Shown: positions 1 to 64,000 of the stretch, one piece after another
Layout of the letters: the number at the start of each line of letters is the position of its first letter
How positions within the stretch are numbered: position 1 is the first letter of the stretch
NCBI RefSeq assembly: GCF_003334785.1
Contig: NZ_QOWV01000008.1
DNA: 64,000 nucleotides
Direction: 5' to 3' (one strand)
Source of the DNA: Escherichia coli
GTDB taxonomy: Bacteria > Pseudomonadota > Gammaproteobacteria > Enterobacterales > Enterobacteriaceae
Notes under the pieces: model-generated
Told to the model about the DNA's origin: nothing
Database searches by the model: none
Seen by the model: the letters and a program-made list of their open reading frames with translations, nothing else
Translations under genes and position numbers: made by a program

Positions 1-1180
<1,180 letters not shown>

Positions 1181-1195
1181 TATTGCTGACACGGT

Positions 1196-1240
1196 TTTCC
1201 CCTCACCCTAACCCTCTCCCCAGAGGGGCGAGGGGACCGA
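1196..1240. repeat. Near-palindromic intergenic repeat (ccctctcccc-agag-gggcgagggg), boxC/BIME-like
   Basis: Imperfect inverted repeat read directly between pstA and pstB; family assignment is tentative. Confidence 0.35.
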
Positions 1241-1278
1241 CCGAGCGCCTTTTTGACTCTGTACACGGTTAACACTTT

Positions 1279-1312
1279 GCCGGATGCGGCGTGAACGCCT
1301 GATCCGGCCTAC
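1279..1312. repeat. REP (palindromic unit) element
   Basis: gccggatgcggcgtgaacgcctgatccggcctac matches REP consensus. Confidence 0.7.
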
Positions 1313-1323
1313 GGTAAGCCTGA

Positions 1324-2136
<813 letters not shown>

Positions 2137-2150
2137 TTCAGGAGTGCGTT

Positions 2151-2876
2151 ATGGACAGTCTCAATCTTAATAAACATATTTCCGGCCAGTTCAACGCCGA
2201 ACTGGAAAGTATCCGCACGCAGGTGATGACCATGGGCGGCATGGTGGAGCAGCAGCTTTCTGATGCAATCACCGCGATGCATAACCAGGACAGCGATCTG
2301 GCGAAGCGCGTCATCGAAGGCGACAAGAACGTCAACATGATGGAAGTGGCGATCGATGAAGCCTGCGTGCGCATTATCGCCAAACGTCAGCCGACGGCGA
2401 GCGACCTGCGACTGGTTATGGTGATCAGTAAAACCATTGCCGAGCTGGAGCGTATTGGCGACGTGGCGGACAAAATCTGCCGTACTGCGCTGGAGAAATT
2501 CTCCCAGCAGCATCAGCCGTTGCTGGTAAGTCTGGAGTCGCTGGGCCGTCATACCATCCAGATGCTGCACGACGTGCTGGACGCGTTCGCGCGGATGGAC
2601 ATTGACGAAGCGGTACGTATTTATCGTGAAGATAAAAAAGTCGATCAGGAATACGAAGGTATTGTTCGTCAACTGATGACCTACATGATGGAAGATTCGC
2701 GTACCATTCCGAGCGTACTTACTGCGCTGTTCTGCGCGCGTTCTATCGAACGTATTGGCGACCGCTGCCAGAATATTTGTGAGTTTATCTTCTACTACGT
2801 GAAGGGGCAGGATTTCCGTCACGTCGGTGGCGATGAGCTGGATAAACTGCTGGCGGGGAAAGATAGCGACAAATAA
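2151..2876 (+). CDS. phoU: Phosphate signalling regulator PhoU
   Basis: 241 aa from [13 protein letters not shown] with caggag RBS; the ORF track start at 2133 is an upstream in-frame extension. Confidence 0.95.
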
Positions 2877-2884
2877 TTCACCAG

Positions 2885-2916
2885 ACAAATCCCAATAACT
2901 TAATTATTGGGATTTG
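2885..2916 (+). terminator. Intrinsic terminator after phoU
   Basis: Hairpin aaatcccaataa/ttattgggattt followed by T-rich tract. Confidence 0.6.
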
Positions 2917-3071
2917 TTATATATAACTTTATAAATTCCTAAAATTACACAAAGTTAATAACTGCGAGCATGGTCATATTTTTATCAATAGCGCATTGCT
3001 ATTTTCTCTGCACGCAATTAAATTAATTTCCGAACCTGGATGTTCGTTATAAAAACCATTAATAAATGACT

Positions 3072-11755
<8,684 letters not shown>

Positions 11756-12223
11756 TTAACTTAAAGAGTCTGTTTCAGGACATGAAATATCCAATCCGGG
11801 TAGACGGGTAATGATTCTGCTCATCACCACACCTGCCAGCAATGCAGGAATGATGCGGACAACGAGACTGTCACCAGAAAGAATGTTTTCAAACAACTCC
11901 GAGGAAGCCATGCCCTTAATATGTACAATAACTGCACAATAGATCTCGGTGATAACGACGCCACCTATGCCACCAGCCAGACAACGATAACGTTTCTGTG
12001 ACCCGATCTTTTCCGGCAGACAGGCAACCATTACACCGGTTAACAACGCAGGAATAGCTCCCGTAGTTATCGACAATAAGAGAAAAATTGGATGTATTAT
12101 CACCCAAAGAACCAGCGGTTCTTTTGCGAAGAATATGTAGAGGACAAGAAACAGAACACCAATTAACGGTCCTAAAACTGCAAAATAAAGTCCGTGATGT
12201 ATTACCCGACGTGAAACAGACAT
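11756..12223 (-). CDS. cbrB: Inner membrane protein CbrB (YieI)
   Basis: 155-aa hydrophobic ORF. Confidence 0.85.
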   Translation of the reverse strand: MSVSRRVIHHGLYFAVLGPLIGVLFLVLYIFFAKEPLVLWVIIHPIFLLLSITTGAIPALLTGVMVACLPEKIGSQKRYRCLAGGIGGVVITEIYCAVIVHIKGMASSELFENILSGDSLVVRIIPALLAGVVMSRIITRLPGLDISCPETDSLS

Positions 12224-12289
12224 ATCAAACTCCCTTTACTTACCTTTGAGCGCCAATTTAAGCGGGGTAAGTGAAGGGAGTGTGAAGAA

Positions 12290-12955
12290 CTATGCCGTAA
12301 TATCCCAACCACGCGCTTTCCACAGTTCAGGTAACTGCGAAAGATGGGTAAAGGTGGTGACTTTCGGGTGAACGATCGGCTTATTGTGCGGGTCGGCGCA
12401 GAAGTAGAACACTTCCATACCTGCGTCGATACCAGATTGTGCACCGGCAACTGAGTCATCAACCAGAATGCAGTTTTCTACATTTACATTCATCGCTTTT
12501 GCCGCATGGAACATTAACGCCGGGTCTGGCTTCCAGCGCTGAATATCGTAGCCGCTGAACAGTTTATCCGGGAAGTAGTGCAACATATTCAGCTTGCCCA
12601 TAGAATGCTGCATTTTGTTATTTGGGCCGTTAGATACCACACACATTGGCGCAGTGATCGCTGACAGGAGCGCTCCAGCCCCTTCGATGGCTTCCAGTTC
12701 TGAATCGAACAGCCGAGCGACTTCTGCACGGTAAACGTGTTCAGCTTCTGTTTTCGCTAACGTAACACCATGTTCAAGGGAAACAATATCGATAATTTCG
12801 TACAGTTTTACACCTTTGAAACGTTTGAATACCTCTTCAGGATCGAGCGTAATACCAAATTCCTGAAACATCGTTACATATGCGCGAGAGCAAATGACTT
12901 CACTGTCGACCAGCGTACCGTCGCAGTCGAAAAATACCGCTTCTATCCGGGACAT
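12290..12955 (-). CDS. yieH: HAD-family sugar-phosphate phosphatase YieH
   Basis: 221-aa ORF with HAD motif FFDCDGTLVDSE. Confidence 0.9.
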   Translation of the reverse strand: MSRIEAVFFDCDGTLVDSEVICSRAYVTMFQEFGITLDPEEVFKRFKGVKLYEIIDIVSLEHGVTLAKTEAEHVYRAEVARLFDSELEAIEGAGALLSAITAPMCVVSNGPNNKMQHSMGKLNMLHYFPDKLFSGYDIQRWKPDPALMFHAAKAMNVNVENCILVDDSVAGAQSGIDAGMEVFYFCADPHNKPIVHPKVTTFTHLSQLPELWKARGWDITA

Positions 12956-13119
12956 GCCTTTCCTTTTTAATCAGTTTAACGTTTTCGTAGAGCCGATTTG
13001 CGCAACGCAATCGTTGCCGTATAAGTAAATCCAATAAAAAAGTCTCTCACAAACGCGCCTATTGTCGCATTTTGGTATACGATAGCGACGGATTTTCCCT
13101 CCTTGTTCGGAAATAGATA

Positions 13120-14457
13120 ATGAGTCATCAACATACCACCCAGACTTCTGGTCAGGGGATGCTGGAACGCGTGTTTAAACTGCGCGAACATGGCACGACG
13201 GCACGGACCGAAGTGATCGCCGGTTTTACCACCTTCCTGACGATGGTTTACATCGTTTTTGTTAACCCGCAAATTCTTGGCGTTGCTGGCATGGATACCA
13301 GCGCCGTCTTCGTCACTACCTGTCTGATCGCTGCATTCGGCAGTATTATGATGGGACTGTTTGCTAACCTGCCAGTTGCACTGGCACCCGCTATGGGCCT
13401 GAATGCGTTCTTCGCTTTTGTCGTTGTACAGGCGATGGGCTTGCCGTGGCAGGTCGGGATGGGCGCAATCTTCTGGGGCGCGATAGGTCTGCTGTTACTG
13501 ACGATTTTCCGCGTTCGCTACTGGATGATAGCCAACATTCCGGTGAGTCTGCGTGTGGGTATTACCAGCGGTATCGGTCTGTTCATTGGCATGATGGGGC
13601 TGAAAAACGCAGGTGTGATTGTCGCTAACCCGGAAACGCTGGTGAGCATCGGTAATCTGACTTCTCACAGCGTACTTCTGGGTATCCTCGGCTTCTTCAT
13701 CATTGCTATTCTGGCCTCGCGCAACATTCACGCAGCGGTGCTGGTTTCTATCGTGGTGACGACGCTGCTGGGCTGGATGCTGGGTGATGTGCACTACAAT
13801 GGCATCGTTTCTGCGCCGCCGAGCGTAATGACAGTTGTGGGTCATGTAGATTTAGCCGGGTCGTTTAACCTCGGGCTGGCAGGGGTGATTTTCTCTTTCA
13901 TGTTGGTCAACTTGTTTGACTCCTCCGGTACGCTGATTGGCGTGACCGATAAAGCAGGTCTGGCGGATGAGAAGGGGAAATTCCCGCGCATGAAGCAGGC
14001 GCTGTATGTCGACAGTATCTCTTCCGTGACCGGTTCGTTTATCGGTACTTCTTCCGTTACGGCTTATATTGAGTCCTCTTCCGGCGTATCGGTTGGCGGT
14101 CGTACCGGTCTGACGGCAGTGGTTGTTGGTCTGCTGTTCCTGCTGGTTATCTTTCTGTCGCCGCTGGCGGGGATGGTGCCAGGCTACGCTGCAGCTGGTG
14201 CGCTGATTTACGTTGGCGTGCTGATGACTTCCAGTCTGGCACGCGTGAACTGGCAGGATCTTACTGAATCTGTTCCGGCGTTTATTACCGCCGTGATGAT
14301 GCCGTTCAGCTTCTCGATTACCGAAGGTATCGCGCTGGGCTTTATCTCCTACTGCGTGATGAAAATCGGTACCGGACGTCTGCGTGATCTAAGCCCGTGC
14401 GTAATCATCGTTGCGCTGCTGTTTATCCTGAAGATTGTCTTTATCGACGCTCACTAA
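13120..14457 (+). CDS. adeP: Adenine permease AdeP (YieG/PurP)
   Basis: 445-aa ORF, AzgA/NCS2-type permease. Confidence 0.95.
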   Translation: MSHQHTTQTSGQGMLERVFKLREHGTTARTEVIAGFTTFLTMVYIVFVNPQILGVAGMDTSAVFVTTCLIAAFGSIMMGLFANLPVALAPAMGLNAFFAFVVVQAMGLPWQVGMGAIFWGAIGLLLLTIFRVRYWMIANIPVSLRVGITSGIGLFIGMMGLKNAGVIVANPETLVSIGNLTSHSVLLGILGFFIIAILASRNIHAAVLVSIVVTTLLGWMLGDVHYNGIVSAPPSVMTVVGHVDLAGSFNLGLAGVIFSFMLVNLFDSSGTLIGVTDKAGLADEKGKFPRMKQALYVDSISSVTGSFIGTSSVTAYIESSSGVSVGGRTGLTAVVVGLLFLLVIFLSPLAGMVPGYAAAGALIYVGVLMTSSLARVNWQDLTESVPAFITAVMMPFSFSITEGIALGFISYCVMKIGTGRLRDLSPCVIIVALLFILKIVFIDAH

Positions 14458-14473
14458 AATCGATAGCGCGTTA

Positions 14474-14509
14474 AAAACCCGCCATGCATGATTGCTGGCG
14501 GGTTTTTTA
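14474..14509. terminator. Bidirectional intrinsic terminator between adeP and chrR
   Basis: aacccgccatgcatgattgctggcgggtt hairpin flanked by A-run and T-run. Confidence 0.7.
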
Positions 14510-14510
14510 T

Positions 14511-15077
14511 TTAGATCTTAACTCGCTGAATAAACTCACCAAATGCGGTCAATTGCCCGGTCAGGTGGTCCAGCGTACCCTGATCAATCACTTCTCCGGT
14601 TTGCGGATCAACTTTGTTCTGAATCACGCCGCCCATAAATTCCGGCTTGTTCATCACCATTGCATCGAGGAAAACCAGAATCTGGCGCAGGTGATACTGA
14701 CAGCGCGCGCCGCCAATCACGCCCATTGAGCTGGTCTGAATCAATACCGGTTTACCGGCCAGCGGTTGATCCGGCAGGCGGGAAAGCCAGTCGATGGCAT
14801 TTTTCAGCCCACCCGGTACCGAGTAGTTATATTCCGGCGTGACGATCACCACACCGTCAGCCTGACGGATCTGTTCCGCCAGAGCTTCAACCGTTGCTGG
14901 AAAACCTTCTTCCTGCTGTACGTCAGCGTCATACAAGGGAATGTCGGCAATGGATGGTAACGCATTGACTTCCATGCTCGCCGGAGCAATTTTCGGCAGG
15001 GTACGTGCAACCATGCCATTAAATGAGCCTTTGCGCAGGCTCCCCAGTAACGTAACCACCTGCAATTTTTCAGACAT
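14511..15077 (-). CDS. chrR: NAD(P)H-dependent FMN reductase / chromate reductase ChrR (YieF)
   Basis: 188-aa ORF, flavodoxin-like reductase. Confidence 0.9.
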   Translation of the reverse strand: MSEKLQVVTLLGSLRKGSFNGMVARTLPKIAPASMEVNALPSIADIPLYDADVQQEEGFPATVEALAEQIRQADGVVIVTPEYNYSVPGGLKNAIDWLSRLPDQPLAGKPVLIQTSSMGVIGGARCQYHLRQILVFLDAMVMNKPEFMGGVIQNKVDPQTGEVIDQGTLDHLTGQLTAFGEFIQRVKI

Positions 15078-15098
15078 GATGACTCCTGTGGTTGTCTA

Positions 15099-15860
15099 TC
15101 AATTTGGCGAAAAAGCCTTCACGGTAGAGAGTTGGGCAAAACGCATCATCCGGCTGGTAGGATTGTTGGCGCGGCTGTGAATATCCGGCAGGCTTTTCCA
15201 GCCGTGTTTGCCATCTAACTCCCAGACACTGAGCTTTTCAATCGTGGGCGTGACCGCCACGGACCACACCAGCACGTCTTCCGCGTCGCATAACGCTTCT
15301 ACATGATTTACATGAGCACATTTCAGGCGTCCGGCAATGGGCAGCAGCTGCAGATCGCGCGGATCGTCATTCAAAACATCACCGGTTAGTTTTAGCACGC
15401 TTCGGCGCAGCGTGATGAGCTGCGCCCGCGCTTCGTTAGGATCGTTTTGTTTACTGATCCATAGCGATTCATTGCTGGAAAAGGTGTGGTTATCGGGCGC
15501 GTGTGGGCTATGAAACCCGCGCGTCGCACGCTGTAGTTCCATATCGAGGCCACATTCACCTTCGGTTGTTAACGCCACGCCAACCATATTCCCGGCATAG
15601 GAAATGGAAAACGAAGGCAAATTTTTATCACTGAAAACCGGTTTACCTTTCGGCAGGGTGACGATTTCCGGCAATTCGCCAATGCCATACAGCATGAACA
15701 TCAGTTCTGCGAGTAAACCTCTGGACGCCAGAAAACGGCTTTGACGATGAGGGGGAATGTTTCGGGCTTCTTGATGACACTGGGAGGGGAGACGAACAGA
15801 AATCAGATGTCCTTCCGTTAAAATCCCTCGGGCAAAGTGAGTCGCCATTTTTCGCTCCAT
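15099..15860 (-). CDS. yieE: Phosphopantetheinyl transferase-like protein YieE
   Basis: 253-aa ORF; an alternative ATG at 15848 (249 aa) has the better SD (ggag 6 nt upstream). Confidence 0.8.
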   Translation of the reverse strand: MERKMATHFARGILTEGHLISVRLPSQCHQEARNIPPHRQSRFLASRGLLAELMFMLYGIGELPEIVTLPKGKPVFSDKNLPSFSISYAGNMVGVALTTEGECGLDMELQRATRGFHSPHAPDNHTFSSNESLWISKQNDPNEARAQLITLRRSVLKLTGDVLNDDPRDLQLLPIAGRLKCAHVNHVEALCDAEDVLVWSVAVTPTIEKLSVWELDGKHGWKSLPDIHSRANNPTSRMMRFAQLSTVKAFSPN

Positions 15861-16004
15861 GCTTAATGGTCCATTATGAATACAAGAGTAATCATTTACT
15901 GGAATGATGGACAGACTAAAGCGGCTAAAAGTTCGATTCAGACAAGCTTATTACAACTTTTTTACATTTTATTGTGAAATTGGGTCGCGTTTCATACGAT
16001 TCGG

Positions 16005-16964
16005 TTATGCCATCGACGCGTAAAGGTTTTTAATGGTTTCCCGTAACCAGACGATCTTCGGATTATGGCTGTTCCGTTTATGCCACAGCAGGGTAAAAGG
16101 AACTTCCAGCTTTTTTTGCTGGCTTTCGTCAAACGGGAGAGGAAGAGCAACCAACGGCAGTTGATGGAGTTGATTGTAGTACTGACAGTAGCGCGGCGCG
16201 GTCGCCAGTAGCAGATTGTCGGGTTGCGCTGCCATAAACAGTGACTGCTCGAATTCCGGCAGGCTCATAGCAATCGTGCGTTCGCGTCCCAGCTCCTGTA
16301 ACACATTGTCCAGCGCCCAGGTATCGCTCTGTTCCCAGCAAATGCTGATATGCGGATAACGTAAGAAGGTGTCCAGATTCCACGTTTGATGCAGTGCCGG
16401 ATGATCTTTGCGTAACCAGACGCAGGGCACATCACTAAACAGCACTTCATAATCAATGGCTAACGGTAGCGAGCTTAACAGCTCCCGCGAGCGAGGATGG
16501 CTTTCGCGACCGGAAAAACCGATATCCACTTCACCACGAGTAATGGCATCTAAGGAATCGTAATCCCAGTTACGTAATTTGATGGTCGCCTGCGGGTAAC
16601 GTTGGTAGATCTGTTTCGACAGCGCATTAAGCATGATCATCATCAGCGGTGATTCCGCCGCCAGCTCAAACTTCAGGCCGCGCGGTGTCTGGTGGTGCGG
16701 TTTATCCAGCAGCAGGTTGCTCATTTGCATCCACTCCGCCAGATTTTGCTCCATGCTGACCATCAGCGGTGTGGGCGACAGACCCAGCGGTGAGTTCACA
16801 AAGAGCGGGTCGTCAAACCACGCTCTTAACTTTGCCAGCGACTTACTCACCGCCGAAGGTGTCACGTTTATCCGCTTCGCCGCTTTGGTTACGCTGCGCT
16901 CCTGCATCAGCAGTTGCAGACAAAGCAGCAGATTGAGATCAAGCGTGGTGATGGATTTCTTCAT
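16005..16964 (-). CDS. yidZ: LysR-family transcriptional regulator YidZ
   Basis: 319 aa from [13 protein letters not shown] with N-terminal HTH; overlaps mdtL 3' end by 26 nt. Confidence 0.9.
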
Positions 16965-18114
16965 GAGCGGCAACGGGGCGTCCAGGCGCGACGAACATAA
17001 TCAGCAACAGGCTCACTATGCTACAGGCAATCAGAATCCCGATCAGCATATTCCATGCGCCGATACCAACCACCGCTGCCAGCCAAATCCACAGTGACGA
17101 ACCGCAAACCTGCGCAATACCTAAGGTCGAGCTGGCTACGCCCGCGCGTAATGAAAACGGCCCTAACGCCTGACTCATCGCCACACCAAAACCTACCGAG
17201 AAACCGGCGCAAATCAGCGTGATACCAAACAGAGAAACCGCATGGGAAGGTGAAACGGCAAGAGTGATCCCCGCCGCCAGGAATAACACCTGCGAGGTGA
17301 TCATCAACGTACGTGGCTTAAAAATTCCCAGCGCAAATGGCGTGGAGAATGAAACGGTCATGCTGACGCCAGCGGTCAGCGCCATAATGGTGGCGTATTC
17401 ACCGCGCTCAAACCCCATGATTTCCATCAGCAATACCGGTGACGTGTTGACGAAAGTGAGGATCACCGAAACGCTGAGGGTGGTGATAACAACACGGCTG
17501 AGGAAAAAACGGTTAAGCAGCGACTCGCTATTTTCTCGTGGTTTATCCGAAGCTGCGGGGGCCGCTGGGCGCGTTTCTTTTAAAATAAACAAAGACAACA
17601 TCAGTACCGCGATGCCCATCATTGCCATCGCCCAGAACAGACTCTGCCACGGGAATTTAAGCATAATCAGATGTCCGAGCACTGGCGCTAACACCGGAAT
17701 GATGCAGGTAATACCGTTGAGTAATGACAGCACTTTAGCCCGACGTCGATCATCCAGCGTGTCGCGCAAAATAGCGAACGCCACTACGTAACAACAGCCT
17801 GCGCCCAACCCCTGTAGAAATCGGCCTGCAAGAAATAACGTGCTGGTTTCAGCCAGTGAACAGAACACCGAGGCAATAATAAATAGCGCCGCGCCGGGTA
17901 TGGCGACCGGCTTTCTCCCTGAACGATCGGCCACTTTACCGGCAAATAACATCGCAGCTGCCATCCCCGCCAGATATACGGAGAACGCAATATGCAACTG
18001 CGCTTCGCTGGCATTGAGATCGGCGGCGATGCGCGGTAAACCAACGAGGTACATATCAATCCCGGCGGGATAAAGTAAAACCAGGGCAAAACTACAAATC
18101 AAAAAGCGGGACAT
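16939..18114 (-). CDS. mdtL: MFS multidrug efflux transporter MdtL (YidY)
   Basis: 391-aa ORF, 12-TM MFS pattern. Confidence 0.95.
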
Positions 18115-18210
18115 GGGCTAAAGCGTCCTGATAGTAAGGTGACGCAAAGCATACGTGGTGAAGGAGGATCAGGCGAGTTGCCATTTGGACATAAGTGATT
18201 TCCTGAGAGG

Positions 18211-18239
18211 CAAGAAGCCAGCGAATGGCTGGCTTCTTG
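18211..18239 (-). terminator. Intrinsic terminator after tnaB
   Basis: caagaagccagcgaatggctggcttcttg hairpin immediately downstream of tnaB stop. Confidence 0.6.
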
Positions 18240-18245
18240 AAGGAT

Positions 18246-19493
18246 TTAGCCAAATTTAGGTAACACGTTAAAGACGTTGCCGAACCAGCACAAAATCACG
18301 GTTATACCAAAGAGAATGACAATCGCCGGAATAAGATTGCCGCCCCAGACCGTGAACATCTGATTGGGAAACTTCTTGCGAGCTTTGATTGCAAGCACTG
18401 CGGGAATAATGACCGCCCAGATGGTGGCGCACAGCCCGGCACCGCCGATCCCGTAAATAAAGCCGTTCGGGAAGATCAGATACAACAACGCAGGTGGCAG
18501 GAAGGTTAACAGCACGGTTTTGAAACGCCCGCCGTGGGAGTTATCAATCTTAAACAGGTCCGCCAGATAATCGAACAACCCCAGCGTGACACCAAAGAAC
18601 GAACTGGCAACAGCTAAGTTAGAGAACACCAGCAGGCAAAACTCGATAATGCCGTGCTGTTTGGTGCCGAGGAACGATTTCACCAGCGAATCAACGTTGC
18701 CGCCTGAGGAGATAATCGCCTTAAAGCTTTCTCGCGGAATATTCCCCATGGTGCAATAGAGCCAGAAGAGATAAATCACCAGCGCCAGCAGCGAACCAAA
18801 TACCACGCTTTTGATTAACTTATCTTTGCGTTTTCCATAGCAAATAATCAGGCTGGGAATATTGCCGTGGAAACCAAATGACGCCAGACACACCGGCAAA
18901 GCCATAAAGATATACGGGAAGTAAGACGTTCCCGCAGTGGAGCTGGTGGCGTCGCGCAGAATGGAGTAATCGACCTGGAAGAAAAAAGAACCAAACACGA
19001 TCACAAAGGAGATAATCTTCAGCCCGAGGAACAATGAGGTAATACGACTGGCGGCTAACGAACTTAACCACAATACGCTGGCAACGAAAGTGGCTGTGCA
19101 GATCCCGACAATACGTGGATTAGCGTGATAACCCAAATTCATTGATATCGTTTCACTAATGATCGCACCATTAGCAGAGATATAGGCATAAGTGAGGATA
19201 TAGAGAACGAAGGCAACGGTAATACCGCTGATAATGTTCCAGGTGTTACCGATTAAATCTTTGGTGATGGTGTTAAAACTGGAGCCGACGGGATAATTTA
19301 AATTTGCTTCTAATAACAATAACCCGGAATGAAGCATTGAAAACCAGGCAATGATAAGGATAAAGGCACCCCAGAAAAACCAGGCACCGGCAAGATCAAC
19401 AGGTAAAGCAAACATACCTCCACCAATTACTGTACCTGCTATAACCATAACACCCCAAAATGCAGAGTGCTTTTTTTCAGCTTGATCAGTCAT
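18246..19493 (-). CDS. tnaB: Low-affinity tryptophan permease TnaB
   Basis: 415-aa ORF, aromatic amino acid permease. Confidence 0.97.
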   Translation of the reverse strand: MTDQAEKKHSAFWGVMVIAGTVIGGGMFALPVDLAGAWFFWGAFILIIAWFSMLHSGLLLLEANLNYPVGSSFNTITKDLIGNTWNIISGITVAFVLYILTYAYISANGAIISETISMNLGYHANPRIVGICTATFVASVLWLSSLAASRITSLFLGLKIISFVIVFGSFFFQVDYSILRDATSSTAGTSYFPYIFMALPVCLASFGFHGNIPSLIICYGKRKDKLIKSVVFGSLLALVIYLFWLYCTMGNIPRESFKAIISSGGNVDSLVKSFLGTKQHGIIEFCLLVFSNLAVASSFFGVTLGLFDYLADLFKIDNSHGGRFKTVLLTFLPPALLYLIFPNGFIYGIGGAGLCATIWAVIIPAVLAIKARKKFPNQMFTVWGGNLIPAIVILFGITVILCWFGNVFNVLPKFG

Positions 19494-19583
19494 GATGCCA
19501 CCTTTAGAGGAAGGCTATTTTTGTTATTGAGGATGTAGGGTAAGAGAGTGGCTAACATCCTTATAGCCACTCTGTAGTATTAA

Positions 19584-20999
19584 TTAAACTTCTTTAAGTT
19601 TTGCGGTGAAGTGACGCAATACTTTCGGTTCGTACGTAAAGGTTAATCCTTTAATATTCGCCGCGTTCTCTTTCACATGTTTAAAGGCTTCAATAATGAA
19701 GTCCATATGTGTTTGAGTATATGTTGCGCGCGGAATGGTTAAACGCAGCAGTTCAGCCGGGCATGGCAGTTGTTTACCGGTTTTCGGATCGCGGCCTAAC
19801 AGGAAAGAGCCAATTTCTACCGCACGGATACCGGCGACTTTATACAGCTCGCAGGCCAGCGCCTGTGCCGGGAACTGGTCTGCCGGGATATGCGGCAACA
19901 GTTTACCGGCATCAACGAATGCCGCGTGACCGCCCGCCTGCTGGCAGACAACGCCAATCTCTTCCAGACCATCGACCAGATACTGTACCTGCGCGATACG
20001 ATAAGCCAGCCAGTCGAGATTCATGCCGTCATACAGACCTACCGCCAGACGCTCCATCGCGCCGCCTTCCAGGCCGCCATATGTCGGGAAGCCTTCCTGC
20101 ACCACGCAAAGGGTTCTGCACTCGGTGTACACATCAAAGAAGCTGTCGTCTTTCATGCACAGCAGGCCGCCCATCGGCACCATCGCATCTTTCTTGGCGG
20201 ACATCGCCAGCATATCGGCATATTTGTAGGTTTCGCGGGTGATCTGCTCGATGGTCCAGTCTTTGTATTCTGCTTCACGCTGCTTGATGAAATAGGCGTT
20301 TTCAGCAAAGCGCGCGGAGTCCATTACCACCGGAATATCGTATTTCTTCGCGATGCTGTACATCGCTTTTAAGTTTGCCAGTGAAACCGGCTGACCACCT
20401 GCAGAGTTACTGGTGATGGTTGCAACGATATACGGCACGTTATTCGGACCAACTTCTTCAATACCGCGTTCTAATCCCTCAAGGTCAAAGTTGCCTTTAA
20501 AGTCGTAACGCACGCCCGTATCGAAGGCTTCTTTGATATAGACGTTACGCACGGTACAGCCGTTGATCTGGCTATGGCCCTGCGTGGTATCAAAGAAATA
20601 GTTAGAGAACGCCACCATTTTGCTGCGATCCAGGCCTTTTTCCTGCTCGCGTTTTTTAATCAGTACCGGAATATAGATTTGCTCTGCGCCACGGCCCTGG
20701 TGAGTCGGAATGGTGTATTGATAACCAAAGATATTTTTCACTGACTCGGCTAACGCATAGTAGCTACGACTGCCGCTGTAGGCTTCGTCGCCGCGCATCA
20801 TCGCAGCCTGCATGCTCTGCGTCACCGCCCCGGTGCCGCTGTCGGTCAGTAAATCGATAAACACATCTTCGCTATCCAGCAGGAACGGGTTCATACCGGA
20901 TTTAATAATTGCCTCTTCACGATAAGCGCGAGTGGTACGTTTTACTGGCTCAATAACACGAATGCGGAACGGTTCAGGGAGATGTTTAAAGTTTTCCAT
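19584..20999 (-). CDS. tnaA: Tryptophanase TnaA
   Basis: 471 aa from [19 protein letters not shown]; the ORF track adds 5 upstream codons. Confidence 0.97.
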
Positions 21000-21219
21000 T
21001 ACATAATCCTTCATTTATTTTAATTACAGTGATCCCTGTGAATATTACATCTGCTATACCGATTAATTCGCCAGATATATATGCAAGCACCATCATTTAC
21101 TAAAACAAGTAAATAAACGAGAGATGACCTTTGCAAAAGGCAAAATTAAGATATAGCAAACAAATAGATCACATTGAATCTAATCGGTTTGGCTCTGGTG
21201 ATGGCTACAGAAGGGCAAA

Positions 21220-21294
21220 TCAAGGGCGGTGATCGACAATTTTGTTGTCAATATTGAACCATTTTGAGGTCACACATATATGTAAGATATTCAT
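21220..21294 (-). CDS. tnaC: tna operon leader peptide TnaC (24 aa)
   Basis: Reverse complement translates exactly MNILHICVTSKWFNIDNKIVDHRP*; about 220 nt upstream of tnaA. Confidence 0.95.
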   Translation of the reverse strand: MNILHICVTSKWFNIDNKIVDHRP

Positions 21295-21536
21295 AATGCA
21301 CTTATCCTCGCAAGACACGAGGCTACATTATTACACTCAGAGTTTTTGTCTATTCTGAAATTGTTTAAATGTGAATCGAATCACAATCGTTCGGGGAGCA
21401 ATATTAAATGCTTTTTTTAAAGATTATAAATTACGTAAGAATTTTAATGTTTAAAAAAAGGGTTGAGGAATAACAGGAGTGGTAACAATGAAGCGAAGCC
21501 GCATCTGACAGTCAGAATGCGGCTTCGTAAGCGCGG

Positions 21537-22901
21537 TTACTTACCAATACAGAAGCTGGAGAAAATCCGCCCCAGCAGGTCGTCTGAAGTAAATTCCCCG
21601 GTGATTTCGCTTAAGTTCTGCTGTGCCAGACGCAACTCTTCCGCCAGCAGTTCACCTGCCCAGGCTCCCAACAGTTGCGCTTTGCCCTGTTGTAGATGTT
21701 CCGCTGCCTGTTCCAGCGCCTGTAGGTGGCGACGACGCGCCAGGAAGCCGCCTTCCATGTTGGTGTCAAAGCCCATGCTCTGTTTGAGATGGTTACGCAG
21801 CACGTCCACGCCTTCACCAGTCCTTGCCGAGAGACGAATTAACGCGTGACCGTTCACTTCACTCATTCCCAGCGTTTCGCCGGTGATATCGGCTTTATTG
21901 CGCACCACGGTGATCGGCAGTTTCGCTGGCAGACGGGCAATAAATTCCGGCCAGATCTCTGCCGGATCCACGGCGTCTGTTGTGGTGCCATCGACCATAA
22001 ACAGCACGCGGTCGGCCTGTTCAATTTCCTGCCACGCGCGCTCGATACCAATACGTTCTACTTCGTCACTGGCTTCACGTAGCCCGGCGGTATCGATGAT
22101 ATGCAGCGGCATTCCGTCAATGTGGATATGCTCACGCAGCACGTCACGCGTAGTTCCGGCGATATCGGTTACGATTGCCGCTTCACGCCCCGCCAGCGCG
22201 TTTAACAGGCTCGATTTACCGGCGTTAGGACGTCCGGCAATCACCACTTTCATCCCTTCGCGCAACAAACTACCCTGACGTGCTTCAGCACGCACTGCAT
22301 CAAGATCGGCAATAACGTCATTGAGCTGGGCTTCAATTTTTCCGTCGGAGAGGAAATCGATCTCTTCATCGGGGAAATCAATTGCCGCTTCGACGTAAAT
22401 GCGCAAGTGGGTGAGGGCTTCTACCAGATGATTAACCCGTGCGGAGAATGCGCCTTGCAGCGAGTTAAGTGCCGAACGGGCCGCCTGTTCCGAACTGGCG
22501 TCGATAAGATCGGCAATCGCCTCGGCCTGGGCTAAGTCAAGTTTATCGTTAAGAAACGCGCGTTCGGAAAACTCACCAGGGCGAGCAATCCGCAGGCCGG
22601 GAATGGTCAGAATGCGTTTTAACAGCAGGTCGAGGATCACCGGACCGCCATGACCTTGCAGTTCCAGCACATCTTCGCCGGTGAACGAGTTCGGGCCAGG
22701 GAACCATAGCGCAATCCCCTGATCGAGCACGCTGCCGTCGGCGTCTTTAAACGGAAGATAATCGGCGTAGCGCGGCTTAGGCAGTTTACCCAGCACGGTT
22801 TCGGCAACTTCACGGGCTTTGAAGCCGGAGATGCGCAGGATGCCAACGCCGCCACGTCCCGGAGGCGTGGCCTGGGCTACGATAGTGTCATTATCGCTCA
22901 T
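21537..22901 (-). CDS. mnmE: tRNA modification GTPase MnmE (TrmE)
   Basis: 454-aa ORF with G-domain motifs GRPNAGKSS and DTAG, C-terminal CIGK. Confidence 0.97.
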
Positions 22902-22951
22902 GATGTTCCTGTTGCTTTGTGTGGCGGATGCGCGGTGCTTATCCGCCCTAC

Positions 22952-22982
22952 GAAAAGAAAAAAGGCGGTCAACTGACCGCCC
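22952..22982 (-). terminator. Intrinsic terminator/attenuator between yidC and mnmE
   Basis: ggcggtca/tgaccgcc hairpin with U-run on minus strand. Confidence 0.55.
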
Positions 22983-23006
22983 TTATTTTAGCGAAAACTC
23001 ACCGAA

Positions 23007-24653
23007 TCAGGATTTTTTCTTCTCGCGGCTATGCAGGCCACGTTTTTCCAGACCACGGTAAATCAGCTGCTGCTGAATAATGGTTACCAGGTTGCTGACG
23101 ATATAGTACAGCACCAGACCTGACGGGAACCACAGGAAGAACACGGTGAAGATGACCGGCATAAAGGTCATGATCTTCTGCTGCATCGGGTCGGTCACTG
23201 TGGTCGGCGACATCTTCTGAATGAAGAACATCGTTACGCCCATCAGGATCGGCAGGATGTAGTACGGGTCCTGTGCCGACAGGTCGTGGATCCACAGTGC
23301 AAACGGTGCCTGACGCAGTTCAACGGAACCCATCAGCATGTAGTACAACGCCAGGAAGATTGGCATCTGGATCAGCAGCGGGAAGCAGCCGCCCAGCGGG
23401 TTAACCTTCTCAGCTTTGTACAGCGCCATCATTTCCTGGCTGATACGCTGTTTGTCATCGCCCAGACGCTCACGCATTGCCTGAATCTTCGGCTGCAACA
23501 TACGCATCTTCGCCATGGAGGTGTACTGCGCTTTGGTCAGCGGGTACATGATGCCACGAACGATAAAGGTGATGATGATAATGGAGAAGCCCCAGTTACC
23601 CACAAAGCTATGGATCCATTTCAGCAGTTTGAACAGCGGCTGAGAGATGAACCACAACCAACCGTAATCAACGGTCAGATCCAGGTGCGGAGCAACAGCT
23701 GCCATTTTGTCCTGGATTTCCGGGCCAACCCACAGGGTGCTGTTCATCGCGCCAGTCTGACCAGGCTGAACCAGTACCGGCTGAGATTTATAGCCGATAG
23801 CGGCGATGCCGTTACCCAGATTAGCGGTATAGAAGTTGTTGGTACCGTCGTTATGCGGGATCCACGCCGTCGCGAAATACTGTTGCAGCATCGCCACCCA
23901 ACCACCTTTCGAAGAGATGTTCAGGTTTTCGTTATCGGCAATGGTATCGAACTTGTATTTCTCATACTTCTCGTCAGGCGTGGAGTACGCCGCGCCACGG
24001 AAGGTGTGCAGTGCGAAGTTGCTGCTTCCGGTATCGAGATGCGGTGGCAGAGTGATGGATTGCTTCAACTGACCAAACGAGGAGATTTCCAGCGGTTTCT
24101 CGCCAGCGTTCTGCACGTTGTAGTTGACGTTGACAGCGTAATCACCACGTTTCAGGACAAACGTTTTGGTAAACGTGTTGCCTGCCGCGTCGGTATACGT
24201 CATCGGCACCTGCAGTTCGTTTTGACCTTCAGCCAGCACATAAGCGTCTTTTTCAACGTTATACAGCGGACGCGGGCCGTTAGCCGGGTTATCCGGGCCA
24301 TCACGACCGGTCAGACCGCTCTGTGCCTGATAAATAAACTGCGGTGAAGTTTCCAACAGCTGGAACGGCTGGGTAGAGTTCAGCTCTTTCGGGTAAGCAG
24401 GCAGCAGAGCTTGCTCAACATCACCACCACGGGTGTTGATGGTCAGATCAAGCACGTCGGTCTTAACCGAGATCAGTTTCCCCTGGCCACTGGCCGGTAC
24501 GCCCTGGTCGGCGGCGCTACCCGCTGCGGTGGTCGTTGTCTGCGTGGTCTGTTGGGCCTGAGGTTGCGGGTTTTTATCCTGCTCCCAGGCTTGCCAGATC
24601 ATGAAAGACACGAACAGCAAAGCGATGACTAAAAGATTGCGTTGCGAATCCAT
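23007..24653 (-). CDS. yidC: Membrane protein insertase YidC
   Basis: 548-aa ORF. Confidence 0.97.
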
Positions 24654-24655
24654 CG

Positions 24656-24913
24656 TTAGTGTTCTCTGGTATCAAATGGTCCGGGCGGGACGGGATCGTC
24701 ACCACCAGGGTGTAAAGGGTGGCATTTTAATACGCGTTTCACCGTCAACCAACTGCCTTTTATCACTCCAAACCTGCGCAATGCCTCAATTCCGTAGCTT
24801 GAACAGGTTGGAGTGAAACGACAATGCGGCCCGAGTAGCGGACTAATCAGGCGTTGATAGACCCGAATGAGGGCTATCAGGACCCGCGAGCCAGGCGACA
24901 GTGGCGGCGCCAT
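24656..24913 (-). CDS. yidD: Membrane protein insertion efficiency factor YidD
   Basis: 85-aa ORF; overlaps rnpA 3' end by 37 nt. Confidence 0.95.
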
Positions 24914-25236
24914 AATTTTTCCAACGCTTCCGAGAGAGCACGGTTATCGAGGTCGGCAACCCCTTTTTTCGCCACCACCACGAAATCCATAGCCGGGAGT
25001 TCATGTTGGCGCAGACGGAAGCTTTCACGCGTCAGACGTTTAATCCGATTGCGTTCATGGGCGCGTCGAACGTTTTTCTTGGCGACTGTAAGACCGATAC
25101 GGGGATGCCCCAGCGAATTCAGGCGGCCGAGAATGGTAATTTGCGGCGTGCCAGCCCGTTGTGGCTGCTGGAAGACGAATGTGAATTGACTGGGAGTTAA
25201 CAAGCGTAACTCCCTGGGAAATGCGAGCTTAACCAC
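24877..25236 (-). CDS. rnpA: RNase P protein component RnpA
   Basis: 119-aa basic ORF. Confidence 0.97.
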
Positions 25237-25252
25237 TCAGGGGTTAGCTTTA

Positions 25253-25405
<153 letters not shown>

Positions 25406-25781
25406 CTAAACTTGAATAAATTCAATGGCTTTATTGGATATCCGCCGAAAAATGAAACGATGGACACCGAAGCCATGGGTGATTAAAGAGGCCGGATTGT
25501 AATAATTGTACACTCCGGAGTCAATTCTCTTTCCTTATTTACCGCGCTTTTCCGCACCTTTTCGCAGGGAAAATGTACGACCTCACACCAGTGGAAACCA
25601 GCATGGCGCGCCGGGTGGAGGATTATACGGGCTGATGGGTAAAGCGCAAGGATCGTCCTGGATCTTTATTAGATCGATTAAGCCAATTTTTGTCTATGGT
25701 CATTAAATTTTCCAATATGCGGCGTAAATCGTGCCCGCCTCGCGGCAGGATCGTTTACACTTAGCGAGTTCTGGAAAGTCC

Positions 25782-25790
25782 TGTGGATAA
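25782..25790. promoter_or_regulatory. DnaA box (TTATCCACA) in dnaA promoter region
   Basis: tgtggataa is the reverse complement of the consensus; lies within a GATC cluster upstream of dnaA. Confidence 0.7.
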
Positions 25791-25999
25791 ATCGGGAAAA
25801 TCTGTGAGAAACAGAAGATCTCTTGCGCAGTTTAGGCTATGATCCGCGGTCCCGATCGTTTTGCAGGATCTTGATCGGGCATATAACCGCAGACAGCGGT
25901 TCGTGCGTCACCCTCAAGCAGGGTCTTTTCGACGTACGTCAACAATCATGAATGTTTCAGCCTTAGTCATTATCGACTTTTGTTCGAGTGGAGTCCGCC

Positions 26000-27403
26000 G
26001 TGTCACTTTCGCTTTGGCAGCAGTGTCTTGCCCGATTGCAGGATGAGTTACCAGCCACAGAATTCAGTATGTGGATACGCCCATTGCAGGCGGAACTGAG
26101 CGATAACACGCTGGCCCTGTACGCGCCAAACCGTTTTGTCCTCGATTGGGTACGGGACAAGTACCTTAATAATATCAATGGACTGCTAACCAGTTTCTGC
26201 GGAGCGGATGCCCCACAGCTGCGTTTTGAAGTCGGCACCAAACCGGTGACGCAAACGCCACAAGCGGCAGTGACGAGCAACGTCGCGGCCCCTGCACAGG
26301 TGGCGCAAACGCAGCCGCAACGTGCTGCGCCTTCTACGCGCTCAGGTTGGGATAACGTCCCGGCCCCGGCAGAACCGACCTATCGTTCTAACGTAAACGT
26401 CAAACACACGTTTGATAACTTCGTTGAAGGTAAATCTAACCAACTGGCGCGCGCGGCGGCTCGCCAGGTGGCGGATAACCCTGGCGGTGCCTATAACCCG
26501 TTGTTCCTTTATGGCGGCACGGGTCTGGGTAAAACTCACCTGCTGCATGCGGTGGGTAACGGCATTATGGCGCGCAAGCCGAATGCCAAAGTGGTTTATA
26601 TGCACTCCGAGCGCTTTGTTCAGGACATGGTTAAAGCCCTGCAAAACAACGCGATCGAAGAGTTTAAACGCTACTACCGTTCCGTAGATGCACTGCTGAT
26701 CGACGATATTCAGTTTTTTGCTAATAAAGAACGATCTCAGGAAGAGTTTTTCCACACCTTCAACGCCCTGCTGGAAGGTAATCAACAGATCATTCTCACC
26801 TCGGATCGCTATCCGAAAGAGATCAACGGCGTTGAGGATCGTTTGAAATCCCGCTTCGGTTGGGGACTGACTGTGGCGATCGAACCGCCAGAGCTGGAAA
26901 CCCGTGTGGCGATCCTGATGAAAAAGGCCGACGAAAACGACATTCGTTTGCCGGGCGAAGTGGCGTTCTTTATCGCCAAGCGTCTACGATCTAACGTACG
27001 TGAGCTGGAAGGGGCGCTGAACCGCGTCATTGCCAATGCCAACTTTACCGGACGGGCGATCACCATCGACTTCGTGCGTGAGGCGCTGCGCGACTTGCTG
27101 GCATTGCAGGAAAAACTGGTCACCATCGACAATATTCAGAAGACGGTGGCGGAGTACTACAAGATCAAAGTCGCGGATCTCCTTTCCAAGCGTCGATCCC
27201 GCTCGGTGGCGCGTCCGCGCCAGATGGCGATGGCGCTGGCGAAAGAGCTGACTAACCACAGTCTGCCGGAGATTGGCGATGCGTTTGGTGGCCGTGACCA
27301 CACGACGGTGCTTCATGCCTGCCGTAAGATCGAGCAGTTGCGTGAAGAGAGCCACGATATCAAAGAAGATTTTTCAAATTTAATCAGAACATTGTCATCG
27401 TAA
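26000..27403 (+). CDS. dnaA: Chromosomal replication initiator DnaA
   Basis: 467 aa from GTG start ([14 protein letters not shown]); AAA+ Walker [10 protein letters not shown]. Confidence 0.98.
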
Positions 27404-27407
27404 ACCT

Positions 27408-28507
27408 ATGAAATTTACCGTAGAACGTGAGCATTTATTAAAACCGCTACAACAGGTGAGCGGTCCGTTAGGTGGTCGTCCTACGCTACCGATTCTCGGT
27501 AATCTGCTGTTACAGGTTGCTGACGGTACGTTGTCGCTGACCGGTACTGATCTCGAGATGGAAATGGTGGCACGTGTTGCGCTGGTTCAGCCACACGAGC
27601 CAGGAGCGACGACCGTTCCGGCGCGCAAATTCTTTGATATCTGCCGTGGTCTGCCTGAAGGCGCGGAAATTGCCGTGCAGCTGGAAGGTGAACGGATGCT
27701 GGTACGCTCCGGGCGTAGCCGTTTTTCGCTGTCTACCCTGCCAGCGGCGGATTTCCCGAACCTCGATGACTGGCAGAGTGAAGTCGAATTTACCCTGCCG
27801 CAGGCAACGATGAAGCGTCTGATTGAAGCGACCCAGTTTTCTATGGCGCATCAGGACGTTCGCTATTACTTAAATGGTATGCTGTTTGAAACCGAAGGTG
27901 AAGAACTGCGCACCGTGGCAACCGACGGCCACCGTCTGGCGGTCTGTTCAATGCCAATTGGTCAATCTTTGCCAAGCCATTCGGTGATCGTACCGCGTAA
28001 AGGCGTGATTGAACTGATGCGTATGCTCGACGGCGGCGACAATCCGCTGCGCGTACAGATTGGCAGCAACAACATTCGCGCCCACGTTGGCGACTTTATC
28101 TTCACCTCCAAACTGGTGGATGGTCGCTTCCCGGATTATCGCCGCGTTCTGCCGAAGAACCCGGACAAACATCTGGAAGCTGGCTGCGATCTGCTCAAGC
28201 AGGCGTTTGCTCGCGCGGCGATTCTCTCTAACGAGAAATTCCGCGGCGTACGTCTTTATGTCAGCGAAAACCAGCTGAAAATCACCGCCAACAACCCGGA
28301 ACAGGAAGAAGCGGAAGAGATCCTCGACGTTACCTATAGCGGTGCGGAGATGGAAATCGGCTTCAACGTCAGTTATGTGCTGGATGTTCTGAACGCGCTG
28401 AAATGCGAAAACGTCCGCATGATGCTGACCGATTCGGTTTCCAGCGTGCAGATTGAAGATGCGGCCAGCCAGAGCGCGGCTTATGTTGTCATGCCAATGA
28501 GACTGTA

Positions 28508-28508
<1 letters not shown>
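27408..28508 (+). CDS. dnaN: DNA polymerase III beta sliding clamp DnaN
   Basis: 366-aa ORF, 4 bp after dnaA. Confidence 0.98.
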
Positions 28509-32024
<3,516 letters not shown>

Positions 32025-32045
32025 TGGCGCTAACCATGCGAGCGT

Positions 32046-32144
32046 GCCTGATGCGCTACGCTTATCAGGCCTACGAAAATCTTGCAATGTATTGAATTTT
32101 CATGATTTTGTAGGCCGGATAAGGCGTTCACGCCGCATCCGGCA
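32046..32144. repeat. BIME: two REP elements in inverted orientation
   Basis: gcctgatgcgctacgcttatcaggcctac and gtaggccggataaggcgttcacgccgcatccggca. Confidence 0.7.
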
Positions 32145-32156
32145 AGAAGCTATAAG

Positions 32157-32188
32157 AAAAGGGCGGAGATCATCTCCGCCCTTTTTAT
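32157..32188 (+). terminator. Intrinsic terminator downstream of gyrB
   Basis: gggcggagatcatctccgccc hairpin followed by tttttattt. Confidence 0.65.
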
Positions 32189-32263
32189 TTCTGCAATCCG
32201 CAATTATCATCCCGCAAATCTATACTTTTTGGGTCAACACGTAACGCTTTACAGGTGATTATC

Positions 32264-32662
32264 ATGGGGCTTTTTGATGAAGTTGTCGGTGCCTTTCTGA
32301 AAGGCGATGCGGGGAAATATCAGGCTATTTTAAGTTGGGTTGAGGAGCAGGGCGGCATTCAGGTGCTGCTGGAAAAACTGCAAAGTGGCGGCTTAGGGGC
32401 CATTCTCTCAACCTGGCTGAGTAATCAACAGGGCAATCAATCGGTTAGTGGCGAGCAACTGGAATCGGCGCTCGGCACAAATGCGGTGTCCGATCTCGGG
32501 CAAAAACTTGGCGTGGATACCAGTACAGCTTCCATTTTACTGGCAGAACAATTGCCGAAGATTATTGATGCGCTCTCACCGCAAGGTGAAGTGTCACCAC
32601 AAGCCAATAACGATCTGCTTTCCGCAGGCATGGAACTGCTGAAAGGGAAACTCTTCCGCTAA
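32264..32662 (+). CDS. yidB: Uncharacterized protein YidB (DUF937)
   Basis: 132 aa from MGLFDEVVGAFLKG. Confidence 0.9.
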   Translation: MGLFDEVVGAFLKGDAGKYQAILSWVEEQGGIQVLLEKLQSGGLGAILSTWLSNQQGNQSVSGEQLESALGTNAVSDLGQKLGVDTSTASILLAEQLPKIIDALSPQGEVSPQANNDLLSAGMELLKGKLFR

Positions 32663-32776
32663 GCAAAAAGGGAGCACGCAACGCGCGTTGCATCCCCCTT
32701 TTCCCTCGGGTGTTGTACTGATTTTTGAGCGGAATCGCGTTAGCATGGGTCAGGAACCAATCTACCTGGGGAACTC

Positions 32777-33589
32777 ATGGCTATTAAACTCATTGCTATC
32801 GATATGGATGGCACCCTTCTGCTGCCCGATCACACCATTTCACCCGCCGTTAAAAATGCGATTGCCGCAGCTCGCGCCCGTGGCGTGAATGTCGTGCTAA
32901 CGACGGGTCGCCCGTATGCAGGTGTGCACAACTACCTGAAAGAGCTGCATATGGAACAGCCGGGCGACTACTGCATTACTTATAACGGCGCGCTGGTACA
33001 GAAGGCCGCTGATGGTAGCACCGTGGCGCAAACTGCTCTCAGCTATGACGACTATCGTTTCCTGGAAAAACTCTCTCGCGAAGTCGGTTCTCATTTCCAC
33101 GCCCTGGACCGCACCACGCTGTACACCGCCAACCGTGATATCAGCTACTACACGGTGCATGAATCCTTCGTTGCCACCATTCCGCTGGTGTTCTGCGAAG
33201 CGGAGAAAATGGACCCCAATACCCAGTTCCTGAAAGTGATGATGATTGATGAACCCGCCATCCTCGACCAGGCTATCGCGCGTATTCCGCAGGAAGTGAA
33301 AGAGAAATATACCGTGCTGAAAAGTGCGCCGTACTTCCTCGAAATCCTCGATAAACGCGTTAACAAAGGTACGGGGGTGAAATCACTGGCCGACGTGTTA
33401 GGTATTAAACCGGAAGAAATCATGGCGATTGGCGATCAGGAAAACGATATCGCAATGATTGAATATGCAGGCGTCGGTGTGGCGATGGATAACGCTATTC
33501 CTTCAGTGAAAGAAGTGGCGAACTTTGTCACCAAATCTAACCTTGAAGATGGCGTGGCGTTTGCTATTGAGAAGTATGTGCTGAATTAA
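32777..33589 (+). CDS. yidA: HAD-family sugar phosphatase YidA
   Basis: 270-aa ORF, Cof-type HAD motif IAIDMDGTLL. Confidence 0.95.
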   Translation: MAIKLIAIDMDGTLLLPDHTISPAVKNAIAAARARGVNVVLTTGRPYAGVHNYLKELHMEQPGDYCITYNGALVQKAADGSTVAQTALSYDDYRFLEKLSREVGSHFHALDRTTLYTANRDISYYTVHESFVATIPLVFCEAEKMDPNTQFLKVMMIDEPAILDQAIARIPQEVKEKYTVLKSAPYFLEILDKRVNKGTGVKSLADVLGIKPEEIMAIGDQENDIAMIEYAGVGVAMDNAIPSVKEVANFVTKSNLEDGVAFAIEKYVLN

Positions 33590-33634
33590 TCTGTGGGCGG
33601 GCAAACAGCATAAACGCGTTTGCCCGCTTACTGA

Positions 33635-34291
33635 TTATTGGTTTACTGCATATACAACCAGAAATTGCAGCGGTGCAGTAATGATGTCCAGCGTAACAGT
33701 CACTGGCAGTAATGCTGCGGAAACACCATCCGGAATGCCTCTGGGTGAATAGTATTCATAAAATCGCACTTTAAATGGATGGTAGAACGCCATCACCTTT
33801 GAGTAATCCATGTTTTTATTTTTCTCATGGATTGTGCCTTTTAGGTTTTCCAGTGACCTGGTACAGTGTTGAACACCACAGGCAAAACCATAATGCGTTG
33901 CCAGTGCCTTTTCTTCTTCGTTATTCCAGTAGTAGTAAAGCGATATTGTGCCGGTAAATTTCTTTTTCCCCGCATTTAAAACAAATCTTGCGTCATCGGC
34001 AACCTGAATATTGTGCCGGTTAAGTGCTGGATCATTGAGCATCTTAACGATGTCATCGGCACCATCAGTGATAAGGTAATCCAGCGATTCCCCTACAAAA
34101 ACATAGCCTTTTGTTCCATTACTATCTTTTGCCTGCGATAGCCCAGTGATGGTGTCTGACTGCGATTGATACTTTCCTGAACTACCCTTTGCGGTATGGG
34201 AAACCAGAGCATACGAGATACAGCCTGAAAGCATCAGCGCCAGTGGGAATAAACCGGCAACCTTAAAAAATCCCTTAAAATTCAACTTCAT
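33635..34291 (-). CDS. yidX: Putative lipoprotein YidX
   Basis: 218 aa from [24 protein letters not shown] (lipobox); the 257-aa ORF track entry includes an upstream extension. Confidence 0.85.
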
Positions 34292-34428
34292 GATTAATCC
34301 TTTAAACGAGTAGCTAAGCCGTTGAAAGCATACTCTTCTTTCCCTCCTGTTTAGCGCCTGATATCCCTTTTCAGATTTCTGCCCGACGCATGTCATTTTT
34401 TTATGCATTGTTCTTTTTGTGATCTAAA

Positions 34429-34502
34429 TTGTAGTACAACAATATAAGTTTGTACTACATTACACGCACGGCAAACGCGAACGTCATCACGCTGGTACTA
34501 CA
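34429..34502. promoter_or_regulatory. Putative DgoR operator: inverted repeats ttgtagtaca / tgtactaca plus a third gtactaca half-site
   Basis: Palindromic pair at 34429-34459 and extra half-site at 34495-34502, 65-140 bp upstream of dgoR. Confidence 0.5.
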
Positions 34503-34568
34503 AAGTTGCCGCGTTATGCATCGATCGGGGTAAAGTAGAGAAGAACATACAGAGCACAAGGACTCTCC

Positions 34569-35258
34569 ATGACTCTCAATAAAACCGATCGCATTGTCAT
34601 TACGCTGGGTAAACAGATCGTTCACGGCAAATACGTGCCAGGCTCGCCGCTTCCGGCTGAGGCGGAACTCTGTGAGGAGTTTGCAACCTCGCGCAACATC
34701 ATCCGTGAGGTGTTCCGTTCGCTGATGGCGAAGCGGCTGATTGAAATGAAACGTTATCGCGGGGCGTTTGTGGCACCGCGTAACCAGTGGAATTACCTCG
34801 ACACTGACGTACTGCAATGGGTGCTGGAAAATGACTACGACCCACGGCTTATCAGTGCCATGAGCGAAGTGCGAAATCTGGTGGAACCGGCGATTGCCCG
34901 TTGGGCAGCAGAGCGCGCGACTTCCAGCGATCTGGCGCAGATTGAATCGGCGCTGAACGAGATGATTGCCAACAATCAGGACCGCGAAGCGTTTAACGAA
35001 GCGGATATTCGCTACCACGAGGCGGTGCTGCAGTCGGTGCATAACCCGGTGTTACAGCAACTTAGCATTGCGATCAGTTCGCTGCAGCGGGCGGTTTTTG
35101 AACGAACCTGGATGGGCGATGAGGCCAACATGCCGCAAACGCTCCAGGAACATAAGGCGCTGTTCGATGCGATACGACATCAGGACGGCGATGCGGCAGA
35201 GCAGGCGGCGCTTACCATGATCGCCAGCTCGACACGAAGGTTAAAGGAAATCACATGA
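34569..35258 (+). CDS. dgoR: GntR/FadR-family repressor DgoR
   Basis: 229-aa ORF with N-terminal HTH. Confidence 0.95.
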   Translation: MTLNKTDRIVITLGKQIVHGKYVPGSPLPAEAELCEEFATSRNIIREVFRSLMAKRLIEMKRYRGAFVAPRNQWNYLDTDVLQWVLENDYDPRLISAMSEVRNLVEPAIARWAAERATSSDLAQIESALNEMIANNQDREAFNEADIRYHEAVLQSVHNPVLQQLSIAISSLQRAVFERTWMGDEANMPQTLQEHKALFDAIRHQDGDAAEQAALTMIASSTRRLKEIT

Positions 35259-36132
35259 CAGCTCGCTACATCGCAATTGACTGGGGATCGACCAATCTGC
35301 GCGCCTGGCTTTATCAGGGCGACCACTGCCTGGAGAGCAGGCAATCAGAAGCAGGCGTCACGCGCCTGAACGGAAAATCTCCGGCTGCGGTGTTAGCAGA
35401 AGTCACGACCGACTGGCGTGAAGAGAAAACGCCAGTGGTAATGGCAGGAATGGTTGGCAGCAACGTCGGCTGGAAAGTTGCACCGTATTTATCTGTTCCT
35501 GCCTGTTTTTCGTCTATTGGCGAACAATTAACGTCAGTTGGCGACAATATCTGGATTATTCCCGGATTATGTGTCTCTCATGACGATACCACAATGTGAT
35601 GCGCGGCGAAGAAACACAATTGATCGGCGCGCGAGCTCTGGCTCCTTCCTCTCTTTATGTCATGCCCGGAACCCATTGCAAATGGGTGCAGGCCGATAGC
35701 CAGCAAATCAACGATTTTCGCACCGTGATGACCGGTGAATTACATCATTTACTGTTAAATCACTCATTGATTGGCGCAGGTTTGCCGCCGCAGGAAAACT
35801 CTGCCGATGCCTTCACAGCTGGCCTTGAGCGTGGTCTTAATACGCCCGCCATATTGCCGCAGCTTTTTGAAGTTCGCGCCTCGCATGTGCTGGGAACACT
35901 TCCCCGCGAACAGGTCAGCGAATTTCTCTCTGGTTTGTTGATTGGCGCAGAGGTCGCCAGTATGCGCGACTATGTGGCCCATCAACACGCCATCACCCTT
36001 GTCGCCGGAACATCGCTGACCGCGCGCTACCAGCAAGCCTTTCAGGCGATGGGTTGCGACGTGACGGCGGTGGCGGGCGACACGGCATTTCAGGCTGGTA
36101 TAAGGAGCATCGCTCATGCAGTGGCAAACTAA
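35255..36132 (+). pseudogene. dgoK: 2-dehydro-3-deoxygalactonokinase dgoK, split by an apparent -1 frameshift near 35585-35598
   Basis: Two overlapping ORFs (35255..35599 and 35596..36132) in different frames together span 878 nt; one added base would give a single 292-codon ORF. Confidence 0.7.
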
Positions 36133-36733
36133 ACTCCCGCTGATCGCCATTTTGCGCGGTATTACGCCCGACGAGGCGCTGGCGCATGTTGGCGCGGTGA
36201 TTGACGCCGGGTTCGACGCGGTTGAAATCCCGCTGAATTCCCCACAATGGGAGCAAAGCATTCCCGCCATCGTTGATGCGTACGGCGACAAGGCGTTGAT
36301 TGGCGCAGGTACGGTACTGAAACCTGAACAGGTCGATGCGCTCGCCAGGATGAGCTGTCAGCTCATCGTTACGCCCAATATCCATAGTGAAGTGATCCGC
36401 CGTGCGGTGGGCTACGGCATGACCGTCTGCCCCGGCTGCGCGACGGCGACCGAAGCCTTTACCGCGCTCGAAGCGGGCGCGCAGGCGCTGAAAATATTTC
36501 CGTCATCGGCTTTTGGTCCGCAATACATCAAAGCGTTAAAAGCGGTATTGCCATCGGACATCGCAGTCTTTGCCGTTGGCGGCGTGACGCCAGAAAACCT
36601 GGCGCAGTGGATAGACGCAGGTTGTGCAGGGGCGGGCTTAGGCAGCGATCTCTATCGCGCCGGGCAATCCGTAGAGCGCACCGCGCAGCAGGCAGCAGCA
36701 TTTGTTAAGGCGTATCGAGAGGCAGTGCAATGA
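36116..36733 (+). CDS. dgoA: 2-dehydro-3-deoxy-6-phosphogalactonate aldolase DgoA
   Basis: 205-aa ORF, KDPG-aldolase family. Confidence 0.95.
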
Positions 36734-37878
36734 AAATCACCAAAATTACCACGTATCGTTTACCTCCCCGCTGGATGTTCCTGAAAATTGAAACCGATGA
36801 AGGCGTGGTCGGTTGGGGCGAGCCCGTGATCGAAGGCCGCGCCCGTACGGTGGAAGCGGCAGTTCACGAGCTGGGTGACTATTTGATTGGTCAGGATCCA
36901 TCGCGCATCAATGACTTATGGCAAGTGATGTATCGCGCCGGATTCTATCGCGGCGGTCCGATCCTGATGAGCGCCATCGCCGGGATTGACCAGGCGTTAT
37001 GGGATATCAAAGGTAAAGTGCTGAATGCGCCGGTCTGGCAACTGATGGGCGGCCTGGTTCGCGACAAAATTAAAGCCTACAGTTGGGTTGGCGGCGATCG
37101 TCCGGCGGATGTTATCGACGGCATTAAAACGCTACGCGAAATCGGCTTCGATACCTTCAAACTGAACGGTTGTGAAGAACTGGGGCTAATTGATAACTCC
37201 CGCGCGGTAGATGCGGCGGTTAACACCGTGGCACAAATTCGTGAAGCTTTTGGCAATCAGATTGAGTTTGGTCTTGATTTCCACGGTCGCGTCAGCGCGC
37301 CGATGGCGAAAGTGCTGATTAAAGAACTGGAGCCGTATCGCCCGCTGTTTATTGAGGAGCCGGTGCTGGCGGAACAAGCCGAATACTACCCGAAACTGGC
37401 GGCACAAACGCATATTCCACTGGCGGCGGGTGAACGCATGTTCTCACGCTTCGATTTTAAACGCGTGCTGGAGGCAGGTGGTATTTCGATTCTGCAACCG
37501 GATCTCTCCCACGCGGGCGGTATTACCGAATGCTACAAAATCGCCGGAATGGCAGAAGCCTATGACGTGACCCTTGCGCCGCACTGTCCGCTCGGACCGA
37601 TTGCACTGGCGGCTTGCCTGCATATCGACTTTGTTTCCTATAACGCCGTACTTCAGGAACAAAGTATGGGAATTCATTACAACAAAGGCGCGGAGTTACT
37701 CGACTTTGTGAAAAACAAAGAAGACTTCAGCATGGTCGGCGGCTTCTTTAAACCGTTAACGAAACCGGGCTTAGGCGTGGAAATCGACGAAGCTAAAGTG
37801 ATTGAGTTCAGTAAAAATGCCCCGGACTGGCGTAATCCGCTCTGGCGTCATGAAGATAACAGCGTAGCAGAGTGGTAA
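36730..37878 (+). CDS. dgoD: D-galactonate dehydratase DgoD
   Basis: 382-aa ORF, enolase superfamily. Confidence 0.97.
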
Positions 37879-37997
37879 TTCCTGCCACGTAAGCCCCTCA
37901 TCGGGCACTAAAACAGCAATACAAAAATATAACCCTCTGTAAATTACAGGGCATGGTGAGCGGCTTCGCTATGCCCAAAATCTGGAGAAAGCTCGCT

Positions 37998-39290
37998 ATG
38001 GATATTCCCGTTAATGCAGCAAAGCCGGGGCGTCGGCGTTATCTGACGCTGGTGATGATCTTTATTACGGTAGTCATTTGTTATGTCGACCGCGCCAACC
38101 TGGCCGTGGCTTCCGCCCATATTCAGGAAGAGTTCGGCATTACCAAAGCGGAAATGGGCTATGTATTTTCGGCCTTCGCCTGGCTTTATACGCTATGTCA
38201 GATCCCCGGCGGTTGGTTTTTAGATCGCGTAGGTTCTCGCGTGACTTATTTTATTGCGATATTTGGCTGGTCAGTGGCGACTTTATTCCAGGGCTTTGCC
38301 ACGGGCTTAATGTCATTAATTGGTCTGCGCGCGATAACCGGTATTTTCGAAGCGCCTGCTTTCCCGACCAATAACCGGATGGTGACCAGCTGGTTCCCGG
38401 AACATGAACGCGCTTCTGCCGTTGGTTTTTATACGTCTGGTCAGTTTGTCGGTCTGGCGTTTCTGACGCCGCTGCTGATCTGGATTCAGGAGATGTTGAG
38501 CTGGCACTGGGTGTTCATTGTCACTGGTGGTATCGGCATTATCTGGTCGCTGATTTGGTTTAAGGTTTATCAGCCGCCGCGCCTGACCAAAGGTATCAGC
38601 AAAGCTGAACTGGATTACATTCGTGATGGCGGCGGTCTGGTGGATGGTGATGCGCCGGTGAAGAAAGAGGCGCGTCAGCCGTTAACAGCCAAAGACTGGA
38701 AACTGGTGTTCCATCGTAAACTGATCGGCGTTTATCTTGGGCAATTTGCGGTGGCTTCTACACTGTGGTTTTTCTTAACCTGGTTCCCGAACTATTTAAC
38801 CCAGGAAAAAGGAATCACGGCGCTGAAAGCAGGCTTTATGACCACGGTGCCATTCCTCGCGGCGTTTGTCGGCGTCCTGCTCTCTGGCTGGGTAGCGGAT
38901 CTGCTGGTACGTAAGGGCTTTTCACTGGGCTTTGCGCGTAAAACGCCGATTATCTGCGGCTTGCTGATCTCCACCTGCATTATGGGCGCTAACTACACTA
39001 ACGATCCGATGATGATTATGTGCCTGATGGCGCTGGCATTCTTCGGTAACGGTTTTGCTTCGATTACCTGGTCGCTGGTTTCTTCTCTGGCACCGATGCG
39101 CCTGATTGGTTTAACCGGCGGCGTGTTTAACTTCGCCGGTGGTCTGGGCGGCATCACCGTTCCGCTGGTGGTGGGGTACCTGGCGCAGGGTTACGGTTTC
39201 GCACCTGCACTGGTTTATATCTCCGCCGTCGCGTTGATTGGCGCGCTCTCTTATATCCTGCTGGTGGGCGATGTGAAGCGCGTTGGCTAA
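37998..39290 (+). CDS. dgoT: D-galactonate:H+ symporter DgoT (MFS)
   Basis: 430 aa from [16 protein letters not shown]. Confidence 0.95.
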
Positions 39291-40351
39291 TCCTTCAACT
39301 GTGGAATATGTGCCACACCACTGCGCATAATCCACTTTCTTAAAGCCGGTGCGGTCAGGCATCGGCTTTTTACTATCTTGCCGAAGAGTTTTAAACGCAG
39401 TTTGCGGGTGGCGCGCCAGTAAGCGGTATTGAGCTTCTCTGGCTGCTTCAGTAACACCGAACGCAGAATGTCTGTGCTATCCAGCGCATAGCTAATCCCC
39501 TCCAGCGAGCTGGCGCTGATAAATCCCGCCGCTTCACCAATCAGAAAGGCGTTGTCCTTACCGCAGACAAAATCCTGCCAGCGCGAGGGAAACAGCACCG
39601 TGCATTTTTCGCTTTTCACCGTCTTACCAAACTGGAACTGAAAGGCGCTCATTTTCTCTTTCAGCGTCGTGAAACGCGTCTGACCGTCTTTCATTGGATA
39701 GGCACCGCCAAAGATAAAATAACCGTCTTTGCTGATACTCCATGAATAACAGTTAGTTATCGAATTATCAAAGATGCAGGAGTAGAACGGCACCGGATGT
39801 TTCTCCGCGAACCACTGCTGGATAGCGACATATTTACGGATTTGATGATCCGGGTAGAGATGTCGCCGCACCATCGAGTTTGCGCCATCGGCACCGACCA
39901 GATAGCGGGCGGTAATATGTTGCTCCCAGCCGTCTGCACGAAAAATGACATGCCATTTATCATCCTCACGCCAGATTTTTCGGCACAGGCTGTCGTGATA
40001 AACCTCAACGCTGGCGGGGATCAGCGATTTCATCCACAAGTCGAAAGCATGGCGATTAATATTGATATAGCTTCGCTGGTAGTTACGCGTGAGCGATGCG
40101 GCGACGTCGACGGTTTTGACGCTGAAAATCTGCGGATTAGCGATCACATCGACAGGAAGCGTCAGCCCATCGCGAATAAAAGATCGCTGCGCGTCCGGTG
40201 CCAGCAGACCGCCGCAGGGTTTGCTGAAACCTTCAGTACCACACTGGTGCTTTTTATCCAGCGCGATCACCTGCATTTTGCCTGCTAACTTTCGTGCCAA
40301 CGCCGATCCTGCCGGGCCGAGGCCAATAATCGCCACGTCGAAATGTTCCAT
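39287..40351 (-). CDS. cbrA: FAD-binding protein CbrA (YidS)
   Basis: 354 aa from [19 protein letters not shown] (Rossmann GxGxxG). Confidence 0.9.
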
Positions 40352-40418
40352 CTTTTCACTCACATTCATCACGATGGCAAAAGACTATTGTCTGAAAGTG
40401 AAGTCCTTGTGAAGTATG

Positions 40419-41666
40419 ATGGCGGGACCCGTTTTGTATCAGGACCGCGCCATGAAACAGATAACCTTTGCTCCCCGTAATCACCTGCTCACCAATACCA
40501 ATACCTGGACGCCCGACAGCCAGTGGCTGGTATTTGACGTGCGTCCTTCTGGCGCGTCGTTTACCGGCGAGACCATTGAGCGTGTGAATATCCATACCGG
40601 CGAGGTCGAGGTTATCTATCGCGCGTCACAGGGCGCACACGTCGGCGTGGTGACCGTTCATCCGAAGTCAGAGAAATATGTTTTCATCCACGGCCCGGAA
40701 AATCCTGATGAAACATGGCATTACGACTTCCATCATCGGCGCGGAGTGATTGTTGAAGGCGGCAAGATGAGTAACCTTGATGCGATGGATATTACCGCGC
40801 CGTATACGCCAGGAGTGCTGCGCGGCGGCAGCCATGTGCATGTCTTTAGCCCGAACGGTGAAAGGGTGAGCTTTACCTATAACGACCATGTAATGCATGA
40901 ACTCGATCCGGCGCTGGATTTGCGAAACGTCGGTGTTGCTGCGCCGTTTGGCCCGGTCAACGTACAAAAGCAGCATCCGCGTGAATACAGCGGTAGCCAC
41001 TGGTGCGTGCTGGTGAGCAAAACCACGCCCACGCCACAGCCTGGCAGTGATGAAATCAATCGTGCTTATGAAGAAGGATGGGTAGGAAATCACGCGCTGG
41101 CATTTATTGGCGACACACTTTCGCCAAAGGGCGAGAAAGTGCCGGAGCTGTTTATCGTTGAGTTACCGCAAGATGAAGCTGGCTGGAAAGCGGCAGGTGA
41201 TGCGCCGTTAAGCGGAACGGAAACAACCCTGCCCGCGCCACCGCGTGGCGTCGTGCAGCGACGTTTAACCTTTACCCACCATCGGGCTTATCCGGGGTTA
41301 GTCAACGTCCCGCGCCACTGGGTGCGCTGTAATCCGCAGGGTACACAAATCGCGTTTTTAATGCGAGATGATAACGGCATTGTGCAACTGTGGCTTATCT
41401 CGCCACAGGGCGGCGAGCCGCGCCAGTTAACCCATAACAAAACGGATATTCAGTCTGCATTTAACTGGCATCCGTCAGGAGAATGGTTGGGCTTTGTGCT
41501 GGATAATCGAATTGCTTGTGCCCATGCGCAAAGCGGCGAGGTTGAGTATTTAACCGAACACCACGCCAATTCACCTTCTGCGGACGCCGTGGTCTTCTCG
41601 CCGGATGGTCAGTGGCTGGCGTGGATGGAAGGCGGCCAGCTGTGGATCACCGAAACTGATCGCTAA
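40419..41666 (+). CDS. yidR: Uncharacterized protein YidR
   Basis: about 415-aa ORF; exact start uncertain (40416/40419 or 40452). Confidence 0.85.
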   Translation: MAGPVLYQDRAMKQITFAPRNHLLTNTNTWTPDSQWLVFDVRPSGASFTGETIERVNIHTGEVEVIYRASQGAHVGVVTVHPKSEKYVFIHGPENPDETWHYDFHHRRGVIVEGGKMSNLDAMDITAPYTPGVLRGGSHVHVFSPNGERVSFTYNDHVMHELDPALDLRNVGVAAPFGPVNVQKQHPREYSGSHWCVLVSKTTPTPQPGSDEINRAYEEGWVGNHALAFIGDTLSPKGEKVPELFIVELPQDEAGWKAAGDAPLSGTETTLPAPPRGVVQRRLTFTHHRAYPGLVNVPRHWVRCNPQGTQIAFLMRDDNGIVQLWLISPQGGEPRQLTHNKTDIQSAFNWHPSGEWLGFVLDNRIACAHAQSGEVEYLTEHHANSPSADAVVFSPDGQWLAWMEGGQLWITETDR

Positions 41667-41667
41667 A

Positions 41668-42000
41668 TCAGTTATCAGGCATTCTGGCCGGTGGAATAAC
41701 CGCATTGGTGGCTTGCGCGTTGGCTTCGCTTTTTTCAACGCGCGAGCGCACCGAGCTGTCTTTGCGGAACACATCCCACGGCAGTAAAAGCGTGTCCATC
41801 ACAGCGGTAAACGGCATATCGAGAATCGCCAGCGACTTAGTGCCCCAGTTGGTTTCATCGTCGCCAATCATGGTTGCGCTGGCGCGGGTGCCGGGATACG
41901 TTCCTTCTTTCCCTCCGGTATGGGACATCACGCTGGAGCATCCTCCGAGTAATGTCATTCCGCTGCATATCATGAACGCTAACAACACATTTCTTATCAT
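41668..42000 (-). CDS. yidQ: Putative lipoprotein YidQ
   Basis: 110 aa from MIRNVLLAFMICSGMTLLGGC (lipobox). Confidence 0.85.
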   Translation of the reverse strand: MIRNVLLAFMICSGMTLLGGCSSVMSHTGGKEGTYPGTRASATMIGDDETNWGTKSLAILDMPFTAVMDTLLLPWDVFRKDSSVRSRVEKSEANAQATNAVIPPARMPDN

Positions 42001-42174
42001 AATAAATTCATCTGTTGATCGTGGGTGTTGGCCTGATGAGTTATAGCGATCCCTTGCTGAAAATAACATCATCATTACGTCGCACTGTGGCGGCTATCGC
42101 ACTTTAACGTTTCGTGCTGCCCCCTCAGTCTATGCAATAGACCATAAACTGCAAAAAAAAGTCCGCTGATAAGG

Positions 42175-42203
42175 CTTGAAAAGTTCATTTCCAGACCCAT
42201 TTT
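42175..42203 (+). promoter_or_regulatory. Sigma32 heat-shock promoter of ibpAB
   Basis: cTTGAAA - 14 nt - CCCATtTt matches the sigma32 consensus. Confidence 0.65.
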
Positions 42204-42305
42204 TACATCGTAGCCGATGAGGACGCGCCTGATGGGTGTTCTGGCTACCTGACCTGTCCATTGTGGAAGGTCTTACATTCTCGCTGATTTCAGGAGCTAT
42301 TGATT

Positions 42306-42719
42306 ATGCGTAACTTTGATTTATCCCCGCTTTACCGTTCTGCTATTGGATTTGACCGTTTGTTTAACCACTTAGAAAACAACCAGAGCCAGAGTAATGG
42401 CGGCTACCCTCCGTATAACGTTGAACTGGTAGACGAAAACCATTACCGCATTGCTATCGCTGTGGCTGGTTTTGCTGAGAGCGAACTGGAAATTACCGCC
42501 CAGGATAATCTGCTGGTGGTGAAAGGTGCTCACGCCGACGAACAAAAAGAGCGCACCTATCTGTACCAGGGCATCGCTGAACGCAACTTTGAACGCAAAT
42601 TCCAGTTAGCTGAGAACATTCATGTTCGTGGTGCTAACCTGGTAAATGGTTTGCTGTATATCGATCTCGAACGCGTGATTCCGGAAGCGAAAAAACCGCG
42701 CCGTATCGAAATCAACTAA
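42306..42719 (+). CDS. ibpA: Small heat shock protein IbpA
   Basis: 137 aa from [17 protein letters not shown]. Confidence 0.97.
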
Positions 42720-42830
42720 TTCCCTAAGGCCGCCTGGCGCGGCCTGACATCTCCATGCTCGCCGTCAGGGAGCATATGCGAATCTTCGGATTTGCAGGTA
42801 CTTACTCGCTTCTTAGAAGGAGAAATGACT

Positions 42831-43259
42831 ATGCGTAACTTCGATTTATCCCCACTGATGCGTCAATGGATCGGTTTTGACAAACTGGCCAACGCACTGC
42901 AAAACGCCGGTGAAAGCCAGAGCTTCCCGCCGTACAACATTGAGAAAAGCGACGATAACCACTACCGCATTACCCTTGCGCTGGCAGGTTTCCGTCAGGA
43001 AGATTTAGAGATTCAACTGGAAGGTACGCGCCTGAGCGTAAAAGGCACGCCGGAGCAGCCAAAAGAAGAGAAAAAATGGCTGCATCAAGGGCTTATGAAT
43101 CAGCCATTTAGCCTGAGCTTTACGCTGGCTGAAAATATGGAAGTCTCTGGCGCAACCTTCGTAAACGGTTTACTGCATATTGATTTAATTCGTAATGAGC
43201 CTGAACCCATCGCAGCGCAGCGTATCGCTATCAGCGAACGTCCCGCGTTAAATAGCTAA
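42831..43259 (+). CDS. ibpB: Small heat shock protein IbpB
   Basis: 142 aa from [17 protein letters not shown]. Confidence 0.97.
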
Positions 43260-43274
43260 CTAGCTATTCTCTTT

Positions 43275-43302
43275 GCCCCGCCATTCTGGTGGGGCTTTTT
43301 TT
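43275..43302 (+). terminator. Intrinsic terminator after ibpB
   Basis: gccccgccattctggtggggc followed by T7 run. Confidence 0.7.
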
Positions 43303-43454
43303 GTCTTACTTACTCAACAATGCGTTAAATTTCGACTGTTTAAGATATTTCGGCACGTTCTTTCCCGTGATAATGTGCGCTATAAGGCAAATCTGCTTCA
43401 CCGATTCAGCCATAATCCGTAGCAATTAAAATGTTATCTCAAGAGAAATGGACG

Positions 43455-45116
43455 ATGAGTGATATAGCATTAACGGTCAGTATTCTGGCTTTGGTGGCAG
43501 TCGTCGGTTTGTTTATCGGCAACGTCAAATTTCGCGGCATAGGATTAGGTATTGGCGGCGTGCTGTTTGGTGGGATCATCGTCGGCCATTTTGTTTCTCA
43601 GGCGGGGATGACATTAAGTAGCGATATGCTGCATGTTATTCAGGAATTTGGCCTGATCCTGTTCGTTTATACTATCGGGATTCAGGTAGGGCCGGGCTTC
43701 TTTGCCTCATTGCGCGTCTCCGGATTACGCCTCAACCTGTTTGCTGTTCTGATCGTCATCATCGGTGGTCTGGTTACCGCCATCCTGCATAAACTGTTTG
43801 ATATTCCACTGCCGGTAGTGCTGGGGATTTTCTCCGGTGCGGTTACCAATACGCCAGCGCTGGGGGCAGGGCAGCAGATTTTGCGCGACCTGGGTACACC
43901 AATGGAAATGGTCGATCAGATGGGGATGAGTTACGCGATGGCGTATCCATTCGGCATTTGCGGGATTTTGTTCACCATGTGGATGTTGCGGGTTATTTTC
44001 CGCGTCAATGTCGAGACAGAAGCTCAGCAGCACGAGTCTTCACGCACCAATGGCGGCGCGCTGATCAAGACTATCAATATTCGCGTTGAGAACCCTAACC
44101 TGCATGATTTAGCCATTAAAGATGTACCGATTCTCAACGGCGACAAAATTATCTGCTCGCGTCTGAAACGCGAAGAAACCCTAAAAGTTCCTTCGCCAGA
44201 TACCATTATCCAACTGGGCGATTTGCTGCATCTGGTGGGTCAGCCAGCGGATTTACATAATGCGCAACTGGTGATTGGTCAGGAGGTCGATACTTCGCTG
44301 TCCACGAAAGGCACTGATTTGCGCGTCGAGCGTGTGGTGGTCACCAATGAAAACGTGCTCGGAAAACGTATTCGCGACCTGCACTTTAAAGAACGCTATG
44401 ACGTTGTTATCTCGCGCCTGAACCGTGCCGGGGTCGAACTGGTCGCCAGTGGCGATATCAGCCTGCAGTTCGGCGATATCCTCAATCTGGTGGGGCGTCC
44501 GTCCGCAATTGATGCCGTTGCCAATGTGCTGGGGAATGCGCAGCAAAAACTGCAACAGGTTCAGATGCTGCCAGTGTTTATTGGCATCGGGCTAGGCGTA
44601 TTGTTAGGTTCTATTCCCGTCTTTGTGCCAGGATTCCCGGCCGCGTTGAAACTGGGGCTGGCGGGCGGACCGCTGATTATGGCGTTGATCCTCGGGCGTA
44701 TCGGCAGTATCGGCAAGCTGTACTGGTTTATGCCGCCAAGCGCCAACCTCGCGCTGCGGGAGCTGGGGATCGTGCTGTTCCTCTCGGTCGTTGGTCTGAA
44801 ATCTGGTGGGGATTTTGTGAATACCCTGGTCAATGGCGAAGGGCTAAGCTGGATTGGTTATGGTGCCCTGATCACCGCCGTTCCGCTGATTACTGTTGGC
44901 ATTCTGGCGCGGATGTTAGCCAAAATGAATTACCTGACCATGTGCGGGATGCTGGCAGGTTCCATGACCGATCCTCCGGCGCTGGCGTTTGCTAATAATC
45001 TTCATCCAACCAGCGGTGCGGCGGCGCTCTCTTACGCCACTGTCTATCCGTTGGTAATGTTCCTGCGCATTATCACCCCCCAATTACTGGCGGTGCTCTT
45101 CTGGAGTATCGGTTAA
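43455..45116 (+). CDS. yidE: Putative transport protein YidE
   Basis: 553 aa from [22 protein letters not shown]. Confidence 0.95.
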
Positions 45117-45829
45117 CTCTTTTCCGGGTGGAGTCGCCGTAAATGGTACTCCACCTGGTATTCGCTGGCATTTCTGAACATCACTGAATAATTCAAAAAC
45201 TCCCCGCTCTCGCTATATGACAACGAGGTGATCCGCAGCAGTGGCGTGTGTTCCGCTACCTTCATTTGCCGCGCCAGCAGTCTATCGGCGAGCACTGGCG
45301 TCAGGCTTTCATAATTACCGCCAATCAAAATCCCGCACTCTTGTTCAATATATTCAAACTTCGACCCTTCCAGATGTTGCAGCGAAAGATTACGGAACAG
45401 TTTTACCGGCATATAGCTGTCTTCCAGCATCAGCGGTTTCCCTTCCACAAAACGAACGCGACGGGAGAAGTAGATCTGCTCGTTGATTTGAATCCGTAAC
45501 TGGCTGGCAATGGCCGGAGGCGCAGGCATGATTTCAAAAATCAGCACCTGGCTGGTGACCGTTTTTCCCTGCCGTTTTAACACCTCCACCAGCCCGGTCA
45601 GACTGGCGGTTTGATGCAGTACATCTTTGCGCACCAGGTAAGTGCCACTACCGTGGCGGCGGACCACCAGCCCCCACGCTACCAGCAGGTCAATGGCTTT
45701 ACGGATGGTCATCCGCGATACCGCAAACTCTTCCGCCAGCTTTTTTTCACCGGGAAGAAGGCTGTTTAGCGTGAAATCTGCGGAGTTAAGTCGAATTCTT
45801 AACCGCTCCGCAATGCTTTTGTAGATCAT
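45113..45829 (-). CDS. yidP: GntR-family transcriptional regulator YidP
   Basis: 238 aa from [14 protein letters not shown]; the ORF track extends 53 codons upstream. Confidence 0.9.
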
Positions 45830-46124
45830 CTCTAGATCTCTTTTTTGCCTGCAAGCCCGGGTAATGCGCACACAAGTTCTGCTTAATCGATTGAAAAAAC
45901 ATCTTTTTTTTAAAGATGTGTTCGATGCTGTGTACCTGTGCTCACAGAGGTCTACTTTTTCGCGAAAACGTAGATCTCTACCGCCCAACGAAAAGCATGA
46001 AAGCGATCACGAATCCCATTGGGTCGTCATGTTCTGCCGATCGCATCTTCCTATCCTCGCTCCAGGCCTGCCGCATAACCAATCAGGCTTCCTACTTACA
46101 GAATTGAGAAAAGAGGATGTGGAA

Positions 46125-49445
<3,321 letters not shown>

Positions 49446-49611
49446 TTTAATATCCCTCCGGCGAATTATGCTCACAACCTGAACTTAACAGAAAACAATC
49501 CGTTCAGGGATACGACGTTTGTATTTTAAGAATCTGACTGCCTGACCCGACGCATTTTACCTCTCCCTATATTCATGCGTCCGGGACATAAACATAAATA
49601 AGGGCTATGAG

Positions 49612-51564
49612 ATGAATTCGTTACAAATCTTGAGTTTTGTCGGTTTTACGCTGCTGGTGGCGGTGATCACCTGGTGGAAGGTCCGCAAAACAGATACCGG
49701 ATCGCAACAAGGCTATTTTCTTGCCGGACGTTCACTAAAAGCGCCGGTTATTGCCGCTTCGTTAATGCTAACCAACCTTTCCACGGAACAACTGGTCGGC
49801 CTTTCCGGGCAGGCCTACAAAAGCGGCATGTCGGTGATGGGCTGGGAAGTGACTTCAGCGGTGACGCTGATCTTCCTCGCGCTAATCTTTTTACCGCGCT
49901 ATCTGAAGCGCGGCATTGCCACCATCCCCGATTTTCTGGAGGAACGTTATGATAAAACGACGCGTATTATCATCGACTTCTGCTTCCTAATTGCCACCGG
50001 CGTCTGCTTTCTGCCGATTGTTCTCTACTCCGGCGCGTTGGCGCTCAACAGCCTGTTTCACGTCGGGGAATCGCTACAGATTTCTCACGGTGCGGCTATC
50101 TGGCTACTGGTAATTTTGCTTGGTCTGGCGGGAATTTTGTATGCGGTGATCGGCGGACTGCGCGCAATGGCAGTGGCGGACTCCATCAACGGTATTGGGC
50201 TGGTTATCGGCGGGTTGATGGTGCCGGTATTTGGCCTGATCGCGATGGGCAAGGGCAGCTTTATGCAGGGCATTGAGCAACTCACCACCGTTCACGCCGA
50301 GAAATTAAACTCAATCGGTGGCCCGACCGATCCCTTGCCGATTGGCGCGGCATTTACCGGTTTGATTCTGGTGAACACCTTTTACTGGTGTACAAATCAG
50401 GGCATCGTGCAACGCACGCTGGCGTCAAAAAGCCTGGCGGAAGGGCAAAAGGGGGCGCTGTTAACGGCGGTGCTGAAAATGCTCGACCCGCTGGTACTGG
50501 TGCTGCCAGGGTTGATTGCGTTTCATCTGTATCAGGATTTACCGAAAGCCGACATGGCCTACCCGACGCTGGTCAATAACGTTCTGCCAGTGCCAATGGT
50601 GGGTTTCTTCGGCGCGGTGTTATTTGGTGCGGTGATCAGTACCTTCAACGGCTTTCTGAATAGCGCCAGTACGTTATTCAGTATGGGTATTTACCGTCGC
50701 ATCATTAACCAGAATGCCGAGCCGCAGCAGCTGGTCACCGTCGGGCGCAAATTTGGTTTCTTTATCGCTATCGTTTCGGTGCTGGTCGCGCCGTGGATCG
50801 CCAACGCGCCGCAGGGGCTGTATAGCTGGATGAAACAGCTCAACGGCATTTACAACGTGCCGCTGGTTACCATCATCATTATGGGCTTTTTCTTCCCGCG
50901 CATCCCGGCGCTGGCGGCAAAAGTAGCGATGGGGATTGGCATAATCAGCTACATCACCATCAACTATCTGGTGAAGTTCGACTTCCATTTCCTCTATGTG
51001 CTGGCCTGTACGTTCTGCATCAACGTGGTCGTGATGCTGGTGATCGGTTTTATCAAACCGCGCGCCACGCCGTTCACCTTCAAAGATGCGTTTGCGGTGG
51101 ACATGAAACCGTGGAAAAACGTCAAGATCGCGTCAATTGGCATCCTGTTCGCGATGATTGGCGTCTATGCCGGGCTGGCTGAATTCGGCGGCTACGGTAC
51201 GCGCTGGTTAGCGATGATCAGTTATTTCATTGCCGCCGTAGTGATTGTCTACCTGATTTTTGACAGCTGGCGGCGGAAGGTATTCGCTTTAATTCCGCCT
51301 ACACCTGTTCACCGGTTTGTACGCCTGCACGGGCCGGACTATTTACCGGTATCTACGCTAACCAGTCCGGCCCGTGGACCAACAACGTCGCGCCAGGCAA
51401 AAACATCTCCACTATGGGGCGCTACTTTAAGGATGCCGGCTATCACACCTGTTACATCGGCAAATGGCATCTCGACGGTCATGACTATTTCGGCACTGGC
51501 GAGTGTCCGCCGGAGTGGGACGCTGATTACTGGTTCGATGGGGCGAACTATCTTAGCGAACTGA
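49612..51564 (+). CDS. yidK: SSS-family Na+/solute symporter YidK-like; abnormal 3' end that reads into yidJ out of frame
   Basis: Transporter-like sequence to about 51262, then 94 low-complexity codons overlapping the sulfatase gene. Confidence 0.75.
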   Translation: MNSLQILSFVGFTLLVAVITWWKVRKTDTGSQQGYFLAGRSLKAPVIAASLMLTNLSTEQLVGLSGQAYKSGMSVMGWEVTSAVTLIFLALIFLPRYLKRGIATIPDFLEERYDKTTRIIIDFCFLIATGVCFLPIVLYSGALALNSLFHVGESLQISHGAAIWLLVILLGLAGILYAVIGGLRAMAVADSINGIGLVIGGLMVPVFGLIAMGKGSFMQGIEQLTTVHAEKLNSIGGPTDPLPIGAAFTGLILVNTFYWCTNQGIVQRTLASKSLAEGQKGALLTAVLKMLDPLVLVLPGLIAFHLYQDLPKADMAYPTLVNNVLPVPMVGFFGAVLFGAVISTFNGFLNSASTLFSMGIYRRIINQNAEPQQLVTVGRKFGFFIAIVSVLVAPWIANAPQGLYSWMKQLNGIYNVPLVTIIIMGFFFPRIPALAAKVAMGIGIISYITINYLVKFDFHFLYVLACTFCINVVVMLVIGFIKPRATPFTFKDAFAVDMKPWKNVKIASIGILFAMIGVYAGLAEFGGYGTRWLAMISYFIAAVVIVYLIFDSWRRKVFALIPPTPVHRFVRLHGPDYLPVSTLTSPARGPTTSRQAKTSPLWGATLRMPAITPVTSANGISTVMTISALASVRRSGTLITGSMGRTILAN

Positions 51565-52658
51565 CGGAAAAAGAGATTAGCCTGTGGCGCAATGGCCTAA
51601 ACAGCGTCGAAGATTTACAGGCGAACCATATCGACGAAACCTTCACCTGGGCGCATCGTATCAGCAATCGGGCGGTGGATTTTCTGCAACAGCCTGCGCG
51701 CGCAGACGAGCCTTTCCTGATGGTGGTTTCGTATGATGAGCCGCATCACCCGTTCACCTGTCCGGTGGAGTATTTAGAGAAATACGCTGATTTTTACTAC
51801 GAGCTGGGCGAGAAAGCACAGGATGACCTGGCTAACAAACCGGAACATCACCGCTTATGGGCGCAGGCGATGCCATCGCCAGTCGGTGATGACGGGCTTT
51901 ATCACCATCCGCTCTATTTTGCCTGTAATGACTTTGTTGATGACCAAATCGGACGGGTCATCAATGCCTTAACGCCAGAGCAACGTGAAAATACGTGGGT
52001 TATTTATACCTCCGATCACGGCGAAATGATGGGCGCACATAAGCTGATCAGTAAAGGGGCGGCGATGTATGACGACATCACCCGCATTCCGCTGATCATC
52101 CGTTCGCCGCAAGGGGAGCGGCGACAGGTCGATACGCCAGTCAGTCATATCGATTTACTGCCGACAATGATGGCGCTGGCAGATATTGAAAAACCAGAGA
52201 TTCTGCCGGGGGAAAATATCCTTGCCGTGAAAGAGCCACGCGGCGTGATGGTGGAATTTAACCGCTACGAGATTGAGCATGACAGCTTTGGCGGTTTTAT
52301 TCCGGTGCGTTGCTGGGTGACGGATGACTTTAAACTGGTACTCAACCTCTTCACCAGTGATGAACTTTACGATCGCCGTAATGACCCAAATGAAATGCAT
52401 AACCTGATCGATGATATCCGTTTTGCAGACGTTCGCAGCAAAATGCATGACGCCTTATTGGATTACATGGACAAAATTCGCGATCCGTTCCGCAGTTACC
52501 AATGGAGTCTGCGTCCGTGGCGTAAAGATGCACGGCCGCGCTGGATGGGGGCGTTTCGTCCACGTCCACAAGATGGCTATTCGCCAGTTGTACGCGACTA
52601 TGACACCGGCCTACCGACACAAGGGGTGAAGGTGGAGGAGAAAAAACAGAAGTTCTGA
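51264..52658 (+). pseudogene. yidJ: Cys-type sulfatase YidJ-like lacking its N-terminal ~30-35 residues
   Basis: Sulfatase homology starts at 51264 right after an in-frame TGA; C-x-P-x-R motif CTPAR at 51318-51332; first in-frame ATG only at 51414. Confidence 0.6.
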
Positions 52659-52704
52659 CGATAATGCCCGCTGATGATCACCCGGCGGGCATTATTCAGG
52701 CTGC

Positions 52705-53154
52705 TTAAACCAGTGAACCGCCGGTCAGGAAGGAAAAGATAAGGAATATCAGCAAAATGCTGCACACGATGCCGATACCAAAAAGCAAGGTATGGAAAGC
52801 CAGCGTCCCGCCGCCAAAAACCAGCGCGCCGCGAATGCCCCAGCGATTTTCCTTACGCATACCGCCAATAAATGCGCAAAGTAGCGCAGCAATGGCCAGT
52901 GCGATACCGCTTTGATTGAGGATTTTATCGACATCTACGTCCTCTTTTTTCTCCACGGTGGTAATTTTTTCGCCTTTTATTCCGGCGAGAAGACCTCTTT
53001 TAATTTCAGCCGTTTTGTCCGCCACGATGCTTTCAAACGTTGGCGGTGGTGCGGAGAAAGGGCCGAATGAAAAGTGGATAATCCCCATCATTAAAGCGAT
53101 GGCACCGAACAGCATGCCCAATGAACTGATTTTATTTTGAGCTATGATACCCAT
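52705..53154 (-). CDS. yidI: Inner membrane protein YidI
   Basis: 149 aa from MGIIAQNKISSLG with aggagg SD. Confidence 0.85.
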   Translation of the reverse strand: MGIIAQNKISSLGMLFGAIALMMGIIHFSFGPFSAPPPTFESIVADKTAEIKRGLLAGIKGEKITTVEKKEDVDVDKILNQSGIALAIAALLCAFIGGMRKENRWGIRGALVFGGGTLAFHTLLFGIGIVCSILLIFLIFSFLTGGSLV

Positions 53155-53261
53155 CTGACCTCCTTGTAGCGGATGGCAAAAGCATATCAGGAAACGGGCG
53201 GACGAAATTCTTAAAAAAACCGCTAAAGGTAGAGCGTTAGTGAAATTGCAAAGGAGCAACA

Positions 53262-53609
53262 ATGAAAATTTCCCGCCTCGGAGAAGCGCCTGATTACCGC
53301 TTCTCGCTGGCTAATGAGCGTACTTTTCTGGCGTGGATCCGTACTGCACTAGGATTTCTGGCGGCGGGGGTTGGGCTTGATCAACTTGCGCCAGATTTCG
53401 CCACGCCCGTCATTCGCGAACTGCTGGCGTTGTTGTTGTGTCTGTTTTCCGGCGGGTTAGCGATGTATGGCTACTTGCGCTGGTTACGCAATGAAAAAGC
53501 GATGCGTCTGAAAGAGGACCTGCCCTACACCAACAGCTTATTAATCATTAGCTTAATATTGATGGTCGTGGCGGTGATCGTTATGGGACTGGTGTTGTAT
53601 GCCGGATAG
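53262..53609 (+). CDS. yidH: Inner membrane protein YidH (DUF202)
   Basis: 115-aa ORF. Confidence 0.9.
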   Translation: MKISRLGEAPDYRFSLANERTFLAWIRTALGFLAAGVGLDQLAPDFATPVIRELLALLLCLFSGGLAMYGYLRWLRNEKAMRLKEDLPYTNSLLIISLILMVVAVIVMGLVLYAG

Positions 53610-53961
53610 CCGCAAAGCCAGACGCATTGCCGACCCAGGACTGCAGCCGGAGCGCACATCACTGGCGTGGTTTCGTACCATGCTGGGCTACGGCGCGTTG
53701 ATGGCGTTGGCTATCAAACACAACTGGCACCAGGCGGGCATGTTATTCTGGATTTCGATTGGCATTCTCGCCATCGTGGCGCTGATCCTCTGGCACTACA
53801 CCCGTAATCGCAATTTAATGGATGTCACGAATAGCGATTTTTCCCAATTTCACGTAGTCCGTGACAAATTTTTGATCTCCCTCGCGGTGTTATCTCTCGC
53901 AATACTGTTTGCTGTAACGCATATACATCAACTTATCGTATTTATTGAGAGAGTCGCATGA
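53599..53961 (+). CDS. yidG: Inner membrane protein YidG
   Basis: 120-aa ORF; overlaps yidH by 11 nt. Confidence 0.9.
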   Translation: MPDSRKARRIADPGLQPERTSLAWFRTMLGYGALMALAIKHNWHQAGMLFWISIGILAIVALILWHYTRNRNLMDVTNSDFSQFHVVRDKFLISLAVLSLAILFAVTHIHQLIVFIERVA

Positions 53962-54455
53962 CAGGAAGTCAGGTCATTGATGCTGAAGAGGACAGGCATA
54001 AACTGGTTGTAGAGTACAAGGATGCTCTGCAACCTGCCGATTTTTATCACAATTTCAAACAGCGGGGCATCCGCTCCGTACAGCTCATTCCCTATCTTGA
54101 ATTTGATGACCGGGGCGATCTGACGGCCGCTTCGGTGACAGCAGAGCTGTGGGGGAAATTTTTAATTGCCCTGTTCGAGTGTTGGGTGCGGGCAGATATC
54201 AGTCGTATCTCGATTGAGCTTTTTGACGCCACCTTACAAAAATGGTGTGGCAGCGAAAACCCGCAACCGCGCTGTGACTGCCAGGCGTGCGACTGGCATC
54301 GCCTGTGCCCGCACGCTCGGCAGGAGACGCCAGACAGCGTGCTTTGTGCGGGCTATCAGGCGTTTTATTCTTACTCCGCACCGCATATGCGGGTGATGCG
54401 TGATCTGATAAAGCAGCATCGTTCTCCCATGGAGCTGATGACGATGCTGCGGTGA
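53958..54455 (+). CDS. yidF: YidF, Cys-rich SPASM-like remnant of an anaerobic sulfatase-maturase-type protein
   Basis: 165-aa ORF with CDCQACDWHRLCPH cluster; no CxxxCxxC radical-SAM motif. Confidence 0.8.
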   Translation: MTGSQVIDAEEDRHKLVVEYKDALQPADFYHNFKQRGIRSVQLIPYLEFDDRGDLTAASVTAELWGKFLIALFECWVRADISRISIELFDATLQKWCGSENPQPRCDCQACDWHRLCPHARQETPDSVLCAGYQAFYSYSAPHMRVMRDLIKQHRSPMELMTMLR

Positions 54456-54462
54456 CGTGCGC

Positions 54463-55647
54463 TTAAACGGGCTGCCCCTGATGCGACATCCGCGTCGCCA
54501 GCGGCAGCCAGCACAGCACGATCAACAATCCCATTAAGGTCATCAACAACCCCAGGCTGCCCTGACCGGTTTGCGGCAACATCGCAGAGAGCGACGCCAG
54601 CACGCCGGAACCAATGTTTTGCAGACCGCCGACCAGCGCGCCAGCCGTGCCCGCCAGGAAGGGGAACGGCTCCATCGCGCCGCTGGTCGCCAGCGGAAAC
54701 AGCATCCCGGCACCGAAAAAGAACAGCGCGGCGGGAACGAGCAGCGTCCAGACATTCATCACGCCAAACCAGTCGGGGATCCACATCAGCAAGCCAGCCA
54801 GCAGGCAGCAGATAACCGACTGCCACATTAACGTGGAGAAGCGTTTATTGGGACGTCCGGCAAACCATGCGCCAAAAAACGCTGCCGGAATCGGCAGAAT
54901 AAACAAAATACTGACCGTCATACTGCTCAGCCCTAACACCGCGCCCATCAGCACGCCGGAGCAGGCTTCAAAGGCGGCAATCCCGGCCAGACCGCCAATC
55001 AGCATCAGCAAATAACAGTTAAAACCGCTGTTACCGAAAAGCGTTTTATAACTGGTAAGCAGGCGCGTGCGCGGTGCATCGACCGGACGCGTTTCCGGCA
55101 TCCAGCGGGCCATACTGAAGGTCACACCAGCACAAAGAACCAACAAAAAGAGATAACAGGCGCGCCAGTTCCACATCGTATCCAGCAGACCGCCGATTAG
55201 CGGTGCGAGCAACGGACTGACGAGAATCCCCATGTTTAACAGGCTGTTAGCATGGCGCAACTGTGTCCGTTCATATAAATCTCGCGGTAAAGTACGCGCC
55301 ATTACGCCGCCAACGCCGGTGCCCATCCCCTGCATCGCGCTGGCGGCAATCAACACCGTCAAACTGGAGGTCGTGACCGCGACCAGCGTTGCCAGCATAA
55401 AAATGGACATTCCGACGAGGATCACCGGTCGGCGGCCCACGCGGTCGGAAATCGGGCCATAAAACAGCTGTGAGACACCGTAAGTCAGCAGATAAGCGCC
55501 CATTACGCTCTGCACCGCCCCTTCACGGACGTTGAGATCGCGCGCCATATCGGCAATAGCTGGAATATAAATGGTTTGCGCCATCTGACCGACGGCCACG
55601 AGTAATACCAACATCAATAACAAATTGACGTTTCTTTGCCTTTTCAT
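54463..55647 (-). CDS. emrD: MFS multidrug efflux transporter EmrD
   Basis: 394 aa from MKRQRNVNLLLMLVLLVAVGQ. Confidence 0.95.
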   Translation of the reverse strand: MKRQRNVNLLLMLVLLVAVGQMAQTIYIPAIADMARDLNVREGAVQSVMGAYLLTYGVSQLFYGPISDRVGRRPVILVGMSIFMLATLVAVTTSSLTVLIAASAMQGMGTGVGGVMARTLPRDLYERTQLRHANSLLNMGILVSPLLAPLIGGLLDTMWNWRACYLFLLVLCAGVTFSMARWMPETRPVDAPRTRLLTSYKTLFGNSGFNCYLLMLIGGLAGIAAFEACSGVLMGAVLGLSSMTVSILFILPIPAAFFGAWFAGRPNKRFSTLMWQSVICCLLAGLLMWIPDWFGVMNVWTLLVPAALFFFGAGMLFPLATSGAMEPFPFLAGTAGALVGGLQNIGSGVLASLSAMLPQTGQGSLGLLMTLMGLLIVLCWLPLATRMSHQGQPV

Positions 55648-55822
55648 TATCACGGATGCTTTTATAAAAATAATTAGAATAAGTCACTACGCATTCCCAT
55701 AAATGCGGGAGAGGAATCTATCACATTGATGAATGTTAGCCAGATATACGCCAGGAATGGGGAATTGTTTAGCGGCAGAATATGTAAACAAAAGCGGCAA
55801 TAAATGTTGCCGGGAGAGATGG

Positions 55823-55857
55823 TAGGGCGGATAAGATGCGTCAGCATCGCATCCGAC
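55823..55857. repeat. REP-like palindromic element
   Basis: gcggataagatgcgtcagcatcgcatccgac. Confidence 0.5.
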
Positions 55858-55870
55858 ACCAACCCGCACG

Positions 55871-55904
55871 CTAAATATAAAAGGGGAGCGGTTTCCCGCT
55901 CCCC
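55871..55904 (-). terminator. Intrinsic terminator downstream of tisB
   Basis: ggggagcg/cgctcccc hairpin with U-run on minus strand. Confidence 0.65.
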
Positions 55905-55926
55905 TTTGGTGCGACTTGAATCTGAA

Positions 55927-56016
55927 TTACTTCAGGTATTTCAGAACAGCATCAAGCAGTTGCAGTGCTGCAACAATGAGTTTGAGGATAAGAATGGCGA
56001 TATCCACCAGGTTCAT
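55927..56016 (-). CDS. tisB: Type I toxin TisB (29 aa)
   Basis: Reverse complement translates exactly MNLVDIAILILKLIVAALQLLDAVLKYLK*. Confidence 0.92.
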   Translation of the reverse strand: MNLVDIAILILKLIVAALQLLDAVLKYLK

Positions 56017-56250
56017 ACGCGTCTCCTGTGGTTCAGGAGCACTGCCAGCTGACGTACCTTTCCGCTGCCTGTTGCCAGCTGTTGTGCACGCGGTATCTCA
56101 AGGAGAAACGTTGTGCTTGTTGACATAACACAGTGTGCTCACGCGGGGTTAAGGCGCTGACGGCACCACCCGTTTCAGCCAGGACTTAGTGCGCCGGGTA
56201 ACGATGCGGCCCCCGCATAACACATTGCGTACAGTGATATTATAGAAGTT

Positions 56251-56270
56251 TACTGTATAAATAAACAGTA
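56251..56270. promoter_or_regulatory. LexA box (SOS operator) for tisAB / istR-2
   Basis: TACTGTATAAATAAACAGTA, CTGT-N8-ACAG. Confidence 0.8.
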
Positions 56271-56376
56271 ATATTTGGACAAAACGCAAACTGTGATCGA
56301 TACTCAACTATGCACTAAATACGTCAAAATTCGTGCCGAAATTGCGCGTTCTGCGCGGAACACGTATACTTTCAGT

Positions 56377-56451
56377 GTTGACATAATACAGTGTGCTTTG
56401 CGGTTACCAGCCGCAGGCGACTGACGAAACCTCGCTCCGGCGGGGTTTTTT
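56377..56451 (+). ncRNA. istR: IstR-1 antitoxin sRNA, about 75 nt (IstR-2 would start further upstream)
   Basis: -10 tatact at 56365-56370; 21-nt match to the tisAB leader; terminator hairpin plus T6 at 56426-56451. Confidence 0.6.
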
Positions 56452-56580
56452 GTTATCTGCAATTCAGTACAAAACGTGATCAACCCCTCAATTTTCCCTT
56501 GCTGAAAAATTTTCCATTGTCTCCCCTGTAAAGCTGTGCTTGTATAAATATTGTTAAACACAAAACCAACAAGGTCCCCA

Positions 56581-56679
56581 ATGACTACTTCCATGCTCAA
56601 CGCAAAACTACTACCAACTGCGCCATCCGCCGCAGTGGTCGTCGTGCGTGTGGTGGTGGTCGTCGGCAATGCGCCGTAG
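56581..56679 (+). CDS. ivbL: ilvB operon leader peptide IvbL (32 aa)
   Basis: MTTSMLNAKLLPTAPSAAVVVVRVVVVVGNAP*; Val/Leu-rich. Confidence 0.9.
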   Translation: MTTSMLNAKLLPTAPSAAVVVVRVVVVVGNAP

Positions 56680-56706
56680 GGACTGGAACAACACACGATT
56701 CCAAAA

Positions 56707-56736
56707 CCCCGCCGGCGCAAACCGGGCGGGGTTTTT
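56707..56736 (+). terminator. ilvB attenuator terminator
   Basis: ccccgccggcgcaaaccgggcgggg hairpin followed by ttttt. Confidence 0.8.
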
Positions 56737-56784
56737 CGTTTAAGCATCTCCCGGAAAGTCGGCCCAGAAGAAAAGGACTGGAGC

Positions 56785-58473
56785 ATGGCAAGTTCGGGCA
56801 CAACATCGACGCGTAAGCGCTTTACCGGCGCAGAATTTATCGTTCATTTCCTGGAACAGCAGGGCATTAAGATTGTGACAGGCATTCCGGGCGGTTCTAT
56901 CCTGCCTGTTTACGATGCCTTAAGCCAAAGCACGCAAATCCGCCATATTCTGGCCCGTCATGAACAGGGCGCGGGCTTTATCGCTCAGGGAATGGCGCGC
57001 ACCGACGGTAAACCGGCGGTCTGTATGGCCTGTAGCGGACCGGGTGCGACTAACCTGGTGACCGCCATTGCCGATGCGCGGCTGGACTCCATCCCGCTGA
57101 TTTGCATCACTGGTCAGGTTCCCGCCTCGATGATCGGCACCGACGCCTTCCAGGAAGTGGACACCTACGGCATCTCTATCCCCATCACCAAACACAACTA
57201 TCTGGTCAGACATATCGAAGAACTCCCGCAGGTCATGAGCGATGCCTTCCGCATTGCGCAATCAGGCCGCCCAGGCCCGGTGTGGATAGACATTCCTAAG
57301 GATGTGCAAACGGCAGTTTTTGAGATTGAAACACAGCCCGCTATGGCAGAAAAAGCCGCCGCCCCCGCCTTTAGCGAAGAAAGCATTCGTGACGCAGCGG
57401 CGATGATTAACGCTGCCAAACGCCCGGTGCTTTATCTGGGCGGCGGTGTGATCAATGCGCCCGCACGGGTGCGTGAACTGGCGGAGAAAGCGCAACTGCC
57501 TACCACCATGACTTTAATGGCGCTGGGCATGTTGCCAAAAGCGCATCCGTTGTCGCTGGGTATGCTGGGGATGCACGGCGTGCGCAGCACCAACTATATT
57601 TTGCAGGAGGCGGATTTGTTGATAGTGCTCGGTGCGCGTTTTGATGACCGGGCGATTGGCAAAACCGAGCAGTTCTGTCCGAATGCCAAAATCATTCATG
57701 TCGATATCGACCGTGCAGAGCTGGGTAAAATCAAGCAGCCGCACGTGGCGATTCAGGCGGATGTTGATGACGTGCTGGCGCAGTTGATCCCGCTGGTGGA
57801 AGCGCAACCGCGTGCAGAGTGGCACCAGTTGGTAGCGGATTTGCAGCGTGAGTTTCCGTGTCCAATCCCGAAAGCGTGCGATCCGTTAAGCCATTACGGC
57901 CTGATCAACGCCGTTGCCGCCTGTGTCGATGACAATGCAATTATCACCACCGACGTTGGTCAGCATCAGATGTGGACCGCGCAAGCTTATCCGCTCAATC
58001 GCCCACGCCAGTGGCTGACCTCCGGTGGGCTGGGCACGATGGGTTTTGGCCTGCCTGCGGCGATTGGCGCTGCGCTGGCGAACCCGGATCGCAAAGTGTT
58101 GTGTTTCTCCGGCGACGGCAGCCTGATGATGAATATTCAGGAGATGGCGACCGCCAGTGAAAATCAGCTGGATGTCAAAATCATTCTGATGAACAACGAA
58201 GCGCTGGGGCTGGTGCATCAGCAACAGAGTCTGTTCTACGAGCAAGGCGTTTTTGCCGCCACCTATCCGGGCAAAATCAACTTTATGCAGATTGCCGCCG
58301 GATTCGGCCTCGAAACCTGTGATTTGAATAACGAAGCCGATCCGCAGGCTTCATTGCAGGAAATCATCAATCGCCCTGGCCCGGCGCTGATCCATGTGCG
58401 CATTGATGCCGAAGAAAAAGTTTACCCGATGGTGCCGCCAGGTGCGGCGAATACTGAAATGGTGGGGGAATAA
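56785..58473 (+). CDS. ilvB: Acetolactate synthase I large subunit IlvB
   Basis: 562-aa ORF, ThDP enzyme. Confidence 0.98.
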   Translation: MASSGTTSTRKRFTGAEFIVHFLEQQGIKIVTGIPGGSILPVYDALSQSTQIRHILARHEQGAGFIAQGMARTDGKPAVCMACSGPGATNLVTAIADARLDSIPLICITGQVPASMIGTDAFQEVDTYGISIPITKHNYLVRHIEELPQVMSDAFRIAQSGRPGPVWIDIPKDVQTAVFEIETQPAMAEKAAAPAFSEESIRDAAAMINAAKRPVLYLGGGVINAPARVRELAEKAQLPTTMTLMALGMLPKAHPLSLGMLGMHGVRSTNYILQEADLLIVLGARFDDRAIGKTEQFCPNAKIIHVDIDRAELGKIKQPHVAIQADVDDVLAQLIPLVEAQPRAEWHQLVADLQREFPCPIPKACDPLSHYGLINAVAACVDDNAIITTDVGQHQMWTAQAYPLNRPRQWLTSGGLGTMGFGLPAAIGAALANPDRKVLCFSGDGSLMMNIQEMATASENQLDVKIILMNNEALGLVHQQQSLFYEQGVFAATYPGKINFMQIAAGFGLETCDLNNEADPQASLQEIINRPGPALIHVRIDAEEKVYPMVPPGAANTEMVGE

Positions 58474-58476
58474 GCC

Positions 58477-58767
58477 ATGCAAAACACAACTCATGACAAC
58501 GTAATTCTGGAGCTCACCGTTCGCAACCATCCGGGCGTAATGACCCACGTTTGTGGCCTTTTTGCCCGCCGCGCTTTTAACGTTGAAGGCATTCTTTGTC
58601 TGCCGATTCAGGACAGCGACAAAAGCCATATCTGGCTACTGGTCAATGACGACCAGCGTCTGGAGCAGATGATAAGCCAAATCGATAAGCTGGAAGATGT
58701 CGTGAAAGTGCAGCGTAATCAGTCCGATCCGACGATGTTTAACAAGATCGCGGTGTTTTTTCAGTAA
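58477..58767 (+). CDS. ilvN: Acetolactate synthase I small subunit IlvN
   Basis: 96-aa ORF. Confidence 0.97.
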
Positions 58768-58842
58768 CCGCTCAAGGCTTGAACAACATCGCGCTTATCG
58801 TTAAGGTAAGCGCGTATTTTTTTTACCCGCCAGGACAAGACC

Positions 58843-59433
58843 ATGATCACCGTTGCCCTTATAGACGATCACCTCATCGTCCGCTCCGGCTTTGCGCAGC
58901 TGCTGGGGCTGGAACCTGATTTGCAGGTAGTTGCCGAGTTTGGTTCGGGGCGCGAGGCGCTGGCGGGGCTGCCGGGGCGCGGTGTGCAGGTGTGTATTTG
59001 CGATATCTCCATGCCCGATATCTCCGGTCTGGAGCTGCTAAGCCAGCTGCCGAAAGGTATGGCGACGATTATGCTCTCCGTTCACGACAGTCCTGCGCTG
59101 GTTGAGCAGGCGCTTAACGCGGGGGCACGCGGCTTTCTTTCCAAACGCTGTAGCCCGGATGAACTCATTGCTGCGGTGCATACGGTTGCCACGGGCGGCT
59201 GTTATCTGACGCCGGATATTGCCATTAAACTGGCATCCGGTCGTCAGGACCCGCTAACCAAACGTGAACGCCAGGTGGCGGAAAAACTGGCGCAAGGAAT
59301 GGCGGTGAAAGAGATTGCCGCCGAACTGGGCTTGTCACCGAAAACGGTACACGTCCATCGCGCCAATCTGATGGAAAAACTGGGCGTCAGTAACGACGTA
59401 GAGCTGGCGCGCCGCATGTTTGATGGCTGGTGA
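58843..59433 (+). CDS. uhpA: Response regulator UhpA
   Basis: 196-aa ORF, receiver domain plus LuxR-type HTH. Confidence 0.97.
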
Positions 59434-60935
59434 TGAAGACGTTGTTCTCCCGCTTAATTACCGTTATTGCCTGCTTTTTTATCTTCTCTGCCGCATGGTT
59501 TTGCCTGTGGAGTATCAGCCTGCATCTGGTTGAGCGCCCTGATATGGCGGTGCTGTTATTTCCGTTTGGTCTGCGTCTGGGGCTAATGCTGCAATGCCCG
59601 CGCGGATACTGGCCCGTATTGCTGGGCGCGGAGTGGCTGCTGATTTACTGGCTAACGCAGGCGGTCGGTTTAACCCATTTTCCGTTATTGATGATCGGTA
59701 GTTTACTGACGTTACTGCCCGTAGCGCTGATCTCGCGCTATCGCCATCAGCGTGACTGGCGCACCTTGCTGTTACAGGGGGCGGCGTTAACGGCGGCGGC
59801 GTTGTTGCAGTCGCTGCCCTGGCTTTGGCACGGCAAAGAGTCGTGGAATGCGCTGTTGCTGACTTTAACTGGCGGCCTGACGCTGGCCCCGATATGTCTG
59901 GTGTTCTGGCACTATCTCGCCAATAACACCTGGCTGCCGCTCGGTCCGTCACTGGTTTCTCAGCCAATCAACTGGCGCGGGCGACATCTGGTCTGGTACT
60001 TGCTGCTGTTTGTTATCAGTCTCTGGCTCCAGTTGGGATTGCCGGACGAACTGTCGCGCTTTACGCCATTCTGTCTGGCGCTGCCGATTATCGCGCTGGC
60101 CTGGCACTATGGTTGGCAAGGGGCGCTGATTGCGACGTTGATGAACGCCATCGCGCTGATCGCCAGTCAAACCTGGCGCGATCATCCGGTGGATTTATTG
60201 CTCTCGCTGCTGGTGCAAAGTCTGACAGGGTTGTTGCTTGGCGCTGGCATCCAGCGGTTGCGTGAACTTAACCAGTCGCTGCAAAAGGAACTGGCGCGCA
60301 ATCAGCATCTGGCTGAACGGTTGCTGGAAACCGAAGAGAGCGTGCGCCGTGATGTGGCGCGTGAGCTGCATGATGATATCGGTCAGACCATCACTGCTAT
60401 TCGTACTCAGGCGGGCATTGTTCAGCGGCTGGCGGCAGATAACGCCAGCGTGAAGCAGAGCGGGCAGCTCATCGAACAACTATCGCTGGGCGTTTACGAC
60501 GCGGTGCGCCGTTTGTTGGGTCGGTTACGTCCGCGCCAGTTGGATGATCTCACCCTGGAGCAGGCCATCCGCTCACTGATGCGGGAAATGGAGCTGGAAG
60601 GGCGCGGTATTGTCAGCCATCTCGAATGGCGAATCGATGAATCAGCGTTAAGCGAAAACCAGCGCGTGACGCTGTTTCGTGTCTGCCAGGAAGGGCTGAA
60701 CAACATTGTGAAACATGCTGATGCCAGCGCGGTCACCCTGCAAGGCTGGCAGCAGGATGAACGGTTGATGCTGGTTATTGAAGACGATGGCAGCGGTTTG
60801 CCGCCGGGTTCCGGGCAACAAGGTTTTGGCCTCACCGGAATGCGCGAGCGCGTAACGGCGCTGGGTGGCACATTACACATTTCCTGTCTGCACGGCACGC
60901 GTGTCAGCGTTTCTCTACCTCAACGCTATGTCTAA
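59433..60935 (+). CDS. uhpB: Sensor histidine kinase UhpB
   Basis: 500 aa from ATG overlapping uhpA stop; H-box ELHDDIGQ. Confidence 0.95.
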
Positions 60936-60944
60936 GGTTTGATG

Positions 60945-62264
60945 ATGTTGCCGTTTCTGAAAGCGCCTGCCGATGCGCCATTAATGACTGATAAATATGA
61001 AATTGATGCCCGCTATCGCTACTGGCGTCGGCATATTCTGCTGACCATCTGGCTGGGTTACGCGCTGTTTTACTTCACGCGGAAAAGTTTTAACGCCGCC
61101 GTACCAGAAATCCTTGCTAACGGCGTGCTCAGCCGTAGCGATATCGGCCTGTTAGCGACCCTGTTTTACATTACCTATGGCGTGTCGAAGTTTGTCTCCG
61201 GCATTGTCAGCGATCGCTCAAATGCCCGTTATTTTATGGGGATAGGGCTTATCGCCACGGGCATTATCAACATTCTGTTTGGCTTCTCGACGTCGCTATG
61301 GGCGTTTGCCGTGCTCTGGGTGCTGAACGCCTTTTTCCAGGGCTGGGGTTCACCGGTGTGTGCGCGTCTGTTAACGGCCTGGTATTCACGTACCGAGCGC
61401 GGCGGTTGGTGGGCATTATGGAACACGGCGCATAACGTCGGCGGCGCACTCATTCCCATTGTGATGGCAGCGGCTGCGCTGCATTACGGCTGGCGTGCCG
61501 GGATGATGATTGCTGGTTGTATGGCGATAGTCGTGGGGATTTTTCTCTGCTGGCGGCTACGCGATCGCCCGCAGGCGTTAGGTTTACCGGCGGTCGGTGA
61601 ATGGCGACACGACGCGCTGGAAATTGCTCAACAACAAGAAGGGGCAGGGTTGACGCGTAAAGAGATCCTCACCAAATATGTGTTGCTGAATCCGTATATC
61701 TGGCTGCTTTCGTTTTGCTATGTGCTGGTCTATGTGGTCCGGGCGGCGATCAACGACTGGGGCAATTTGTATATGTCCGAGACACTGGGCGTCGATCTGG
61801 TCACGGCGAATACGGCAGTGACGATGTTTGAACTGGGCGGATTTATCGGTGCGCTGGTAGCCGGTTGGGGCTCGGACAAATTGTTTAACGGCAACCGAGG
61901 GCCGATGAATTTGATTTTCGCCGCCGGAATTTTGCTTTCAGTCGGCTCCCTGTGGCTGATGCCATTTGCCAGCTACGTGATGCAGGCAACCTGCTTCTTC
62001 ACCATTGGTTTTTTTGTCTTTGGCCCACAGATGTTAATCGGTATGGCGGCGGCAGAGTGTTCCCACAAAGAGGCGGCAGGGGCGGCGACGGGGTTTGTCG
62101 GCTTGTTTGCTTATCTGGGGGCGTCGCTTGCTGGTTGGCCGCTGGCGAAAGTACTCGATACCTGGCACTGGAGCGGATTTTTTGTGGTTATCTCTATCGC
62201 CGCCGGGATTTCCGCACTGCTGTTACTGCCCTTTTTGAACGCCCAGACACCGCGCGAAGCGTGA
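60945..62264 (+). CDS. uhpC: Membrane sensor UhpC (MFS-like)
   Basis: 439 aa from MLPFLKAPADAPLMTDKYEID. Confidence 0.95.
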   Translation: MLPFLKAPADAPLMTDKYEIDARYRYWRRHILLTIWLGYALFYFTRKSFNAAVPEILANGVLSRSDIGLLATLFYITYGVSKFVSGIVSDRSNARYFMGIGLIATGIINILFGFSTSLWAFAVLWVLNAFFQGWGSPVCARLLTAWYSRTERGGWWALWNTAHNVGGALIPIVMAAAALHYGWRAGMMIAGCMAIVVGIFLCWRLRDRPQALGLPAVGEWRHDALEIAQQQEGAGLTRKEILTKYVLLNPYIWLLSFCYVLVYVVRAAINDWGNLYMSETLGVDLVTANTAVTMFELGGFIGALVAGWGSDKLFNGNRGPMNLIFAAGILLSVGSLWLMPFASYVMQATCFFTIGFFVFGPQMLIGMAAAECSHKEAAGAATGFVGLFAYLGASLAGWPLAKVLDTWHWSGFFVVISIAAGISALLLLPFLNAQTPREA

Positions 62265-62401
62265 TGCATCTCACCTTTTCACTTCATATCCGGCAAAACT
62301 AAGAAATTTTCCAGGTTTTGCCTGGACGCTATCTCAGGCCTGATTTGCTGCTGATTTTTACAATGCATGCCTCACGCAGGTATTCATTTCAGGAGTAACC
62401 C

Positions 62402-63793
62402 ATGCTGGCTTTCTTAAACCAGGTTCGCAAGCCGACCCTGGACCTTCCGCTCGAAGTGCGGCGCAAAATGTGGTTCAAACCGTTCATGCAATCCTACCTG
62501 GTGGTCTTTATCGGCTACCTGACGATGTACCTGATTCGCAAGAACTTTAACATCGCGCAGAACGATATGATTTCGACCTACGGGTTGAGCATGACGCAGC
62601 TGGGGATGATCGGCCTGGGTTTCTCCATCACTTATGGCGTGGGTAAAACGCTGGTTTCCTACTACGCCGACGGCAAAAACACCAAACAATTCCTGCCGTT
62701 CATGCTGATCCTCTCTGCTATTTGTATGCTGGGCTTCAGTGCCAGTATGGGCAGCGGCTCGGTTAGCCTGTTCCTGATGATTGCCTTCTACGCCTTAAGC
62801 GGCTTTTTCCAGAGTACCGGCGGTTCGTGCAGTTACTCCACCATCACCAAATGGACGCCGCGTCGTAAACGCGGGACATTCCTCGGTTTCTGGAATATTT
62901 CTCACAACCTTGGCGGTGCAGGCGCAGCAGGTGTGGCGCTGTTCGGGGCAAATTACCTGTTCGATGGCCATGTCATCGGCATGTTTATCTTCCCGTCGAT
63001 TATCGCGCTGATTGTCGGTTTTATCGGCCTGCGTTACGGCAGCGACTCCCCGGAATCTTATGGCCTCGGCAAAGCTGAAGAACTGTTCGGCGAGGAGATC
63101 AGCGAAGAGGACAAAGAGACAGAATCTACCGATATGACCAAGTGGCAGATCTTTGTTGAGTATGTGCTGAAAAACAAAGTGATCTGGCTGCTGTGCTTCG
63201 CCAACATTTTCCTCTATGTGGTACGTATTGGTATCGACCAGTGGTCAACCGTATACGCGTTCCAGGAACTGAAACTCTCTAAAGCGGTGGCGATTCAGGG
63301 CTTTACGCTGTTTGAAGCTGGTGCGCTGGTCGGTACGCTGCTGTGGGGCTGGCTCTCTGACCTGGCGAACGGTCGCCGTGGCCTGGTGGCCTGCATCGCG
63401 CTGGCGCTGATTATCGCCACGCTCGGTGTGTATCAACATGCCAGTAACGAATATATCTATCTGGCTTCTCTCTTTGCGTTGGGTTTCCTGGTCTTTGGCC
63501 CGCAATTGTTGATTGGTGTGGCTGCTGTTGGCTTTGTACCTAAAAAAGCGATTGGCGCTGCCGATGGTATTAAAGGCACCTTTGCTTACCTGATTGGTGA
63601 CAGCTTTGCCAAGTTAGGTCTGGGAATGATTGCCGATGGGACGCCGGTATTCGGCCTTACCGGCTGGGCAGGCACCTTCGCCGCGCTGGATATCGCCGCG
63701 ATTGGTTGTATCTGCCTGATGGCGATAGTGGCGGTAATGGAAGAACGCAAAATCCGCCGCGAGAAAAAAATTCAGCAGTTGACAGTGGCATAA
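62402..63793 (+). CDS. uhpT: Hexose-6-phosphate:phosphate antiporter UhpT
   Basis: 463-aa ORF, paralogous to uhpC. Confidence 0.97.
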
Positions 63794-63811
63794 ACGTAAC
63801 TGGTGACTTTT

Positions 63812-63837
63812 GCCCGGCATGACGCCGGGCTTTTTTT
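63812..63837. terminator. Bidirectional intrinsic terminator between uhpT and ade
   Basis: gcccggcatgacgccgggc hairpin followed by T7. Confidence 0.7.
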
Positions 63838-63838
63838 A

Positions 63839-64000
63839 TTATTCCGTGACTTCCAGCGTAGTGAAGGCAAACTTCTCGCCATCAAATAGCCCCTGACTGG
63901 TTAGTTTTAGCGCGGGGATCACTGGCAGAGAAAGAAACGCCATCTGAATAAACGGCTCATCGGGTAACGGACCGCATTCACGGGCGGCGGCTTTCAAGGC
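63839..64000 (-). CDS. ade: Adenine deaminase Ade (YicP), C-terminal end only (5' part beyond window)
   Basis: Minus-strand frame open to the window edge, ending ...[13 protein letters not shown]; assignment from gene order and recalled C-terminus. Confidence 0.55.

Follow-up and report, generated by a model that had tools for sequence, protein, structure and literature searches.

The tna leader in the window

The tryptophanase operon was found on the minus strand of the window, that is, the stretch of 64,000 nucleotides of Escherichia coli DNA analysed here. The leader gene tnaC (21220..21294) is followed on the same strand by tnaA, encoding the 471-aa tryptophanase (19584..20999; TIGR02617, 1010 bits, cut-off 825.8), and tnaB, encoding the 415-aa low-affinity tryptophan permease (18246..19493; NF007235, 923 bits, cut-off 497). 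Upstream of tnaC, and likewise on the minus strand, lies mnmE (22901..21537), which appears in the ORF list as a 454-aa GTPase. The coordinates of tnaC, tnaA and tnaB map one-to-one onto the K-12 annotation. TnaA starts with MENFKHL; the longest ORF in this frame would yield a protein of 476 aa (21014..19584, beginning MKDYVMENF), and in the K-12 annotation the gene begins at the ATG further downstream, at 20999. The earlier note, written from the letters of this DNA, had placed the leader at 21015-21294 and left the strand unstated. Its right edge holds, whereas its left edge is 15 nt short: the feature resides on the minus strand and the leader ends at 21000. The left edge derives from the longest-ORF start of the tnaA frame, which is provided by the in-frame ATG at 21014.

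Translation of the window showed that tnaC consists of 24 codons plus TGA and encodes MNILHICVTSKWFNIDNKIVDHRP. According to the codon table, there is only one Trp codon (TGG, codon 12, 21261..21259), accompanied by Asp16 (GAC, 21249..21247), Ile19 (ATT, 21240..21238) and Pro24 (CCT, 21225..21223), the latter being directly followed by TGA as codon 25 (21222..21220). The claim of a 24-codon tnaC with a single Trp codon and a terminal Pro was thereby borne out (21294..21220), and the two codons whose mutation had been named as speaking against it, Trp12 and Pro24, are both intact, reading TGG and CCT. All four residues known to be critical for TnaC function, i.e. W12, D16, I19 and P24 (PMC3902921, PMC10941005), are present in the correct spacing. 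A Shine-Dalgarno sequence, GAGGA (21305..21309, minus strand), can be read 10 nt before the ATG.

TnaC matched the NCBIfam equivalog TIGR02616 with 44.3 bits (cut-off 23.55; profile positions 1-22 of 22) and the Pfam family PF08053 (Tna_leader) with E = 1.1e-19 (model positions 1-24 of 24). It is identical in 24/24 residues to chain 7 of PDB entry 6i0y, a stalled ribosome in which this chain is designated 'Tryptophanase operon leader peptide', and it also matches the peptide chain in PDB entry 4uy8. The gene had been described as not visible in the ORF track, which is true under the length threshold only: when ORFs are listed from 20 aa upwards, a 32-aa GTG-started ORF (21318..21220) that contains tnaC does appear. 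We rejected this GTG-extended form of the gene because the family models start at the ATG, because the extension undergoes a C-to-F change among alleles and because it begins at or before the presumed transcript start. Several further ORFs of 20-40 aa occur in the leader region on both strands.

The spacer separating tnaC from tnaA measures exactly 220 nt (21219..21000), in agreement with the leader of about 220 nt that had been noted before. Directly after the tnaC stop lies a putative rut (Rho utilisation) region, UUUGCCCUUCUGUAGCCAUCACCAGAGCCAAACCGAUUAGAUUCA (21175..21219, minus strand), whose bounds we estimated from composition. These 45 nt contain 14 C versus 7 G residues and nine YC dinucleotides, the highest value among the 45-nt segments of the spacer, and the overlapping 40-nt segment 21230..21191 comprises 40% C and 17.5% G. 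In the predicted minimum-free-energy fold, most of the putative rut tract is unpaired. In both composition and position, this C-rich, G-poor and poorly structured tract adjoining the stop codon of the upstream ORF (uORF) is what is expected of a rut site. Just past it, at 21174..21169 (minus strand), a minimal start-stop ATGTGA was observed.

A boxA-like motif, CGCCCTTGA (21220..21228, minus strand), overlaps codons 23-24 and the stop codon of tnaC. With two matches in the window as compared to 4.5 expected, this degenerate motif is too short for statistics and indistinguishable from chance. The assignment of a putative boxA to the end of tnaC reportedly goes back to Konan and Yanofsky 2000.

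The distal part of the spacer (21000..21174, minus strand) is associated in the literature with RNA polymerase pausing, Rho termination and Spot42 pairing. Near its end, the tnaA Shine-Dalgarno sequence AAGGA (21011..21007, minus strand) is located 7 nt before the tnaA ATG at 20999. In a terminator scan, nothing resembling an intrinsic terminator turned up on the minus strand of the spacer, and both terminator-like matches were inside the mnmE end. The fold of the 220-nt spacer did not differ significantly in stability from shuffled sequences (z = -1.48), and on these grounds we rejected an RNA-structure-based switch in the spacer. Lack of a minus-strand intrinsic terminator together with lack of significant structure is in keeping with a factor-dependent, peptide-sensed attenuator and argues against an RNA-structure-based one. 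When the region 20500..21800 was scanned against Rfam at a permissive E-value, only a 12-nt chance match inside mnmE and no family for the tnaC leader was obtained, as one would expect of a sensor that works through a peptide; this outcome has no bearing on novelty.

Upstream of the tna promoter, a CRP palindrome of the type TGTGA-N6-TCACA, TGTGATTCGATTCACA (21370..21385, minus strand), was detected, which is the sole perfect match to this pattern in the 64-kb window, as compared to 0.04 expected by chance. We take transcription to start at ~21318, presuming the '319-nt leader' before tnaA that is attributed to work of the Yanofsky laboratory (20999 + 319 = 21318). The CRP palindrome would then lie ~60 bp upstream of the start, and the putative tna promoter region would extend over 21318..21360 (minus strand). 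A scan for consensus sigma-70 promoters gave no minus-strand match at the tna leader, and its one plus-strand match inside tnaC is fewer than expected by chance; failure to match the consensus is not unusual for an activator-dependent promoter. Initiation of tna transcription is known to be under CRP/catabolite control (PMC5748587, PMC10941005). As a refinement of the earlier description, the regulatory unit extends upstream of tnaC to the CRP-dependent promoter.

Identity with K-12 and variation within the species

Comparison of the region from the mnmE end to the tnaA start (20980..21540, minus strand) with K-12 MG1655 (NC_000913.3) revealed identity in 561/561 columns; that is, the comparison with the characterised tnaC that had been proposed as a check came out without a single difference. 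At the matching site, the K-12 annotation lists tnaC as b3707 ('tnaAB operon leader peptide'), tnaA as b3708 and tnaB as b3709, with mnmE upstream. Judged by its sequence, the feature in the window is the textbook E. coli tnaC leader and in fact the type sequence itself: it is real, ordinary and already known.

The similarity extends far beyond the operon. By blastn, the window is the reverse complement of MG1655 positions ~3,845,569..3,909,728 with 99.98% identity over 64 kb, and it spans pstC-pstA-pstB-phoU, bgl, tna, mnmE-yidC-rnpA-rpmH, dnaA-dnaN-recF-gyrB, dgo, ibpAB, ilvBN and uhp. It differs from MG1655 by 11 SNPs, a 1-bp deletion and a deletion of ~158 bp. Two of the SNPs concern the tna operon. 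The one at 20862 is synonymous (tnaA codon 46), leaving the TnaA protein equal to that of K-12, and the one at 19090 causes the only substitution in TnaB, I135T. The other SNPs reside at 56747 (ilvB-ivbL intergenic), 50238 (yidK), 47229 (glvC), 36353 (dgoA), 34260 (yidX), 32535 (yidB), 11507 (cbrC), 7760 (bglH) and 51264 (deletion junction). The host strain is evidently a close K-12 relative and not MG1655 itself.

The ~158-bp deletion maps to window positions 51260..51274 (K-12 ~3858303..3858460), between two GCCGCCAG direct repeats, removes the yidK end together with the yidJ start and is common to natural isolates. An in-frame yidK-yidJ fusion was considered and rejected, as the remnants form separate ORFs (49612..51564 and 51414..52658) and RefSeq treats them as pseudogenes in the natural isolate LR-64-2. 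This isolate is 100% identical to and colinear with the window over 18.5 kb, and its yidK and yidJ are annotated as partial pseudogenes. The 1-bp deletion at 35588 splits dgoK, encoding 2-dehydro-3-deoxygalactonokinase (plus strand, 35255..36132), into the ORFs 35255..35599 and 35596..36132. The dgoK gene of LR-64-2 carries the RefSeq label 'frameshifted'. Due to this frameshift, the strain may be unable to use D-galactonate.

To place the leader within the species, we compared it with 5426 complete E. coli genomes. A 551-bp query matched 5420 of them, with tnaC annotated under the match, and RefSeq annotates tnaC at the matching site in thousands of genomes. The 120-nt core consisting of tnaC and rut was present in 5400/5426 genomes, the identity being at least 95% in each of these bar one, and absent from 26. 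In 790 of the 5420 matching genomes, less than 80% of the 551-bp query was covered, with the breakpoint just upstream of the CRP site. The sequences thus compared indicate that the leader behaves from the CRP site onward as a conserved module, while the DNA upstream appears to be replaceable. In KOr021 and O157:H7, what lies upstream of the CRP site bears no relation to the mnmE-tnaC intergenic region of K-12. Insertions were also observed. In STEC388 (NZ_CP041425.1), IS1A interrupts tnaC after ~36 nt, the tnaA gene is lacking and tnaB is present in truncated form, and this disruption of tna would make the strain a natural indole-negative genotype. Strain E70 carries an IS1 within the mnmE-tnaC-tnaA region.

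The window was further aligned with four divergent alleles, i.e. those of S42, O26:H11 FWSEC0001, KOr021 and AZ162, all of which share the TnaC protein accession WP_001364348.1. Within tnaC, seven sites vary across the five alleles, comprising six synonymous changes and one stop change (TGA to TAA), with no amino-acid change. In a control ORF of 36 aa (21096..20986), which overlaps the tnaA start, the changes among the same five alleles are mostly nonsynonymous, and this ORF was rejected as coding for that reason. Synonymous-only variation in tnaC is what selection acting on the peptide sequence would be expected to leave behind. As regards the surrounding elements, one of 45 sites varies in the rut core, one of 23 in the tnaC 5' UTR and 13 of 175 (7.4%) in the distal spacer, and in the CRP site a single flanking base is all that differs. 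The most variable part of the leader is the promoter stretch including the -10 area, with 9/43 variable sites. In the tna -10 area (21325..21344, minus strand), the window and K-12 read AAAAACTCTGAGTGTAATAATGTAGCC as compared to AAA(T/A)TTCTTGAGTATTATACTGTAGCC in the four other alleles, which amounts to ~8 differences.

The stop change deserves separate mention. In S42 and O26:H11 FWSEC0001, tnaC encodes the same peptide and ends with TAA instead of TGA (at the position corresponding to 21222..21220 of the window), and linked to this stop is a G-to-A change located 5 nt into the rut tract. With at least 99% identity, the S42-type 120-nt allele occurs in ~1788 of the 5400 genomes, as compared to 1946 for the K-12 type of the window; the TAA stop itself was read directly in two genomes. 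TnaC is reportedly a preferential inhibitor of RF2, and UAA is a stop codon that RF1 reads as well. It follows that basal level or inducibility may not be the same for the TGA and TAA alleles. E. coli seems to carry two major tnaC alleles for one peptide, distinguished by TGA versus TAA. By extension, one could speculate that in much of the species the TAA form gives indole production another basal level or another Trp sensitivity, and that the conserved distal spacer holds further signals, a proposal which we consider rather unlikely as it stands.

Mechanism and alternative explanations

Trp-dependent stalling and Rho-dependent attenuation have been demonstrated on the K-12 tnaC-tnaA leader (PMC8429421, PMC12360218, PMC3902921, PMC10941005). 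For the exact TnaC peptide present in the window, L-Trp-dependent stalling at Pro24/UGA was shown by toeprinting and cryo-EM (PMC8429421, PMC3902921, PMC10941005), and Rho termination before tnaA was reported for the identical sequence (PMC8429421, PMC12360218, PMC10941005). The location of the rut site directly after the tnaC stop and the role of RF2 at the UGA stop codon have also been described (PMC10941005). Because the leader in the window is identical to this characterised sequence, we infer that stalling and Rho dependence apply here as well.

In this scenario, transcription would begin at the CRP-cAMP-dependent promoter ~25 nt upstream of tnaC, and a ribosome would translate tnaC. At low concentrations of free Trp, RF2 would recognise UGA and cleave TnaC-tRNAPro, and the ribosome would depart. 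Its departure would expose the C-rich rut site starting right after the stop codon, allowing Rho to load, to catch polymerase paused in the 220-nt spacer and to terminate transcription before tnaA. When free Trp is high, the nascent TnaC peptide, with W12, D16 and I19 in the exit tunnel and P24 at the peptidyl-transferase centre, would form a pocket for L-Trp together with the ribosome. Bound Trp would block RF2-mediated release, and the ribosome would stall while its P site holds Pro24 and its A site UGA. With a footprint reaching ~12-15 nt past the stop, as estimated from general toeprint geometry, the stalled ribosome would cover the rut start and exclude Rho, leading to readthrough into tnaA and tnaB. 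The required sequence elements are all present in the window, correctly arranged and conserved; where transcription starts, where rut begins and ends and how far the ribosome footprint reaches are what we infer.

Taken together, the locus is almost certainly the E. coli tnaCAB operon leader, in which Trp-dependent stalling would block Rho termination. Support for this reading, which was already that of the earlier note, comes from nucleotide identity with the K-12 leader, the critical residues, the UGA stop, the C-rich tract, the presence of tnaA and tnaB downstream and the family models. We found no evidence contradicting it.

Alternative explanations have to be weighed against this reading. 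tnaC comprises only 24 codons, and dozens of equally short ORFs exist in the region by chance, so that it might simply be a chance ORF in a long 5' UTR, untranslated and without a sensing role. The probability of this is virtually nil: the ORF is identical to the experimentally characterised gene, it matches the equivalog and Pfam models over the whole peptide, solved structures show TnaC on the ribosome, and the GAGGA Shine-Dalgarno sequence is placed 10 nt upstream. Moreover, the ratio of six synonymous to zero nonsynonymous changes contrasts with the mostly nonsynonymous changes in the 36-aa control ORF, and published start-codon and missense mutants of the exact sequence refute the idea of an idle ORF (PMC3902921, PMC10941005). 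It is likewise exceedingly improbable that the leader operates as a classical trp-type attenuator, in which a ribosome at the Trp codon reports charged tRNA-Trp and thereby selects between an antiterminator and an intrinsic-terminator hairpin. A leader peptide with a Trp codon ahead of a tryptophan-related operon would suit such a device, but tnaC contains one Trp codon and no tandem pair, the spacer offers neither a U-tract terminator hairpin on the minus strand nor a significant fold (z = -1.48) nor an Rfam structured-leader match, and the logic is opposite, as the tna operon is induced rather than repressed by Trp. In addition, the signal is free L-Trp, for which Trp-tRNA in the A site is no substitute (PMC3902921).

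A different emphasis would assign the spacer mainly to post-transcriptional control of tnaA, exerted by the sRNAs Spot42 and GlmY/GlmZ or at translation initiation, with attenuation being secondary. Indeed, Spot42 represses via the tnaC-tnaA intergenic region, as seen with a ParaBAD-driven tnaA'-'lacZ fusion (PMC5748587), and conservation of the distal spacer is high, only 7.4% of its sites being variable between the divergent alleles. However, the effect of Spot42 was ~4-fold under overexpression (PMC5748587), whereas a Trp analogue caused ~60-fold induction via TnaC (PMC3902921), and the predicted duplex between Spot42 and the spacer was no better than for shuffles when a crude method was used. 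We therefore regard a mainly post-transcriptional role of the spacer as very improbable; such regulation would come on top of Trp-dependent control of Rho termination rather than take its place.

Significance and relation to known systems

The tnaC leader serves as a model case both of metabolite sensing by a nascent peptide and of Rho-dependent attenuation. It controls the production of indole and thereby impinges on signalling, biofilm formation and virulence gene expression in E. coli. The tnaC leader in the window holds no novelty and raises no new question; its intactness implies only that the strain should have normal Trp-inducible, catabolite-repressed tryptophanase expression. As a 24-codon gene that is missed by ORF-length filters and was nonetheless recognised in the earlier note, tnaC makes a useful positive control.

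The closest relative is the tnaCAB leader of E. coli K-12 itself, which has the same peptide, UGA stop, 220-nt spacer and CRP site. The gene order mnmE-tnaC-tnaA-tnaB-mdtL is also the same, and the differences between the two operons are confined to the synonymous SNP in tnaA and the I135T exchange in TnaB, the leader being free of any. In Proteus vulgaris, tnaC likewise encodes a Trp-sensing arrest peptide ahead of tnaA, followed by a Rho-dependent spacer, and W20, D24 and P32 of the P. vulgaris peptide display the same relative spacing as W12, D16 and P24 in E. coli (PMC3902921). However, P. vulgaris TnaC is longer, and the step blocked by Trp is peptidyl transfer to Lys33, i.e. elongation, and not the release by RF2 at a stop codon following Pro (PMC3902921). 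The tnaC gene of the window has the E. coli arrangement, with the stop codon directly after Pro.

A comparable strategy is used by the speFL/speF leader, where an arrest peptide encoded by a uORF senses a small molecule and controls Rho-dependent attenuation, as is the case for tnaC (PMC12360218). speFL differs in its peptide, its ligand ornithine and its operon, and has no sequence relationship to tnaC; it is a mechanistic analogue only. Finally, trpL resembles tnaC in that a short leader peptide couples downstream transcription to tryptophan status. Regulation by trpL involves tandem Trp codons, sensing of charged tRNA and alternative RNA hairpins with an intrinsic terminator. In contrast, tnaC has a single Trp codon and a spacer without a minus-strand terminator hairpin or significant structure, and tryptophan brings about induction of its operon rather than repression.

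Follow-up and report, generated by a model that had tools for sequence, protein, structure and literature searches.

The region between rpmH and dnaA in the analyzed stretch of 64,000 nucleotides (the window) is the E. coli dnaA promoter itself and not merely a sequence similar to it, as all of its testable defining features were found here. It is almost certainly the regulatory region at which E. coli dnaA is subject both to autoregulation by DnaA and to sequestration by Dam and SeqA. This reading, proposed in the earlier note, is supported by published work on DnaA autoregulation, hemimethylation, and SeqA ChIP, together with a GATC excess that is restricted to particular lineages. The locus identity, the site positions, the GATC excess, and the lineage-restricted conservation come from the present analysis, while DnaA binding, the kinetics of hemimethylation, SeqA occupancy, and the effects on transcription come from published experiments. 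The region represents a classic control point of the bacterial cell cycle, where the synthesis of the initiator is tied to the level of DnaA-ATP through autoregulation and to replication fork passage via Dam/SeqA sequestration. Knowledge of the feature dates back to 1982-1990, and the finding itself adds nothing new to the biology.

Architecture of the rpmH-dnaA intergenic region

The GATC cluster and the DnaA boxes are located between rpmH and dnaA, two genes that are transcribed divergently (Table 1). Downstream of dnaA comes dnaN, and rnpA, yidD, and yidC lie beyond rpmH on the other side. The 606-bp intergenic region has 100% identity to many E. coli chromosomes and is present, at 95% identity or more, in 5425 of the 5426 complete E. 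coli genomes, in every case on the chromosome. The peptide encoded by the small ysdD frame of the window matches exactly the MG1655 YsdD at 3884026-3884106, which is listed among the validated small proteins (PMC6001520). By virtue of this match, any MG1655 coordinate is obtained as 3909729 minus the window coordinate. In the divergent E. coli strains, the ysdD frame carries no annotation beyond hypothetical protein.

Table 1. Features of the rpmH-dnaA region and of the dnaA gene in window coordinates, with their retention in an alignment to 18 other Enterobacterales
Feature	Position	Strand	Basis	Retained in (of 18)
rpmH (ribosomal protein L34) CDS, transcribed away from dnaA	25253-25393	-	translation of the 46-residue ORF; RefSeq annotation in identical E. 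coli locus	
ysdD small ORF, 26 aa, MTIDKNWLNRSNKDPGRSLRFTHQPV, containing the upstream GATC triplet	25623-25703	-	RefSeq annotation	
Upstream GATCs 1, 2, 3 (25651, 25661, 25672), spaced 10 and 11 bp, within ysdD	25651-25675	.	exact search	15, 14, 11
GATC 4 (25749), just upstream of the putative dnaAp1 -10 hexamer	25749-25752	.	exact search	5, all close E. coli relatives
Putative dnaAp1 -10 hexamer TACACT, start near 25768	25756-25761	+	most -10-like of the hexamers lying about 82 bp upstream of p2	
Four head-to-tail DnaA boxes, 10-12 bp spacing	25770-25811	-	mismatch scan	
Weak DnaA box, 2 mismatches	25770-25778	-	mismatch scan	
DnaA box 1, TTATCCACA, perfect	25782-25790	-	mismatch scan	17 (identical)
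Weak DnaA box between boxes 1 and 2, 2 mismatches, TCGGGAAAA without GATC	25792-25800	-	mismatch scan	
DnaA box 2, TTTCTCACA, 1 mismatch	25803-25811	-	mismatch scan	
dnaAp2 -35 region, AAGATC (25815-25820), with GATC 5 (25817) inside AGATCT (25816-25821)	25815-25821	+	sequence and PMC5835720	18 (GATC)
dnaAp2 -10 TATGAT, overlapping GATC 6 (25841)	25838-25843	+	sequence and PMC5835720	17
CCGCGG discriminator	25844-25849	+	sequence; follows p2 -10	
Leader GATCs 7, 8, 9 (25854, 25867, 25873; 'm3SeqA' sites), in the transcribed leader, shortly downstream of the p2 start	25854-25876	.	exact search	8, 2, 4
dnaA CDS, GTG start	26000-27403	+	ORF list and RefSeq annotation of the identical locus	
Intragenic cluster of 15 GATCs in 679 bp	26653-27331	.	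exact search; window-wide P<=0.0005	
DnaA box TTTTCCACA within the intragenic cluster	26748-26756		relaxed-consensus search	

The earlier note had placed a consensus DnaA box on the reverse strand at 25782-25790. Indeed, TGTGGATAA is read there, which corresponds to TTATCCACA on the minus strand, and this is the sole perfect copy in the 64-kb window. The mismatch scan shows that this box (box 1) belongs to an array of four, which is the arrangement of "four closely spaced boxes" proposed for the dnaA promoter (PMC5835720). Box 1 and box 2 share one orientation, with a distance of 21 bp, and directly precede the -35 element of dnaAp2 on its upstream side. The number of boxes was considered as a statistical argument and fails as such, with three matches to the relaxed consensus TTWTNCACA in the window versus 5.7 expected by chance. 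The count is thus uninformative, and the significance of box 1 rests on its position and its conservation.

The dnaAp2 promoter consists of AAGATC, a 17-bp spacer, and TATGAT, and its -35 and -10 elements each carry a GATC. This agrees with the published description of p2, in which one GATC lies in the -10 and one in the -35, with CCGCGG just upstream of +1 (PMC5835720). Autoregulation has been described as requiring a consensus DnaA box situated between dnaAp1 and dnaAp2 (PMC5835720), and with the putative dnaAp1 hexamer at its position in Table 1, box 1 would stand between the two promoters, as in the literature. The p2 start would fall at about 25850-25852 and the p1 start near 25768, positions that derive from the hexamers and the literature text and not from mapped coordinates. 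In MG1655, these putative starts would lie at about 3883877-3883879 and about 3883961, respectively. A generic sigma-70 scan called no plus-strand promoter in the region, neither p1 nor p2; as both are known non-consensus promoters, the missing call is not counted against them.

Compared with the E. coli K-12 dnaA promoter (dnaAp1/dnaAp2, boxes 1 and 2, nine GATCs), the window shows the same locus, with no difference of substance: the same nine GATCs in about 225 bp, TTATCCACA between the promoters, the GATCs of the p2 -35 and -10 elements, and the CCGCGG discriminator. The K-12 promoter region is reportedly the subject of work by Hansen et al. in 1982, Campbell & Kleckner in 1990, and Speck et al. 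in 1999.

Other elements were observed around the promoter. The sigma-70 scan did call a strong promoter-like sequence on the minus strand (TTGACT, 17 bp, TACAAT; 25496-25524; 10 of 12 matches), which is directed at rpmH about 100 bp before its start codon and probably corresponds to an rpmH promoter that is already known. The reading frames of rnpA (24877-25236, minus strand) and yidD (24656-24913, minus strand) share 37 bp (24877-24913), as in the RefSeq annotation of E. coli. An Rfam search of positions 25000-26300 at a permissive threshold returned no RNA family, so neither the intergenic region nor the leader contains a known structured RNA.

Density of GATC sites

An exact search agrees with all six GATC positions listed in the earlier note, namely 25749, 25817, 25841, 25854, 25867, and 25873. 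The extent of the cluster was, on the other hand, cut short there, since three further sites are present at 25651, 25661, and 25672. The full cluster (25651-25876) comprises nine GATCs in 226 bp and is the densest stretch of that size in the window. The classical description of the dnaA promoter likewise gives nine GATCs within 225 bp (PMC5835720). The nine sites follow each other at 10, 11, 77, 68, 24, 13, 13, and 6 bp. A SeqA dimer bridges two hemimethylated GATCs provided that they are close enough, in pairs within about three helical turns (PMC2691817), and most neighboring sites of the cluster fall in this range.

The window contains 287 GATCs, i.e., one per 223 bp. Against this background, six sites in 128 bp correspond to a 10.7-fold enrichment (0.56 expected, fixed-window Poisson P=2.7e-5). 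The probability of finding six in 128 bp anywhere in the window is 0.014 with an order-1 Markov model, 0.037 with an order-3 Markov model, and 0.061 with uniform placement of the 287 sites, which makes the six-site cluster on its own borderline after window-wide correction. A second stretch with six sites in 128 bp is in fact present in the window, inside dnaA. For nine sites in 226 bp, the corresponding window-wide values are 0/2000, 0.001, and 0.003, and the excess is clearly significant (P<=0.003). The comparison of the GATC density with the window background that had been suggested for this cluster therefore places it significantly above.

A chance or compositional fluctuation without function was also considered as the origin of the cluster. 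Such a reading could draw on the modest window-wide values for six sites and on the second stretch of the same density. It is contradicted by the nine-site statistics and by the local composition, from which only 2.7 GATCs are expected in the 400 bp upstream of the window dnaA, where nine are observed. It is further contradicted by the recurrence of the excess in 57 independent Dam-clade loci and its absence from 34 Pseudomonadales loci (see below), and by direct experiments on the dnaA promoter (PMC5835720, Sci Adv 2024, PMC2996942). Chance is thus refuted as an explanation, and the probability that we leave to it is practically negligible.

Over the whole 64 kb, the 287 GATCs exceed the 240+-15 obtained in dinucleotide-preserving shuffles, none of 100 shuffles reaching 287; the same whole-window count is reproduced by an order-3 Markov model.

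Conservation and phylogenetic distribution

The alignment of the window with 18 other Enterobacterales (Table 1, last column) indicates that the promoter core is fixed, while the leader GATCs turn over with the local density being retained. Within closer relatives, namely five divergent E. coli strains and E. albertii, none of the nine GATCs varies.

Some variation was observed within the box array itself. In four of the five divergent E. coli strains (L122, L123, L124, and L126), a tenth GATC is present at 25773-25780, where GGATCATC replaces the GGAAAGTC of the window and K-12. This site is immediately upstream of box 1 and arises from a multi-base substitution within the two-mismatch box at 25770-25778; Citrobacter and Enterobacter likewise have a GATC at this position. 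The weak box aligned to 25792-25800 reads AAGGATCAAA in five loci from Yersinia, Acerihabitans, Pantoea, and Erwinia (L023, L050, L091, L109, and L118). This form puts a GATC between the two high-affinity boxes, where E. coli has TCGGGAAAA.

To follow the upstream GATCs over a wider range, 120 gammaproteobacterial dnaA loci were retrieved with a degenerate DNA pattern for a conserved 10-residue motif of the DnaA N-terminus, and GATCs were counted in the 400 bp upstream of each dnaA start and compared with the local Markov expectation. The median count is 8.5 in Enterobacterales (n=22, expectation 2.2), 6 in Vibrionales (n=11, 1.4), 6.5 in Aeromonadales (n=4, 1.8), and 4.5 in Alteromonadales sensu lato (n=20, 1.3), as compared to 1.0 in Pseudomonadales (n=34, 0.94). 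Taken together, the Dam-clade loci (57 loci from Enterobacterales, Vibrionales, Aeromonadales, Alteromonadales, and Orbales) have a median of 7 GATCs per 400 bp versus 1 in the 34 Pseudomonadales loci (Mann-Whitney P=1.4e-13), and at least five upstream GATCs are found in 75% of the former and 0% of the latter. The general GATC density of Pseudomonadales, 6.3 per kb, is above that of the other groups, yet their upstream count is at expectation.

The Dam-clade orders carry Dam, SeqA, and MutH, and Pseudomonadales are not known to do so. This lineage distribution is reportedly treated by Løbner-Olesen, Skovgaard, and Marinus in 2005. Our literature search on the phylogenetic distribution of Dam, SeqA, and MutH returned nothing directly usable, the only remark found being that oriC GATC motifs occur in taxa with a Dam gene. 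With the gene content taken from such established knowledge, the counts support an upstream GATC excess that is confined to lineages known to carry Dam and SeqA. The comparison cleanly re-derives an idea that was already known and is not a discovery. One unclassified gammaproteobacterial metagenome-assembled genome (L044) has 10 GATCs in the 400 bp before dnaA and 12 in the dnaA coding sequence, an Enterobacteriaceae-like pattern that suggests that this organism belongs to the Dam/SeqA clade.

In many bacteria, including Pseudomonas, oriC is situated between rpmH and dnaA. We have also considered that the boxes and the GATC cluster are the remnant of an ancestral origin adjoining dnaA and do not primarily serve promoter control. 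The joint presence of DnaA boxes and dense GATCs does resemble oriC (PMC5835720). E. coli oriC, with 11 GATCs and DnaA boxes, shares with the dnaA promoter a roughly ten-fold GATC enrichment, high-affinity DnaA boxes adjoining GATCs, hemimethylation that is prolonged in a SeqA-dependent manner, and SeqA ChIP peaks of the highest rank (PMC5835720, PMC2996942). Unlike oriC, however, the dnaA promoter has neither a 13-mer array nor an AT-rich unwinding element, and it drives transcription and not replication. The region contains one isolated match to GATCTNTTNTTTT with two mismatches instead of a series of 13-mer unwinding repeats, and has no strongly AT-rich stretch, the minimum GC content being 0.33 over 60 bp. 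In addition, the elements are positioned exactly on the p2 hexamers. Finally, no GATC excess is seen in Pseudomonadales, in which the origin adjoins dnaA, and the cluster was therefore not inherited as part of an origin. On the strength of the missing 13-mer array, the missing AT-rich element, and the lack of a Pseudomonadales GATC excess, the relic was rejected as a very improbable explanation.

Autoregulation and sequestration of the dnaA promoter

The published experiments agree well with promoter control by DnaA and SeqA. DnaA acts on the dnaA promoter with 4-5-fold repression or derepression, for which the DnaA box is essential (PMC5835720), and mutants of box 1 and box 2 lose regulation (Sci Adv 2024). 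The sequence AGATCT has been described as a 6-mer box specific for DnaA-ATP that is needed for full repression (PMC8203912); it occurs 11 times in the window versus 9.4 expected, i.e., without enrichment. Autoregulation relies on the box array together with the ATP-DnaA AGATCT element rather than on a single box. The p2 promoter is also stimulated directly by Dam methylation, about 2-fold, and the dnaA region stays hemimethylated for about one-fifth of the doubling time, a period that is shortened in seqA mutants (PMC5835720). In SeqA ChIP-chip, the promoter region has the second-highest peak genome-wide, exceeded only by oriC (PMC2996942). SeqA represses p2 through five GATCs, and the three closely spaced GATCs downstream of the p2 start mediate SeqA repression; once these leader sites are mutated, the p2 oscillations seen in single cells differ in timing and amplitude (Sci Adv 2024).

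The published mechanism agrees with everything observed here and can be outlined as follows. The high-affinity DnaA box is bracketed by p1 and, about 80 bp further downstream, by the stronger p2. At low DnaA-ATP, DnaA bound at boxes 1 and 2 activates p2. At high DnaA-ATP, the same two boxes nucleate a DnaA-ATP oligomer, which extends over weaker sites, among them the AGATCT of the p2 -35, and occludes RNA polymerase, giving rise to autoregulation. The nine GATCs act as Dam sites whose full methylation favors p2 activity. Passage of the fork, about a minute after initiation, leaves all nine hemimethylated, and SeqA bound to the closely spaced hemimethylated pairs then blocks both Dam and RNA polymerase for about one-fifth of a generation. 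As a result, less DnaA is made right after initiation.

The dnaA promoter can be compared here with other DnaA-binding regions of E. coli. Its sequestration lasts about 1/5 of the doubling time, as compared to 1/3 for oriC (PMC5835720). With the mioC promoter and datA clusters it shares closely spaced DnaA boxes that titrate DnaA and repress the adjacent promoter, but it titrates only about 3-4 DnaA molecules (PMC5835720) and, unlike them, joins its boxes with a GATC cluster responsive to fork passage.

The physiological weight of sequestration deserves a separate comment. According to Sci Adv 2024, which cites Wilkinson 2006, initiation synchrony is unaffected when the three downstream GATCs are removed, and the same paper cites Kedar 2000 for the -10 and -35 GATCs having little effect on SeqA repression. 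With synchrony intact and the effect of the -10 and -35 sites small, the physiological weight of promoter sequestration is modest or redundant. Sequestration of the dnaA promoter is accordingly a modulating, partly redundant control.

The small effect of the -10 and -35 sites reported in that citation of Kedar 2000 also bears on another reading, in which the p2 GATCs are kept mainly as promoter hexamers or ATP-DnaA boxes (AGATCT) and for direct stimulation by Dam, with SeqA being secondary. Such constraints would complement autoregulation and sequestration. In its favor, the two best-conserved GATCs are those in the -35 (18/18) and the -10 (17/18), the former lies within a perfect AGATCT of the kind described as a DnaA-ATP box (PMC8203912), and p2 is enhanced by methylation (about 2-fold, PMC5835720). 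Only one of the nine cluster sites, the -35 GATC, is a perfect AGATCT, however, and the upstream triplet (25651-25672), far from p2 and kept in 11-15 of the 18 Enterobacterales, is left unexplained, as is the high GATC density before dnaA in every Dam/SeqA order despite site turnover. Moreover, SeqA occupancy and prolonged, seqA-dependent hemimethylation have been measured directly (PMC2996942, PMC5835720). The reading is thus partly true, in that it holds for two sites, on which promoter function and ATP-DnaA binding may impose the stronger constraint; as the principal reason for the p2 GATCs it is possible but doubtful, and control by both DnaA and SeqA is preferred.

The second cluster, located inside dnaA, is the only mildly open point of the locus. 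Together with the promoter sites it gives 24 GATCs over about 1.7 kb (25651-27331). It can be envisaged that the promoter and the dnaA gene body form one extended SeqA-binding domain, whose intragenic part might keep dnaA sequestered without the promoter GATCs. We consider this unlikely, but, if true, it would account for initiation synchrony surviving the deletion of the promoter GATCs. A search for a test of such an extended promoter and gene-body domain found none among the papers covered; a map of the GATCs around dnaA is, however, already in print (Fig. 6 of PMC5835720).

The intragenic sites are more numerous than the protein sequence and codon usage demand. The dnaA coding sequence has 15 GATCs versus 8.9+-2.1 under synonymous codon shuffling (P=0.004), with 15 of the 28 synonymously possible positions being used in the intragenic cluster. 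No GATC excess was found in the neighboring dnaN and yidC. The dnaA genes of Yersinia, Photorhabdus, and Morganella have 3-4 GATCs per 1.4 kb, which is no excess. The intragenic excess is confined to Enterobacteriaceae/Erwiniaceae-like genomes and is present in Escherichia, Citrobacter, Enterobacter, Klebsiella, Pantoea, and Erwinia, with 10-13 sites per 1.4 kb.

Follow-up and report, generated by a model that had tools for sequence, protein, structure and literature searches.

The operators of the FadR subfamily of GntR regulators, as described for FadR, LldR, PdhR, GlcC and ExuR, follow the consensus TKGT-N3-ACMA, being A/T-rich palindromes in which GT and AC boxes are placed 3 nt apart, and the same TKGT/ACMA consensus with its 3-nt spacing has been named for DgoR (PMC4494728). 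In E. coli the operators of DgoR, those of Singh et al. 2019 (J Bacteriol 201:e00281-18) as cited in PMC11705089 and PMC12288454, are two inverted repeats, set close together and overlapping the dgo promoter, of which one is perfect and the other, IR2, has one mismatch (PMC11705089, PMC12288454). Each repeat is thought to bind one DgoR dimer, and the DNA is released in response to the effector, D-galactonate (PMC11705089, PMC12288454).

The picture obtained by Sort-Seq is similar. In Belliveau et al. 2018 (PMC6003448), a repressor footprint is placed at -140..-110 from the dgoR start codon, this footprint is lost both in a dgoR deletion strain and in D-galactonate, and a probe covering -145..-110 is reported to pull down DgoR. 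The same article (PMC6003448) describes a CRP site with TGTGA at -160..-140, called class II, a weak wild-type -10 element, TACATT, for the promoter here termed P1, and a further RNA polymerase site between -30 and -70, seen in glucose. A third element comes from comparative genomics: the S1 file (FadR sheet) of Suvorova, Korostelev and Gelfand 2015 (PLoS One 10:e0132618; PMC4494728) lists three E. coli sites under DgoR_ECO, including CACGCTGGTACTACAAAGTTG, and gives the equivalent three sites for E. fergusonii, Shigella, Salmonella, Klebsiella, Enterobacter, Cronobacter and Serratia. The experimental literature that we surveyed, up to 2025, treats two repeats only, and in it we found no binding or mutational experiment for the third site; a paper on P22 pid and the Salmonella dgo operon holds no operator information.

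In this report we examine the dgo control region in a window of 64,000 nucleotides of E. coli DNA, this being the whole stretch analysed. A first-pass annotation had proposed an inverted-repeat pair with an additional half-site as DgoR operators upstream of dgoR, and had suggested that these elements, together with a frameshift in dgoK, may alter the repression or induction of the locus in this strain.

The dgo locus and its control region

The window carries E. coli chromosome in the order gyrB, yidB, yidA, yidX, followed by dgoR, dgoK, dgoA, dgoD and dgoT, and the features that concern us are collected in Table 1. Comparison of 5 kb around the locus with K-12 yields only three differences, at 34260 in yidX, 35587 in dgoK and 36353 in dgoA, none of which lies in the control region; the 291 bases from 34290 to 34580 show 100% identity to K-12 MG1655. 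Since the control region and DgoR itself are both identical to their K-12 counterparts, the K-12 literature is directly applicable to this strain. In an NCBIfam search, DgoR matched models of GntR/FadR relatives, all under their cut-offs, and no DgoR-specific model was matched; the same search with the two dgoK fragments gave no match. The sites described below are thus adjoined by an intact GntR/FadR repressor gene, the arrangement expected for operators of DgoR.

Table 1. Features of the yidX-dgoR-dgoK region in window coordinates, with mean column conservation in the alignment of orthologous promoters
Feature	Position	Strand	Position from dgoR ATG	Remarks	Mean column conservation
yidX, divergent neighbour of dgoR	33635..34291	-		RefSeq annotation of identical locus	
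yidX-dgoR intergenic region	34292-34568			dgoR ATG = 34569	
CRP site (class II) of inducible P1	34415..34436			TGTGA left half 34418-34422; right half is the TTGTA of IR1; 22-bp extent predicted from the CRP consensus	0.98 (TGTGA)
IR1, TTGTAGTACAA	34429-34439		-140..-130	0 mismatches (perfect)	0.99
IR2, TTGTACTACAT	34450-34460		-119..-109	1 mismatch, last base	0.95
P1 -10 hexamer TACATT	34456-34461	+		inside/overlapping IR2; start placed near 34467-34468 from spacing	
Site 3, TGGTACTACAA	34493-34503		-76..-66	1 mismatch, position 2; predicted DgoR site	0.915
Conserved -10-like hexamer TAAAGT	34531-34536	+	-38..-33	in GGTAAAGTAG	
Spacers and upstream flank					0.56-0.60 (upstream flank: 0.56)
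dgoR, GntR/FadR-family repressor, 229 aa	34569..35258	+		identical to K-12 DgoR, WP_000174305.1	
dgoK pseudogene	35255..36132	+		1-bp deletion at 35587, stop 35597-35599	

Overall, we hold with high confidence that the locus has the usual control region of the E. coli dgoRKADT operon, with site 3 as a likely auxiliary operator. None of the three sites is new: IR1 and IR2 have been established by experiment, and site 3 has been published as a prediction.

Three palindromes and their promoter setting

The strings picked out by the first-pass annotation, ttgtagtaca at 34429-34438, tgtactaca at 34451-34459 and gtactaca at 34495-34502, are exact, and the repeats that they form are real. The units, however, are not an inverted-repeat pair accompanied by a half-site but three separate palindromes of 11 bp with the common form TTGTA-N-TACAA, the third being a whole site; in the K-12 literature, too, IR1 and IR2 are each an inverted repeat of their own, whereas the annotation had taken them for one pair. 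A repeat search recovers a 10-nt inverted pair with 100% complementarity (34430-39 and 34450-59), an exact 8-nt direct repeat, GTACTACA (34452-59 and 34495-502), and a 9-nt pair, again 100% complementary (34429-37 and 34495-503), and since each unit is itself palindromic, every pairing of them appears in direct as well as in inverted orientation. The GT and AC cores are kept in all three E. coli sites, in agreement with the DgoR operator motif.

For IR1 and IR2 the proposal that DgoR operators lie in the dgoR promoter region is borne out, the two repeats being equal to the published operators in sequence and position. Window positions 34424-34445 match in 22/22 bases the IR1 oligonucleotide CTAAATTGTAGTACAACAATAT used for E. 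coli DgoR (PMC11705089), and together the two repeats span -140..-109, essentially equal to the published -140..-110 footprint; compared with IR1 and IR2 of K-12 dgoRKADT, there is no difference in sequence, position or context. Direct binding of DgoR, released by D-galactonate, is published for this region (PMC11705089, PMC6003448, PMC12288454). The apparent KD reported for DgoR is ~0.5 uM. Identity with an experimentally used operator holds for IR1 and IR2 only, site 3 lying outside the tested probes, which are a 55-nt fragment with the two repeats and the -145..-110 fragment. DgoR resembles the FadR subfamily in having one dimer per palindrome and sites that overlap core promoter elements, and differs from the subfamily generally in its own motif, TTGTA-N-TACAA, and in the presence of three in-phase sites at 21 and 43 bp.

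The clustering of the sites is far beyond chance. Allowing at most one mismatch, TTGTANTACAA occurs 4 times in the 64-kb window against 1.58 expected, a count that on its own is not significant, but 3 of these 4 occurrences fall within 75 bp; three within 75 bp were seen in 0/1000 first-order Markov simulations, the analytic expectation being ~2e-6 per window. Likewise, a weight matrix trained on IR1 and IR2 of non-Escherichia species only ranks the three sites 1st, 2nd and 4th among 63,990 window positions, with a score for site 3 of 14.8 bits and the next lower score in the window at 9.95. The sites are centred at 34434, 34455 and 34498, and their separations of 21, 43 and 64 bp correspond to ~2, 4 and 6 helical turns, which puts all three on one face of the helix.

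Elsewhere in the window, ATGTAGTACAA at 23338-23348 is one mismatch from the DgoR consensus and scores 18.1 bits with the DgoR matrix; it sits inside a minus-strand ORF of 548 aa (23007-24653), and we regard the match as fortuitous.

Around the palindromes, promoter positions were taken from the literature and from conservation. Given the -10 hexamer of P1 and the start predicted from it, the CRP site would be centred at ~-41.5 to -42.5 of P1, and IR1 overlaps both its right half and the -35 region. IR2 doubles as the -10 hexamer, which explains its single mismatch; 79/79 promoters show no variation at T-113, A-112 and T-108. Further downstream the hexamer TAAAGT, conserved at every position in 76-79 of 79 Enterobacterales promoters, is probably the -10 element of the downstream RNA polymerase site, which we call P2 and which could supply basal expression of dgoR. 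A generic scan of 34290-34580 for sigma-70 promoters and terminators gave no match, the scan being too strict for a -10 element as weak as TACATT.

Three further observations concern this stretch. One is a GATC inside the CRP site (34421-34424), whose A stands at -147 from the dgoR ATG; the Salmonella dgoR promoter has a hemimethylated GATC at the same position, where Dam methylation affects the heterogeneity between ON and OFF states (PMC7708049), and the E. coli variant TCM3e1 has GATT in its place. Another is a TTGT at 34408-34411 (-161..-158), of which G-159 is found in 79/79 promoters and the flanking T's in 70-73 of 79, and which precedes the TTGT of IR1 by exactly 21 bp and the TTGT of IR2 by 42 bp. 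The E. coli copy amounts to a half-site only, TTGTTCTTTTT; it may serve P1 as an alpha-CTD/UP contact, belong to the promoter of the divergent yidX, or be a fourth half-site for DgoR. The last is a direct repeat, TTATGCATTGTTC and TTATGCATCGATC, at 34401-34413 and 34514-34526, 113 bp apart, which flanks the operator cluster and is probably due to chance, its second copy being poorly conserved across species.

Conservation across Enterobacterales and the composition of site 3

The first-pass annotation had named conservation in orthologous promoters as a check on its proposal, and in some 80 species the proposal passes that check. We compared 80 dgoR loci from different Enterobacterales species and calculated column conservation from an alignment of 79 distinct promoters. 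The three sites stand out as conserved islands amid variable flanks, and their positions are kept (Table 1). IR1 is perfect in 74-75 of the 80 loci, and the start-to-start spacing between IR1 and IR2 is 21 bp in 79/80 by automated assignment, the remaining locus, L076, also showing 21 bp on reading. Between IR2 and site 3 the spacing is 43 bp in 71 of the 80 loci, 42 bp in 6 and 44 bp in 2-3. Similarly, in five divergent promoter variants of E. coli and in E. whittamii all three 11-mers are unchanged and the spacers vary. One locus of the Pectobacteriaceae, L081, has two recognisable sites only, and Pectobacterium likewise appears with two sites in the 2015 table of Suvorova et al. (PMC4494728).

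Departures from this arrangement were also seen. Among 5,426 complete E. coli genomes, ~400 gave no match to the dgo promoter segment, and in the three lowest-ranked records (two of them O157:H7; e.g. NZ_CP017442.1) homology to a 2-kb query ends at position 222, equivalent to window position 34421 inside the CRP site; in these three records dgoR and its promoter have apparently been lost or replaced. In Shigella flexneri SF3769, IR1 is given as TTGTAGCGCAA in the S1 file (PMC4494728), with two substitutions in a right half that otherwise hardly varies; the operator may be decaying in that lineage.

Site 3 itself, which is the CACGCTGGTACTACAAAGTTG of the 2015 prediction, is placed at ~+26..+36 of P1 and adjoins the downstream RNA polymerase site; it stops 3 bp short of a conserved TTG/TG at -63..-61 and is centred ~45 bp upstream of the predicted P2 start. 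The 2015 entry is a computational prediction, to which the present comparison adds 80 species, data on spacing and column conservation, and the result that site 3 is imperfect throughout: a perfect copy occurs in 0/80 species, there is one mismatch in 67/80, at either position 2 or position 8, and there are at most two in 77/80. The conserved columns read T.GTA.T.CAA, and the variation is concentrated at position 2 (T in 61, A in 12 and G in 5 of 79 promoters) and position 8 (G in 44, T in 19 and A in 16 of 79), such that the right half is without the AC core, invariant in IR1 and IR2, in 63/79 species. Because of this missing core the affinity of site 3 may be low.

The two halves do not vary independently of each other. 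A perfect left half is combined with a mismatched right half in 61/80 species, and the reverse pattern, a mismatched left half with a perfect right half, is found in 16/80, including E. coli, Salmonella, several Citrobacter and the Klebsiella oxytoca group; in 3/80 both halves are mismatched. The coupling between positions 2 and 8 is strong by Fisher's test (p = 3.6e-14, not corrected for phylogeny), and a neighbour-joining tree with Fitch parsimony, in itself a crude control, requires ~10 state changes at these positions, so that the coupled pattern is not the effect of a single clade. Allowing for the weakness of this control for phylogeny, we take the pattern as a sign of selection that maintains the site yet keeps it weaker than the consensus.

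It is possible, at somewhat less than an even chance in our estimation, that site 3 is a working third operator of DgoR, held by selection below the consensus and in helical phase with IR1 and IR2, its single mismatch having moved several times from one half-site to the other, and that it may tune autoregulation at P2 or block P1. At P2, a site centred at about -45 could repress or activate; FadR, for example, activates at fabA. Auxiliary operators are familiar from lac, where O1 is accompanied by O2 and O3, and from gal, with OE and OI. By way of analogy only, the dgo arrangement is similar in that a strong promoter operator is combined with a weaker, conserved site downstream, within the transcribed region and in phase with it. 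A difference is that DgoR is reported to be a dimer and not a tetramer, and a loop of 43-64 bp would be very short.

Alternative readings and the proposed mechanism

Among the alternatives the best placed, though in our judgement unlikely, is that site 3 is conserved as a part of P2, as a UP-like or extended -35 contact, or as the target of another protein, its likeness to a DgoR site being incidental. Its proximity to the conserved TTG/TG and to the predicted P2 start, in or next to the -30..-70 polymerase site, fits such a role, as does the G or T found at position 8, the A of the AC core, in 63/79 species. The Sort-Seq text (PMC6003448) and the Reg-Seq paper are in keeping with it too, since neither mentions a repressor feature at site 3; in Sort-Seq the stretch -76..-66 was among those mutagenised, which counts against a DgoR operator there, and the later Reg-Seq paper regards the sites of dgoR as fully discovered. 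Against this, it is the columns of the DgoR motif that are conserved in site 3, whose distance from IR2 is fixed, and the exchange between its halves, in which a degenerate right half goes with a perfect left TTGTA and vice versa, fits a protein target composed of two half-sites better than a fixed promoter element. An independent comparative study, moreover, assigned the site to DgoR (PMC4494728).

The first-pass annotation had further suggested that the operators and the dgoK frameshift together may change repression or induction of the locus in this strain, for which we find no support. The frameshift itself is real: alignment to K-12 shows the loss of one A (GATAACC to GATACC), which splits dgoK into ORFs 35255-35599 and 35596-36132, and in the identical RefSeq genome LR-64-2 dgoK is annotated 'frameshifted'. 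Identity of 100% over 34200-36200 is found in 4 complete E. coli genomes among the matches listed. The deletion lies in a two-base run and not in a long homopolymer, which makes a sequencing artefact less likely. With the frameshift, growth on D-galactonate should be lost, and the premature stop could by polarity lower dgoA, dgoD and dgoT and hence the uptake of inducer, a conjecture that is the only route we see to altered regulation. Speaking against that suggestion are the identity of operators, promoter and DgoR to those of K-12, none of the three differences in 5 kb falling in the control region, and the nature of the effector, which is D-galactonate itself and thus stands upstream of the DgoK step (PMC11705089, PMC12288454). 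We consider a change of regulation in this strain improbable, more so than a promoter role for site 3.

Finally, a role of the three repeats as RNA, in a structured leader or a small RNA, is rejected as scarcely credible: site 3 would lie inside the predicted P1 leader of ~100 nt, but IR1 and most of IR2 precede the start site, no stable hairpin can be made from a palindrome of 11 bp whose centre is 1 nt, an Rfam search of 34250-34650 with E up to 1 gave no match, and the leader (34468-34575) folds no better than shuffled sequences (z = +0.43; 129/200 shuffles fold at least as well).

Returning to the three palindromes as protein-binding DNA, the following mechanism can be proposed, in which the part concerning IR1 and IR2 follows the literature. 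Two DgoR dimers occupy IR1 and IR2, the centres of which are two helical turns apart. The left half of IR1 is common to the CRP site, IR1 covers the -35 region of P1 and IR2 its -10 TACATT, and from these overlaps it follows that bound DgoR excludes both CRP and RNA polymerase from P1; on binding D-galactonate, DgoR frees the DNA. Site 3, on the same face of the helix, 43 bp past IR2 and 64 bp past IR1 in the stretch that P1 transcribes early, most likely serves DgoR as an auxiliary operator of lower affinity, and may reinforce repression of P1 or limit DgoR's own basal synthesis from a weakly constitutive P2. In this strain the regulatory parts, both cis and trans, are those of the wild type, and the dgoK frameshift should block catabolism and not regulation.

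D-galactonate use has been linked to gut colonisation by E. coli. In the regulation of this pathway, the two-repeat model employed in recent biochemistry and simulation of DgoR leaves out site 3, despite its conservation across Enterobacterales and its prediction in 2015. Should DgoR bind site 3, a third site would have to be built into quantitative models both of the dgo promoter and of autoregulation by DgoR.

Follow-up and report, generated by a model that had tools for sequence, protein, structure and literature searches.

In Escherichia coli, D-galactonate is imported by DgoT, dehydrated by DgoD, phosphorylated by DgoK and cleaved by DgoA, and the repression exerted by DgoR is lifted by D-galactonate (PMC12288454; Belliveau et al. 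2018). Several natural E. coli isolates keep dgoR while the dgo structural genes are missing or have become pseudogenes (PMC12288454). In the mouse gut the use of D-galactonate is under selection, and dgoR knock-outs recur there (PMC9509342).

The kinase gene of K-12, dgoK (b3693; Pfam PF05035), translates into the 292-aa DgoK, whose identity to the solved 2-oxo-3-deoxygalactonate kinase of Klebsiella pneumoniae (PDB 3R1X) lies in the 87% range (E = 7.5e-162). For this pathway, dgoK and dgoA mutants made in the laboratory were reportedly described by Cooper in 1978. The locus analyzed here would resemble such mutants, which cannot grow on D-galactonate once one of the structural enzymes is lost.

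The window, a stretch of 64,000 nucleotides of E. coli contig NZ_QOWV01000008.1, carries the K-12 type of operon, with the same order dgoR-K-A-D-T and the same neighbors, and its dgoK is identical to that of K-12 but for one missing A. It differs in that the protein ends at residue 111 followed by Thr-Thr-Met, so the locus is a pseudogene. All evidence considered, this is very probably a genuine inherited loss-of-function allele of dgoK, caused by a one-base deletion of single origin and carried by a small dispersed lineage.

The dgoK lesion and the remaining dgo genes

The elements of the locus, in window coordinates, are as follows.

34429-34459, no strand assigned: DgoR operator region, with inverted repeat IR1 (TTGTAGTACAA) at 34429-34439 and IR2 (TTGTACTACA) at 34450-34459
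34569-35258, plus strand: dgoR, repressor and first gene of dgoRKADT, intact; its stop overlaps the dgoK start; WP_000174305.1, as in K-12
35255-36132, plus strand: dgoK pseudogene (2-dehydro-3-deoxygalactonokinase), 878 nt versus the normal 879
35255-35599, plus strand: N-terminal ORF, DgoK residues 1-111 plus TTM and stop; carries the invariant D9-W10-G11 and G104
35587-35588, plus strand: deletion site found by alignment, an A lost from GATAACCAC, turning GAT-AA-CCAC of K-12 into GAT-A-CCAC
35594-35601, plus strand: ATGTGATG stop/start overlap, in which TGA 35597-35599 overlaps GTG 35596 and ATG 35599 of the downstream frame
35596-36132, plus strand: C-terminal ORF, DgoK residues 115/116-292, starting with GTG 35596 or ATG 35599 and opening at the invariant R117-G118-E119-E120
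36116-36733, plus strand: dgoA, aldolase, intact; its start overlaps the dgoK end by 17 nt
36730-37878, plus strand: dgoD, galactonate dehydratase, intact
37953-39290, plus strand: dgoT, galactonate transporter, intact, with the start as called by PGAP

The first-pass annotation had described a kinase gene of 878 nt, not a multiple of three, in which 111 codons run to a TGA and the remainder continues in another frame from 35596 to a stop at 36130-36132. The length was the same on rereading, and the ORF listing reproduced the coordinates of the remainder, whose product reads (M)MRGEETQLIGA...IAHAVAN. The description of the first part needed a refinement: the 111 native codons are there, but three out-of-frame codons are added before the stop, so that the ORF at 35255-35599 encodes 114 aa, MTARYIAIDWGSTN...GLCVSHDD followed by Thr-Thr-Met and the TGA at 35597-35599.

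Alignment to a reference dgoK, which the first-pass annotation had named as a check, revealed the loss of a single nucleotide relative to K-12 MG1655. Over the 879 nt (292 codons) of the K-12 gene the sole difference is one missing A in codon 112; at the break K-12 reads GACGATAACCACAATG and the window GACGAT-ACCACAATG. The deletion of 1 nt brings in a premature TGA three codons on. It had been predicted that one added base would restore a 292-codon ORF, and putting the missing A back indeed gives the 292-codon K-12 protein; the position of the A is immediately 5' of the a/c run that had been pointed to. Both ORFs match Pfam PF05035 (DGOK), and both fragments are homologous to and collinear with the intact K-12 orthologue.

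An identical string annotated as protein across the break, which had been named as the finding that would speak against a frameshift, was absent: PGAP labels the gene "frameshifted" in all five RefSeq genomes with the allele. The two fragments have also been deposited as separate proteins, judging by source-given names and accessions. The break is thus an ordinary pseudogene already flagged by public annotation and in this respect not new; among 30 of the 40 listed papers on dgoK, none was found to describe this allele.

The other four genes proved to be intact, as claimed before: the ORFs of dgoR, dgoA, dgoD and dgoT are uninterrupted, and the K-12 protein accessions also apply to DgoR, DgoD and DgoT. 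Relative to its K-12 counterpart DgoA carries S80G, a change present also in dgoK-intact relatives. The 430-aa form of DgoT in K-12 presumably starts at 37998, to go by a Prodigal call on a metagenome contig and by the K-12 annotation. A scan of 34300-39500 for promoters and terminators yielded no match to the sigma-70 consensus, and terminator-like matches occurred at the rate of the shuffled background, which is uninformative on polarity. Upstream of dgoR, Belliveau et al. (2018) located DgoR binding between -140 and -110 relative to the start codon, and two inverted repeats at the operator have been reported (PMC12288454).

The two fragments as a possible kinase

Among the alternatives, the one that fares best holds that dgoK works as a split gene: ribosomes would reinitiate at GTG 35596 or ATG 35599, and the fragments of 114 aa and 177/178 aa would form an active kinase, leaving the lineage galactonate-positive. 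A functional two-piece DgoK is conceivable because the stop overlaps the starts and all invariant residues are kept. Overlapping stop/start geometry can permit termination-reinitiation, and the ATGTGATG overlap resembles the junctions of coupled genes. The restart codons are, however, not preceded by a Shine-Dalgarno-like element, the upstream gacgataccacaa being without a purine-rich match.

The place of the break was viewed against an alignment of K-12 DgoK with 65 diverse full-length homologues chosen from 1.84 billion representative proteins, and against an AlphaFold2 model of DgoK (mean pLDDT 96.6). Taken together, the fragments keep all 24 invariant columns of the 66-sequence alignment, and residues 105-113 are variable; V115 is nearly invariant and R117-G118-E119-E120 are invariant. 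In the model, strands 104-109 and 112-116 form a beta-hairpin that leads into helix 119-129 and then into the second domain. The break coincides with the hairpin turn and lies close to where the chain crosses from one domain to the other. Such a position would favor a split enzyme, the N-terminal fragment corresponding to the core of the first domain, but the C-terminal fragment would be without most of strand 112-116. This strand of the predicted hairpin (pLDDT ~98), including V115 just before the RGEE motif, is lost or altered by the frameshift.

The homologues searched offered no example of an intact family with a two-gene DgoK. Of the fragment-sized representatives P0052, P0056, P0078 and P0083, the first two run out of frame after residues 111-117, which marks those two as frameshift products. 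In addition, a Gly is replaced by Ser in the C-terminal fragment of one carrier contig (L014). A point in favor of a living enzyme is the rest of the operon: dgoR, dgoA, dgoD and dgoT are intact in all carriers looked at, with no further decay in any of them. The undecayed operon fits a recent loss of dgoK and would equally fit retained function.

Some residual two-piece kinase activity from the fragments is possible but unlikely, and a galactonate-positive lineage relying on a split enzyme is very unlikely. Improbable, too, is the broader proposal that the split dgoK is kept alive by reinitiation and reassembly or, as a related possibility, that losing dgoK was adaptive and that dgoR, together with its operator, is now being retuned.

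Carriers of the deletion and its single origin

To return to the reading that we prefer, an inherited loss of dgoK, the allele was sought in a set of 5,426 complete E. coli genomes. The dgoK gene was found in 5,021 of the 5,426, nearly all copies being 879 nt long. A 60-nt probe centered on the deletion had an exact match in five of the 5,426:

LR-64-2 (NZ_AP027595): human faeces, Ecuador
JKHS016: hospital wastewater, Japan
AST198: human, Japan
isolate 364_BP0073 (OZ121069): urine, Cambodia
E423: cloacal swab, China

These five RefSeq carriers share with the window an 878-nt dgoK that is 100% identical and a substitution in yidX:

34260, minus strand: linked marker SNP in yidX, A on the plus strand, giving YidX A11V; 1.3 kb from the deletion and present only in genomes with the dgoK deletion

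The window is identical to none of the five complete carrier genomes. The closest match, LR-64-2, differs from it by 5 substitutions and no indels over 64 kb, which makes the window a separate genome. An SNP table was drawn up for the window, the five carriers and, for comparison, four relatives that are near-identical but have an intact dgoK (RM10410, FDAARGOS_1337, Z217-2 and O157:H16 98-3133). Exactly two derived states were common to the carriers, the dgoK deletion and the A at 34260, and a 60-nt probe for the yidX SNP had exact matches in the same five complete genomes and in no others. Every carrier has private SNPs of its own, and in AST198 only, an insertion of the IS110-family element ISShdy1 splits yidE (28201-29948 of its locus, corresponding to about 43536 of the window). 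Because of these private SNPs and the one IS insertion, the carriers are regarded as distinct isolates that diverged after the deletion.

The exact truncated product of 114 aa was found on 457 contigs (764 index blocks) of NCBI, ENA and Logan, a gut metagenome contig included, and the 177-aa form of the C-terminal fragment on 667 contigs. The longest contigs with the 114-aa product were mostly of 2-200 kb, as expected for short-read drafts. Three allele-bearing contigs were retrieved, and the deletion went together with 34260-A in all three.

The gut-metagenome contig with the deletion (L013) displays two dense SNP tracts, at approximately 6740-6850 and at 12030-12290 of the contig, the former near yidB (window 31997-32105) and the latter inside dgoD (37284-37542). 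They suggest recombination or a chimeric metagenome assembly.

Given this distribution, the possibility already raised in the first-pass annotation, that the A is missing through an error of sequencing or assembly and dgoK is in fact whole in the strain, is hardly credible. Many purported bacterial pseudogenes do come from assembly errors (PMC11017572), and one allele-bearing contig (L015) belongs to a visibly indel-ridden assembly. The same deletion is present, however, in five complete genomes from four countries, in the window and in hundreds of mostly short-read drafts, and it is perfectly linked to the yidX substitution, which no indel-type error would create. Moreover, the lesion site is an AA dinucleotide without a homopolymer, no other indel was found in the window over 40 kb against the dgoK-intact near-identical relatives, and JKHS016 is a hybrid assembly of Illumina and Nanopore (ONT) reads. 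Sequencing error was rejected on the population evidence, i.e., independent assemblies together with the linked SNP, and the earlier caveat is effectively refuted. Independent occurrence, linkage to yidX and assembly quality all argue for a single inherited mutational event.

Because of the linked yidX SNP the deletion is assigned a single origin. What the compared genomes demonstrate, at the level of their sequences, is one mutational origin and not a named clone; no sequence type came up in the consulted text of papers naming JKHS016 and AST198. A phase-variable contingency locus would be another source of frameshifted copies, and no hypermutable repeat tract was seen at the switch site, where AA becomes A within GATAACCAC; the single origin, too, speaks against it.

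Programmed recoding, by which a -1 ribosomal frameshift or transcriptional slippage would give full-length DgoK, has a negligible chance of being right: nothing specific speaks for it beyond the fact that the frame would be regained by a -1 shift within 35584-35596, and this rescue zone of 13 nt (CGATACCACAATG), bounded by TGA 35581, a stop in the downstream frame, and by the premature TGA 35597, has neither an X XXY YYZ slippery heptamer nor a homopolymer run, on which grounds the idea was rejected, while the interrupted form occurs in just five of 5,426 genomes and all 65 of the 65 diverse full-length homologues chosen are single polypeptides.

Some of the private SNPs of the carriers lie in dgoR or upstream of it. 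In JKHS016 an A>G change at 34439 affects the last base of operator repeat IR1, and AST198 has G>A at -99 (34470) as well as DgoR Y149F (35014). Altogether, three private SNPs were observed in dgoR and upstream of it versus approximately 0.5 expected (Poisson P ~0.014, calculated post hoc on few genomes). As a sign that later SNPs cluster in dgoR and the operator this is weak, and it serves as a lead.

Two other lesions were noticed in the window. A 159-bp deletion between two direct repeats CTGGCGGC (window 51240-51300, junction near 51266) has taken away the last part of yidK and the first part of yidJ; the ORFs at the junction span 49612-51564 and 51414-52658, and both genes are partial according to PGAP. 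The deletion is present also in the dgoK-intact RM10410, Z217-2 and O157:H16 98-3133, and absent from FDAARGOS_1337; its presence in dgoK-intact relatives means that it predates the dgoK deletion. At 47741-48555 a gene of family 4 glycosyl hydrolases adjoins a PTS IIB gene and is annotated as a frameshifted pseudogene in every retrieved relative whose locus extends that far; it resembles the known K-12 glvG pseudogene.

Probable consequences for D-galactonate use, and other dgo losses

In the explanation that we propose, one A of GATAACCAC (codon 112) was lost in a single event in a K-12-like E. coli of phylogroup A, and the deletion was passed down to a small lineage of wide geographic spread, to which the strain of the window belongs. 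Translation stops three codons past the deletion. Residues 1-111, which include the DWG motif, are thereby parted from the remainder of the sugar-kinase-like two-domain fold, to which the invariant RGEE motif belongs along with the second domain and the C-terminal helix. No 2-dehydro-3-deoxygalactonate kinase would be expected. D-Galactonate would still be sensed, imported and dehydrated by DgoR, DgoT and DgoD, respectively, but the product would not be phosphorylated, so that the flux would stop at the non-phosphorylated 2-dehydro-3-deoxygalactonate, which may accumulate, as the first-pass annotation had suggested. From what is known of the pathway we infer that kinase activity and the ability to grow on D-galactonate have most likely been lost.

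The expression of dgoA, dgoD and dgoT may also be reduced, through lost translational coupling and polarity. Polarity is plausible because the dgoA start overlaps the end of dgoK and up to approximately 520 nt would be left untranslated.

The toxicity observed in ΔdgoA strains is due to the phosphorylated intermediate (PMC12288454). Mutants in dgoA accumulate this compound, whereas the loss of dgoK should halt the pathway one step earlier; since the toxic intermediate is the phosphorylated one, strong toxicity would not be expected here.

A second, independent dgoK frameshift was encountered. One C is lost in GGCCCAT (nt 723-725, codon 242), which yields a product of 254 aa; VR50 is one of 15 complete genomes with this allele, which was also found on at least 1000 contigs. 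In the retrieved carrier loci it is located as follows:

3723-3725 of locus L017 (also in L016 and L018): second dgoK frameshift

The VR50 allele resembles that of the window in being a 1-nt deletion on a K-12-like dgoK allele, in an operon otherwise initially intact, spread within a lineage. It differs in its site and its independent origin, and some of its carriers show decay of dgoT, unseen in the lineage of the window: dgoT contains IS1 in L018 and is fragmented in L016.

A third truncated DgoK, represented by P0052, reads ...SHDDDARRRNTIDRR and goes out of frame from the same hairpin on a divergent allele background. Judged from the protein alone, the loss of 11 nt (AACCACAATGT) between GAT repeats could account for it.

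A megablast search with dgoK left 405 of the 5,426 complete genomes without any match, which suggests absence of the whole gene or its strong divergence in some lineages. Both frameshift alleles and the ~400 genomes without a dgoK match show that the dgo pathway is dispensable and has been repeatedly lost in nature, as was already known.

The features of the window allele that are slightly unusual are limited to the stop/start overlap at a domain boundary and the weak post hoc clustering of SNPs in dgoR and the operator. The case shows that a real pseudogene can be told from an assembly artefact without reads, and the deletion combined with the yidX A11V SNP is a clean lineage marker. Loss of dgo functions is ecologically meaningful, though not new; for E. 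coli at large the finding has little wider significance, and it marks a small sublineage of the species as probably unable to use D-galactonate.

Follow-up and report, generated by a model that had tools for sequence, protein, structure and literature searches.

The region described here is that which natively controls the Escherichia coli ibpAB small-heat-shock operon, and in it a sigma-32 promoter is followed by a ROSE-type RNA thermometer in the 5' leader of ibpA; we put the probability of this reading at about 0.96. The element is the E. coli ibpA ROSE-like thermometer itself, a textbook region rather than a lookalike. It is already known, with entries in Rfam and RefSeq. The window was the whole stretch of 64,000 nucleotides that was analyzed, and all coordinates refer to it.

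The assignment to ibpAB follows from identity to E. coli genomes together with the RefSeq annotation. Positions 42000-42900 matched 5420 of 5426 complete E. coli genomes, as a single copy in each and on the chromosome in all. All listed records were 100% identical, 5415 of the 5420 matching genomes had an identity of at least 99%, and at least 80% of the stretch was covered in 5418 of the 5426. The RefSeq gene order is yidR, yidQ (opposite strand), ibpA, ibpB and yidE. The product downstream of the leader is named small heat shock chaperone IbpA (WP_001243437.1), and a RefSeq sequence_feature called ROSE (NZ_AP019189.1) corresponds to window positions 42240-42312. The gene call ibpA made in the first-pass annotation was borne out by the genome identity and the RefSeq entry, and direct reading of 41800-43600 found every sequence element named there in its place. 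The in-frame TTG at 42300 is merely the first start-like codon of the open reading frame listing, and the annotated ibpA start is the ATG at 42306. The operon is laid out as follows:

42306 to 42719, plus strand: ibpA coding sequence, 137 amino acids, ATG start at 42306-42308, annotated
42831 to 43259: ibpB reading frame, paralogous to ibpA, ATG at 42831
43275 to 43302, plus strand: intrinsic terminator ending the ibpAB operon, a 9-pair stem and a T run

Sub-threshold Rfam matches at 43169-43310 (Hrs1, anti-hemB, PrrF and others) all fell on the ibpB terminator hairpin and were rejected as terminator look-alikes.

Upstream of ibpA, the following promoter features were found:

42175 to 42181, plus strand: sigma-32 -35 element CTTGAAA, direct reading
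42182 to 42195, plus strand: 14-nt spacer AGTTCATTTCCAGA, direct reading
42196 to 42203, plus strand: sigma-32 -10 element CCCATTTT, direct reading, 14 nt past the -35 element
42208 to 42211, plus strand: putative transcription start, most likely G42210

The pattern CTTGAAA-N13-15-CCCATNT occurred once on both strands of the 64-kb window, with 0.01 occurrences expected from 100 shuffles. The sigma-32 consensus quoted in PMC3669281 is NNCTTGAA-N(13-18)-CNCCATAT. The sequence CTTGAAA-N14-CCCATTTT agrees with it, since its -35 element contains CTTGAA, its -10 element is CNCCATAT-like, and the two are within 13-18 nt of each other.

Species-representative genomes were scanned with the degenerate gene start ATGCGNAAYTTYGAYYTNTCNCC, which returned at least 120 loci; the matches listed span Enterobacterales, Aeromonas, Salinivibrio, Cellvibrio, Rhodobacterales and others. 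Among the matches listed, 110 distinct leaders of ibpA-like genes (61 from close and 49 from distant relatives) formed the comparative set, and 145 nt of each of 65 Enterobacterales leaders were aligned with MAFFT. In the 65 aligned leaders, TTGAAA of the -35 element and A39, T41 and T42 of the -10 element were at least 90% conserved. CTTGAA lay 105-145 nt upstream of the ATG in 50 of 61 close and 39 of 49 distant relatives, or 89 of 110 leaders among the matches listed, and control windows gave 0-1. Genomic SELEX with the RpoH holoenzyme placed a peak in the ibpA/yidQ spacer (PMC5493296), and ibpAB of Salmonella is bound by RpoH (PMC11548764). The sigma-32-type promoter claimed in the first-pass annotation is thus upheld by the consensus match, by its conservation across Enterobacterales and by the SELEX-bound spacer. 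A scan of 41900-43500 found no sigma-70-like promoter, a result that is weakly consistent with sigma-32 dependence.

Transcription would start at about 42210, because this position is 6-8 nt past the -10 element and hairpin I of the leader begins there. With that start the leader would be about 96 nt long, in agreement with the roughly 100 nt proposed earlier. The published thermometer is 102 nt long as given in a paper that cites it, which is compatible with a start at about 42210. A run of eight A residues was also seen at 42153-42160, where it precedes the -35 element by about 15-22 nt and occupies an UP-element-like position. The sequence 5' of the -35 element was not conserved in the 65-species alignment.

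The leader also contains a match to a known thermometer family, in the last part of which the Shine-Dalgarno (SD) sequence is paired:

42240 to 42312, plus strand: Rfam ROSE_2 (RF01832) match, the same feature as the RefSeq ROSE entry, 100.4 bits
42280 to 42296, plus strand: hairpin III, the putative thermosensor, from the Rfam structure line, the minimum-energy fold at 20-25 C and RNAalifold

The ROSE_2 match was full length (model positions 1-73 of 73), scoring 100.4 bits where the gathering score is 65, with an E value of about 1e-21, and it sits in the 5' leader immediately upstream of the small heat-shock (alpha-crystallin-type) gene ibpA. The ROSE_3 model scored 20.8 bits at the same leader, below its threshold of 43. 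The 5' arm of hairpin III is the anti-SD sequence CUC-g-CUG (42280-42286), which includes the ROSE motif UCGCU (42281-42285); the remainder consists of the loop AUUU, C42291 and the SD sequence AGGAG (42292-42296). The predicted pairs are U42285-A42292, C42284-G42293, C42282-G42294, U42281-A42295 and C42280-G42296, with G42283 bulged. The Rfam ROSE_2 structure line likewise places CUC-g-CUG opposite CAGGAG. G42283 was unpaired in the Rfam structure, in the ViennaRNA fold and in the RNAalifold consensus, and it was invariant in the 65 species.

A U(U/C)GCU motif opposite the SD sequence is the ROSE arrangement (PMC3669281). The motif started 19-28 nt before the ATG in 60 of 61 close and 45 of 49 distant relatives, or 105 of 110 leaders among the matches listed, against a mean of about 1 in control 10-nt windows. 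The tcgct close to aggag that had been pointed out earlier is therefore present and kept in position, and its reading as a ROSE-type thermometer agrees with both the ROSE_2 score and the RefSeq feature. A mere chance resemblance of tcgct and aggag to the ROSE arrangement was ruled out by the full-length ROSE_2 match and by the difference between the 105 leaders and the control.

We then analyzed the predicted folding of the leader. The ViennaRNA fold of 42210-42311 contained hairpin III and two further hairpins:

42210 to 42248, plus strand: leader hairpin I, stable, from the minimum-energy fold, with the invariant apex G-CC-N4-GG-G at 42227-42236
42251 to 42272, plus strand: leader hairpin II, stable, core CCUGUCC / GGAAGG, from the minimum-energy fold, within the ROSE_2 consensus

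The predicted free energies of the isolated hairpins were -18.5 (I), -9.0 (II) and -4.1 (III) kcal/mol at 37 C, and -16.6, -7.9 and -3.4 kcal/mol at 42 C. Hairpin I still had -13.6 kcal/mol at 50 C, and hairpin III weakened from -5.7 kcal/mol at 25 C to -3.4 kcal/mol at 42 C. At 42 C the pair probabilities of hairpins I and II were at least 0.88. Up to 50 C, the pairs of hairpin II kept probabilities of at least 0.82 in the ensemble and most pairs of hairpin I at least 0.95, with one inner pair of hairpin I at 0.63. ROSE elements have two to four hairpins in 60 to more than 100 nt, with stable 5' hairpins and a labile one that holds the SD sequence; the leader fits this pattern with three hairpins in about 96 nt, the 5' two stable and the third labile. 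The folding z-score of the whole leader was modest (-1.79), and 10 of 200 shuffles folded equally well or better.

The first-pass annotation had also claimed that the SD sequence is occluded at low temperature, and had proposed to check this by folding at 30 and 42 C. The minimum-energy fold at 20-25 C pairs AGGAG with CUC-g-CU, leaving G42283 bulged, and RNAalifold agrees with this pairing; the predicted structure at these temperatures is thus the opposite of an unpaired SD, which had been named as evidence against the claim. The comparison of 30 and 42 C gave less. In the full-leader ensemble the pair probability of hairpin III dropped from 0.75 at 20 C to about 0.5 at 37-50 C, and the mean SD pairing probability from 0.73 at 20 C to 0.63 at 30 C, with 0.62 at 42 C. 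The probability of a fully open SD in the full leader was 0.015 at 20 C, 0.031 at 30 C and 0.041 at 42 C. Since the predicted open-SD probability is nearly flat, the 30 versus 42 C comparison in silico is weakly informative, and the thermodynamic prediction by itself shows no clean switch. ViennaRNA leaves the non-canonical pairs of ROSE hairpins out of its model and offers a competing fold. Several known thermometers likewise have no predicted temperature-dependent structural change (PMC3981793). For thermometers of the ROSE class nearest-neighbor folding is not decisive, and its outcome counts neither for nor against thermosensing.

Comparison among species gave further evidence for the three hairpins. 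In the 65 aligned leaders the core of every hairpin was invariant or nearly so. The E. coli three-hairpin structure could be paired in 86.2% of the alignment cells, compared with 78.6% after shuffling and 36-54% with slid partners. There were 176 doubly changed cells against 57 in shuffles, and none of 500 shuffles reached any of the observed measures. The upper stem of hairpin I was 94% paired with compensatory changes in 5 of 8 pairs, and hairpin II was 90% paired with compensatory changes in 5 of 9 pairs. These compensatory changes in the alignment support hairpins I and II, for hairpin I in its upper stem. Hairpin III was 99% paired, almost without covariation; because both of its arms are nearly invariant, it is supported by conserved pairing potential and not by compensatory change. 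In the MAFFT alignment, pairing in the lower stem of hairpin I reached only 51%, for which misplaced indels are the probable cause. Run on the 65 species without the E. coli fold, RNAalifold returned hairpin I in its upper stem as well as the SD hairpin, including the bulged G. It returned neither hairpin II nor the lower stem of hairpin I from these 65 species, probably because of loop gaps in the MAFFT alignment.

Some ibpA leaders contained tens of extra nucleotides, inserted behind hairpin I in L044, L063 and L097 (Rahnella) and behind hairpin II in L066:8259-8412 (Budvicia aquatica). All four retained the three conserved cores, and the promoters of L066 and L044 lay outside the 145 nt aligned.

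The layout agrees with what has been described for E. coli. The sequence is the same as that of the E. coli ibpA ROSE-like thermometer (RF01832), with an end-to-end model match and three hairpins, and there is no difference between the two. The SD sequence stands in the 3' hairpin opposite UCGCU with a bulged G, identically in both. The ROSE_2 model covers hairpins II and III only (42240-42312), whereas the published element also includes hairpin I (42210-42248). The primary paper on this thermometer is reportedly that of Waldminghaus et al. (2009, RNA Biol 6:455). Two stable hairpins and a weak one fit its title, which names structural elements both stable and unstable. A preprint describes the leader as three stem-loops, SL1-SL3 (bioRxiv 10.1101/2020.04.20.050740), which matches the predicted layout.

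Related thermometers share part of this design. The rhizobial ROSE elements, such as ROSE1 of Bradyrhizobium japonicum, have in common with the E. coli leader the U(U/C)GCU anti-SD, the bulged G, the SD sequence in the 3' hairpin, stable upstream hairpins and an alpha-crystallin-type gene downstream. Rhizobial ROSE promoters are of the sigma-70 type rather than the sigma-32 type. Rhizobial elements have up to four hairpins (PMC3669281), compared with three in E. coli ibpA. The ibpA leaders of Pseudomonas also combine a sigma-32-type promoter with a ROSE hairpin and are induced about 4-6-fold between 25 and 42 C, but they are 61-62 nt long with two hairpins, whereas the E. coli leader has about 96 nt and three (PMC3669281). 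The fourU thermometer of Salmonella agsA likewise has a gradually melting hairpin that occludes the SD sequence before a small heat-shock gene. It differs in its UUUU anti-SD, in lacking a bulged G and in having two hairpins (PMC3185406, PMC3669281), and the family found at this leader is a different one.

In the mechanism that we favor, RNA polymerase-sigma-32 (RpoH) would recognize CTTGAAA-N14-CCCATTTT and initiate near 42210, so that the build-up of sigma-32 after heat or protein-folding stress would raise the ibpA mRNA. In the transcript, hairpins I and II would stay folded at all physiological temperatures. Hairpin III, which is predicted to be short, imperfect and marginally stable, with AGGAG paired to U-C-(G)-C-U around the bulged G, would mask the ribosome-binding site at low temperature; upon warming it would melt gradually and let the ribosome bind. 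In a third layer of control, taken from published work, IbpA oligomers bind the leader and repress translation until IbpA is drawn onto aggregates. The sequence elements, the family match, the folds and their stabilities, and the conservation and covariation come from the present analysis, and thermoregulation, sigma-32 binding and IbpA autoregulation come from the literature. Support for melting of the SD hairpin and for translation that both depend on temperature comes from the literature, and our own computation is only suggestive.

The published control by IbpA raises a different possibility. The leader may be mainly a switch operated by IbpA, such that titration of IbpA onto aggregates, and not RNA melting, induces ibpA, with a minor part for the thermometer. 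IbpA bound to hairpins I-III might then keep translation off at any growth temperature. In a purified system translation is repressed by IbpA, which binds the 5' UTR (PMC10474464; also PMC10410725), and IbpA's self-repression through the leader in vivo, relieved by titration onto aggregates, has been published since 2020 (bioRxiv 10.1101/2020.04.20.050740; PMC10474464). Aggregation-prone proteins de-repress ibpA at 37 C without heat (bioRxiv 10.1101/2020.04.20.050740; PMC10474464). In the preprint, weakening and strengthening of SL1 or SL2 raised expression alike (bioRxiv 10.1101/2020.04.20.050740). The nearly constant computed SD accessibility would fit such a switch, within the limits of folding prediction for ROSE hairpins described above, and so would the several nucleotides of hairpins I and II that are invariant in the 65 species beyond the needs of pairing. 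However, an E. coli ibpA leader fusion behind a temperature-independent promoter had an activity of 14 Miller units at 25 C and was induced 4-fold at 42 C (PMC3669281). ROSE hairpins of Pseudomonas melt and admit ribosomes in vitro in protein-free conditions (PMC3669281), and the authors of the autoregulation study themselves call the two controls layered (bioRxiv 10.1101/2020.04.20.050740). We therefore regard a leader operated mainly by IbpA as possible but on the whole unlikely, and as a complement to the thermometer that does not exclude it.

The invariant nucleotides deserve separate description. In the 65 Enterobacterales leaders, the bulged G42227, CC 42228-29, GG 42234-35 and G42236 at the apex of hairpin I were invariant or nearly so, as were CCUGUCC 42253-59 and GGAAGG 42265-70 in the core of hairpin II, while the outer and flanking stem pairs of both hairpins covaried. 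Among the matches listed, GCC-N4-GGG was present in 59 of 61 close leaders and CUGUCC-N3-7-GGAAGG in 54 of 61; similar motifs were found in a few alpha-proteobacterial leaders, for example L035, L100 and L115. The conservation beyond pairing, together with the alike effects of the SL1 and SL2 mutants, suggests sequence-specific recognition. Tentatively, and from sequence conservation, the invariant apex and core might be determinants recognized by IbpA, or might form a tertiary contact that positions hairpin III; we would not give this idea even odds. If true, it would account for the finding in the preprint that weak and strong SL1 and SL2 mutants alike raise expression. We found no published definition of the IbpA recognition site in RNA.

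It could also be proposed that the competing fold is the functional low-temperature structure, in which the start codon, and not the entire SD sequence, would be hidden. This fold joins the anti-SD CGC 42282-42284, in which the bulged G of hairpin III lies, to GCG 42308-42310, made up of the G of AUG and the CG of the Arg codon; it also joins UCAG 42290-42293 to UUGA 42300-42303. ViennaRNA marginally prefers it at 30-37 C as the minimum-energy fold, and 99.5% of the cells of the 65-species alignment allow the CGC/GCG pairs. However, CGC belongs to the ROSE motif and GCG to the conserved Met-Arg codons, and because both sides are constrained otherwise, their complementarity may be incidental. 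The inner helix was 58% paired in the 65 species with zero compensatory changes, below the shuffled controls, and the competing fold was therefore rejected as a conserved structure. Hairpin III is instead the structure seen in the Rfam consensus and in the RNAalifold result, and in the preprint a strengthened SL3 abolished expression (bioRxiv 10.1101/2020.04.20.050740). A functional role of the competing fold in place of hairpin III is accordingly very improbable.

That the promoter and thermometer resemble known elements by chance and have no regulatory role can practically be dismissed, as we found nothing in support of it, the promoter pattern was expected 0.01 times, the Rfam E value was about 1e-21, the promoter and thermometer positions are kept in about 100 species of gamma- and alpha-proteobacteria among the matches listed, the hairpins covary, and the experimental literature supports function (PMC3669281; bioRxiv 10.1101/2020.04.20.050740; PMC5493296).

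The leader of the second gene of the operon was also investigated, and a hairpin of the same kind was found:

42805 to 42822, plus strand: ROSE-like SD hairpin in the ibpB leader, predicted fold, UCGCU at 42806-42810 and AGGAG at 42818-42822

Its predicted fold is CUC-g-CUUC/GAAGGAG and contains a bulged G, 25 nt upstream of the start codon of ibpB (ATG at 42831). With ibpA it shares the UCGCU...AGGAG hairpin, the bulged G and repression by IbpA (bioRxiv 10.1101/2020.04.20.050740), but its upstream hairpins differ from those of ibpA. RefSeq does not mark it, because ROSE_2 gave only 15.2 bits here against the threshold of 65. An ibpB RNA thermometer was reported by Gaubig et al. (2011), as cited in bioRxiv 10.1101/2020.04.20.050740. 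The UCGCU...AGGAG motif also precedes ibpB in L021, L056 and L105. Neither of the two ibpB-type leaders scored had CTTGAA at 105-145 nt upstream, and ibpB thus appears to be without a sigma-32 promoter of its own.

A sigma-54-like -24/-12 candidate, TGGTAAATGGTTTGCT, was seen at 42640-42655 in the 3'-terminal part of the ibpA coding sequence. Its GG/GC spacing is correct, it agrees with 8 of 11 consensus positions, and it was the sole such site in a scan of 42400-42834. A sigma-54 promoter has presumably been reported for ibpB. Three more stable hairpins were predicted in the ibpA-ibpB spacer (42727-42796), none with a T run after it: a GGCCGCC...GGCGGCC-like one at 42727-42745 just past the ibpA stop, one at 42755-42775 and one at 42777-42796. 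They may serve the processing or the stability of the bicistronic mRNA.

Matches to other RNA families were seen elsewhere in the window. The istR Hfq-binding antitoxin RNA gave a full-length Rfam match at 56322-56451 (plus strand; 150.1 bits, threshold 45), as did AsdA, the antisense RNA of the dnaA mRNA, at 26510-26590 (minus strand; 101.9 bits, threshold 52). The sRNA ES036 (CssrF) matched at 32067-32109 (minus strand) with 44.8 bits, just over its gathering score of 37.6.

The sigma-32 promoter and the ROSE thermometer had been recognized in the first-pass annotation from the raw sequence, with exact coordinates. The comparative set of ibpA leaders gives a compact map of the fixed and the covarying positions, which could guide experiments on the recognition of the mRNA by IbpA.

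Follow-up and report, generated by a model that had tools for sequence, protein, structure and literature searches.

A 159-bp deletion across the yidK-yidJ boundary carried by a group of K-12-like Escherichia coli

In Escherichia coli K-12, yidK and yidJ (b3679-b3678) encode a putative transporter of the SSS family and a putative S1 sulfatase/phosphatase, and the two genes are translationally coupled by a 4-nt ATGA overlap. The literature to 2025 takes the function of YidJ no further than "putative sulfatase/phosphatase", and searches of the literature on yidJ and yidK turned up no account of the deletion reported here. The window, by which we mean the whole stretch of 64,000 nucleotides of E. 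coli DNA that was analyzed, carries the same locus as K-12 with the same neighbors, yidL, yidI, yidH, yidG, yidF, and emrD. It differs from K-12 in that 159 bp are missing, YidK is 650 instead of 571 amino acids long, and YidJ is left without residues 1 to 34 and without a start. The regulator gene next to the pair is listed below. Neighboring yidF is represented by a 165-amino-acid radical-SAM fragment only, and a frameshift interrupts the glycosyl hydrolase gene that lies upstream of yidL, K-12 included.

48552..49445, minus strand: yidL, divergently transcribed AraC-type regulator, intact (identical FORC 064 annotation and list of open reading frames)

Three described situations come closest to that in the window. 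The first is a pair of annotated pseudogenes in strain FORC 064 (FORC64_RS00115/RS00120), which is identical to the window over 6.2 kb; FORC 064, ML35, and LR-64-2 all have the same junction as the window, with no difference at the locus, although over 25 kb the window is at least 2 SNPs away from each complete genome in the collection, one of these SNPs (56747) being private to it. The second is the yidK-yidJ region of strain FLI21 (NZ_CP139808.1), where a separate deletion of 1,283 bp has likewise fused yidK to yidJ, but with other breakpoints and in a single genome, and where the 640-amino-acid fusion (WP_322444208.1) ends in the authentic C terminus of YidJ. The third comprises the classic deletions between short direct repeats in E. 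coli, with which the window shares an 8-bp repeat, the retention of one copy, and a distance of 159 bp, whereas it has no accompanying inverted repeat or hairpin and its mechanism is read from the scar alone.

Breakpoints of the deletion

Pairwise alignment of the window with K-12 MG1655, in which both genes are intact, yielded a single gap, of 159 bp, at the yidK/yidJ boundary, the rest being colinear, and the approximately 3 kb that are retained differed from MG1655 by one synonymous SNP, at position 50238. From lengths of 571 amino acids for YidK and 497 amino acids for YidJ, both of which match K-12, the original prediction had proposed that a deletion of 150 to 180 bp had removed the 3' end of yidK and the 5' end of yidJ, and it had asked for alignment with an E. 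coli reference; the deletion found is of that kind and within that range. No intact reference was found that is colinear with the window without a gap. The top BLAST hit, MLI104K2, was dropped as the intact reference and replaced by K-12 MG1655: it differed from the window by 160 bp where K-12 gives 159 bp, its extra segment includes a meaningless, homopolymer-rich run of about 60 nt, and the annotation of its yidJ records a frameshift, which indicates an assembly or polishing error.

51267..51274, no strand assigned: deletion junction, sole surviving copy of CTGGCGGC (exact breakpoint mapping against MLI104K2 and K-12)

In K-12, the deleted segment is bounded by a perfect 8-bp direct repeat, CTGGCGGC, whose copies lie at nucleotides 1656 to 1663 and 1815 to 1822 of yidK..yidJ (yidK codons 552 to 555 and yidJ codons 35 to 37) and are thus 159 bp apart in the intact allele; for any one pair of positions, an 8-bp match has a computed chance of about 1.5e-5. 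Homology between the two copies continues imperfectly upstream, as TTGA(C/T)AG(-/T)CTGGCGGC. At the junction, the exact matches on the two sides share 8 bp, and foreign or inserted DNA is absent. A mobile element is not involved at the junction. The 159 bp that were lost comprise one repeat copy, the last 17 codons and the stop codon of yidK, the ATGA overlap, and yidJ codons 1 to 34. A search of the deleted segment for a hairpin or inverted repeat that would favor slippage found none (z = 0.37).

Slipped-strand mispairing, a process that is typically RecA independent, classically leaves a scar of this kind: a perfect short direct repeat reduced to one copy, free of foreign DNA. Judged from the scar, such slippage, presumably independent of RecA, is the most likely mechanism here: the two 8-bp repeats would have mispaired during replication, and slippage would have removed one copy plus all DNA between the repeats.

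Consequences for yidK and yidJ

The promoter, start codon, and reading frame of yidK are untouched. The open reading frame at 49612 to 51564 encodes 650 amino acids, an SSS-family YidK with an altered end (the native K-12 protein has 571), and consists of two parts:

49612..51273, plus strand: retained part of yidK, codons 1 to 554 of 571, with the complete SSF domain and the last hydrophobic helix (identity to K-12 YidK)
51274..51564, plus strand: novel 96-codon tail of the yidK open reading frame plus stop codon (yidJ read in the wrong frame)

Residues 1 to 554 are identical to K-12 YidK and end in ...VIVYLIFDSWR (to nucleotide 51273). The C-terminal 17 residues, HRHDPAVTFTPDGKDSL, and the native stop codon are missing, and 96 out-of-frame residues, of which 35% are Pro, Ser, or Thr, stand in their place, up to a stop codon at 51562 to 51564. 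Although 159 is a multiple of three, yidK and yidJ are in different frames, so the yidK frame continues into yidJ as 96 out-of-frame codons; ribosomes translating yidK would run into yidJ in this way and yield the 650-amino-acid product. Pfam places PF00474 (SSF) in this product at residues 35 to 442, covering model positions 1 to 405 of 406 (E = 1.5e-49), and recognizes no sulfatase domain in it. The earlier reading of the sequence, of transporter homology to about residue 550 followed by a Pro/Ser/Thr-rich tail that is the sulfatase gene in the wrong frame, was right about the nature of both parts; alignment with K-12 sets the last transporter residue at 554 and raises the tail from the predicted 94 codons to 96.

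These features bear on whether yidK is a pseudogene at all, since the 650-amino-acid product could be made and could transport, with the sulfatase alone being lost. A working transporter is favored by the retention of the whole Pfam SSF domain and of the last hydrophobic helix, by the replacement of just 17 C-terminal residues behind an intact promoter, start codon, and frame, and by the persistence of the allele in strains of several continents and hosts. However, PGAP calls yidK a pseudogene missing its C terminus, the out-of-frame tail of 96 residues may harm folding, insertion, or stability, and there is no evident role for a transporter that has lost its partner enzyme. On balance we regard a functional YidK as possible though somewhat improbable.

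For yidJ the loss goes further. Ribosome-binding region, start codon, and residues 1 to 34 (MKRPNFLFVMTDTQATNMVGCYSGKPLNTQNIDS) are all gone, whereas codons 35 to 497 are identical to K-12 YidJ (497 amino acids), making the remnant a sulfatase by descent. The features in its frame are the following:

51261..51263, plus strand: TGA stop codon in the sulfatase frame, directly upstream of retained yidJ (sequence read directly)
51267..52658, plus strand: yidJ remnant, codons 35 to 497 plus stop codon (K-12 alignment; Pfam; PGAP "missing N-terminus")
51318..51332, plus strand: CTPAR motif with Cys52, the formylglycine precursor (Cys52 codon at 51318; upstream of any usable start)
51414..52658, plus strand: longest ATG-initiated open reading frame in the sulfatase frame, 414 amino acids from Met84 (without Asp12 and Cys52)

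The TGA codon lies where it had been predicted, and sulfatase homology does begin abruptly behind it, not at 51264 as proposed but at 51267, the codon of Leu35; the Gln codon at 51264 to 51266 is not part of YidJ. Alignment with K-12 likewise bore out the predicted absence of some 30 to 35 N-terminal residues, the number being exactly 34, with the first strand and Asp12 among them. In the remnant, the PF00884 (Sulfatase) match does not begin until model position 32 of 301 (E = 8.5e-63), alongside SGSH_C, and the catalytic domain is thus incomplete, with the first 31 model positions missing. In alignments with solved S1 sulfatases (9ihk, 6pt4, and others), the match to YidJ begins at residue 2 and so covers residues 2 to 34, and the deleted Asp12, in the "FVMTDT" strand of K-12 YidJ, aligns with the conserved Asp of 9ihk and 6pt4 (the "mtDt" strand); we take Asp12 to be one metal ligand, as in the sulfatase family. 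Since both the Pfam model and the solved sulfatases extend N-terminally of it, the methionine of MGRYFK is not the point at which full-length YidJ homologues start.

No ATG, GTG, or TTG start occurs in the sulfatase frame between the TGA codon and Met84 (51414), so the CTPAR motif falls, as predicted, ahead of the first in-frame ATG and the C-x-P-x-R signature lies outside any translatable open reading frame. The 414-amino-acid open reading frame, which amounts to the C-terminal five-sixths of YidJ, has no Shine-Dalgarno-like sequence before its ATG. The noncanonical starts CTG (51267) and ATT (51282) were considered and rejected; neither has a properly spaced Shine-Dalgarno sequence, and a product initiated there would still be without Asp12 and the first strand. 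With no canonical start before it, the catalytic Cys52 is untranslatable, and with Asp12 lost as well, an active sulfatase cannot be made. As read from the sequence, yidJ in the window is a null allele.

Distribution and origin of the allele

A 1.2-kb query spanning the junction was compared with 5,426 complete E. coli genomes, of which 5,116 matched and 310 did not. The same colinear junction was present in 45 of the 5,116 genomes with the locus (0.9%), all assembled independently, with an identity over 1.2 kb of 100% in 44 and 99.9% in one. The 151 nt internal to the deletion were found, at 96 to 100% identity, in 5,070 of these 5,116 genomes; the 46 genomes without this segment were the 45 carriers of the window-type junction and FLI21, whose deletion is different. 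The carriers include ML35, FORC 064, O157:H16 98-3133, O2:H16 BA92, NCTC9087, and NCTC9100, and were isolated on several continents from humans, chickens, pigs, a dog, a crow, lettuce, and cucumber. In these genomes PGAP labels both genes "incomplete", with "missing C-terminus" for yidK and "missing N-terminus" for yidJ. The exact 650-amino-acid protein has a UniRef entry and is found on at least 1,000 contigs, and the exact 414-amino-acid protein is found on 798. The deletion is a population allele, not a peculiarity of the window, and it is already catalogued in the sense that public annotation flags both genes as pseudogenes in carriers.

Short direct repeats can in principle mis-assemble locally, and the public record of MLI104K2 is garbled at the same place, which might suggest that the junction in the window is a sequencing or assembly error, such as a collapsed repeat. 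However, an 8-bp repeat is far too short for assembly collapse, and the 45 complete genomes with an identical junction come from differing laboratories, hosts, countries, and decades. Their independence excludes an assembly artefact, and we attach next to no weight to this explanation.

The intact form of yidK-yidJ is, as judged by sequence comparison, the ancestral one: it is present in about 99% of E. coli across all identity bands, it encodes a conserved sulfatase structure, and YidK homologues of 571 amino acids occur elsewhere, in Citrobacter and Klebsiella. The reverse course, an ancestral short form to which other E. coli added 159 bp, found no supporting evidence. Against it stand the 159 bp themselves, which encode the native C terminus of YidK as well as the first strand and metal-binding Asp, alignable to solved sulfatases of unrelated bacteria, and the presence of the segment in 5,070 of 5,116 genomes in all identity bands and of the 571-amino-acid homologues in the other two genera; we consider such a gain extremely improbable.

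Whether the 45 carriers descend from one deletion was approached through flanking haplotypes. Over 25-kb flanks, BR1220, NCTC9041, and the other closest intact genomes differed from the window by just one SNP, the variant at position 56747 that is private to the window; the flanks are thus too conserved for any linked marker to tag the deletion itself. Flanks of 1.2 kb were uninformative for inferring a single origin, as the apparent 99.8% identity of intact genomes reflected overlapping BLAST pieces at the junction and no true SNP. A sub-haplotype defined by yidX 34260A and a 1-bp frameshift in dgoK was shared by the window, LR-64-2, OZ121069, E423, and, with one further SNP, JKHS016, and all five of these are carriers. 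The sub-haplotype with 59199T comprised 25 genomes, 24 of them carriers. Nested inside these carrier haplotypes was one intact genome, Z1323CEC0013, which has both yidK and yidJ and yet has 56484T, 59199T, and 62836T in common with the deleted Z1323CEC0003. All four combinations of deletion state and 59199 C/T are represented, a pattern that calls for a recurrent deletion or for one or more recombination events, and the intact locus of Z1323CEC0013 on a derived haplotype violates a strict single origin without recombination. LR-64-1 (intact) and LR-64-2 (deleted) were considered as an isogenic pair and set aside, being different strains that differ in islands and alleles.

Relatedness outside the flanks was assessed at the unlinked core region gshA-gabD, 1.2 Mb away, with the carrier FORC 064 as the query; the distant region chosen initially proved to be a mobile island and was replaced by this adjacent core region. 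The nine best matches to FORC 064 in gshA-gabD were all carriers, and among the best 60 matches 25 were carriers, versus 0.5 expected (hypergeometric P of about 1e-39). Carriers are closely related genome-wide, which favors one slippage event followed by vertical inheritance.

The same data must be set against the view that the 159-bp slippage happened several times and that carriers are not one clade. A repeat-mediated deletion always gives the same junction, so identical breakpoints are no proof of common descent, and the four combinations of deletion and 59199 alleles, the intact Z1323CEC0013 on the most derived flank haplotype of Z1323CEC0003, and the essential identity of the closest intact genomes over the 25-kb flank are all compatible with recurrence. 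However, just 45 of 5,116 genomes carry the deletion though the repeat-bearing segment is near-universal, and no carrier was found on divergent flanks (95 to 99% identity), all 45 being at least 99.9% identical to the window. Carriers were also far more frequent than expected among the closest genome-wide relatives at the unlinked locus, and one deletion plus one recombination is simpler than three or more deletions. Repeated slippage is in our judgment unlikely, and one deletion, vertical inheritance, and one later recombination involving Z1323CEC0013 form the most economical reading.

We therefore hold it very probable that a 159-bp microhomology-mediated deletion, of single origin in a K-12-like lineage and inherited vertically as a near-neutral loss, left the junction as its scar. 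The deletion would have arisen once in K-12-like E. coli and then passed vertically, and the lineage so formed would include ML35, FORC 064, O157:H16 98-3133, NCTC9087, and NCTC9100.

Decay of the locus and meaning of the allele

Other lineages of E. coli carry lesions of their own at this locus. Besides the 1,283-bp deletion of FLI21, a 1-bp insertion in GN06098 frameshifts yidJ near codon 112, in a genome where yidI is absent; several genomes about 97.7% identical to the window have two sulfatase coding sequences annotated, as in GN06098; and in strain 300709 IS1 has inserted into yidK. Taken together with these independent lesions, the 310 genomes in which the 1.2-kb junction query had no match, the yidF fragment, and the frameshifted glycosyl hydrolase gene, the allele in the window fits a pattern that is one of a dispensable locus under relaxed selection, decaying in E. 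coli. Its loss in the carriers would accordingly be neutral or nearly so, the transporter-sulfatase pair being dispensable and decaying by other routes elsewhere in the species.

The carrier lineage is K-12-like and widespread, in humans, poultry, pigs, and produce. There is a slim chance that the CTGGCGGC pair is a recurrent hot spot, or that loss of YidJ with an active, tail-extended YidK is selectively favored in this lineage. If either were true, Z1323CEC0013 would be explained by the allele having been gained and lost repeatedly, and the junction would be a small natural experiment on the transporter-sulfatase pair.

As it stands, the feature is an ordinary inherited gene-inactivating deletion, and its significance beyond careful annotation is limited. 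Annotation of this strain and its relatives should treat yidJ as null and yidK as altered at its C terminus, and the 650-amino-acid "symporter" and 414-amino-acid "sulfatase" of the databases are to be read as products of the deletion, not as natural full-length variants. ML35, NCTC9087, and the other carriers are natural yidJ knockouts, useful for assigning a function to the pair.

A dgoK lesion among the deletion carriers and a private SNP

Window 35255-36130: dgoK (2-dehydro-3-deoxygalactonokinase), with a lesion at ~35588-35589
Window 56747: C-to-T SNP, lying after the ivbL attenuator terminator and before the start codon of ilvB (56785)

In the window, dgoK has lost 1 bp (AA to A at the lesion), and its product is cut to 114 of 292 amino acids by this deletion. 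Among the complete genomes, the same 1-bp deletion was found outside the window in LR-64-2 (dgoK annotated as frameshifted by PGAP), OZ121069, and E423 and, nearly so, in JKHS016, all of which carry the yidK-yidJ deletion, and in no others. The T at 56747 upstream of ilvB was private to the window (present in 0 of 6 aligned genomes), and no exact match to the window over 25 kb was found among the complete genomes in the collection.

Intact Z1323CEC0013 and the MLI104K2 record

NZ_CP148427.1 (Z1323CEC0013), stretch L011, 22813-26018: intact yidK-yidJ
NZ_CP116925.1 (MLI104K2, public complete genome), stretch L001, 3158-3227: homopolymer-rich nonsense stretch

Three derived SNPs downstream of the locus were common to Z1323CEC0013, in which yidK-yidJ is intact, and Z1323CEC0003, in which it is deleted; both strains come from one chicken collection. 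Either the deletion recurred, or recombination brought in one of two things: the flank downstream or an intact yidK-yidJ segment. In MLI104K2, a nonsense stretch of ~60 nt, rich in homopolymers (GGGGGGGGGG, AAAAAAAAAAAAAA), stands in place of the true 5' sequence of yidJ. The stretch was apparently introduced by faulty assembly or polishing, and because of it the record misleads as the top BLAST hit.

Other lesions of yidK-yidJ

NZ_CP139808.1 (FLI21), stretch L014, 3022-4944: yidK-yidJ fusion, 1,283-bp deletion
NZ_CP147616.1 (GN06098), stretch L015, 2124-3618: split yidJ, 1-bp insertion near codon 112
NZ_CP025903.1 (strain 300709), match H177: IS1A element within yidK

The deletion in FLI21, which joins approximately the first 330 codons of yidK to the 3' part of yidJ, is a separate event, independent of that in the window. 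The fusion product (640 amino acids), which ends in the authentic YidJ C terminus, bears the annotation of an ordinary symporter. In GN06098, which belongs to a more divergent background (96.9% identity) and is without yidI, the insertion splits yidJ into two coding sequences; two sulfatase coding sequences are also annotated in several other genomes with ~97.7% identity to the window. The IS1A element in strain 300709, whose locus is otherwise K-12-like, is a further independent disruption of the yidK-yidJ operon.

Neighbouring genes glvG and yidF

Window 47741-48555: glvG, family-4 glycosyl hydrolase gene, upstream of yidL
Window 53958-54455: yidF, a fragment of only 165 amino acids with a radical SAM protein annotation

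glvG was frameshifted in the window, in K-12, and in all genomes inspected. The yidF product has roughly half the length of a complete sulfatase-maturating radical SAM enzyme. The frameshifted glvG and the short yidF are consistent with general decay of the yidK-yidJ neighbourhood.

Follow-up and report, generated by a model that had tools for sequence, protein, structure and literature searches.

What is encoded in the stretch between emrD and ivbL, where a very short reading frame on the minus strand faces a small RNA unit on the plus strand and the two share a repeated sequence: a relative of a known toxin-antitoxin system, or a known system itself? The initial annotation of the window (the whole stretch of 64,000 nucleotides analysed here) had interpreted the region as a tisB/IstR-1 type I toxin-antitoxin pair. 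This interpretation is supported because sequence identity to the K-12 locus, protein and RNA family models (TisB in NCBIfam, istR in Rfam) and published experiments on the same locus all agree with it. The locus is tisB/istR-1 itself in its K-12 form, not a relative of it. No observation of substance speaks against this, and we put the probability that it is the well-studied toxin-antitoxin locus of E. coli K-12, to which the published mechanism can be applied, at about 97%. As a toxin-antitoxin locus it is already known, and there is nothing new in it.

The alignment of window positions 55800–56800 with the MG1655 genome revealed 1000 identical bases out of 1001, and the tisB/istR-1 span is identical throughout. 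The sole difference (T at 56747, C in MG1655) falls outside this span; it is located downstream of ivbL, between the ivbL terminator hairpin and the start of ilvB. The Megablast search with the same segment against complete E. coli genomes returned a match in 5425 of 5426. In the matching stretch, the RefSeq annotation of NC_000913.3 lists tisB, IstR-1 (73 nt) and IstR-2 (140 nt), whose positions were converted by subtracting the K-12 coordinate from 3909569, and the gene order, emrD-tisB-istR-ivbL-ilvB, is that of K-12, with emrD/ysdE and ivbL/ilvB as the RefSeq flanks. Compared with tisB/istR-1 of MG1655 (b4618/b4616), the locus thus has the same flanks (emrD, ysdE, ivbL, ilvB) and shares the LexA box, the promoters, the pairing region and the terminators, with no difference within the locus. 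The features are collected in Table 1. Those named in the initial annotation are present, while IstR-2, tisA, the tisAB terminator, the standby mechanism and the processing of the leader (+1, +42 and +106 forms) had been omitted from it.

Table 1. Features of the tisB/istR-1 locus in window coordinates
Feature	Position	Strand	Description and source
tisAB intrinsic terminator	55880–55907	-	12-pair perfect hairpin, then T-rich tail
tisB CDS	55927–56016	-	29-aa membrane toxin MNLVDIAILILKLIVAALQLLDAVLKYLK; ORF list, RefSeq annotation
tisA ORF	56013–56126	-	37 aa; ORF list
tisB Shine-Dalgarno	56022–56027	-	AGGAGA; sequence
IstR-1 target / ribosome standby region in tisAB leader	56119–56139	-	mRNA +94 to +114, counted from a putative start at 56232
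5' part of active +42 mRNA	56145–56191	-	includes 5' structure element needed for standby; alignment, PMC6690012
tisAB -10	56244 down to 56239	-	TATAAT; sequence, hexamer named in PMC11264685
LexA box	56251–56270	.	TACTGTATAAATAAACAGTA; flanked by the divergent promoters; 7 bp upstream of the minus-strand TATAAT
IstR-2 promoter	56276–56304	+	-35 TGGACA, 17-nt spacer, -10 GATACT; consensus scan, hexamers named in PMC11264685
IstR-2	56312–56451	+	140 nt, SOS-induced longer form, includes all of IstR-1; RefSeq annotation mapped
IstR-1 promoter	56342–56370	+	-35 TTGCGC (56342–47), 17-nt spacer, -10 TATACT (56365–70)
IstR-1 antitoxin RNA	56377–56451	+	5' tail 56377–56397, internal hairpin, terminator hairpin 56426–56449 with T6

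The minus-strand frame, which had been read as encoding exactly a 29-aa TisB, is annotated as tisB in RefSeq, and its product was identified by two equivalog models, each matched over 29 of 29 positions (NCBIfam NF011340: 69.6 bits, cut-off 53; TIGR04459: 59.9 bits, cut-off 38). The protein has Asn at position 2 and thereby belongs to a minority variant typical of K-12 strains, and the ribosome binding site AGGAGA is 100% conserved within E. coli (PMC11264685). From the promoter spacing, the published RNA length of 359 nt (PMC2577331) and the position of the +106 end we infer a tisAB transcription start near 56232; a 359-nt RNA initiated there would end at about 55874, just past the terminator. 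With this start, the published +42 end corresponds to 56191, the +106 end to 56127, and the tisA AUG is found at +107. This AUG (56124–56126, minus strand) falls within the IstR-1 target and is replaced by ACG in 10 of the 15 aligned loci from other species, including every locus with G at position 7 of the repeat; the tisA ORF is therefore not conserved across genera, which fits the report that there is no experimental evidence for tisA translation (PMC11264685).

The LexA box is the only match in the 64 kb to TACTG(TA)5CAGTA at up to 3 mismatches, and such matches occurred in none of 100 shuffled sequences. It had been described as a consensus box, which holds for its presence (it is unique in the window) but not to the letter, as it departs from the idealised palindrome at two positions, both in the central spacer. 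A CTGT-N8-ACAG box is found at the same position in 14 of the 15 loci from other species, Lelliottia having CTGG in the first half-site.

On the plus strand, the Rfam istR model (RF01400) matches positions 56322–56451 over its full length (model positions 1–130) with 150.1 bits (gathering score 45) and an E-value of 1.5e-32. The match to IstR-1 proposed from the letters is thus borne out by Rfam as well as by RefSeq. The architecture proposed with it is present in the sequence: the TATACT hexamer precedes the transcribed unit, and a 10-pair terminator hairpin is completed by six T (56446–51). As to the limits of the 75-nt unit delineated earlier, the 3' end agrees with RefSeq, but the 5' end does not, since the RefSeq feature (56379–56451, 73 nt) starts two bases further in. 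The length of 75 nt was reportedly given by Vogel et al. in 2004. A 5' end at 56377 also fits the 21 nt of complementarity stated in a review (PMC4147584). The hexamers of the IstR-1 promoter are 99.8–100% conserved (PMC11264685) and are kept also across genera, according to the alignment of the loci from other species. In the predicted fold of IstR-1 (-32.5 kcal/mol) the first 12 nt are unpaired and are followed by two hairpins.

The 5' tail of IstR-1, GTTGACATAATACAGTGTGCT, has one other near-copy in the 64 kb, in the tisAB leader at 56119–56139, with one mismatch, and the repeat search extends the pair to 22 nt (56118–56139 and 56376–56397, 258-nt spacing). Hence the 21-nt direct repeat reported initially survives re-inspection with a difference of one base, and the further claim, that the two divergent transcripts are complementary there despite not overlapping, is confirmed as well. 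Because the transcripts are divergent and the DNA repeat is direct, the RNAs are complementary, with 20 Watson-Crick pairs and one U:G wobble. The first 25 nt of IstR-1 are predicted to pair with the leader at -38.8 kcal/mol, compared with -24.6 kcal/mol for the strongest alternative among the non-self sites of the 64 kb. This 25-nt tail was used in place of the full RNA, as the duplex fold of all 75 nt with the entire mRNA produced a long interaction that was uninformative (-78 versus a shuffle mean of -53). The published end of the RNase III product, +106, lies inside the IstR-1 duplex.

Conservation of the pairing was analysed in other species, represented by one genome each, with a search pattern that comprised only the two IstR hairpins and left the pairing region out. 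The pattern returned 120 stretches; roughly 100 of them, from G+C-rich genomes (actinomycetes, alphaproteobacteria and haloarchaea), matched by chance and were eliminated by a filter that demanded a GTTGAC[AG]TAA tail immediately upstream. Fifteen loci, from Citrobacter, Enterobacter, Kosakonia, Phytobacter, Pluralibacter, Siccibacter, Superficieibacter and Lelliottia, were examined, and 14 were scorable. The upstream sequence of the locus from Siccibacter colletis (L019) was too short for scoring. All 14 scorable loci repeat the 21-nt tail 236–253 nt upstream, the two copies differing at no more than 2 positions, and a TisB-like ORF was found in most loci from other genera. Across the scorable loci 97.6% of the cells are paired in the duplex, a count biased towards pairing by the choice of the leader copy as the best match to the IstR tail. 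Repeat positions 7 and 12 exhibit compensatory switches between A-U and G-C on both sides, wobbles occur at positions 1, 11 and 20 (U:G at the latter two), and true mismatches are few, with an A:C mismatch at position 5 in some genera. The compensatory changes represent few independent events, because the sequences are related. The covariation across genera may accordingly be regarded as supporting evidence for the pairing and not as proof of it; the decisive evidence is experimental and has been published.

Could the repeat nevertheless be accidental, or a duplication that matters at the level of DNA, for instance a duplicated site for a protein, with no role in RNA-RNA pairing? The copies do form a direct repeat in the DNA, their core, ACACAGTGTG, is nearly palindromic, as is typical of protein operators, and a third partial copy is present at 56216–56227. 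An accident is excluded by the shuffling experiment, in which two matches to the 21-nt repeat occurred in 0 of 100 shuffles. Both copies are located within transcribed regions, on opposite strands, and the changes between genera are compensatory or G:U wobbles, which argues against a purely DNA-level role, as do the published cleavage of the duplex by RNase III and the inhibition of 30S and S1 binding by IstR-1 (PMC6690012, PMC4147584). An explanation without RNA pairing has in fact already been refuted, as added IstR-1 blocks both 30S/S1 binding and in vitro translation of the +42 tisB mRNA (PMC6690012), and we give it practically no chance.

Pairing of the two RNAs being the preferred reading, it may still be asked which RNA acts on the leader. 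The longer, SOS-induced IstR-2 contains the whole of IstR-1, the 21-nt region included, and its promoter, which was recovered by the consensus scan, adjoins the LexA box; it could therefore be suspected of being the functional antitoxin in place of IstR-1. In the predicted fold of IstR-2, however, the 21-nt region is not entirely free: its leading 5 nt, GTTGA, pair with the 5' extension specific to this RNA. The 5' part found in IstR-2 but not in IstR-1 shows little conservation between genera. IstR-2 synthesis is confined to the SOS response, and tisB is not repressed by it (PMC11264685). The case for IstR-2 is thus only very slightly better than that for a repeat with no RNA role, and IstR-1, pairing through its 5' tail, remains the antitoxin in our reading.

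For E. coli it has been described that LexA represses tisAB and that IstR-1, which is transcribed constitutively in the opposite direction without overlap, is complementary over 21 nt to the tisB 5' UTR (PMC4147584, PMC6690012, PMC5668327). The SOS induction of tisAB, the constitutive expression of IstR-1, the cleavage at +106 and the toxicity of TisB are established for the K-12 locus (PMC4147584, PMC6690012, PMC2577331, PMC5668327, PMC8309996). Given the exact match of sequence, the same mechanism almost certainly applies here. As the literature describes it, LexA at 56251–56270 would repress the leftward tisAB promoter until DNA damage leads to the 359-nt tisAB mRNA, whose primary (+1) form would be untranslatable, with the tisB ribosome binding site folded away; loss of the first 41 nt would yield the active +42 mRNA, which would expose a single-stranded standby site, some 100 nt ahead of the tisB start, where 30S subunits would load through the ribosomal protein S1. 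IstR-1, expressed constitutively from the rightward TATACT promoter, would pair by its 5' 21 nt with the standby site, so that ribosome loading would be blocked and the duplex cut by RNase III, leaving the inert +106 mRNA. Should tisAB mRNA exceed IstR-1, TisB would depolarise the inner membrane and promote persister formation. Pairing of IstR-1 across the standby site and the RNase III cleavage to the inert +106 mRNA are documented (PMC6690012, PMC4147584, PMC8309996), as are membrane depolarisation and persister promotion by TisB (PMC8309996), and the combination of a sequestered ribosome binding site with a distant single-stranded 30S loading site covered by the antisense RNA was demonstrated experimentally (PMC6690012). 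In our predicted folds of the +1, +42 and +106 forms the SD/AUG region is mostly paired (mean P(unpaired) about 0.29), and the mean P(unpaired) of the target rises from 0.39 in +1 to 0.48 in +42. These partition-function folds recover the published standby-site opening only weakly and were therefore not counted in support of the mechanism.

Across the eight other genera, conservation does not peak in the tisB coding sequence: positions 56145–56186 form the most conserved block of the locus and surpass the tisB codons. This block corresponds to +47 to +88 of the mRNA and overlaps the 5' structure element which the +42 mRNA requires for standby (PMC6690012). Two further peculiarities of the leader were noted. 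At the beginning of the primary transcript (56216–56227, +6 to +17 of the mRNA) there is the partial third copy, CATAACACATTG, which is 11/12 identical to the core of the target and is kept only in close Citrobacter relatives. Just downstream of the IstR-1 target in the mRNA, the leader contains about 33 extra nt (~56085–56117), which are present in E. coli and Citrobacter sp. Awk 4 and absent from the other 14 aligned enterobacterial loci, and which are flanked by GTTGTGC direct repeats (56084–90 and 56110–16). Perhaps the third copy could provide IstR-1 with another contact or act as a decoy in the +1 mRNA, or the insertion of ~33 nt could alter the standby geometry in a lineage-specific manner? 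Either role would be quite improbable, if a little less far-fetched than the two alternatives weighed above.

Among other type I systems, dinQ/agrB of E. coli likewise combines a small, LexA-repressed membrane toxin with a divergent, non-overlapping, constitutive antisense RNA, and its primary mRNA is also inactive until 5' processing (at +44 in dinQ versus +42 in tisB); the difference is that AgrB induces a refolding which hides the Shine-Dalgarno sequence, instead of competing with ribosome loading (PMC5668327). The zorO/orzO and shoB/ohsC pairs resemble tisB/istR-1 in the divergent genes, the long 5' UTR and the pairing of the antitoxin far upstream of the toxin ribosome binding site; zorO regulation involves RNase III, and the existence of a standby-like region has been proposed (PMC4147584, PMC6690012). 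Their toxins, however, belong to families other than TisB, and in the papers cited here LexA control is named for tisB, dinQ and symE, but not for zorO/orzO or shoB/ohsC (PMC4147584). The hok/sok pair is also of type I, with a toxin mRNA that is kept inactive by its fold until processing activates it, and with an antisense duplex cleaved by RNase III. It differs in that Sok pairs at the upstream mok leader frame and blocks the translation of mok, to which the translation of hok is coupled (PMC4147584), whereas the tisB and istR-1 genes diverge without overlapping, and IstR-1 targets the standby site.

Several other elements were observed in the window. Between emrD and the tisB terminator there are the RefSeq-annotated gene for the 24-aa small protein YsdE (ysdE, 55729–55803, plus strand) and a REP element (55826–55858), a REP being mentioned also in PMC2577331; a weak naRNA4 match on the REP element was rejected, as it scored below the Rfam gathering score, and so were the STnc310 and P6 matches on the terminator hairpin just downstream of ivbL. 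Farther away, Rfam matches above the gathering score were obtained for AsdA, the antisense RNA of the dnaA mRNA (26510–26590, minus strand), the ES036 sRNA (32067–32109, minus strand) and the ROSE_2 thermoregulator (42240–42312, plus strand).

The intact tisB/istR-1 locus points to a K-12-like E. coli chromosome as the origin of the window. The value of the result is that of a correct annotation only, and no new biological question is opened by it; a trans-encoded type I toxin-antitoxin pair could be recognised from the raw sequence. The pair so recognised, tisB/istR-1, is a model system both for SOS-induced persister formation and for the control of ribosome standby by an antisense RNA.

Follow-up and report, generated by a model that had tools for sequence, protein, structure and literature searches.

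The ivbL leader and ilvBN transcription attenuator in a 64-kb stretch of Escherichia coli DNA

The sequence immediately upstream of ilvB in the window, by which we mean the whole 64-kb (64,000-nucleotide) stretch of Escherichia coli DNA that was analyzed, is the textbook ivbL leader and ilvBN attenuator, an element that is already known. It is almost certain that the locus is the ivbL-ilvBN ribosome-mediated transcription attenuator of E. coli. Computational analysis found a leader open reading frame (ORF) with a Shine-Dalgarno (SD) sequence and AUG, control codons, a terminator, an antiterminator exclusive of that terminator, and the ribosome footprint geometry of a ribosome-mediated attenuator. 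The full classical attenuator logic was reproduced in this way, including three exclusive folds, footprint geometry, and conservation across genera. An earlier note, made from the DNA letters, had proposed transcription attenuation of ilvBN at this site, and the proposal is supported by the exclusive folds, identity to K-12, family models, and a published response to Val and Leu. The element therefore serves as a positive control, in which a textbook regulator was correctly recognized from raw sequence, and it leaves current understanding unchanged.

Results

To place the locus, the window was compared with E. coli K-12. Positions 55069 to 59069 differ from K-12 MG1655 positions 3850500 to 3854500 (reverse strand) by 1 mismatch in 4001 bases, and a 601-base query across the locus matched 5424 of 5426 complete E. 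coli genomes. The K-12 ivbL leader and ilvBN attenuator, reportedly described by Friden et al. in 1982 and by Hauser and Hatfield in 1983, is the same throughout as the element seen here except at 56747, which is T in the window and C both in K-12 and in the best-matching E. coli genomes. Position 56747 is outside the attenuator, 11 nt 3′ of the U-run and within the ivbL-ilvB spacer. The T variant appears private to this genome because a 46-nt query centered on it had no match in the 5426 complete E. coli genomes, and the change had no predicted effect on local folding or on accessibility of the ilvB ribosome-binding site. The gene order, emrD-tisB-istR-ivbL-ilvB-ilvN-uhpA, is that of K-12, and the ORF is annotated in RefSeq as ivbL (b3672), "ilvBN operon leader peptide." Moreover, the IvbL peptide matched NCBIfam NF007579 (78.7 bits; cut-off, 60) and Pfam PF08049 (IlvB_leader; 72.5 bits), each over residues 1 to 32 of 32. 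The leader ORF is followed on the same strand by ilvB and then ilvN (together 56785 to 58767), the regulated genes, which passed equivalog models for acetohydroxy-acid synthase (AHAS) and encode the large and small subunits of AHAS I. Thus, the earlier placement of ivbL upstream of ilvB was borne out by K-12 identity, by the RefSeq annotation, and by the NF007579 and PF08049 matches. Coordinates of all features are given in Table 1.

Table 1. Features of the ivbL-ilvBN locus and of the surrounding window
Feature	Position	Strand	Description or basis
Candidate ivbL promoter −10 hexamer TATAAA	56543-56548	+	Putative; read from sequence
ivbL SD sequence AAGG	56571-56574	+	6 nt 5′ of AUG; read from sequence
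Protector domain	56573-56684	+	MFE −47.6 kcal/mol, z = −2.1; part of full-length MFE
ivbL leader ORF, MTTSMLNAKLLPTAPSAAVVVVRVVVVVGNAP	56581-56679	+	ATG at 56581, 32 sense codons, TAG at 56677-56679
Leu codon CUC (codon 6)	56596-56598	+	Codon reading
Tandem Leu codons CUA-CUA (codons 10-11)	56608-56613	+	Codon reading
Hairpin A (CUGCG...CGCAG)	56618-56635	+	56618-56622:56631-56635; inside ORF, ends at first Val codon
Val control-codon run GUG GUC GUC GUG CGU GUG GUG GUG GUC GUC	56635-56664	+	Val x4, Arg, Val x5
Antiterminator	56670-56719	+	56670-76:56713-19, 56679-81:56708-10, inner hairpin 56684-88:56699-703
Intrinsic terminator (attenuator)	56703-56736	+	Stem 56703-56715/56722-56735, bulged G 56724, U-run 56732-56736
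ilvB	56785-58473	+	NCBIfam NF006016, 1087.5 bits (cut-off 870); RefSeq annotation
ilvN	58477-58767	+	NCBIfam NF006036, 185.8 bits (cut-off 128); RefSeq annotation
tisB ORF, MNLVDIAILILKLIVAALQLLDAVLKYLK	55927-56016	−	ORF
Perfect LexA-box-like sequence, TACTGTATAAATAAACAGTA	56251-56270		Sequence reading
istR	56322-56451	+	Rfam, 150 bits; own terminator 56426-56451
AsdA antisense RNA of dnaA	26510-26590	−	Rfam, above gathering score
ES036/CssrF	32067-32109	−	Rfam, above gathering score
ROSE_2 thermoregulator	42240-42312	+	Rfam, above gathering score

The leader ORF is marked by an extreme run of Val codons. Residues 19 to 28 read VVVVRVVVVV, and in a six-frame scan of the 64-kb window with ten-residue windows this was the most extreme single-residue run, equalled only by its own antisense image. 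The earlier description of a 32-codon leader rich in Val and Leu was correct, but its 12-residue stretch for the nine Val residues was too long, as nine fall within 10 residues. The leader has three Leu codons in total and no Ile codon, and CUA is rarely used for Leu in E. coli. The transcript may start near 56555, approximately 25 nt 5′ of the leader AUG. The candidate −10 hexamer was not reported by a two-hexamer consensus promoter scan because it has no good −35 element. The ilvB promoter is presumably cAMP-CRP dependent, which would fit a poor −35 element.

All leader structures described here are thermodynamic predictions. The terminator lies 23 nt 3′ of the stop codon and ends 49 nt before the ilvB start. 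Its G+C core pairs 56707 to 56715 with 56722 to 56731 around the loop CGCAAA, and A-U pairs can lengthen the stem to 56703/56735, such that the sequence reads AAAACCCCGCCGG-CGCAAA-CCGGGCGGGGUUUU-U. The core (56707 to 56731) together with the U-run agrees exactly with the GC-rich hairpin and T-run that had been noted at 56707 to 56736. The terminator fold was −21.6 kcal/mol (z = −3.0), and in a 49-nt context (56692 to 56740), in which a short outer helix is added, −24.0 kcal/mol (z = −4.0); the whole 186-nt leader folded at −71.4 kcal/mol (z = −3.3). A simple terminator scan did not report the ivbL hairpin because the bulge pushes the ungapped loop beyond 8 nt. A 3′ end named ivbL_t, of weak termination strength, has been reported by Term-seq (PMC9023263).

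Two further folds are predicted in the leader. The 5′ arm of the antiterminator is made of the final codons of the leader, AAU GCG CCG UAG, plus GGG, and its 3′ arm combines the 5′ arm of the terminator with the first four loop bases of that hairpin. The antiterminator has a minimum free energy (MFE) of −21.9 kcal/mol (z = −3.0) and is the MFE structure of a transcript cut at 56721. The protector domain is closed by a basal SD helix (56573-78:56679-84), in which SD-proximal GGUCCC, a strand (56573 to 56578) opened by the 3′ GG of the SD sequence (56573 to 56574), pairs with stop-proximal GGGACU. Within the protector, AUGACUACU, which begins at the AUG, pairs with the Val codons GGUGGUCGU (56581-89:56655-63), further inner helices form, and a hairpin here called hairpin B (56664-67:56673-76) ties up GCCG of the antiterminator 5′ arm. 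The protector is thus predicted to sequester both the antiterminator 5′ arm and the leader SD and AUG. Bases 56703 to 56719 are common to the terminator and the antiterminator, and bases 56670 to 56684 are common to the antiterminator and the protector. The earlier note had set a search for alternative hairpins as the check on its claim, and mutually exclusive terminator, antiterminator, and protector folds are indeed predicted.

The energies of the competing folds suggest that the order of folding matters. Within RNA 56665 to 56740, the terminator and the antiterminator are isoenergetic, both at −21.6 kcal/mol, and the direct refolding path between them has an estimated saddle approximately 17.7 kcal/mol above either fold; therefore, whichever fold forms first should persist on the time scale of transcription. 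For the full-length RNA, the fold with the terminator is only 0.5 to 4.8 kcal/mol better than the fold with the antiterminator. When nascent RNA was folded stepwise in 4-nt steps, the protector was the MFE structure until the 3′ end reached 56712, the antiterminator was the MFE structure for 3′ ends from 56716 to 56728, and the terminator plus protector took over from 56732. Without a ribosome, the transcript cut at 56721 already has the antiterminator as its MFE structure, approximately 12 kcal/mol better than the protector state, and therefore the protector would oppose antitermination only kinetically. Folding of this kind suggests that the protector would favor termination by forming approximately 20 to 30 nt earlier.

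The effect of translation was modeled with a ribosome mask, a 30-nt footprint extending from −15 to +14 of the A-site and placed at every codon, and the outcome depends on that assumed footprint. With the A-site at codons 1 to 26, the antiterminator was the MFE structure of the transcript cut at 56721, with 10 to 11 pairs between 56670-56684 and 56703-56719. Moving the A-site to codons 27 to 33 placed the footprint over 56671 to 56676 in the antiterminator 5′ arm. When the ribosome stood at the stop codon, no pairs formed onto 56703 to 56721, such that the terminator was free to form. Stalls anywhere in codons 1 to 26 gave an identical predicted outcome, and therefore the fold model alone does not explain why regulation is limited to Val and Leu. 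We conclude that Val/Leu specificity rests on codon number, on the choice of a rare codon, and on published experiments.

The published experiments used the ivbL region of MG1655 as a biosensor, and downstream GFP was repressed by added Val and by added Leu with differing sensitivities (PMC11187965). In the same report, ivbL-gfp was not repressed by Ser, Ala, Thr, Gly, Arg, or Pro (PMC11187965). Attenuation is also cited for the ilvB leader in another report, with in vitro pausing taken from Hauser et al. 1985 (pmid 2578464, via PMC11347164).

To determine how widely the element occurs, the N-terminal 300 residues of IlvB were used to collect 80 loci from one-genome-per-species contigs (67 to 98% identity). 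Nearly all 80 loci carry a Val-run leader with the C terminus AAVVVVRVVVVVGNAP and the same terminator. Leader-bearing genera include Escherichia, Citrobacter, Enterobacter, Klebsiella/Raoultella, Kosakonia, Serratia, Buttiauxella, Cedecea, Dickeya, Brenneria, Samsonia, Yersinia, Providencia, and Moellerella. An alignment was built from 74 distinct leaders, nearly all of them from Enterobacterales, and these 74 retain the reading frame and a start codon, either AUG or GUG. The terminator was 94.1% paired across the alignment, compared with 64 to 65% when partners were slid by one column, and antiterminator helices 1 and 2 were 94.2% and 96.4% paired. RNAalifold, run independently of the E. coli fold, recovered the terminator as well as hairpin B. 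Sequence hardly varies in the terminator and the main antiterminator helices, and they therefore provide conservation with essentially no covariation signal: among the 74 leaders, the terminator had one compensatory cell, and shuffle controls were not exceeded for the terminator or the antiterminator.

Across the 74 leaders, the protector was 80% paired over 14 pairs (30 to 63% with slid partners) and had 65 cells in which both sides had changed, compared with 29.8 in shuffles, and none of 500 shuffles reached 65. The SD helix was 81.5% paired and included a U-A to A-U exchange (17 versus 12 sequences), with a U-U mismatch in 43 of the 74 leaders. Moreover, terminator-loop bases 56716 and 56717 were invariant, and 56718 was at least 90% conserved. 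Conservation of these loop bases is needed by antiterminator helix 1 and not by the terminator, and it is explained by the antiterminator alone.

Deep conservation of this kind bears on whether ilvBN might be controlled here mainly after transcription, by pairing of the GcvB small RNA (sRNA) and cleavage by RNase E, with attenuation as a minor layer. GcvB would then act at the CA-rich 5′ untranslated region (UTR; 56556 to 56572) and at a site between ivbL and ilvB, for which the CA-rich stretch at 56689 to 56698 is a candidate. RNase E sites have been reported in the ivbL-ilvB intergenic region (PMC11347164), and both CA-rich stretches were among the best GcvB-R1 duplexes. The GcvB-R1 duplexes, however, were no better than those with shuffled targets (best real, −19.2; shuffle mean, −21.4). 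Moreover, the terminator, antiterminator, and control codons are deeply conserved, and the reporter responds to Val and Leu (PMC11187965), which shows strong selection on attenuation. Mainly post-transcriptional control is very improbable. We conclude that sRNA and RNase E control of ilvBN is real but additive to attenuation rather than an alternative to it, the GcvB layer being drawn from the literature.

Codon-level conservation also argues for attenuation and against an independently functioning peptide. If IvbL were a functional small protein, for example, one with a membrane-active Val run, the hairpin could be an ordinary or leaky terminator uncoupled from translation, and the C-terminal 16 residues are indeed almost invariant across genera at the amino acid level. 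In codons that specify an unchanged amino acid, however, third positions were identical to those of E. coli at a rate of 0.92 for leader codons 17 to 32, compared with 0.61 for codons 1 to 300 of ilvB from those genomes, and the UAG stop codon and noncoding bases were invariant. The conserved GCG CCG UAG (third positions of GCG31 and CCG32, 1.00 and 0.99) makes the antiterminator arm, and third positions in the Val run were 0.71 to 0.94 identical across genera. The N-terminal half, in turn, varies freely save for CUA-CUA, which had at least 0.91 identity at all six bases among 70 non-Escherichia leaders while neighboring codons drifted. The reporter response to amino acids (PMC11187965) also counts against an independently acting peptide, and we give that reading almost no weight. 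Conservation of the loop bases, synonymous sites, and stop codon points to selection on the RNA and not on the peptide alone.

Hardly any probability attaches to a third reading, in which an upstream transcript (the IstR sRNAs or read-through from further upstream) simply ends at the hairpin and U-run and the Val-rich frame is open by chance, for although istR lies just upstream in the same direction (Rfam, 150 bits), IstR has its own terminator, and the ORF has an SD sequence and AUG, stands alone in the six-frame scan, passed two curated family models, and accompanies ilvB from Escherichia to Yersinia and Providencia.

An antisense ORF of 165 amino acids with a GTG start (56304 to 56801, minus strand) spans the element. 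It is without annotation in any E. coli record and gave no independent signal, and its TTTTTRTTTT mirrors the Val run. We rejected this ORF as a gene and conclude that it is probably an artefact of skewed composition.

The leader RNA contains additional conserved signals, the first of which is a small hairpin here called hairpin A. Hairpin A folded immediately once transcribed in the stepwise simulation, and it was 97.6% paired across the 74 leaders. Its pair 56619:56634, which joins the synonymous third-codon sites of Thr13 and Ala18, is U-A in 20 leaders and C-G in 49, with five exceptions. The two states are scattered over several genera, and two Pluralibacter sequences differ from each other; thus, more than one evolutionary event is likely. 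The trp leader pause hairpin has the same placement just 5′ of the control codons, and by analogy hairpin A is a candidate RNA polymerase pause or synchronization hairpin. RNAalifold favored an alternative in which 56618 to 56623 pairs with GUGCG at 56644 to 56648. The Arg CGU codon that interrupts the Val run midway is nearly invariant, and the alternative pairing, if it forms, would explain its conservation.

Two CA-rich stretches, one in the ivbL 5′ UTR (56556 to 56572) and one in the antiterminator loop (56689 to 56698), resemble GcvB R1 target motifs. It is conceivable, if rather doubtful, that hairpin A, the Arg CGU codon, CUA-CUA, and the CA-rich stretches make up a pause and synchronization module plus GcvB docking sites, beyond the three-hairpin model. 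If so, the decision to terminate or read through, and not just translation of ilvB, would follow global amino acid status in addition to the charging of Val- and Leu-tRNA.

Discussion

The predicted folds and ribosome geometry are consistent with the following sequence of events. A leader transcript would begin approximately 25 nt 5′ of the AUG, and a ribosome would translate the 32-codon leader behind RNA polymerase. When Val- and Leu-tRNA are well charged, the ribosome would reach the last codons or UAG and cover 56670 to 56684, the terminator (56703 to 56735) and U-run would form, and transcription would stop 49 nt before ilvB. If the supply of charged Val-tRNA (codons 19 to 26) or Leu-tRNA (codons 6, 10, and 11) runs low, the ribosome would stall upstream, breaking the protector and freeing 56670 to 56684 to pair with the emerging 56703 to 56719 before the 3′ arm of the terminator exists. 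The antiterminator, having formed first, would persist while polymerase passes, and ilvBN would be transcribed. Without translation, the protector would form first and bias the outcome toward termination. The kinetic order of folding in this scheme is inferred and should be read as probable.

The ivbL element belongs to a well-described class. The ilvL leader of ilvGMEDA contains codons for Ile, Val, and Leu, and each of these amino acids elicits a response. The ilvL/ilvGMEDA attenuator of E. coli is of the same class, with a 32-codon leader, branched-chain codons, competition between terminator and antiterminator, and multivalent control, and its sequence is not homologous to that of ivbL, as only IvbL models matched here. 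Unlike ilvL, ivbL lacks Ile codons, and its response is to Val and Leu (PMC11187965). ilvL, ivbL, and leuL have been listed together (PMC9299463). As in the Yanofsky model of the trpL attenuator, ivbL has a protector (1:2), an antiterminator (2:3), and a terminator (3:4), with control codons 5′ of region 2, which is masked when the ribosome sits at the stop codon. Unlike trpL, the ivbL protector is long range and also pairs the SD sequence and AUG of the leader itself, the control codons number nine in a run rather than two, and the final part of the ORF itself serves as the antiterminator 5′ arm.

The Thr, Leu, His, and Trp leaders in Rfam are the same kind of cis-regulatory RNA as ivbL, and no family in Rfam 15 matched the ivbL leader at the gathering threshold or at an E value of ≤1. 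The miss reflects the absence of an ivbL covariance model from Rfam 15 and not a property of the sequence. Two minus-strand Rfam matches over the hairpin (STnc310, 25 bits; P6, 21 bits) were below threshold and were rejected as the terminator stem read backwards.

The ivbL attenuator serves as a Val/Leu biosensor in metabolic engineering (PMC11187965). For such work, a map of the bases that serve only the antiterminator, such as terminator-loop bases 56716 to 56718, has some practical use.

Additional observations

Val-rich leaders approximately 90 to 155 nt 5′ of ilvB, such as MNRSLSRILSLPVVAVVGVVRVGVRMA, were also seen in metagenome-assembled genomes (MAGs) assigned to Rhodocyclales/Rhodocyclaceae (L070, L076, and L081) and in L080. 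MAG contigs labeled as Betaproteobacteria carry IlvB relatives of 67 to 73% identity and a near-identical CCCCGCCGGCG...GGCGGGG terminator core. The MAG leaders suggest either horizontal spread of ilvBN together with its attenuator or mis-binning.

A tisB/istR type I toxin-antitoxin locus lies directly upstream of ivbL (55927 to 56451), and the LexA-box-like sequence in Table 1 falls between those coordinates. At the yidK/yidJ junction (approximately 51260 to 51274), approximately 159 nt of MG1655 sequence is absent between two copies of CTGGCGGCG. The short form matches other E. coli genomes exactly, and on that sequence evidence we take it to be a natural allele. The rest of the 64 kb differs from MG1655 by approximately 11 substitutions and two 1-nt indels. 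The heat shock genes ibpA and ibpB lie in the same part of the K-12 map as the ROSE_2 match, and the K-12 map also places the tnaC leader and the bglG antiterminator system within the window.
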